Positions 1-17,544 of a DNA stretch of 17,544 nucleotides are shown here, in pieces. The stretch is taken from the NCBI GenBank assembly GCA_034440375.1, contig JAWXBZ010000187.1, forward strand, positions 1-17,544. The letters run 5' to 3'. Position 1 is the stretch's first letter. Every line of letters starts with the position of its first letter. Both the position numbers and the translations under genes were made by a program. Under the pieces are notes generated by a model. That model searched no databases. It was not told where the DNA came from and was given only the letters and a program-made list of their open reading frames with translations. This stretch comes from Candidatus Eiseniibacteriota bacterium (lineage in GTDB: Bacteria; Eisenbacteria; RBG-16-71-46; JABDJR01; JAWXBZ01).

Positions 1-1490
1 CACCCCCACAGGACACCCGCCCCGACCGTGAAGAAAACCAGGACGAGGAGAAAGTTGCGACCGGCCATCGCCGCCGCTTCGGCCGCGGCGGGTGCGCCGA
101 TCCTGGGTGTGGCCGAGCCGATGATCGAGCCCTTGGCGGCCATCGTGTACAGGCCGGCGGCGAGGAGGATGGCGCCAAAGATCATCAGTACGCGCTTGAA
201 CGTGGCCGTCCGCGTCCGGTGCTCGACGTCGTTTGCCGATCGGGCCAGCGCATCGATGGCCAACGCGGCCAGCAGGGCCACGGCCAGTTGCGTCAGGATC
301 AACGCCATGCTCGGAACGCGAAACTTGTTGAACATCGGCAGGAGATTGAAGAGGGGGTCGTAGAGGATCGGGAATTCCTTGCCGAAGGAAACGAAGAGGC
401 CGATGACGCCGAGCGCGACCAGGAATTTCGTCAGACGGTCCTTCCAGCAAAGCACGGCGCCGAGGATGGCCAGGAAGAGCGGCAGGATCCCCATGTAATT
501 CGGCGCCTCGGTGAACGGCATCCATCCCCAGTAGGTGGCGTTGCCGAATCCGAAGAAGGATGGGATGAAAAAGGTCAGGATCTCCGCGGGGTGGAACGAC
601 CAGTTGGTGGCATATTCACGGGTCAGCCCCGCCCCTTCCGCGCCTCGAATCGACCAGTGGCTGTACTCCGTGACCGGAAGACTCACGACGGCCGAGGCGC
701 CAAGGCCTGCGACAACCGCCAGGCCGAACAGCGCCCAGGCAAGTCCAACATGGACCGGCTTTTTACCGGCTCGGAGAAGGCTTACGGTCAGGAACACCAT
801 GAGCAATCCCGCCGACAACAACGCGTAGTAAGTGATCTGCATATGCGACGTCACGATCGACAGCCCGACGGCCAGAGCCATCAGCGACCAGTTCACCGGC
901 CCCGGTTTCTCCATCAATCGATCGGCCGTGAGCAGGATCACCGGCAGAAACACCGTGGTGGCCAGCTTGGAATTGTGCCCGGCCATGACCCAGCCGATGA
1001 CATGCGTGCAGTAGACGAAGGCCACCGCCGCCATCAGCGCCGCGAACCGAGATTCGACGCGGCGCCGGGCCAGGAGGAACGTGAAGAGGCCGATCAGGAA
1101 GTACCAGGCGATCGGCTTGAGCCGGGGGCCCAGGGGTGCCAGCAGGGTGCTGAACGGGTTGGTACCCGGTGCCGCGATAAGACTGCCGAGGCTCGGCATT
1201 CCGCTGAACAGGTAGGGTGTCCAGAGCGGATACTCGCCGGTGGCTTTCACTTCATCGAGATAGGGGCGGTGACTCATCGAGGCGATGTTGTCCGGGGGGA
1301 GAAAGACCTTTCCCGAGAATACCATCGGCGAAAAGAAAACGAGGAGGGAGAGGACCAGGAAAACGAGGGCAACGGCGGTCGGATGCGTCCGAAAGATACC
1401 GGGCGGCGGGGTCTCGGCCACGCTTTGCGTGGGTCGTGATTCGGCCGGGGTCTTCCCCCGGGGTTTGGCGGTCGACTTGTCCTTGCTCAT
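1..1490 (-). CDS. YfhO-like polytopic membrane protein (putative GT-C glycosyltransferase), 3' end beyond the window
   Basis: Absent from the ORF track, probably because it runs off the window edge. Hand translation from ATG 1490 gives MSKDKSTAKPRGK...AVALVFLVLSLLVFFSPM...YPLWTPYLFSGMPS...GHNSK...HMQITYY...YWGWMPFTEAPNYMG...FRVPSM. It has many hydrophobic segments and motifs typical of YfhO-family proteins. The start overlaps the upstream GT stop (ATGA). Confidence 0.8.
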   Translation of the reverse strand, partial: MSKDKSTAKPRGKTPAESRPTQSVAETPPPGIFRTHPTAVALVFLVLSLLVFFSPMVFSGKVFLPPDNIASMSHRPYLDEVKATGEYPLWTPYLFSGMPSLGSLIAAPGTNPFSTLLAPLGPRLKPIAWYFLIGLFTFLLARRRVESRFAALMAAVAFVYCTHVIGWVMAGHNSKLATTVFLPVILLTADRLMEKPGPVNWSLMALAVGLSIVTSHMQITYYALLSAGLLMVFLTVSLLRAGKKPVHVGLAWALFGLAVVAGLGASAVVSLPVTEYSHWSIRGAEGAGLTREYATNWSFHPAEILTFFIPSFFGFGNATYWGWMPFTEAPNYMGILPLFLAILGAVLCWKDRLTKFLVALGVIGLFVSFGKEFPILYDPLFNLLPMFNKFRVPSMALILTQLAVALLAALAIDALARSANDVEHRTRTATFKRVLMIFGAILLAAGLYTMAAKGSIIGSATPRIGAPAAAEAAAMAGRNFLLVLVFFTVGAGVLWG

Positions 1491-2800
1491 CCGATCACCT
1501 CGTCAAAAGTCCGGGCCAGAAGCTCGGTGCGTCCGCGGCGCGACAGCCGTTCGATTTCATCCGGAAGGCCGGAGAACCGGACGCTGCCGGTCCGCTCGTA
1601 CTCGTCGATCCAGGCCGCCAGCGTTTCAGCCATGGCATTGACATCGTTTCGATCCACGACCACGCCGGCATTTGTCCGCCGAATCAGTTCGGCCACATCC
1701 CCTTCCGGCGCCACGGCCATGATCGGTCGGCGGGCGCCGAGATACTCGAAGACCTTTCCCGGCACGATCCCCTCACTGCCGGCCACGTCGTCGACGACGA
1801 GAAGCAGGCAAGCGGCGCCAAGCGTGTACCGCACGCTTTCGGCGTGGGGCTGGTGGCCGACTTCCTCCACGGTGCCTTTCAGCTCCGGGCGATGGAACAT
1901 CGCCCGGACCTCATCGCCGAACCGGCCGACAAAAATGGCCCGAAACCCCTCCGGACGGATACGCCCCGCTGCCAGCAACTGCACGACCGCCTGCAAAAAC
2001 GTGTCCGGATTCCGCACGCCGTACATGGAGCCTGTATAGACAATAGTGAAACGATCGAAGCGGACCGGCTCGACACCGGTCAGATCATCCGGGTCGAAGC
2101 CATTCTCGATCAGTCGAAAGTGAGCAGTATCGAGATCAGGGTACTTTCCGACCAGATCGCGGGCGATCCCCTTCCAGGCCACCACCACCCGGGACGCCTG
2201 CTCGACGCATGATTTTTCGAGGTGGCGATCCAGTGCCTTCGACGGACCGTGCCGAACCGGGGCGGAAAGAAATCCGGTCCAAGGATCGCGCAACTCGAAG
2301 ACCCACGGTCGTTTGACCCGACGGGCAATCCCCCGCCCAAGAAGCGCGCAAGTGTAGGGGGGGGATGACGAGAAGATCAAGTCAGCCCCCCACTCCCGGG
2401 CCACGCGCACGCCTGCCGGCAGGCCATGCACCATCCAGCCGACCCGCGCATCCGGAATGAAAAGCGCCCCCCGGACCGCCTGGGCCACCTTTTCCGACAG
2501 CGGCACCCGGGTCCCCGGGCGGTAATTCGTATTGACGTCTACCGCAGCCCCTTTTTTCTTACCGGTCAGCGACCGGTAAATCGAATAGGGCTCCAGGATC
2601 GGCGTCCGATGAACCGGCAACCCCACCGGAATCTCCTCGAGCAGCGATTCATCGCGCGCCGGATAGTCGCCGTCCTGAACCGTCAGAATAGCCGGCTCCC
2701 AGCCGAACTGCGGCAGGTACTTGGCGAACTTGAGGACACGCTGGACGCCGGGACCGCCGCTGGGCGGAAAGTAGTAGGCGACGATGAGGACTTTCTTCAT
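1487..2800 (-). CDS. Glycosyltransferase family 4 (GT-B fold), 437 aa
   Basis: N-terminal KKVLIVAYYFPPSGGPGVQR, plus ELRDPW, YTGS and PGKVFEYLGARRPI motifs. ATGA overlaps with both neighbours. Confidence 0.92.
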   Translation of the reverse strand: MKKVLIVAYYFPPSGGPGVQRVLKFAKYLPQFGWEPAILTVQDGDYPARDESLLEEIPVGLPVHRTPILEPYSIYRSLTGKKKGAAVDVNTNYRPGTRVPLSEKVAQAVRGALFIPDARVGWMVHGLPAGVRVAREWGADLIFSSSPPYTCALLGRGIARRVKRPWVFELRDPWTGFLSAPVRHGPSKALDRHLEKSCVEQASRVVVAWKGIARDLVGKYPDLDTAHFRLIENGFDPDDLTGVEPVRFDRFTIVYTGSMYGVRNPDTFLQAVVQLLAAGRIRPEGFRAIFVGRFGDEVRAMFHRPELKGTVEEVGHQPHAESVRYTLGAACLLLVVDDVAGSEGIVPGKVFEYLGARRPIMAVAPEGDVAELIRRTNAGVVVDRNDVNAMAETLAAWIDEYERTGSVRFSGLPDEIERLSRRGRTELLARTFDEVIG

Positions 2801-3939
2801 GGGGTGCCTCCCTCCCCCCGCGCGAAGGCCTCGAGCGCCTCGGCCATCGGCGTCCAGGAGTAGCGCTCCCGCTCGGCGGTGACCGCCGCCCCGAAGGTCG
2901 CCGCCCGATCCTCGCGGTAGAAGCGTGTGATGGCCGCCGCGAGCGCCTCCGGATCCTCCGGCGGCACGACATAGCCCATCCGGCCGTCGTGAACCACCTC
3001 GGGGAGGCCGCCAACATTGGTCGTGATGATCGGCGTGCCGTAATTCATGGCAATCTGGATGATGCCGCTCTGCGTGGCTGATTGATACGGGAGGACGACC
3101 ACGTCGGCGGCGTTGAAGAAGTCGCCAACCTCTTCGTTCGGGATGTAGCGGTCGTGCCAGAAAACGCGGGGGCCGATGCCGAGCCGGGCCACCTCCGACT
3201 TGTACGGTCTGTCATCCTCGTAGAATTCGCCGCCGATCAAGAGGCCGATATCCAGATCGGCGTCGACGCGCGCCATCGAACGGATCAGGTTGAGCAGCCC
3301 CTTGTAGGCCCGGATGAAGCCAAAGAAGAGGACAACGCGCTTCGTGCCGACGCCAAGCTGACGACGGGCTTCCTCGCGGGACTTGCCGGGAGGAAAGCTG
3401 GAGTAGACCGGGTGCGGTACCTCGCGGAACGGGGCGTCCGGCCGAAACTTGAGGAGATCCTCGCGGACGACCGCGGACTGGGCGATAAAGGTATCGACCT
3501 TTTCCATGACGCGGCGGGTCAGCCAGGCATCCCCCGGTCGGGGTTCGTGCGGGATGACGTTATCGAGCAGGAGGCAGGTGCGGCCAATTCGCCTGTTGTG
3601 CAAATGCCGCACGATCGTGTCGTATCCCGGCGCGAAAAAGGGCATCCAGTACTTGAAAACCGTCAGGTCCGGCTGCTGCCCCGCCGCCCACCGGGCGGCA
3701 CGACCCCACGAGAGGGGGTTGATTGTGTCGATCAGGGGATGGATATCCAGTGGCGGATCGGGCGGTGGTCCGTCATCATGCTGCGACGTACCCGGAAACA
3801 GGAACGATGGATACTGCCGCGAGAACGACAGGATGCTGACCCGGTGTCCACGAGCCGCCAGAGTTTGAGCCAGGAGATGCACAAAATGCGCGATACCGCC
3901 GCGATGCGGGTACGCCGTGCCGACCAGGACGAATTTCAC
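2797..3939 (-). CDS. Glycosyltransferase family 4, about 380 aa (probable GTG start at 3939)
   Basis: GTAYPHRGGIAHF, FFGFIRAYKGL, ADVVVLPYQSATQSG and TNVGGLPEVV motifs. Family-like sequence begins at VKFVLVG, and TACTGT lies 6 nt upstream of the GTG. Confidence 0.92.
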   Translation of the reverse strand: MKFVLVGTAYPHRGGIAHFVHLLAQTLAARGHRVSILSFSRQYPSFLFPGTSQHDDGPPPDPPLDIHPLIDTINPLSWGRAARWAAGQQPDLTVFKYWMPFFAPGYDTIVRHLHNRRIGRTCLLLDNVIPHEPRPGDAWLTRRVMEKVDTFIAQSAVVREDLLKFRPDAPFREVPHPVYSSFPPGKSREEARRQLGVGTKRVVLFFGFIRAYKGLLNLIRSMARVDADLDIGLLIGGEFYEDDRPYKSEVARLGIGPRVFWHDRYIPNEEVGDFFNAADVVVLPYQSATQSGIIQIAMNYGTPIITTNVGGLPEVVHDGRMGYVVPPEDPEALAAAITRFYREDRAATFGAAVTAERERYSWTPMAEALEAFARGEGGTP

Positions 3940-3945
3940 GCGTGG

Positions 3946-3951
3946 ACAGTA
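3946..3951 (-). promoter_or_regulatory. Putative -10 element (TACTGT) for a leaderless transcript of the glycosylation operon
   Basis: TAnnnT hexamer exactly 6 nt before GTG 3939, with no Shine-Dalgarno motif. Confidence 0.55.
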
Positions 3952-3977
3952 TCCCGCCGGTGGCCGGGCTACAAGCG

Positions 3978-4835
3978 ATGACAGAGGCCAGGACAATCCG
4001 CCCGCCGGATCGATCGGTCGAGCCGGCCTACTCGCGGTTGGCGCCGCACTACGATCGTGTCTTCGGGTCCTACGCGCGGGAACTGAACGGTTGGCTCATC
4101 CCATGGATCCGACGGCAGGATCCCCGTCCCGATTCCGTGGCCGACCTGGCCTGTGGCACCGGCACGACCGCCCTCGCGCTCGCCCGGGTGATTCCGCGGG
4201 TCCTGGCCATCGACCTCCGGCCGGAGTTCACCGCCATCGTTCGGGCGAGGGCCGGGAAGAGAGCTGCCACCCGTCACATCAGGACGCTCGTGGCCGACAT
4301 GCGGACCTTTCGCCTCGATCAGCCGGTCCAGCTGCTCACCTGCTTCTTCGACGCGCTGAATCATCTCCCCCGCCCGACCAACCTGTTACGCACCTTTCGT
4401 GCGGTGCACCGCGCCCTCGAGCCCGGCGGGATGTTTCTGTTCGACATCAACACGCCCTGGGCCCTGAAGAGGAGCTGGCCCGAGATGAAGGCCCTCTGGA
4501 AAGGAAAGGGGTGGTTCGCGGTGGCGCGGGGACGGTACGTGGAGGGTGGACAGAGTGCCGCAGGGGTCAGGACGTCCCGCGGCCATGGCGAATTCGACAT
4601 CCACTGGTTCGAGCGCGACCGGACCGGCACCTATCGTCCACGCGTCGAGCGCTTCCGCGAAATTGCCTGGACGAAGACGGAGATCCGTGCCGCGCTCAAG
4701 TCCGCCGGCTTTGTCGGAATCCGAACAGTCGATGAACCGGCCCTGGCACCATTCGTCGGCGAATCGGGTCGGGATCGAACGTTTTGGGTGGCACGGCGCG
4801 GGGAGGGGAACTCGTTCCGGAACGAGTTGGGATGA
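3978..4835 (+). CDS. Class I SAM-dependent methyltransferase, about 285 aa
   Basis: YSRLAPHYD N-terminus, motif I VADLACGTG, then AIDL, ADMRTF, TCFFDALNHL and LEPGGMFLFD. ATG 3978 is preferred over GTG 3942. Confidence 0.9.
   Translation: MTEARTIRPPDRSVEPAYSRLAPHYDRVFGSYARELNGWLIPWIRRQDPRPDSVADLACGTGTTALALARVIPRVLAIDLRPEFTAIVRARAGKRAATRHIRTLVADMRTFRLDQPVQLLTCFFDALNHLPRPTNLLRTFRAVHRALEPGGMFLFDINTPWALKRSWPEMKALWKGKGWFAVARGRYVEGGQSAAGVRTSRGHGEFDIHWFERDRTGTYRPRVERFREIAWTKTEIRAALKSAGFVGIRTVDEPALAPFVGESGRDRTFWVARRGEGNSFRNELG
4809..4828. repeat. Perfect 20-bp palindrome AACTCGTTCCGGAACGAGTT, copy 1
   Basis: Read directly; equals its own reverse complement. Lies in the last codons of the methyltransferase (NSFRNEL). 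21-bp identity with copy 2. Confidence 0.97.
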
Positions 4836-5059
4836 ACTCGCCTTTCTCGATATCGATTAGAAATAATCTCATCGCTGACGACGATTCTTGTTGACAATAT
4901 TTTCGCACTGACTGGTCCCTGCCCGCGGCCCCTCGATCACAGGCCCTCAACAAGGGCATCGCGGGCACTGGATCTCGTCTTGAGGCACCTTCCGAAGTCG
5001 CCGACGATTTCGTCGCCATCATCCCCCGGGACGTGACGCCCGGACGTCAAGGAGCCGGG

Positions 5060-5068
5060 TGATACATT
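5060..5068 (+). promoter_or_regulatory. Putative extended -10 element (TGATACATT) for a leaderless HNH transcript
   Basis: TGnTAnnnT ends 6 nt before ATG 5075. Confidence 0.6.
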
Positions 5069-5074
5069 TCTTGA

Positions 5075-6178
5075 ATGATCACTCACTGGACTACTTCGCT
5101 GACCCGGCTTACCAACGAGGCACTGCTCGTGCGCGTCCATGACCTCGCGCGCCGCGAGCGCCGGGCGACTGTCGGATTGATCGCCCACCTGGCCGAGCTG
5201 GATGAGAGACGCCTTTATCTCGACGAGGGATGTTCATCGCTTTTCACCTATTGCACCGAAGTCCTGCACTTTTCAGAACACGCCGCCTACAATCGCATCG
5301 AGTGCGCTCGGGCGGCGCGGCGATTTCCGCTGGTGCTGGATCGCCTGGCGGAGGGGTCGGTGCACCTGACAGCCGTTCGATTGCTGTCGCCGCACCTGAC
5401 GCCGGCCAATCATGCCGGGTTGCTTGATCGGGCGCGGCACCTGGGAAAGCGCGGGGTCGAGGAACTCATTGCAGCGATACGACCGCTGCCGGATGCGGCA
5501 ACGATGGTGAGGCGTCTATCGGCACGGAGGCCGGCAAGCAATTCACCGGTCGCGGCGATCCCGGTCCCAGCCGCGACGCTGCCATCCCATCAATCCGATG
5601 ACCCGACACCGCTGAAAGTCCGGCTGCCCGAGGCGGATCTCACGGCCGCGAAGTCCAACCTGGCCGCCGTTATCGCACCGCTCAGGCCCGGCCATTTCCG
5701 GGTCCAGTTCACGGCGGACCCTTCGATGCACCACGATCTCATGACGGCGCACGAGCTCCTGCGGCACCAGATTCCAGATGGTGATGCCGCCGCCGTCTTG
5801 AAGATGGCACTGAAGCTCCTGGTGGGCGAGCTCCGCCGGAAGAAATTTGCGACAACCGATCGACCGCGACGGAGCGCCCCGTCGGACCCCAACTCGCGCC
5901 ACATCCCCGCCGCCGTCCGTCGAGAAGTGGCGCGACGCGACGGCGACCGCTGCGCCTTCCATGGTCGGGATGGTCGCCGGTGCTCCGCGCGTGGCCCGCT
6001 CGAGTTTCATCATCTCGAGCCATTCGCCGTCGGGGGCCGGGCCACCGTCGACAACATCTCATTGCGCTGTCGGGCTCACAATTCGCATGAGGCGGTCAGA
6101 TGCTTTGGGCGGTTCCAACTCGTTCCGGAACGAGTTGTGTTCTCGGCGAATCCTGAGCTGTGTTCGGGCGAGGGCTAG
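5075..6178 (+). CDS. HNH endonuclease with a DUF222-like helical N-terminal region, 367 aa
   Basis: C-terminal RHIPAAVRREVARRDGDRC...RC...LEFHHLEPFAVGG...DNISLRCRAHN is an intact-looking HNH motif with Cys ligands. Helical N-terminus (LIAHLAELDERRLY...SLFTYC...AYNRI...ARRFP) and a Pro/Ala-rich linker. Confidence 0.9.
   Translation: MITHWTTSLTRLTNEALLVRVHDLARRERRATVGLIAHLAELDERRLYLDEGCSSLFTYCTEVLHFSEHAAYNRIECARAARRFPLVLDRLAEGSVHLTAVRLLSPHLTPANHAGLLDRARHLGKRGVEELIAAIRPLPDAATMVRRLSARRPASNSPVAAIPVPAATLPSHQSDDPTPLKVRLPEADLTAAKSNLAAVIAPLRPGHFRVQFTADPSMHHDLMTAHELLRHQIPDGDAAAVLKMALKLLVGELRRKKFATTDRPRRSAPSDPNSRHIPAAVRREVARRDGDRCAFHGRDGRRCSARGPLEFHHLEPFAVGGRATVDNISLRCRAHNSHEAVRCFGRFQLVPERVVFSANPELCSGEG
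6116..6137. repeat. Perfect 22-bp palindrome CAACTCGTTCCGGAACGAGTTG, copy 2
   Basis: Read directly; lies just after the HNH motif, within the last ~20 codons of the nuclease gene. Confidence 0.97.
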
Positions 6179-6228
6179 TTCATTGCGATTGCGCTGGGAT
6201 GGACTGACGGAGGGGCTGAATCGTCCCC

Positions 6229-6879
6229 GTGGCAAGTACGACCATTCGCCTGGTGGGCGAAGAGGTCGATGTCACACTTGAAGGTGACGGCTATCCAGGT
6301 GGCCGCGTCAACGTGACCTACTGGTTGGCCAACCCCGCTGCCACGCCGACGACGGTCGAGATGACGTTTCTCCTGCCGGCCGATGATCTTTGCGGACATT
6401 CCCAGGCTTCATCACGGACAACAGTTCCAGTATTCGACTCGATCGGCCCGCCTCTGGGCCGGGCGACTCGAATATGCGTATTTCAAATTCGGACGAATCG
6501 ACTCCCGAATCTTATGGCCGGCCGCAATCCCCTGATCAGCGAGTGCGCGTCGGCTTCCATCTCTCCTCCTGGCTGGTTCGTGGATGCCGGGGTCATCACG
6601 TGGCCCTTTGAGGATTGAGAGCCGGACGCCGATATCTCGCTCACCGACGAGTTCAGCCCAGTTGAAAATCCCTACGACGGCCGTTCGCGCCGGTACACGA
6701 CAGGGGAAATCCTCGAACGGATCCGGGACGTATTTACCGAGCTCCACGGGGATCCGACCTGTTCACCGCACCGGCGGAATGAGGTTGAACAAGCCAATCG
6801 AGAGATCTTCTCAGCACTCCAGGCCCAAGTCACTTTCGATCCCTCAACGCTGTTACCTTTTCCGCCGGCTGAAGAGTGA
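6229..6879 (+). pseudogene. Decayed gene interrupted by an in-frame TGA at 6616-6618; loosely resembles DUF4424/YARHG-type exported proteins
   Basis: The frame continues past the stop: ...ISPPGWFVDAGVITWPFED*EPDADISLTDEF...YDGRSRRYT...RIRDVFTELHG...NEVEQANREIF... to TGA 6877-6879. The N-terminal IRLVGEEVDV...VNVTYWLAN...TVEMTF recalls DUF4424. The family call is from memory only. Confidence 0.45.
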
Positions 6880-6917
6880 GTGACCGCTGCGGACAGCGCC
6901 GCTGGTAGCCTCGCCTG

Positions 6918-7363
6918 TCACTTCCTTCGCAGCGCTTCCAGTTCCTCCAGTGTCTTCGGCCAGTCCGCGCGCAACAGACGTGACAGGGCCCGGTCGGCCA
7001 GCAGACGGCCGGCACTTTGACAGACGGCGCAGTAATTGCACTCGTTCTCGGCATAAGCGATACGTTGTATTGGAGCGCCGCAATCGGGGCAGGGCTCTCG
7101 GAAACGGCCGTGAGCGGCCATCTCCGGGTGAAATGCCGTCACCTTCTCGGGAAATCCCGGCCCGGCTTTCATTCGCAATCGCTCGACCCAGATATGAATT
7201 GTCTCGCGGGTAGCTTCCGCCAGACGCACGATTTCGCCATCGCCGAGCCGGCGTGTCAGCTTCATCGGCGAAAGCCGCGCCCGATGAAGAATTTCATCGG
7301 AGTGCGCATTCCCAATTCCATCGAACAATCGTGGATCGGTCGGACGTCCGGGAGCTCAGGCAT
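6918..7363 (-). pseudogene. Fpg/Nei-family DNA glycosylase pseudogene (internal deletion with frameshift)
   Basis: ATG 7363 reads MPELPDV, the family's catalytic N-terminal signature. After 2 extra nt it joins, out of frame, [18 protein letters not shown] (H2TH) and a CPDC...CAVC zinc finger. The intervening N-terminal domain is absent. Confidence 0.88.
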
Positions 7364-7369
7364 GGCGCG

Positions 7370-9613
7370 TCAGGAATTCCGGGGGGCCGACCCCGCCACA
7401 CGGGCACCGAATGCCTTCGACTCCGGTGCCAGCAGCGTCAACCCGTTCGCGATCACCAGGAGGCTCACGCCCATGTCCGCCGCGATCGCGGCCCAGAGTG
7501 ACGCCATGCCCAGCATCGTCAACACGAGGAACACCACCTTGATGCCGATGGCCAGCGCGATGTTCGTCCGGATCACCGAGAGTGTCCGCCTCGAATGGCG
7601 CACCAGCCAGGGAATCTTCGCCAGGTCATCGGACATGAGCGCAATATCGGCAGTCTCGATGGCGGCATCGGAACCGGCCGCGCCCATCGCAATGCCAACC
7701 GTTGCTCGCGCCAGTGCCGGGGCGTCGTTGATGCCGTCGCCGACCATGGCCACGCGGCCATGATGCGCCACCAGGGTTTCGACCGCCGATACCTTGTCCC
7801 TGGGCGAGAGATCGGCCTGAACCTCGTCGACGCCAGCCTCTGTGGCGATGGCCGCGGCCGTCCCGCGGTTATCGCCGGTCAACAGGACGATCGGCCGAAT
7901 CCCGAGCTCGTGGAGTTCGGCCAGCACCGCCCGGGCCTCGGGCCGCAGGCGGTCCGTGGCGGTCAGGAATCCGCAGACATGCCGGTCGTTGCCGATGACA
8001 ACCACCGAGTGGCCGTCGGCGCTCAGCGCCTCCAATCGCTCGTGCACCTCCCTGGTTTCCTGCCCCCGTTCCTCGAGATACCGATGCGATCCCAGCCAGT
8101 ACTCCCGCCCTTCGAACGTGCCATGCACCCCCTTGCCGGGCACGACCTGGTGTGAGCCTCCCGCCGCCGGTACAACCCCCTGCCGCCGCGCGCCTTCGAG
8201 GACGGCCGCGGCCAGCGGGTGGTTGCTGGCCGACTCCAGCGCCGCGGCCCGCGAGAGAAGCTCGACTTGATCGTGTCCGTTCATCGGCACGACTTCGGCC
8301 AGCGTCAACCTCCCCTCGGTCAGCGTGCCGGTCTTGTCGAAAGCGAAGGCGACCAGCCGCGCGGGCGCCTCGAGAGCCGCGCCCCCCTTGATGAGAACGC
8401 CGTTACGCGCCGCGCGCGCCAGGCCCGCCACCACGCAAACCGGCGTCGAAATGACCAGTGCGCAGGGACAGCCGATGACCAGCAGCACCAGCGCCCGATA
8501 GATCCATTCACTCCACGGCTCCGCGAACAGGAGCGGCGGTACGACCGCCACGAGGGTCGCCAGCGCCAGGATCACCGGGGTGTAGATCCGGGCAAAGCCG
8601 TCGACCCAGCGTTCGGCGGGTGCCCGATGCGTTTGCGCCTCCTCGACCAGTCGAATGATGTGATGAAGTGTCGTCTCCTCCAGCGGTTTGGACGCCTCGA
8701 TGGTCAGCGCGCCGTCCTCGTTGATCGAACCGGCGAACACGCCATCGCCGGGCATCTTCGACACCGGGATGCTCTCGCCGGTGATTGGCGCCTGGTTCAC
8801 CGAACCGACCCCGGAGACGATCACGCCATCAATCGGAATCCGTTCTCCCGGCCGCACCATGATTCGATCGCCCGGCACGAGGACCGCCGGCGCCACCATC
8901 GCTTCATGACCGTGCGCATCAACCCGCCGCGCCAGCGCCGGCGAAAGATCGAGCAGCGATTGCACCGCCTTCCGCGCGCGGCCGAGACTCCACGACTCCA
9001 TCTCCAGCGACAGCGCGAACAGAAACGCCACCGACCCCGCCTCGAACCATTCGCCGAGCGCGATGGCGCCGATGACGGCCAGCGTCATCAGGAGGTTCAT
9101 GTCGGGCGAGCGGCGACGAACGGCCGCGATGGCCCTTGGTGCCACCAGCCAGAAAGCGGCCGCCACGGCCAGGGCAAACAGACACTGCGCCAGGAGGGGC
9201 GTCGGTGGCCCGCCGGCCGCCTCGTGCCCCAGCGTCTCGGTCCAACCGGTCAGCGCCACCTGCGCGATGAATCCGCCCATCGCGCCGAGGCCGCTCACGA
9301 CGGTCAGCCGGGTCCTTTGCCGCGCGCGGCCGTCTCGAACCGCGCCGCCGGCCGCCCCCGGCCGCCAGGGCTCGGCCGTCATCCCCGCCCGCCGAACGCC
9401 GGCGAGAATGTCACTCTCCGGCGTGGCGGGGGCGCCGCTCACGATCATCCGTCCGTTGAGCAGGTCAAAGGCCAGGCGATCGTCACCACCCACCAGCGGC
9501 CCGATTTCCCGCCGGAGCAGGGCCACTTCCTCGGCACAGTCCATTCCCCGTATCTTGAAGGCACGGGCTGCCGCTTCCGGCCGGCCGGCGGGATCGATTG
9601 ACGTCTTTTCCAT
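7370..9613 (-). CDS. cadA: Heavy-metal translocating P1B-type ATPase (Zn/Cd/Pb, CadA/ZntA-like), 747 aa
   Basis: HMA domain GMDCAEE, TGES, CPC, DKTGT, SNHP, TGDN and GDGINDAP motifs. C-terminal transmembrane Lys (GIK) and Asp (ADMG) fit subclass P1B-2. Confidence 0.93.
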   Translation of the reverse strand: MEKTSIDPAGRPEAAARAFKIRGMDCAEEVALLRREIGPLVGGDDRLAFDLLNGRMIVSGAPATPESDILAGVRRAGMTAEPWRPGAAGGAVRDGRARQRTRLTVVSGLGAMGGFIAQVALTGWTETLGHEAAGGPPTPLLAQCLFALAVAAAFWLVAPRAIAAVRRRSPDMNLLMTLAVIGAIALGEWFEAGSVAFLFALSLEMESWSLGRARKAVQSLLDLSPALARRVDAHGHEAMVAPAVLVPGDRIMVRPGERIPIDGVIVSGVGSVNQAPITGESIPVSKMPGDGVFAGSINEDGALTIEASKPLEETTLHHIIRLVEEAQTHRAPAERWVDGFARIYTPVILALATLVAVVPPLLFAEPWSEWIYRALVLLVIGCPCALVISTPVCVVAGLARAARNGVLIKGGAALEAPARLVAFAFDKTGTLTEGRLTLAEVVPMNGHDQVELLSRAAALESASNHPLAAAVLEGARRQGVVPAAGGSHQVVPGKGVHGTFEGREYWLGSHRYLEERGQETREVHERLEALSADGHSVVVIGNDRHVCGFLTATDRLRPEARAVLAELHELGIRPIVLLTGDNRGTAAAIATEAGVDEVQADLSPRDKVSAVETLVAHHGRVAMVGDGINDAPALARATVGIAMGAAGSDAAIETADIALMSDDLAKIPWLVRHSRRTLSVIRTNIALAIGIKVVFLVLTMLGMASLWAAIAADMGVSLLVIANGLTLLAPESKAFGARVAGSAPRNS

Positions 9614-9619
9614 CGTGGA

Positions 9620-9628
9620 AGCGTATCA
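9620..9628 (-). promoter_or_regulatory. Putative extended -10 element (TGATACGCT) for a leaderless ATPase transcript
   Basis: TGnTAnnnT ends 6 nt before ATG 9613, with no Shine-Dalgarno motif. Confidence 0.6.
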
Positions 9629-9649
9629 AGAATCGAGAGAACCCCGGGC

Positions 9650-11206
9650 ATGACCAATCCCTTGATCGTCGAACTTGACAGCGGAACCATCCGGGGCCGG
9701 CTCGTGCCCGCCGGCGATGTCCGGCTCTTCAAGGGGATTCCCTTCGCCGACACGACGGCGGGCAGAAACCGCTGGCGGCCGCCGCAACCGGTGAAACCGT
9801 GGACGGGCACCCGCGAGATGCTCGAACCGGGGCCCGTTTGCCCGCAGCCGAAAGCCGTCATCTGGCCGATCAGGAATCCGCAGGATGAAGACTGCCTCTC
9901 GCTGAATGTGTGGGCGCCGATTGGTGGGACCACCTCGATCGCCAGCTTCGTTCCTCCAACCGGCCCCGGCGCCCCGGTCATGCTCTGGATTCACGGCGGC
10001 GGTTTTTCAACCGGCGCCGGCTCCACGATCTTCTTCGACGGCGAGGAACTGGCCCGCCTGGGAGCGGTCGTCATCACGATCAATTATCGATTGGGACCAT
10101 TCGGCTTCCTGGCCCATTCCGCGCTGTCGGCGGAATCGCCGGAGGGGGTTTCGGGTAACGCGGGGTTGCTGGATCAGGTGGCCGCGCTCGGGTGGGCTCG
10201 GCGCCATGCGGCCGCATTCGGCGGCAATCCCGATTGCGTCACGGTCTTCGGCGAATCGGCCGGTGCCGCCAGCATCGCCCGGCTCCTCGTATCTCCGAAG
10301 GCAGCCGGGCTCTTCCATCGCGCCATCCTGCAAAGCGGCCATGCCCGGGGGCGCAACCGCTGGCTGAGGCGCGATACGCCCGGCTTCAAGGCCGCAGAAA
10401 CCGTGGGGGCCGAGATTGCCGCGCGACTCGGCGACATGGCCGACGACCCGGCCGACCTACGCCGTTCCCTGCGCGGTAAGCCCACCGCCGACATCCTGTC
10501 CGCCGCCGACCCCGCGCAGGGGCTGTACGGCGGCGGCATCAAGTTCGCCCCCGTCGTGGATGGCGTCATCCTTCCGGACGATCCGGAGAGATTGTTTGGC
10601 CTCGGCCACTTTCACCCCGTGCCGATCCTGATCGGCACCAACGCCGATGAAGGCTCGATCTTCACGGAGGCCACCCGCATCGGGACCCGCGAGGCCTTCG
10701 CCGCCATGCTCCGCCGACGTTTCGGCCCGCTGGCCGATGCGGCGGCCCGCCTCTACCCGGCAAAGGCGGATGAAGCCATTCCCGGCGCCCTGGTCCGCCT
10801 GATCACCGATGCCAGCTTCGTCGCGCCAGTCCGCTCGCTCGCGCGACACCTCTCATCCCATGCCCCGGGCACCACGTGGATGTACCATTTCACGAGGGTC
10901 TCCCCTGCCGGACGAAAGAGCGGGCGCGGCGCTTTCCACGCCGCGGACGTCTCCTACGTCTTCAATCGTGTCGGAAATCCCCTGGCCTACGACGAGGTGG
11001 ATCGAGAACTGGCCCGTGAGATGTCCGCCACCTGGTGTCGATTTGCCAGGACCGGGCAAGCCGACTGGGCGCCGTTCAATGCCGCGAATGAGCCCTACCG
11101 TGAATTCGGCGACACGATTCGGGATGGCCATCATCTCCGTCGTGAAGCCGCCGATCTGATGGATCAGGCGATGGCCGCCCGCTTGCCCGACGGCGATGGC
11201 CAGTGA
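9650..11206 (+). CDS. Type-B carboxylesterase/lipase (PnbA-like), 518 aa
   Basis: FKGIPFA, EDCLSLNVWAP, HGGGF oxyanion hole, NYRLG, GESAG nucleophile, NADEG acid and FHAAD histidine. Confidence 0.95.
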   Translation: MTNPLIVELDSGTIRGRLVPAGDVRLFKGIPFADTTAGRNRWRPPQPVKPWTGTREMLEPGPVCPQPKAVIWPIRNPQDEDCLSLNVWAPIGGTTSIASFVPPTGPGAPVMLWIHGGGFSTGAGSTIFFDGEELARLGAVVITINYRLGPFGFLAHSALSAESPEGVSGNAGLLDQVAALGWARRHAAAFGGNPDCVTVFGESAGAASIARLLVSPKAAGLFHRAILQSGHARGRNRWLRRDTPGFKAAETVGAEIAARLGDMADDPADLRRSLRGKPTADILSAADPAQGLYGGGIKFAPVVDGVILPDDPERLFGLGHFHPVPILIGTNADEGSIFTEATRIGTREAFAAMLRRRFGPLADAAARLYPAKADEAIPGALVRLITDASFVAPVRSLARHLSSHAPGTTWMYHFTRVSPAGRKSGRGAFHAADVSYVFNRVGNPLAYDEVDRELAREMSATWCRFARTGQADWAPFNAANEPYREFGDTIRDGHHLRREAADLMDQAMAARLPDGDGQ

Positions 11207-11245
11207 AGCACGCCACGGCCGGCCCATGAGCCGCATGAGCTGCCC

Positions 11246-11275
11246 CTGACGAATCCAGCCCCGATCCCGTAGAAT
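11246..11275 (+). promoter_or_regulatory. Possible sigma70-type promoter for the STAS gene
   Basis: CTGACG (11246-11251), an 18-nt spacer, then TAGAAT (11270-11275). Confidence 0.35.
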
Positions 11276-11329
11276 CCAGCGGTCGAATCCAAAATCCACA
11301 CCGCACCCATCATCCAGGGGATACCCGCG

Positions 11330-11677
11330 ATGTCCGATGCCAGCAAGGTCACGCTTCGAAAGGTGAAAGACATCCTCGTTGTTCAGCTTCCGGCCGCCCT
11401 GTCCGCCGACACCAGGGAAGACTTCAATGAGAAGGTCCAGTACGCCCTGGCCGACACCCCCGCCGTCCTGATCCTCGATTTCGCCAAAGTCCGGTCGGCC
11501 GACGCGGAGGGCCTGCAATCGATTCATTTCGCGTTCCTGCGATGCGATGAGATCGACACCCCCCTGATCCTGGCAGCGGTCTCCGACACCATTCGACCGG
11601 CACTGGTCGAGGCGGGATATTTCGAGAAGGCGGAAGAAGCGGTGACGGCGGATGAGGCGGTGGAGAAGAATCTTTAG
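11330..11677 (+). CDS. STAS-domain protein (anti-sigma factor antagonist-like), 115 aa
   Basis: Size and pattern ILVVQL...LILDFAKVRSADAEGL...LILAAVSDTIRPAL...EEAVTADEAV. AGGGG precedes the ATG. Confidence 0.78.
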   Translation: MSDASKVTLRKVKDILVVQLPAALSADTREDFNEKVQYALADTPAVLILDFAKVRSADAEGLQSIHFAFLRCDEIDTPLILAAVSDTIRPALVEAGYFEKAEEAVTADEAVEKNL

Positions 11678-11990
11678 CGGCGCAAAAGTCCGCGCCCGCA
11701 GGTAATCACCGCCTCGATGGCCCGATCCACGTCGGCCCGATGGGTCCGGTTGCTGAGAACCACCATTCGAAGGACGAACTTTCCATCGAGCTGCGGAGGC
11801 CGATCAGATCGGCCATCCAACGGATCAACTGATTCTCCATCCGCGCGGCGCCGGGGCTGGAGTGCGAGTGGGCCGAGAACGCGTTGGCGTTGGCGGCCAG
11901 GAAATCGGCCAGGGCCGAGTGGTAGAGCTGACTGCTGGGGATGTAGGCCATCATGCCGGCATGGGCACTGTTGATCCCAAGCTGATGAAG
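11674..11990 (-). pseudogene. Remnant of a group II PLP-dependent (aromatic amino acid-type) decarboxylase
   Basis: GINSAHAGMMAYIPSSQLYHSALADFLAA...SPGAARMENQLIRWMADLIGL (early part) is joined out of frame near 11795 to QLDGKFVLRMVVLSNRTHRADVDRAIEAV (extreme C-terminus). The PLP-binding core and the native start are missing. Confidence 0.8.
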
Positions 11991-12020
11991 CCATGTCTGG
12001 AAACCGTCGACCCTCCCCCG

Positions 12021-12026
12021 TATACT
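12021..12026 (+). promoter_or_regulatory. Putative -10 element (TATACT) of the sdh operon
   Basis: Near-consensus hexamer 45 nt upstream of ATG 12072; GGAG at 12059-12062; no good -35. Confidence 0.4.
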
Positions 12027-12071
12027 GCGCCCCTTCCAAGCAGGACGTCATGCACCTCGGAGAAATGGCCG

Positions 12072-12878
12072 ATGTCCCACGTCGCTACGGCACTGCCGAT
12101 TCAAAGGCGCTTTGGTCAGACCATGAGGCGCGACAACTGGTGGATCGAGCCCCTGGCCACCTTCGCAGCGCTGTTCGCATTTCTGATCTACGCCAACTGG
12201 GCCGCCTTCCAGAACGCTCACTACACGTTCGGGCCTTATCTCTCGCCGTTCTACTCGCCGGAACTCTGGGGCAGCTCGCATCACGCCTGGTTTGGTCCGA
12301 AACCTTCCTGGTGGCCGGGCTTTCTTCCCTTCTCGCCGGCACTCCTGGTCTTGTGGGCGCCCGGCGGTTTCCGGATGACCTGCTATTACTATCGCGGCGC
12401 CTACTACAAGGCGTTCATCGCCGATCCGGTTTCCTGCTCGGTAGGCGAGCCGAAGCGGAGCTACAAGGGCGAGACCGGGTTTCCGCTGATCCTCCAGAAC
12501 CTGCATCGCTACTTCATGTACCTGGCACTTCCCTTTCTCCTGATCCTGGCCTACGACGTCTGGAAAGCGCTCTGGTTCACCGACCCGGCCACGGGGCAAA
12601 CCTCCTTCGGCATCGGCATCGGCACGATCATCCTGGCCATCAATGTCTGCCTGCTCAGCGGCTACGTTCTGGGATGCCACTCGCTCCGGCACTGGGTTGG
12701 CGGCAAGCTGGATCGTCTCTCGAAATCGCCCCTGCGACAGAAGGCCTACGATTGTTCGTCGTGCCTCAATCGCCGGCACATGAGCTGGGCCTGGCCGAGT
12801 CTCGTGTGGGTGGCTTTCTGCGACATCTACGTCCGACTCTGTTCCATGGGGATCTGGCACGACTGGAGGATTCTTTGA
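12072..12878 (+). CDS. sdhC: Succinate dehydrogenase membrane anchor, mycobacterial Sdh1 (Rv0249c)-like, 268 aa
   Basis: RRDNWW, YLSPFYSP, FRMTCYYYRGAYYKAF, QNLHRYF, GCHSLRH and LNRRHM motifs. Several TM segments; directly upstream of sdhA. Confidence 0.85.
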   Translation: MSHVATALPIQRRFGQTMRRDNWWIEPLATFAALFAFLIYANWAAFQNAHYTFGPYLSPFYSPELWGSSHHAWFGPKPSWWPGFLPFSPALLVLWAPGGFRMTCYYYRGAYYKAFIADPVSCSVGEPKRSYKGETGFPLILQNLHRYFMYLALPFLLILAYDVWKALWFTDPATGQTSFGIGIGTIILAINVCLLSGYVLGCHSLRHWVGGKLDRLSKSPLRQKAYDCSSCLNRRHMSWAWPSLVWVAFCDIYVRLCSMGIWHDWRIL

Positions 12879-14695
12879 GCGCCGATGTCCAGACGATTGA
12901 TCACGACGTCCTGATCATCGGGGCCGGTGGGGCCGGACTGTCGGCGGCCATCCAGGCCTCCGGCAAGGGGCAGAAGGTCGGCGTCATCTGCAAGTCGCTG
13001 CTCGGCAAGGCGCATACGGTGATGGCCGAGGGGGGCATCGCCGCCGCCATGGCCAATGTCGATGAGCGCGACACCTGGAAAGTCCACTTTGCCGACACGA
13101 TGCGCGGCGGGCAGTATCTCAACCACTTCCGGATGGCCGAGTTGCACGCGAAGGAGTCGCCCGCCGCGGTTCGCGAGTTGGAGGCCTTCGGCGCCCTGTT
13201 CGATCGGACGAAGGACGGCCGAATCCTCCAGCGCAACTTTGGCGGTCACCGCTACCCGCGCCTGGCGCATGTCGGCGATCGTACCGGTCTCGAGATGATC
13301 CGCACGCTTCAGGATCATGGCATCCACCAGGGAATGGATGTGCACATGGAGTGCACGGTCATTGCGCTCCTGAAGGACGGGGGGCGGATTTCCGGTGCCC
13401 TGACCTACGACCGGGAGCGCGGCTACTTCCGCGTGTTCCGATGCAAGGCCATCGTCATGGCCACGGGCGGCATTGGCCGGGCGTTCCGGGTGACCAGCAA
13501 CAGCTGGGAATACACCGGCGACGGCCAGGCGCTGGCCTACGAGGCCGGTGCCGAACTGATGGACATGGAATTCGTTCAGTTTCACCCGACCGGCATGGTC
13601 TGGCCACCGAGCGTGCAGGGAATCCTCGTCACCGAAGGTGTGCGCGGCGAGGGAGGCGTTCTTCGCAACAAGGAGGGGCGCCGATTCATGTTCGACGACA
13701 TCCCGGAGAACTACCGCGGGCAGACGGCGGACAATGAAGAGGAAGGTTGGCGCTACACCCAGGGTGATCGCAACGCCCGCCGGCCGCCGGAACTGTTGAC
13801 GCGCGACCACGTGGCCCGCTGCATCATGCGCGAAGTCAAGGCGGGACGCGGCAGCCCGCGGAATGGCGTGTATCTCGACATCTCCTGGATCAAGGAGAAG
13901 CTGCCGAATGCTGCCGAACACATCAGGAAAAAGCTGCCGAGCATGTATCACCAGTTCAAGCAGCTCGCCAACATCGACATCACGAAGGCACCGATGGAAG
14001 TCGGCCCGACGACCCATTACATGATGGGTGGTGTGCGCGTCGATCCGGACACGCAGATGTCCTGCGTGCCGGGCCTTTTTGCCGCCGGCGAATGCGCGGC
14101 GGGGCTGCACGGAGCCAATCGGCTCGGCGGGAATTCGCTGTCGGATCTCCTGGTCTTCGGCAAGCGGGCGGGGACATTTGCCGCCGATTTCGCGGGCAAG
14201 CACGATGCGGGGGCCATCAATGCAGCCGAGGTCGAGGCTCATATGGCTGCGGCCGTGGCGCCGTTCGAGCGGTCGGGGGCCGGTGGGGAGTCGCCTTATC
14301 GGTTGCAGAAGGAATTGCAGGACATCATGCAGGATGATGTCGGCATTGTGAGGAATGAAGCGGAGATGATGCGTGCGCTCGGGGCACTGCAGCCGCTCAA
14401 GGCGCGGCTGGAGGTAGTGGCAATCGATGGCAATCGCCACTACAACCCGGGCTGGCACCTGACCCTTGATCTCAAGAACATGCTCATCGTGTCCGAGGCG
14501 ATCGCCCGTTCGGCGCTGGATCGGAAGGAAAGCCGCGGCGCACATTTTCGCGAGGACTTTCCGGCCAAGTCCGATGAGGCCGGCCGCTTCAACCTGATGC
14601 TCAAGAGAAACGGGGATGGAAGCATGAACCTGTCGCGGATTCCGGTGCCTGAGTTGCCCCCCGAGCTTGCGGCCGTGATCGAGGAGAACGCCTGA
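12875..14695 (+). CDS. sdhA: Succinate dehydrogenase/fumarate reductase flavoprotein subunit, 606 aa (TTG start)
   Basis: IIGAGGAG, KAHTVMAEGG (covalent FAD His), QFHPTG, TEGVRGEGG, HGANRLGGNSL and ESRGAH motifs. GGAGGA precedes TTG 12875, which overlaps the upstream stop (TTGA). Confidence 0.96.
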   Translation: MSADVQTIDHDVLIIGAGGAGLSAAIQASGKGQKVGVICKSLLGKAHTVMAEGGIAAAMANVDERDTWKVHFADTMRGGQYLNHFRMAELHAKESPAAVRELEAFGALFDRTKDGRILQRNFGGHRYPRLAHVGDRTGLEMIRTLQDHGIHQGMDVHMECTVIALLKDGGRISGALTYDRERGYFRVFRCKAIVMATGGIGRAFRVTSNSWEYTGDGQALAYEAGAELMDMEFVQFHPTGMVWPPSVQGILVTEGVRGEGGVLRNKEGRRFMFDDIPENYRGQTADNEEEGWRYTQGDRNARRPPELLTRDHVARCIMREVKAGRGSPRNGVYLDISWIKEKLPNAAEHIRKKLPSMYHQFKQLANIDITKAPMEVGPTTHYMMGGVRVDPDTQMSCVPGLFAAGECAAGLHGANRLGGNSLSDLLVFGKRAGTFAADFAGKHDAGAINAAEVEAHMAAAVAPFERSGAGGESPYRLQKELQDIMQDDVGIVRNEAEMMRALGALQPLKARLEVVAIDGNRHYNPGWHLTLDLKNMLIVSEAIARSALDRKESRGAHFREDFPAKSDEAGRFNLMLKRNGDGSMNLSRIPVPELPPELAAVIEENA

Positions 14696-15444
14696 TGGCG
14701 GCCGTGACGTTTCGAGTCTGGCGCGGCAACCGGGAAGAAGGGGCCCTGCGTGACTACACCACCGACAGCGGGGAGGGGATGGTGGTCCTCGACGTCCTGC
14801 ACAAGATCCAGGCCGAGCAGGCACCCGACATGGCCATCCGCTGGAATTGCAAGGCGGGGAAGTGCGGCTCCTGCTCCGCAGAGGTCAACGGCAAGCCGCG
14901 CCTCATGTGCATGACCCGGATGGACGAACTCGACACCTCGCAGCCGATCACCGTGGAGCCGATGCGGGCCTTTCCGCTGATCAAGGACCTGGTCACCGAC
15001 GTGTCGTGGAATTTCGAGGTCAAGAAAAGGATCAAGCCGTTCAAGCCGCGCCCGCCGGATAATCCCGACGGCACCTGGCGTATCGACTCGCGCGACACCG
15101 AGCGGGTGCAGGAATTTCGAAAGTGCATCGAATGCTTCCTGTGCCAGGACGTCTGCCATGTCCTGCGCGATCACCATCTCCACGACAAATTCATCGGGCC
15201 GCGCTTTCTCGTGTACGCGGCGGCGCTGGAGATGCATCCGCTGGATATCGAGGATCGTACCGACGATTTGAAGGATGCGCATGGCCTCGGTTTCTGCAAT
15301 ATCACCAAGTGCTGCACGAAGGTCTGCCCGGAGTCGATCACGATTACCGACAACGCCATCATTTCGTTGAAAGAGCGGGTGGCCGATCGGCATTACGACG
15401 TGCTGGGCCGGATCCTGAACGCCGTCCGCGGGAAGAAGGGGTGA
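14695..15444 (+). CDS. sdhB: Succinate dehydrogenase/fumarate reductase iron-sulfur subunit, 249 aa
   Basis: CKAGKCGSC...LMC, CIECFLCQDVC and CNITKCCTKVCP cluster motifs. TGATG coupling to sdhA. Confidence 0.96.
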   Translation: MAAVTFRVWRGNREEGALRDYTTDSGEGMVVLDVLHKIQAEQAPDMAIRWNCKAGKCGSCSAEVNGKPRLMCMTRMDELDTSQPITVEPMRAFPLIKDLVTDVSWNFEVKKRIKPFKPRPPDNPDGTWRIDSRDTERVQEFRKCIECFLCQDVCHVLRDHHLHDKFIGPRFLVYAAALEMHPLDIEDRTDDLKDAHGLGFCNITKCCTKVCPESITITDNAIISLKERVADRHYDVLGRILNAVRGKKG

Positions 15445-15527
15445 GCCTGTCGGGGGGCTGTACCGCGCGGCGAGTGCCGACCGCGCGGCGAGTGCCGACC
15501 ACCCCGCGGAAGCAACGCTCGTCATGA
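15441..15527 (+). CDS. Possible 28-aa linker mini-ORF (MSLSGGCTARRVPTARRVPTTPRKQRSS)
   Basis: Its GTG overlaps the sdhB stop (GTGA) and its TGA overlaps the next ATG (ATGA). Confidence 0.3.
   Translation: MSLSGGCTARRVPTARRVPTTPRKQRSS
15462..15500 (+). repeat. Tandem 18-bp duplication ACCGCGCGGCGAGTGCCG (2 copies plus ACC)
   Basis: Exact copies at 15462-15479 and 15480-15497. Confidence 0.95.
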
Positions 15528-16045
15528 ACCTGAAGCGCATAAGCCCCGACGCCATTCCGGCCGCCCTGGCCCGCGCCGAGCGCTATCGACTGTTGAACCA
15601 GGCCCGCCAGGCCGAGAGCATCGCGCGGGACATCCTGGCCGTCGTTCCGGATCACCAGGAGGCCTCGGTCCTCCTGCTGCTCGCCCTCACCGATTGCTTC
15701 ACCGACGACGCGGCCGACGCGGCGCATGTCGACGCGCTGGCACTCGTGCCGAAGCTGGACGGCGACTATGCCCGAGCCTATTACGAAGGGCTGGTCGTGG
15801 AGCGCTGGGCGCTGGCGCTTCAGCATCGCGCTGCCCCGCATCACCTGATCGCGGACTGGATTGAGCAGGCGATGGTCTTCTTCGAAATGGCAGAGGCACG
15901 GCGCCAGCCCGGCAACGACGAGGCGCTGTTGCGCTGGAACGCCTGTGCACGACTGTTGGCGAGGCTTTTGCGAACTAAAAAACCGGTGGTTGGTGCGGAC
16001 CAACACGGGGCGGATATGGATCTGGGGGACGATCCGCCGCGGTAG
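15524..16045 (+). CDS. Hypothetical alpha-helical (TPR-like) protein downstream of sdhB, 173 aa
   Basis: GC-rich codon usage like its neighbours, and a helical-repeat pattern (AALARAERYRLLNQ...AESIARDILAVVPDHQEA; FEMAEARRQPGNDEALLRWNAC). Confidence 0.8.
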   Translation: MNLKRISPDAIPAALARAERYRLLNQARQAESIARDILAVVPDHQEASVLLLLALTDCFTDDAADAAHVDALALVPKLDGDYARAYYEGLVVERWALALQHRAAPHHLIADWIEQAMVFFEMAEARRQPGNDEALLRWNACARLLARLLRTKKPVVGADQHGADMDLGDDPPR

Positions 16046-16217
16046 GCAACGTGCGGTGATTTACCGGCGCCTGAGAACAACCACCTCCTGGCGCTCGTGG
16101 GAACAAGGGGCCCCCTCGACTCATCAGTTTCCCGGGAGGCATGAACTTGTTGGACTGCGGACGCGAAAGCTTCGCGCATGGCTGGCCTGTCCAACTCGGG
16201 GAGGGTGCGGCTTGACC

Positions 16218-17273
16218 ATGTCAGCGTTCAGGTTGGCTCTCGCCCTGATCATCCTGAGTGTTTCCCCATGTCTGGCACAACCCGGGCCGCAACCCCAACT
16301 GGTCCCGTACTATCTCTCACTCATCTCCAGGACCTGGGTCGAGCACCCCACCGGCGCGATCATGGGTGCCCTTGGATTTCAGTGGCCTGAGGGGTGCACG
16401 TGGCCAGTGGCCAGGGTTTGTCAACCGCCAAACGTGAACGCCTACTTGCTCACCTGGGGATGTCGTCCCGGGACAGAGTTGCCCCCGATCGGTGCGCGCG
16501 CCTGCCTGCTCAATCCGGACGGCACGATCCGCTGGAATCGTCCGGTCAGCCTCGACGAGGATGCAAAGATCTCCGACGATCTGGTTTCCTGCTTCATGGA
16601 ATACCGGCATTCCGACTCCTTGAACGCGTATGGCCGGCCGGTCAGCAATGGTCGTATTCACGTGACTTGGGTCGACTCACTGGGGAGCGTGATCGGGAGC
16701 TGGGAGCTCGATGCTCAAGATGCATTCGGGCCCAACACCTACGCCCGATTTTCGTACGCGACGTTTCTGCCGAAGACGCATCGCATGCTCTTCCTCCAGG
16801 AAAAAACGTTTGGCTGGGAACGGTCGAAATCGACAGCTGACGATTCACAGGTCCTCGTTTGCGTCTCGCTCGAGGGAGGGGAAATGTGGCGCACGCGGGT
16901 GGAATCACGCTACGAAGGCGTTGGGACATCCGTGTCGGGCAACTTGATAGTCTTGTGGGGGCGGGAGTCGCTCCCGGAGCGCGACGACGGTGAATCGCAA
17001 TATCGCTGGATCATGACGCTCGTGTCGCCGGCTGGAGACGTCCTCGGAACCGTGACCGACGAGGGGATCATGTCCAATTCAATAATCTTGATTGATCCCC
17101 GCGGCGATCGCCTCTACTACAGGATGTTTTCGGAGGTAAGATCGATAGACGTCATCGCCGGGAGGACCCGTGTCGAGCCCGACTCACTGCGGCTTGGTGA
17201 TCTCTGTTCTTATCCCGACTCGGCGGTGGCGCGTGCGGCAAGAGACATGTTGTGGTCTTTGCAGAGCCAGTAG
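16218..17273 (+). CDS. Hypothetical secreted protein, 351 aa, beta-rich (possibly propeller-like)
   Basis: GGGAGG upstream of ATG 16218, signal-peptide-like MSAFRLALALIILSVSPCLA-Q, and recurring short strands (DGTIRW, GSVIGSW, GGEMWR, AGDVLG). Confidence 0.65.
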   Translation: MSAFRLALALIILSVSPCLAQPGPQPQLVPYYLSLISRTWVEHPTGAIMGALGFQWPEGCTWPVARVCQPPNVNAYLLTWGCRPGTELPPIGARACLLNPDGTIRWNRPVSLDEDAKISDDLVSCFMEYRHSDSLNAYGRPVSNGRIHVTWVDSLGSVIGSWELDAQDAFGPNTYARFSYATFLPKTHRMLFLQEKTFGWERSKSTADDSQVLVCVSLEGGEMWRTRVESRYEGVGTSVSGNLIVLWGRESLPERDDGESQYRWIMTLVSPAGDVLGTVTDEGIMSNSIILIDPRGDRLYYRMFSEVRSIDVIAGRTRVEPDSLRLGDLCSYPDSAVARAARDMLWSLQSQ

Positions 17274-17368
17274 GGGCCACCAGAGTACGGGTGGGAGAAT
17301 AGCGCTGATTCGAAAGGCCAAGCGTGCCGAATCCTTCCGACGAGGGCGACTCACGACGTGTAAACCGC

Positions 17369-17382
17369 TTGACATTTGACAT
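17369..17382 (+). repeat. Tandem heptamer TTGACAT-TTGACAT (possible regulatory site)
   Basis: Two adjacent TTGACA hexamers in intergenic DNA; no matching -10 found. Confidence 0.4.
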
Positions 17383-17544
17383 TGCACCCTTCACCCCCTG
17401 ATCGCCGCCTCAGGAACGGGTAGTTGGCGATGACTGACATGTCCTGAGCCAGTGTCCTGCCACTGGTGCTCTCCCTCACCACCTCACTATCCTTTCACCG
17501 CGTGTCTCGACGACGTCAACTCTCCCCCCCGCACCGTAGCCCCC

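Follow-up and report, generated by a model that had tools for sequence, protein, structure and literature searches.

An HNH nuclease with a ParB-like domain and its predicted cognate 20-bp palindromes

Here we describe a family of nuclease genes and of short palindromes that accompany them, starting from a window of 17,544 nucleotides (the whole stretch of DNA that was analysed). Sequence comparison and structural models link the palindrome to the nuclease, which most likely binds there, a prediction made because gene and palindrome co-occur, residues and bases co-vary, the protein has a ParB-like fold and its chains are modelled as a dimer. In the reading that we consider probable, a homodimeric nuclease reads its palindromes, the sites become DNA junctions, and expression proceeds through a stretched promoter. 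By analogy, the system would work like the partnership of REP palindromes with RAYT, with an HNH nuclease in the enzyme's place.

Palindromes and nuclease of the window

The initial annotation had reported two identical perfect 20-bp palindromes that bracket an HNH gene, share 21 bp, have no other full copy in the window and enclose no transposase or integrase, all of which was confirmed. The palindrome, AACTCGTTCCGGAACGAGTT, is its own reverse complement and lies exactly at 4809-4828 and 6117-6136, with a direct match of 21 nt and an inverted match of 22 nt between the copies; no third copy was found in the window with up to 4 mismatches allowed, and ORF and Pfam scans gave no transposase or integrase between the two. 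In detail, the right copy falls within the final 20 codons of the HNH ORF (5075-6178) instead of standing outside it, an in-frame placement also seen in homologues P0002, P0003 and P0005, and the left copy overlaps the final codons of a methyltransferase ORF (3942-4835). The features are as follows.

3942..4835, + strand: SAM methyltransferase of the flanking host DNA; palindrome and cassette supply its last 8 codons
4809..4828, no strand: left 20-bp palindrome, TTCC core type (exact sequence match)
4891..4896, + strand: TTGACA box, resembling a -35 box and conserved in homologous loci, 185 nt ahead of the HNH start
4902..5050, no strand: spacer of ~149 bp, conserved in length and not in sequence, with ~10-bp periodic composition across homologues
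5060..5068, + strand: extended -10-like box, TG-n-TACATT, 169 nt after the TTGACA start
5075..6178, + strand: gene for the 367-aa nuclease (ORF, Pfam and structural matches)
5144..5485, + strand: ParB-like DNA-binding domain, residues 24-137, holding candidate specificity residues H69, Y72, N73, T99 and R102
5687..5854, + strand: ribbon-helix-helix-like module, residues 205-260, with strand 210-213 pairing between the subunits of the modelled dimer
5885..6118, + strand: zinc-type HNH nuclease domain, residues 271-348, with conserved C293, C303, E310, H313, C332, H335 and N336
6117..6136, no strand: right 20-bp palindrome, identical to the left, within the nuclease gene's last codons

Counted genome-wide, as the initial annotation had proposed, AACTCGTTCCGGAACGAGTT recurs in seven exact copies across the 3.96-Mb source genome, G000; since some 4e-6 copies of a given 20-mer would be expected there (our own arithmetic), this recurrence is not chance. 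Its family in that genome comprises about 40 palindromes of three core types. TTCC-type palindromes occur singly in G000, and about ten 60-bp doublets are all of the two other core types; 33 of 36 sites fall outside gene calls, an approximate figure given that these crude calls missed the window's own HNH ORF. Four paralogous nuclease genes are present in G000, each adjoining its cognate palindrome type. Because these paralogues are only 38-57% identical to each other, no recent spread is visible in this genome, and no near-identical multi-copy elements were seen.

The nuclease is ordered as an N-terminal coiled coil, a ParB/KorB/Noc-like DNA-binding domain, a variable linker, a ribbon-helix-helix and the HNH domain, whose catalytic set is intact in the window protein and conserved across homologues. 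An HNH protein with a DUF222-like N-terminus had been proposed: the HNH part stands, with Pfam matches in 53/53 aligned homologues, while DUF222 is weak, with a match in one of the 53 (E 0.0014) and none in the window protein. Atlas neighbour clusters of the nuclease are 21-23% DUF222. Palindromes near DUF222 genes differ.

Structural comparison matched residues 24-137 to DNA-binding domains of ParB, KorB and Spo0J (Z 7.2, 6.9, 6.3 and 5.8), residues 208-260 to ribbon-helix-helix proteins and residues 271-348 to HNH domains. The ParB match is middling: all Z values are below 8, the best ParB-type match (Z 7.2) has an rmsd of 8.1 over 117 residues and the KorB match (Z 6.9) one of 3.5 over 97, and the profile-to-sequence probability is 8.7% (E 0.0038). 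A first ParB motif scan gave no match and a looser one did; Foldseek gave none at E 0.001, a PDB sequence search returned weak HNH matches only, and residues 1-150 folded poorly as a single sequence (pLDDT 50.5). Aligned with the host ParB, T99 and R102 fall on the G and R of its G-H-A-R motif, positions that contact parS (PMC7383237). An N-terminal CTPase domain is absent, just 23 residues preceding the DNA-binding match and no ParB N-terminal family appearing in the Pfam scan of 53 members. The models suggest that the nuclease forms a homodimer: the dimer model scored 0.83 against 0.00 for the best control, runs shared at least 64% of contacts with pLDDT of at least 66, and the score mark applied was attained by 20/30 solved pairs and 1/23 single chains.

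Co-occurrence and co-variation of nuclease and palindrome

In 100 homologous loci (0.42 Mb) the motif family was counted 97 times, and shuffled sequence of 1.25 Mb contained it 3 times. The motif adjoins the gene in 13/20 genome loci and 53/80 metagenome loci and, under a looser rule, stands beside it in 126 of 152 non-redundant loci. The gene itself is present in 132 of 206 genomes of the source phylum. At least seven pattern copies were counted in 67 of these 132 gene-bearing genomes versus 1 of the 74 lacking the gene, where a control pattern gave 34/132 and 23/74.

The family is large, numbering 8,797 representative proteins at an E value no higher than 1e-30, and patchily distributed, with many diverged paralogues per genome; gene number is one in G229, G211 and G219, four in G000 and nine or more in others. 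The single-gene genomes have the palindrome type cognate to their gene: 17 TTCC copies (G229, N73), 9 GTCC copies (G211, G73) and 5 TTCC copies (G219, N73). G212 and G216, both incomplete assemblies, each carry one solo palindrome type, and the matching gene was not found in them. The palindrome pattern had 0 matches in viral contigs, and the protein had none in plasmid and phage collections.

Expansion of cognate sites where a single gene resides would also suit a self/non-self or addiction system, in which the protein marks the chromosome at its palindromes and the nuclease attacks DNA lacking them, or cells from which the gene is lost are killed. We regard this as very improbable. The HNH domain does resemble McrA-type and Cap5 nucleases, and one of four proteins had weak PADLOC matches (E 0.001-0.01); none of these matches is convincing, however, the other three proteins had none, and no defence genes were found among the ten ORFs scanned in the window. 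Furthermore, 5-40 sites per genome are sparse for marking, and sites at homology breakpoints, described below, are not predicted by such a system.

Across the 126 homologous loci, residues 69, 72, 73, 99 and 102 track palindrome bases. At position 73, G accompanies G7 in 32/33 loci, N accompanies T7 in 30/38, K accompanies C7 in 23/26 and L accompanies G7 in 11/13; T99 goes with T8 in 82/94 and S or A at 99 with C8 in 28/32, H69 with C5 in 75/81, and S or A at 72 with A4 in 6/7. The residue-73 rule fits 18/18 held-out loci, with both types side by side within single genomes, and in independent contrasts the specificity columns rank 1-3 of 281. Phylogenetically independent pair tests, drawing on 2-9 pairs on supported branches, stayed above 0.05 (lowest median p 0.0625), and shared ancestry therefore stays a statistical alternative. 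Residue-base tracking supports co-variation of palindrome and protein, and, of the two roles proposed for the palindrome, binding or cleavage site of the nuclease, sequence and models make that of a binding site most likely.

Cassette ends, empty sites and breakpoints

The two copies had also been taken for the ends or duplicated target of a self-spreading unit, which the comparisons do not support. Palindromes flank the gene on both sides in only 28/152 non-redundant loci and are lacking in 26/152 (flanks not always complete). Three cassette loci with empty orthologues, all carrying pieces of kinase genes, have empty sites without a palindrome and breakpoints elsewhere, and no footprint was found in these three comparisons; solo copies showed no shared flank or target duplication. 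GGAGGGG, which precedes the left copy and returns at 6210-6216, was considered as a target duplication and is read by eye more simply as the next gene's ribosome site. No methyltransferase orthologue close enough to give the window locus's empty site was found, and no joint skipping 4809-6117 or inversion joint appeared in assembled contigs of 4/19 runs, contigs being prone to drop rare variants, so that this result speaks neither for nor against excision or inversion.

Several observations nevertheless resemble what a compact mobile element would leave, with the palindromes as ends or duplicated target, the nuclease excising or inverting the unit and solo copies as footprints. Left and right copies in the 28 two-sided loci are of the same type (23/28 within 3 mismatches). 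Left copies often coincide with the onset of cassette homology (four cassette groups), and in the window the left copy begins exactly at the stop codon position of methyltransferase homologues (5/5 closest), the stop being lost. A palindrome pair brackets a short open frame, a possible passenger, that is missing from G219, and in G042 a solo copy follows the gene whose counterpart in G041 stands ahead of a full cassette, although downstream synteny is not kept. Against this, right-hand homology extends 0-100 bp beyond the right copy, homology begins at the TTGAC box in loci where the left copy is absent, and the palindrome-free empty sites, missing target duplications and lack of near-identical elements in G000 all count as well. 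We consider such an element quite unlikely, and precise element ends at the palindromes are not supported by the sequence comparisons; the left copy, given its frequent coincidence with the start of homology, may still be a junction or cut site.

A further explanation, likewise unlikely in our view, is that of a domesticated DNA-binding protein whose palindromes are an autoregulatory operator plus chromosome-organising or protective sites (cf. parS, NBS, matS), the nuclease moving no DNA and the breakpoints reflecting ordinary intergenic turnover around a selected motif. It would account for solo copies that are perfect or near-perfect between G229 and G219 despite diverged flanks, for the usual placement of one copy 10-70 bp ahead of the TTGAC box, for the ParB-like and ribbon-helix-helix folds and for the absence of plasmid, phage and viral matches. 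Several cassettes are syntenic and vertically inherited, which also agrees with it and is an outcome that the initial annotation had set against mobility; other cassettes, however, sit in unrelated flanks. Patchy presence with many diverged paralogues, palindromes inside the gene's own linker (30/152 loci), conserved HNH residues and a specificity that diversifies fast, unlike conserved parS, similarly speak against domestication. At two G229/G219 sites homology breaks at the palindrome; of 7 G229 sites compared, 3 have breakpoints 45-65 bp off it. From one set of nine G229 regions, four were compared with relatives.

Leader, related systems and a proposed mechanism

In homologous loci the TTGACA box and the extended -10-like box lie 169±2 bp apart, and a standard promoter scan gave no match. 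The geometry of the boxes would fit a leaderless transcript beginning at the ATG. Periodicity of the spacer is modest (p 0.00-0.09 over 15 tests; period ~9.75-10.25 bp). No conserved RNA fold or consensus structure was found in the leader (fold z -0.42; 2/39 leaders below z -2), and there was no Rfam match; a guide RNA was rejected. Excision of the spacer to give a normal promoter was not supported: 206 genomes held four matches to the collapsed pattern, none near the gene in the flanks taken, and 0/133 loci had it. We found no publication on the nuclease family or a fixed-length leader, and no precedent for a length-conserved, sequence-free 149-bp spacer between promoter-like boxes.

The closest parallel is that drawn by the initial annotation, and it is apt. 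REP/REPIN sequences are ~20-nt multi-copy palindromes, mostly extragenic, beside a cognate nuclease gene, and they form several sequence groups per genome and doublets (PMC3337134), as here; over-represented, mostly extragenic short palindromes flanking a cognate gene are likewise found here. Unlike the HUH/Y1 transposase described there, the present enzyme is an HNH protein with a ParB-like reader (Pfam gave only HNH in 53/53 members, and the conserved catalytic set is HNH-type), its palindromes are perfect and gapless and number tens instead of hundreds, those of the window's type stand singly, and the gene is often multi-copy. REP13E12/DUF222-HNH genes of mycobacteria share dispersed multi-copy genes, a helical N-terminus and a C-terminal HNH and are reported at rearrangement breakpoints, and no cognate palindrome, specificity code or stretched promoter was seen in what was consulted on them (PMC13157036, PMC3381160, PMC10589994); the DUF222 match of the present family is faint. 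In ParB-parS and Noc-NBS, too, a dimeric HTH reads a palindrome, and specificity lies in a handful of residues of the recognition helix and the helix after it (PMC7383237), an arrangement predicted here. In contrast to the ParB and Noc of that account, the present nuclease is without CTPase domain or ParA partner and is fused to RHH and HNH modules, its sites are 20 bp, and specificity diversifies between paralogues. Finally, the gyrase motif/BIME-2 is a REP-associated, 130-150-bp degenerate sequence with periodic GC content from DNA wrapping, of period 10.75 bp (PMC6379681); the present spacer differs in period and in being fixed between two promoter-like boxes.

Other candidates were rejected. 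An insertion sequence with terminal repeats does not fit a locus with no transposase or recombinase, nor the three filled/empty loci compared and the solo copies, which showed no precise ends and no target duplication or footprint. Free-standing HNH homing endonucleases and IscB/OMEGA are selfish-looking single HNH genes of patchy distribution. Homing endonuclease genes lack their recognition site, whereas the probable site is present in this gene, and palindromes in filled alleles that are missing from the empty ones examined are the reverse of expectation. IscB was dismissed on a model score of 18.2 bits (cut-off 175, HNH part only), no RuvC and no Rfam match.

For the probable reading outlined at the start, sequence and models strongly indicate that a ParB/Noc-like helix-turn-helix would make direct contact with the 20-bp palindrome, each subunit reading one half-site, and the sequence comparisons strongly indicate that protein and site changed together, giving each paralogue its own palindrome type. 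Coiled coil and ribbon-helix-helix may hold the dimer, with the linker letting HNH nick or cut near bound sites. Sites cluster at the gene, where they lie upstream of the promoter, in the linker and at the 3' end, and others would be deposited or kept elsewhere, mostly intergenic, like REPs around RAYT genes. In what is the weakest step, breaks at sites could create junctions where host repair gains, loses or exchanges DNA, and such junctions could spread the gene together with more palindromes and small passenger genes, leaving neither precise ends nor target duplications. The distance between the promoter boxes is 149 bp too long, and wrapping of the periodic spacer round a protein probably either closes this gap or occludes the boxes. 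The boldest version, which we consider doubtful, would make thousands of protein clusters a class of transposase-free self-propagating systems, in which a ParB-like reader fused to HNH writes and uses its own 20-bp palindromes as junctions where DNA, its own and passenger genes included, is captured and moved, with a natural residue-base code and a split sigma-70 promoter closed only by nucleosome-like wrapping of the 149-bp spacer.

Together these results name a probable DNA site for a very large nuclease family without described function, making binding, cleavage and mobility directly testable and opening a way into the DUF222-HNH/13E12 repeat genes, which have long gone unexplained. The table of residues and bases amounts to a natural catalogue of how HTH domains distinguish 20-bp targets, with possible use in compact site-specific nucleases, and the spacer would be a new regulatory geometry if wrapping is how it works. 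If REP-like palindromes have a second class of partner enzyme, unrelated in its chemistry, this would also bear on the origin of such repeats.

The cassette and its palindromes in the host genome

The 20-mer that the initial annotation had described as occurring twice in the window is a perfect palindrome in both places, and the cassette, with the gene at its 5' flank, comprises the following features:

3942-4835: ORF of a SAM methyltransferase
4809-4828: left palindrome, overlapping the 3' end of the methyltransferase ORF
5075-6178: ORF of the 367-aa HNH nuclease (Pfam gives HNH alone, below threshold)
6117-6136: right palindrome, within the final 20 codons of the nuclease ORF

The gene 3' of the cassette (6229-6900) seems to be split into overlapping short ORFs (6229-6618 and 6584-6883), the first of which had no match in a Pfam scan. 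Further along, 11330-12051 holds what we take by eye to be a small STAS-like ORF and a truncated decarboxylase-like fragment, ahead of succinate dehydrogenase-like genes.

The source assembly (G000, in which the window is contig C187; 3.96 Mb, 64% GC) contains seven exact copies of the 20-mer, and a relaxed motif rule yields 40 sites, a few of them probably chance, with the core types TTCCGGAA (n=10), CACCGGTG (n=12) and GTCC/GCCT (n=12). By crude gene calls, approximately 33 of the 36 sites examined fall outside genes. Four paralogous genes (identity 38-57%) each adjoin one palindrome type: TTCC on C187 and C214, CACC on C96, and the GTCC/GCCT type, on both sides of the gene, on C64. About ten 60-bp doublets combine a GTCC-type and a CACC-type copy in constant order around a 20-bp semi-palindromic spacer (a loose inverted repeat), and may be non-autonomous units or serve two paralogues as a joint site (C11:44986-45045, C24:20928-20987, C41:46364-46423, C49:5154-5213, C84:9979-10038, C167:5648-5707, C184:39-98, C217:7673-7732, C235:52446-52505, C263:2408-2467). 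The same genome carries another 20-bp palindrome five times at a spacing of 71-73 bp in a CRISPR-like array (C181:13-322), and three parS-like palindromes adjoining a parB gene (C8:23251-23350).

Co-occurrence of gene and palindrome across the family

The association between palindrome and nuclease is real and non-random. Homologues of the window protein numbered 3,643 among 8,000 candidates scored and 8,797 representative proteins at E 1e-30, and the gene is present in 132 of the 206 genomes examined from the phylum. Within 600 bp upstream of the gene, inside it, or within 400 bp downstream, the motif was found at 13 of the 20 loci from genomes and 53 of the 80 from metagenomes; it lies on both sides at 2/16 and 11/45, respectively, of those with sufficient flank. 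Homologous loci totalling 0.42 Mb yielded 97 motifs; 1.25 Mb of shuffled sequence yielded 3. Under a looser motif rule, the 152 loci left from 202 after de-duplication at 90% identity have palindromes upstream (53), downstream (78), inside the linker (30), on both sides (28) or not at all (26). Of the 132 genomes with the gene, 67 have at least seven pattern copies, versus 1 of the 74 without it, a split that a reversed control pattern does not reproduce (34/132 versus 23/74); kin are non-independent in this overall comparison, and within three mostly gene-carrying families 16 of 17 genomes lacking a gene match have at most four copies.

One 91% complete genome (G206) holds 12 pattern copies and no gene match at E 1e-40, its gene being lost or unassembled. 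In L349, L039, L058, L060, L329, L337 and other loci, palindromes, frequently as tandem copies, also lie within the variable linker in frame with the coding sequence, 440-620 nt from the start of the gene; 42 of 45 internal copies are in one common reading phase, and L349 has five copies of mixed types. Near the distant homologues L044, L049 and L054 lie other repeated palindromes, with cores such as ATCCCGCGGGAT, TTCACCCGGGTGAA and TCTCCCCGGGGAGA, in a layout resembling that of parS/NBS.

DUF222-HNH genes (PMC13157036, PMC3381160, PMC10589994) are probably distant relatives of the window nuclease. The pairing of nuclease and palindrome resembles REP/RAYT (PMC3337134) in how it works, but it has no HUH enzyme and does not belong to that system. 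No description of the architecture, palindrome or leader was found in the literature searched, which included few subscription papers.

Probable site recognition by the nuclease

Several lines of evidence indicate that a dimer of the nuclease reads the palindrome through a ParB-like domain. Among 126 loci having a palindrome, residue 73 co-varies with base 7 (G with G, 32/33; N with T, 30/38; K with C, 23/26; L with G, 11/13), residue 99 with base 8 (T with T, 82/94; S/A with C, 28/32), residue 69 with base 5 (H with C, 75/81) and residue 72 with base 4 (S/A with A, 6/7), and the window protein (H69, Y72, N73, T99, R102) has its own site correctly predicted. The residue-73 rule, seen earlier in other loci, fits 18 of 18 new loci, excluding one without a palindrome, one without an N-terminus and repeats of counted loci; these all fall within one genus-level group, in which both types nonetheless coexist in single genomes. 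Independent-pair tests, on trees built without the specificity columns, lacked power and did not reach significance (best median p 0.0625, with reversals averaging at most 0.2 pairs). When residues were ranked by contrasts on the best tree, 99 and 73 came first and second of 281 for base 7, residue 99 first for base 8, residue 72 second for base 4, and residues 76 and 69 first and third for base 5. Genomes with a single gene hold that gene's type (17, 9 and 5 copies); G212 and G216 each hold an additional type, for which no matching gene was found in either genome.

An AlphaFold2 model of the window protein (mean pLDDT 80.6) comprises, from N to C, a helical part, a disordered linker, a strand with two helices, and the HNH domain. 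Structural searches gave middling matches to the DNA-binding domains of ParB, KorB and Spo0J for residues 24-137 (Z 7.2, 6.9, 6.3, 5.8), to the ribbon-helix-helix (RHH) proteins MazE6, TraM, ParD and NikR for 205-261 (Z ~5), and to HNH nucleases for 271-348 (Z 7.0). When its profile was compared with the ParB of the host (E 0.0038, probability 8.7%), T99 and R102 fell opposite the G and R of G-H-A-R. From their spacing, we take these two to be residues G201 and R204 of the Caulobacter protein, which PMC7383237 lists as a specificity residue and a conserved DNA contact, respectively. A two-copy model passed a mark reached by 20/30 solved pairs and 1/23 single chains (score 0.83, best control 0.00; contact agreement at least 64%; pLDDT at least 66), the copies meeting along residues 14-45, as an antiparallel coiled coil, and along the RHH strand at 210-213; this score may partly reflect likeness, because RHH dimers are solved. 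C293, C303, E310, H313, C332, H335 and N336 are conserved in 145-151 of 152 loci. That this nuclease serves a defence or addiction system is, in our estimate, very improbable.

Junctions, leader and proposed mechanism

The initial annotation had proposed that the palindromes mark the ends or duplicated target of a self-spreading unit, and several junctions speak for it. In the five closest homologues of the methyltransferase, the protein ends three residues past VARR, precisely at the start of the left copy, and in four groups of cassettes with unrelated flanks homology begins at the upstream copy. Between genomes G229 and G219, homology stops at one copy common to both and begins 1 bp past another that is absent from G219, and two copies 364 bp apart flank an 89-codon open frame, also absent from G219. 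An element with precise palindrome ends is nevertheless quite unlikely: right-hand homology extends 0-100 bp beyond the right copy, and breakpoints lie 45-65 bp from the palindrome at 3 of 7 G229 sites. At the three cassette loci with empty orthologues (L195, L231, L230; only one palindrome copy per cassette), the empty sites carry no palindrome, breakpoints lie away from it and pieces of a kinase gene move along. In Vicinamibacterales (L195, L225-L231, L028) the cassette repeatedly adjoins members of a highly expanded Ser/Thr kinase family, whole or fragmentary, and kinase pieces are gained or lost together with it.

For several cassettes inheritance is vertical, and one solo copy has stayed perfect between species while its flanks have diverged; a C-before/G-after bias is the sole flank feature that solo copies have in common. 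Domesticated operator or chromosome-organising sites are an unlikely, if not negligible, reading of the palindromes. Weighed together, the evidence shows copies that behave like binding sites kept in place and frequently serving as junctions, and not like obligatory ends.

In the window and many homologues, a TTGAC box lies ~185 nt upstream of the start, at varying distance from the palindrome, and is separated from an extended -10-like box just ahead of the ATG by 167-171 bp in 81/137 loci (mode 169). Independent weight matrices covering 8-330 bp, trained on a subset of the same loci, place this distance at 167-171 in 84 of the 85 loci having two strong boxes. Because the boxes of a normal sigma-70 promoter lie 20 bp apart, the leader holds 149 bp extra. 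With lengths of 157-187 allowed, the pattern gave 88 matches (control 2), all 171-176 long, from 39 of the 206 genomes, each of which carries the gene as scored per genome; in G000 the window pair is the only one at 165-173. In another genus, one of eight matches has no nuclease gene nearby (L354, G042:C2:1376332-1376506) and is a chance match or an orphan leader. No collapsed form with boxes at normal distance was found at a gene among the loci and 206 genomes. Spacer identity is near-random (0.31 versus 0.27) and no conserved RNA fold was found across homologous leaders. The spacer has a phased period of 9.75-10.5 bp that recurs in the non-169 subset (p 0.00-0.09), and its DNA may be wrapped. 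The gyrase motif offers a precedent for periodic wrapped DNA, although with a period of 10.75 bp (PMC6379681).

The cassette is probably an undescribed variant of a protein-DNA recognition system, with a hypothetical mechanism of mobility. In the mechanism we propose, a nuclease dimer would read the palindrome with its ParB-like domain and the HNH domain would cut near bound palindromes; the upstream palindrome may also regulate the stretched promoter. Repair of these cuts would turn palindromes into junctions, by which gene and sites may spread.
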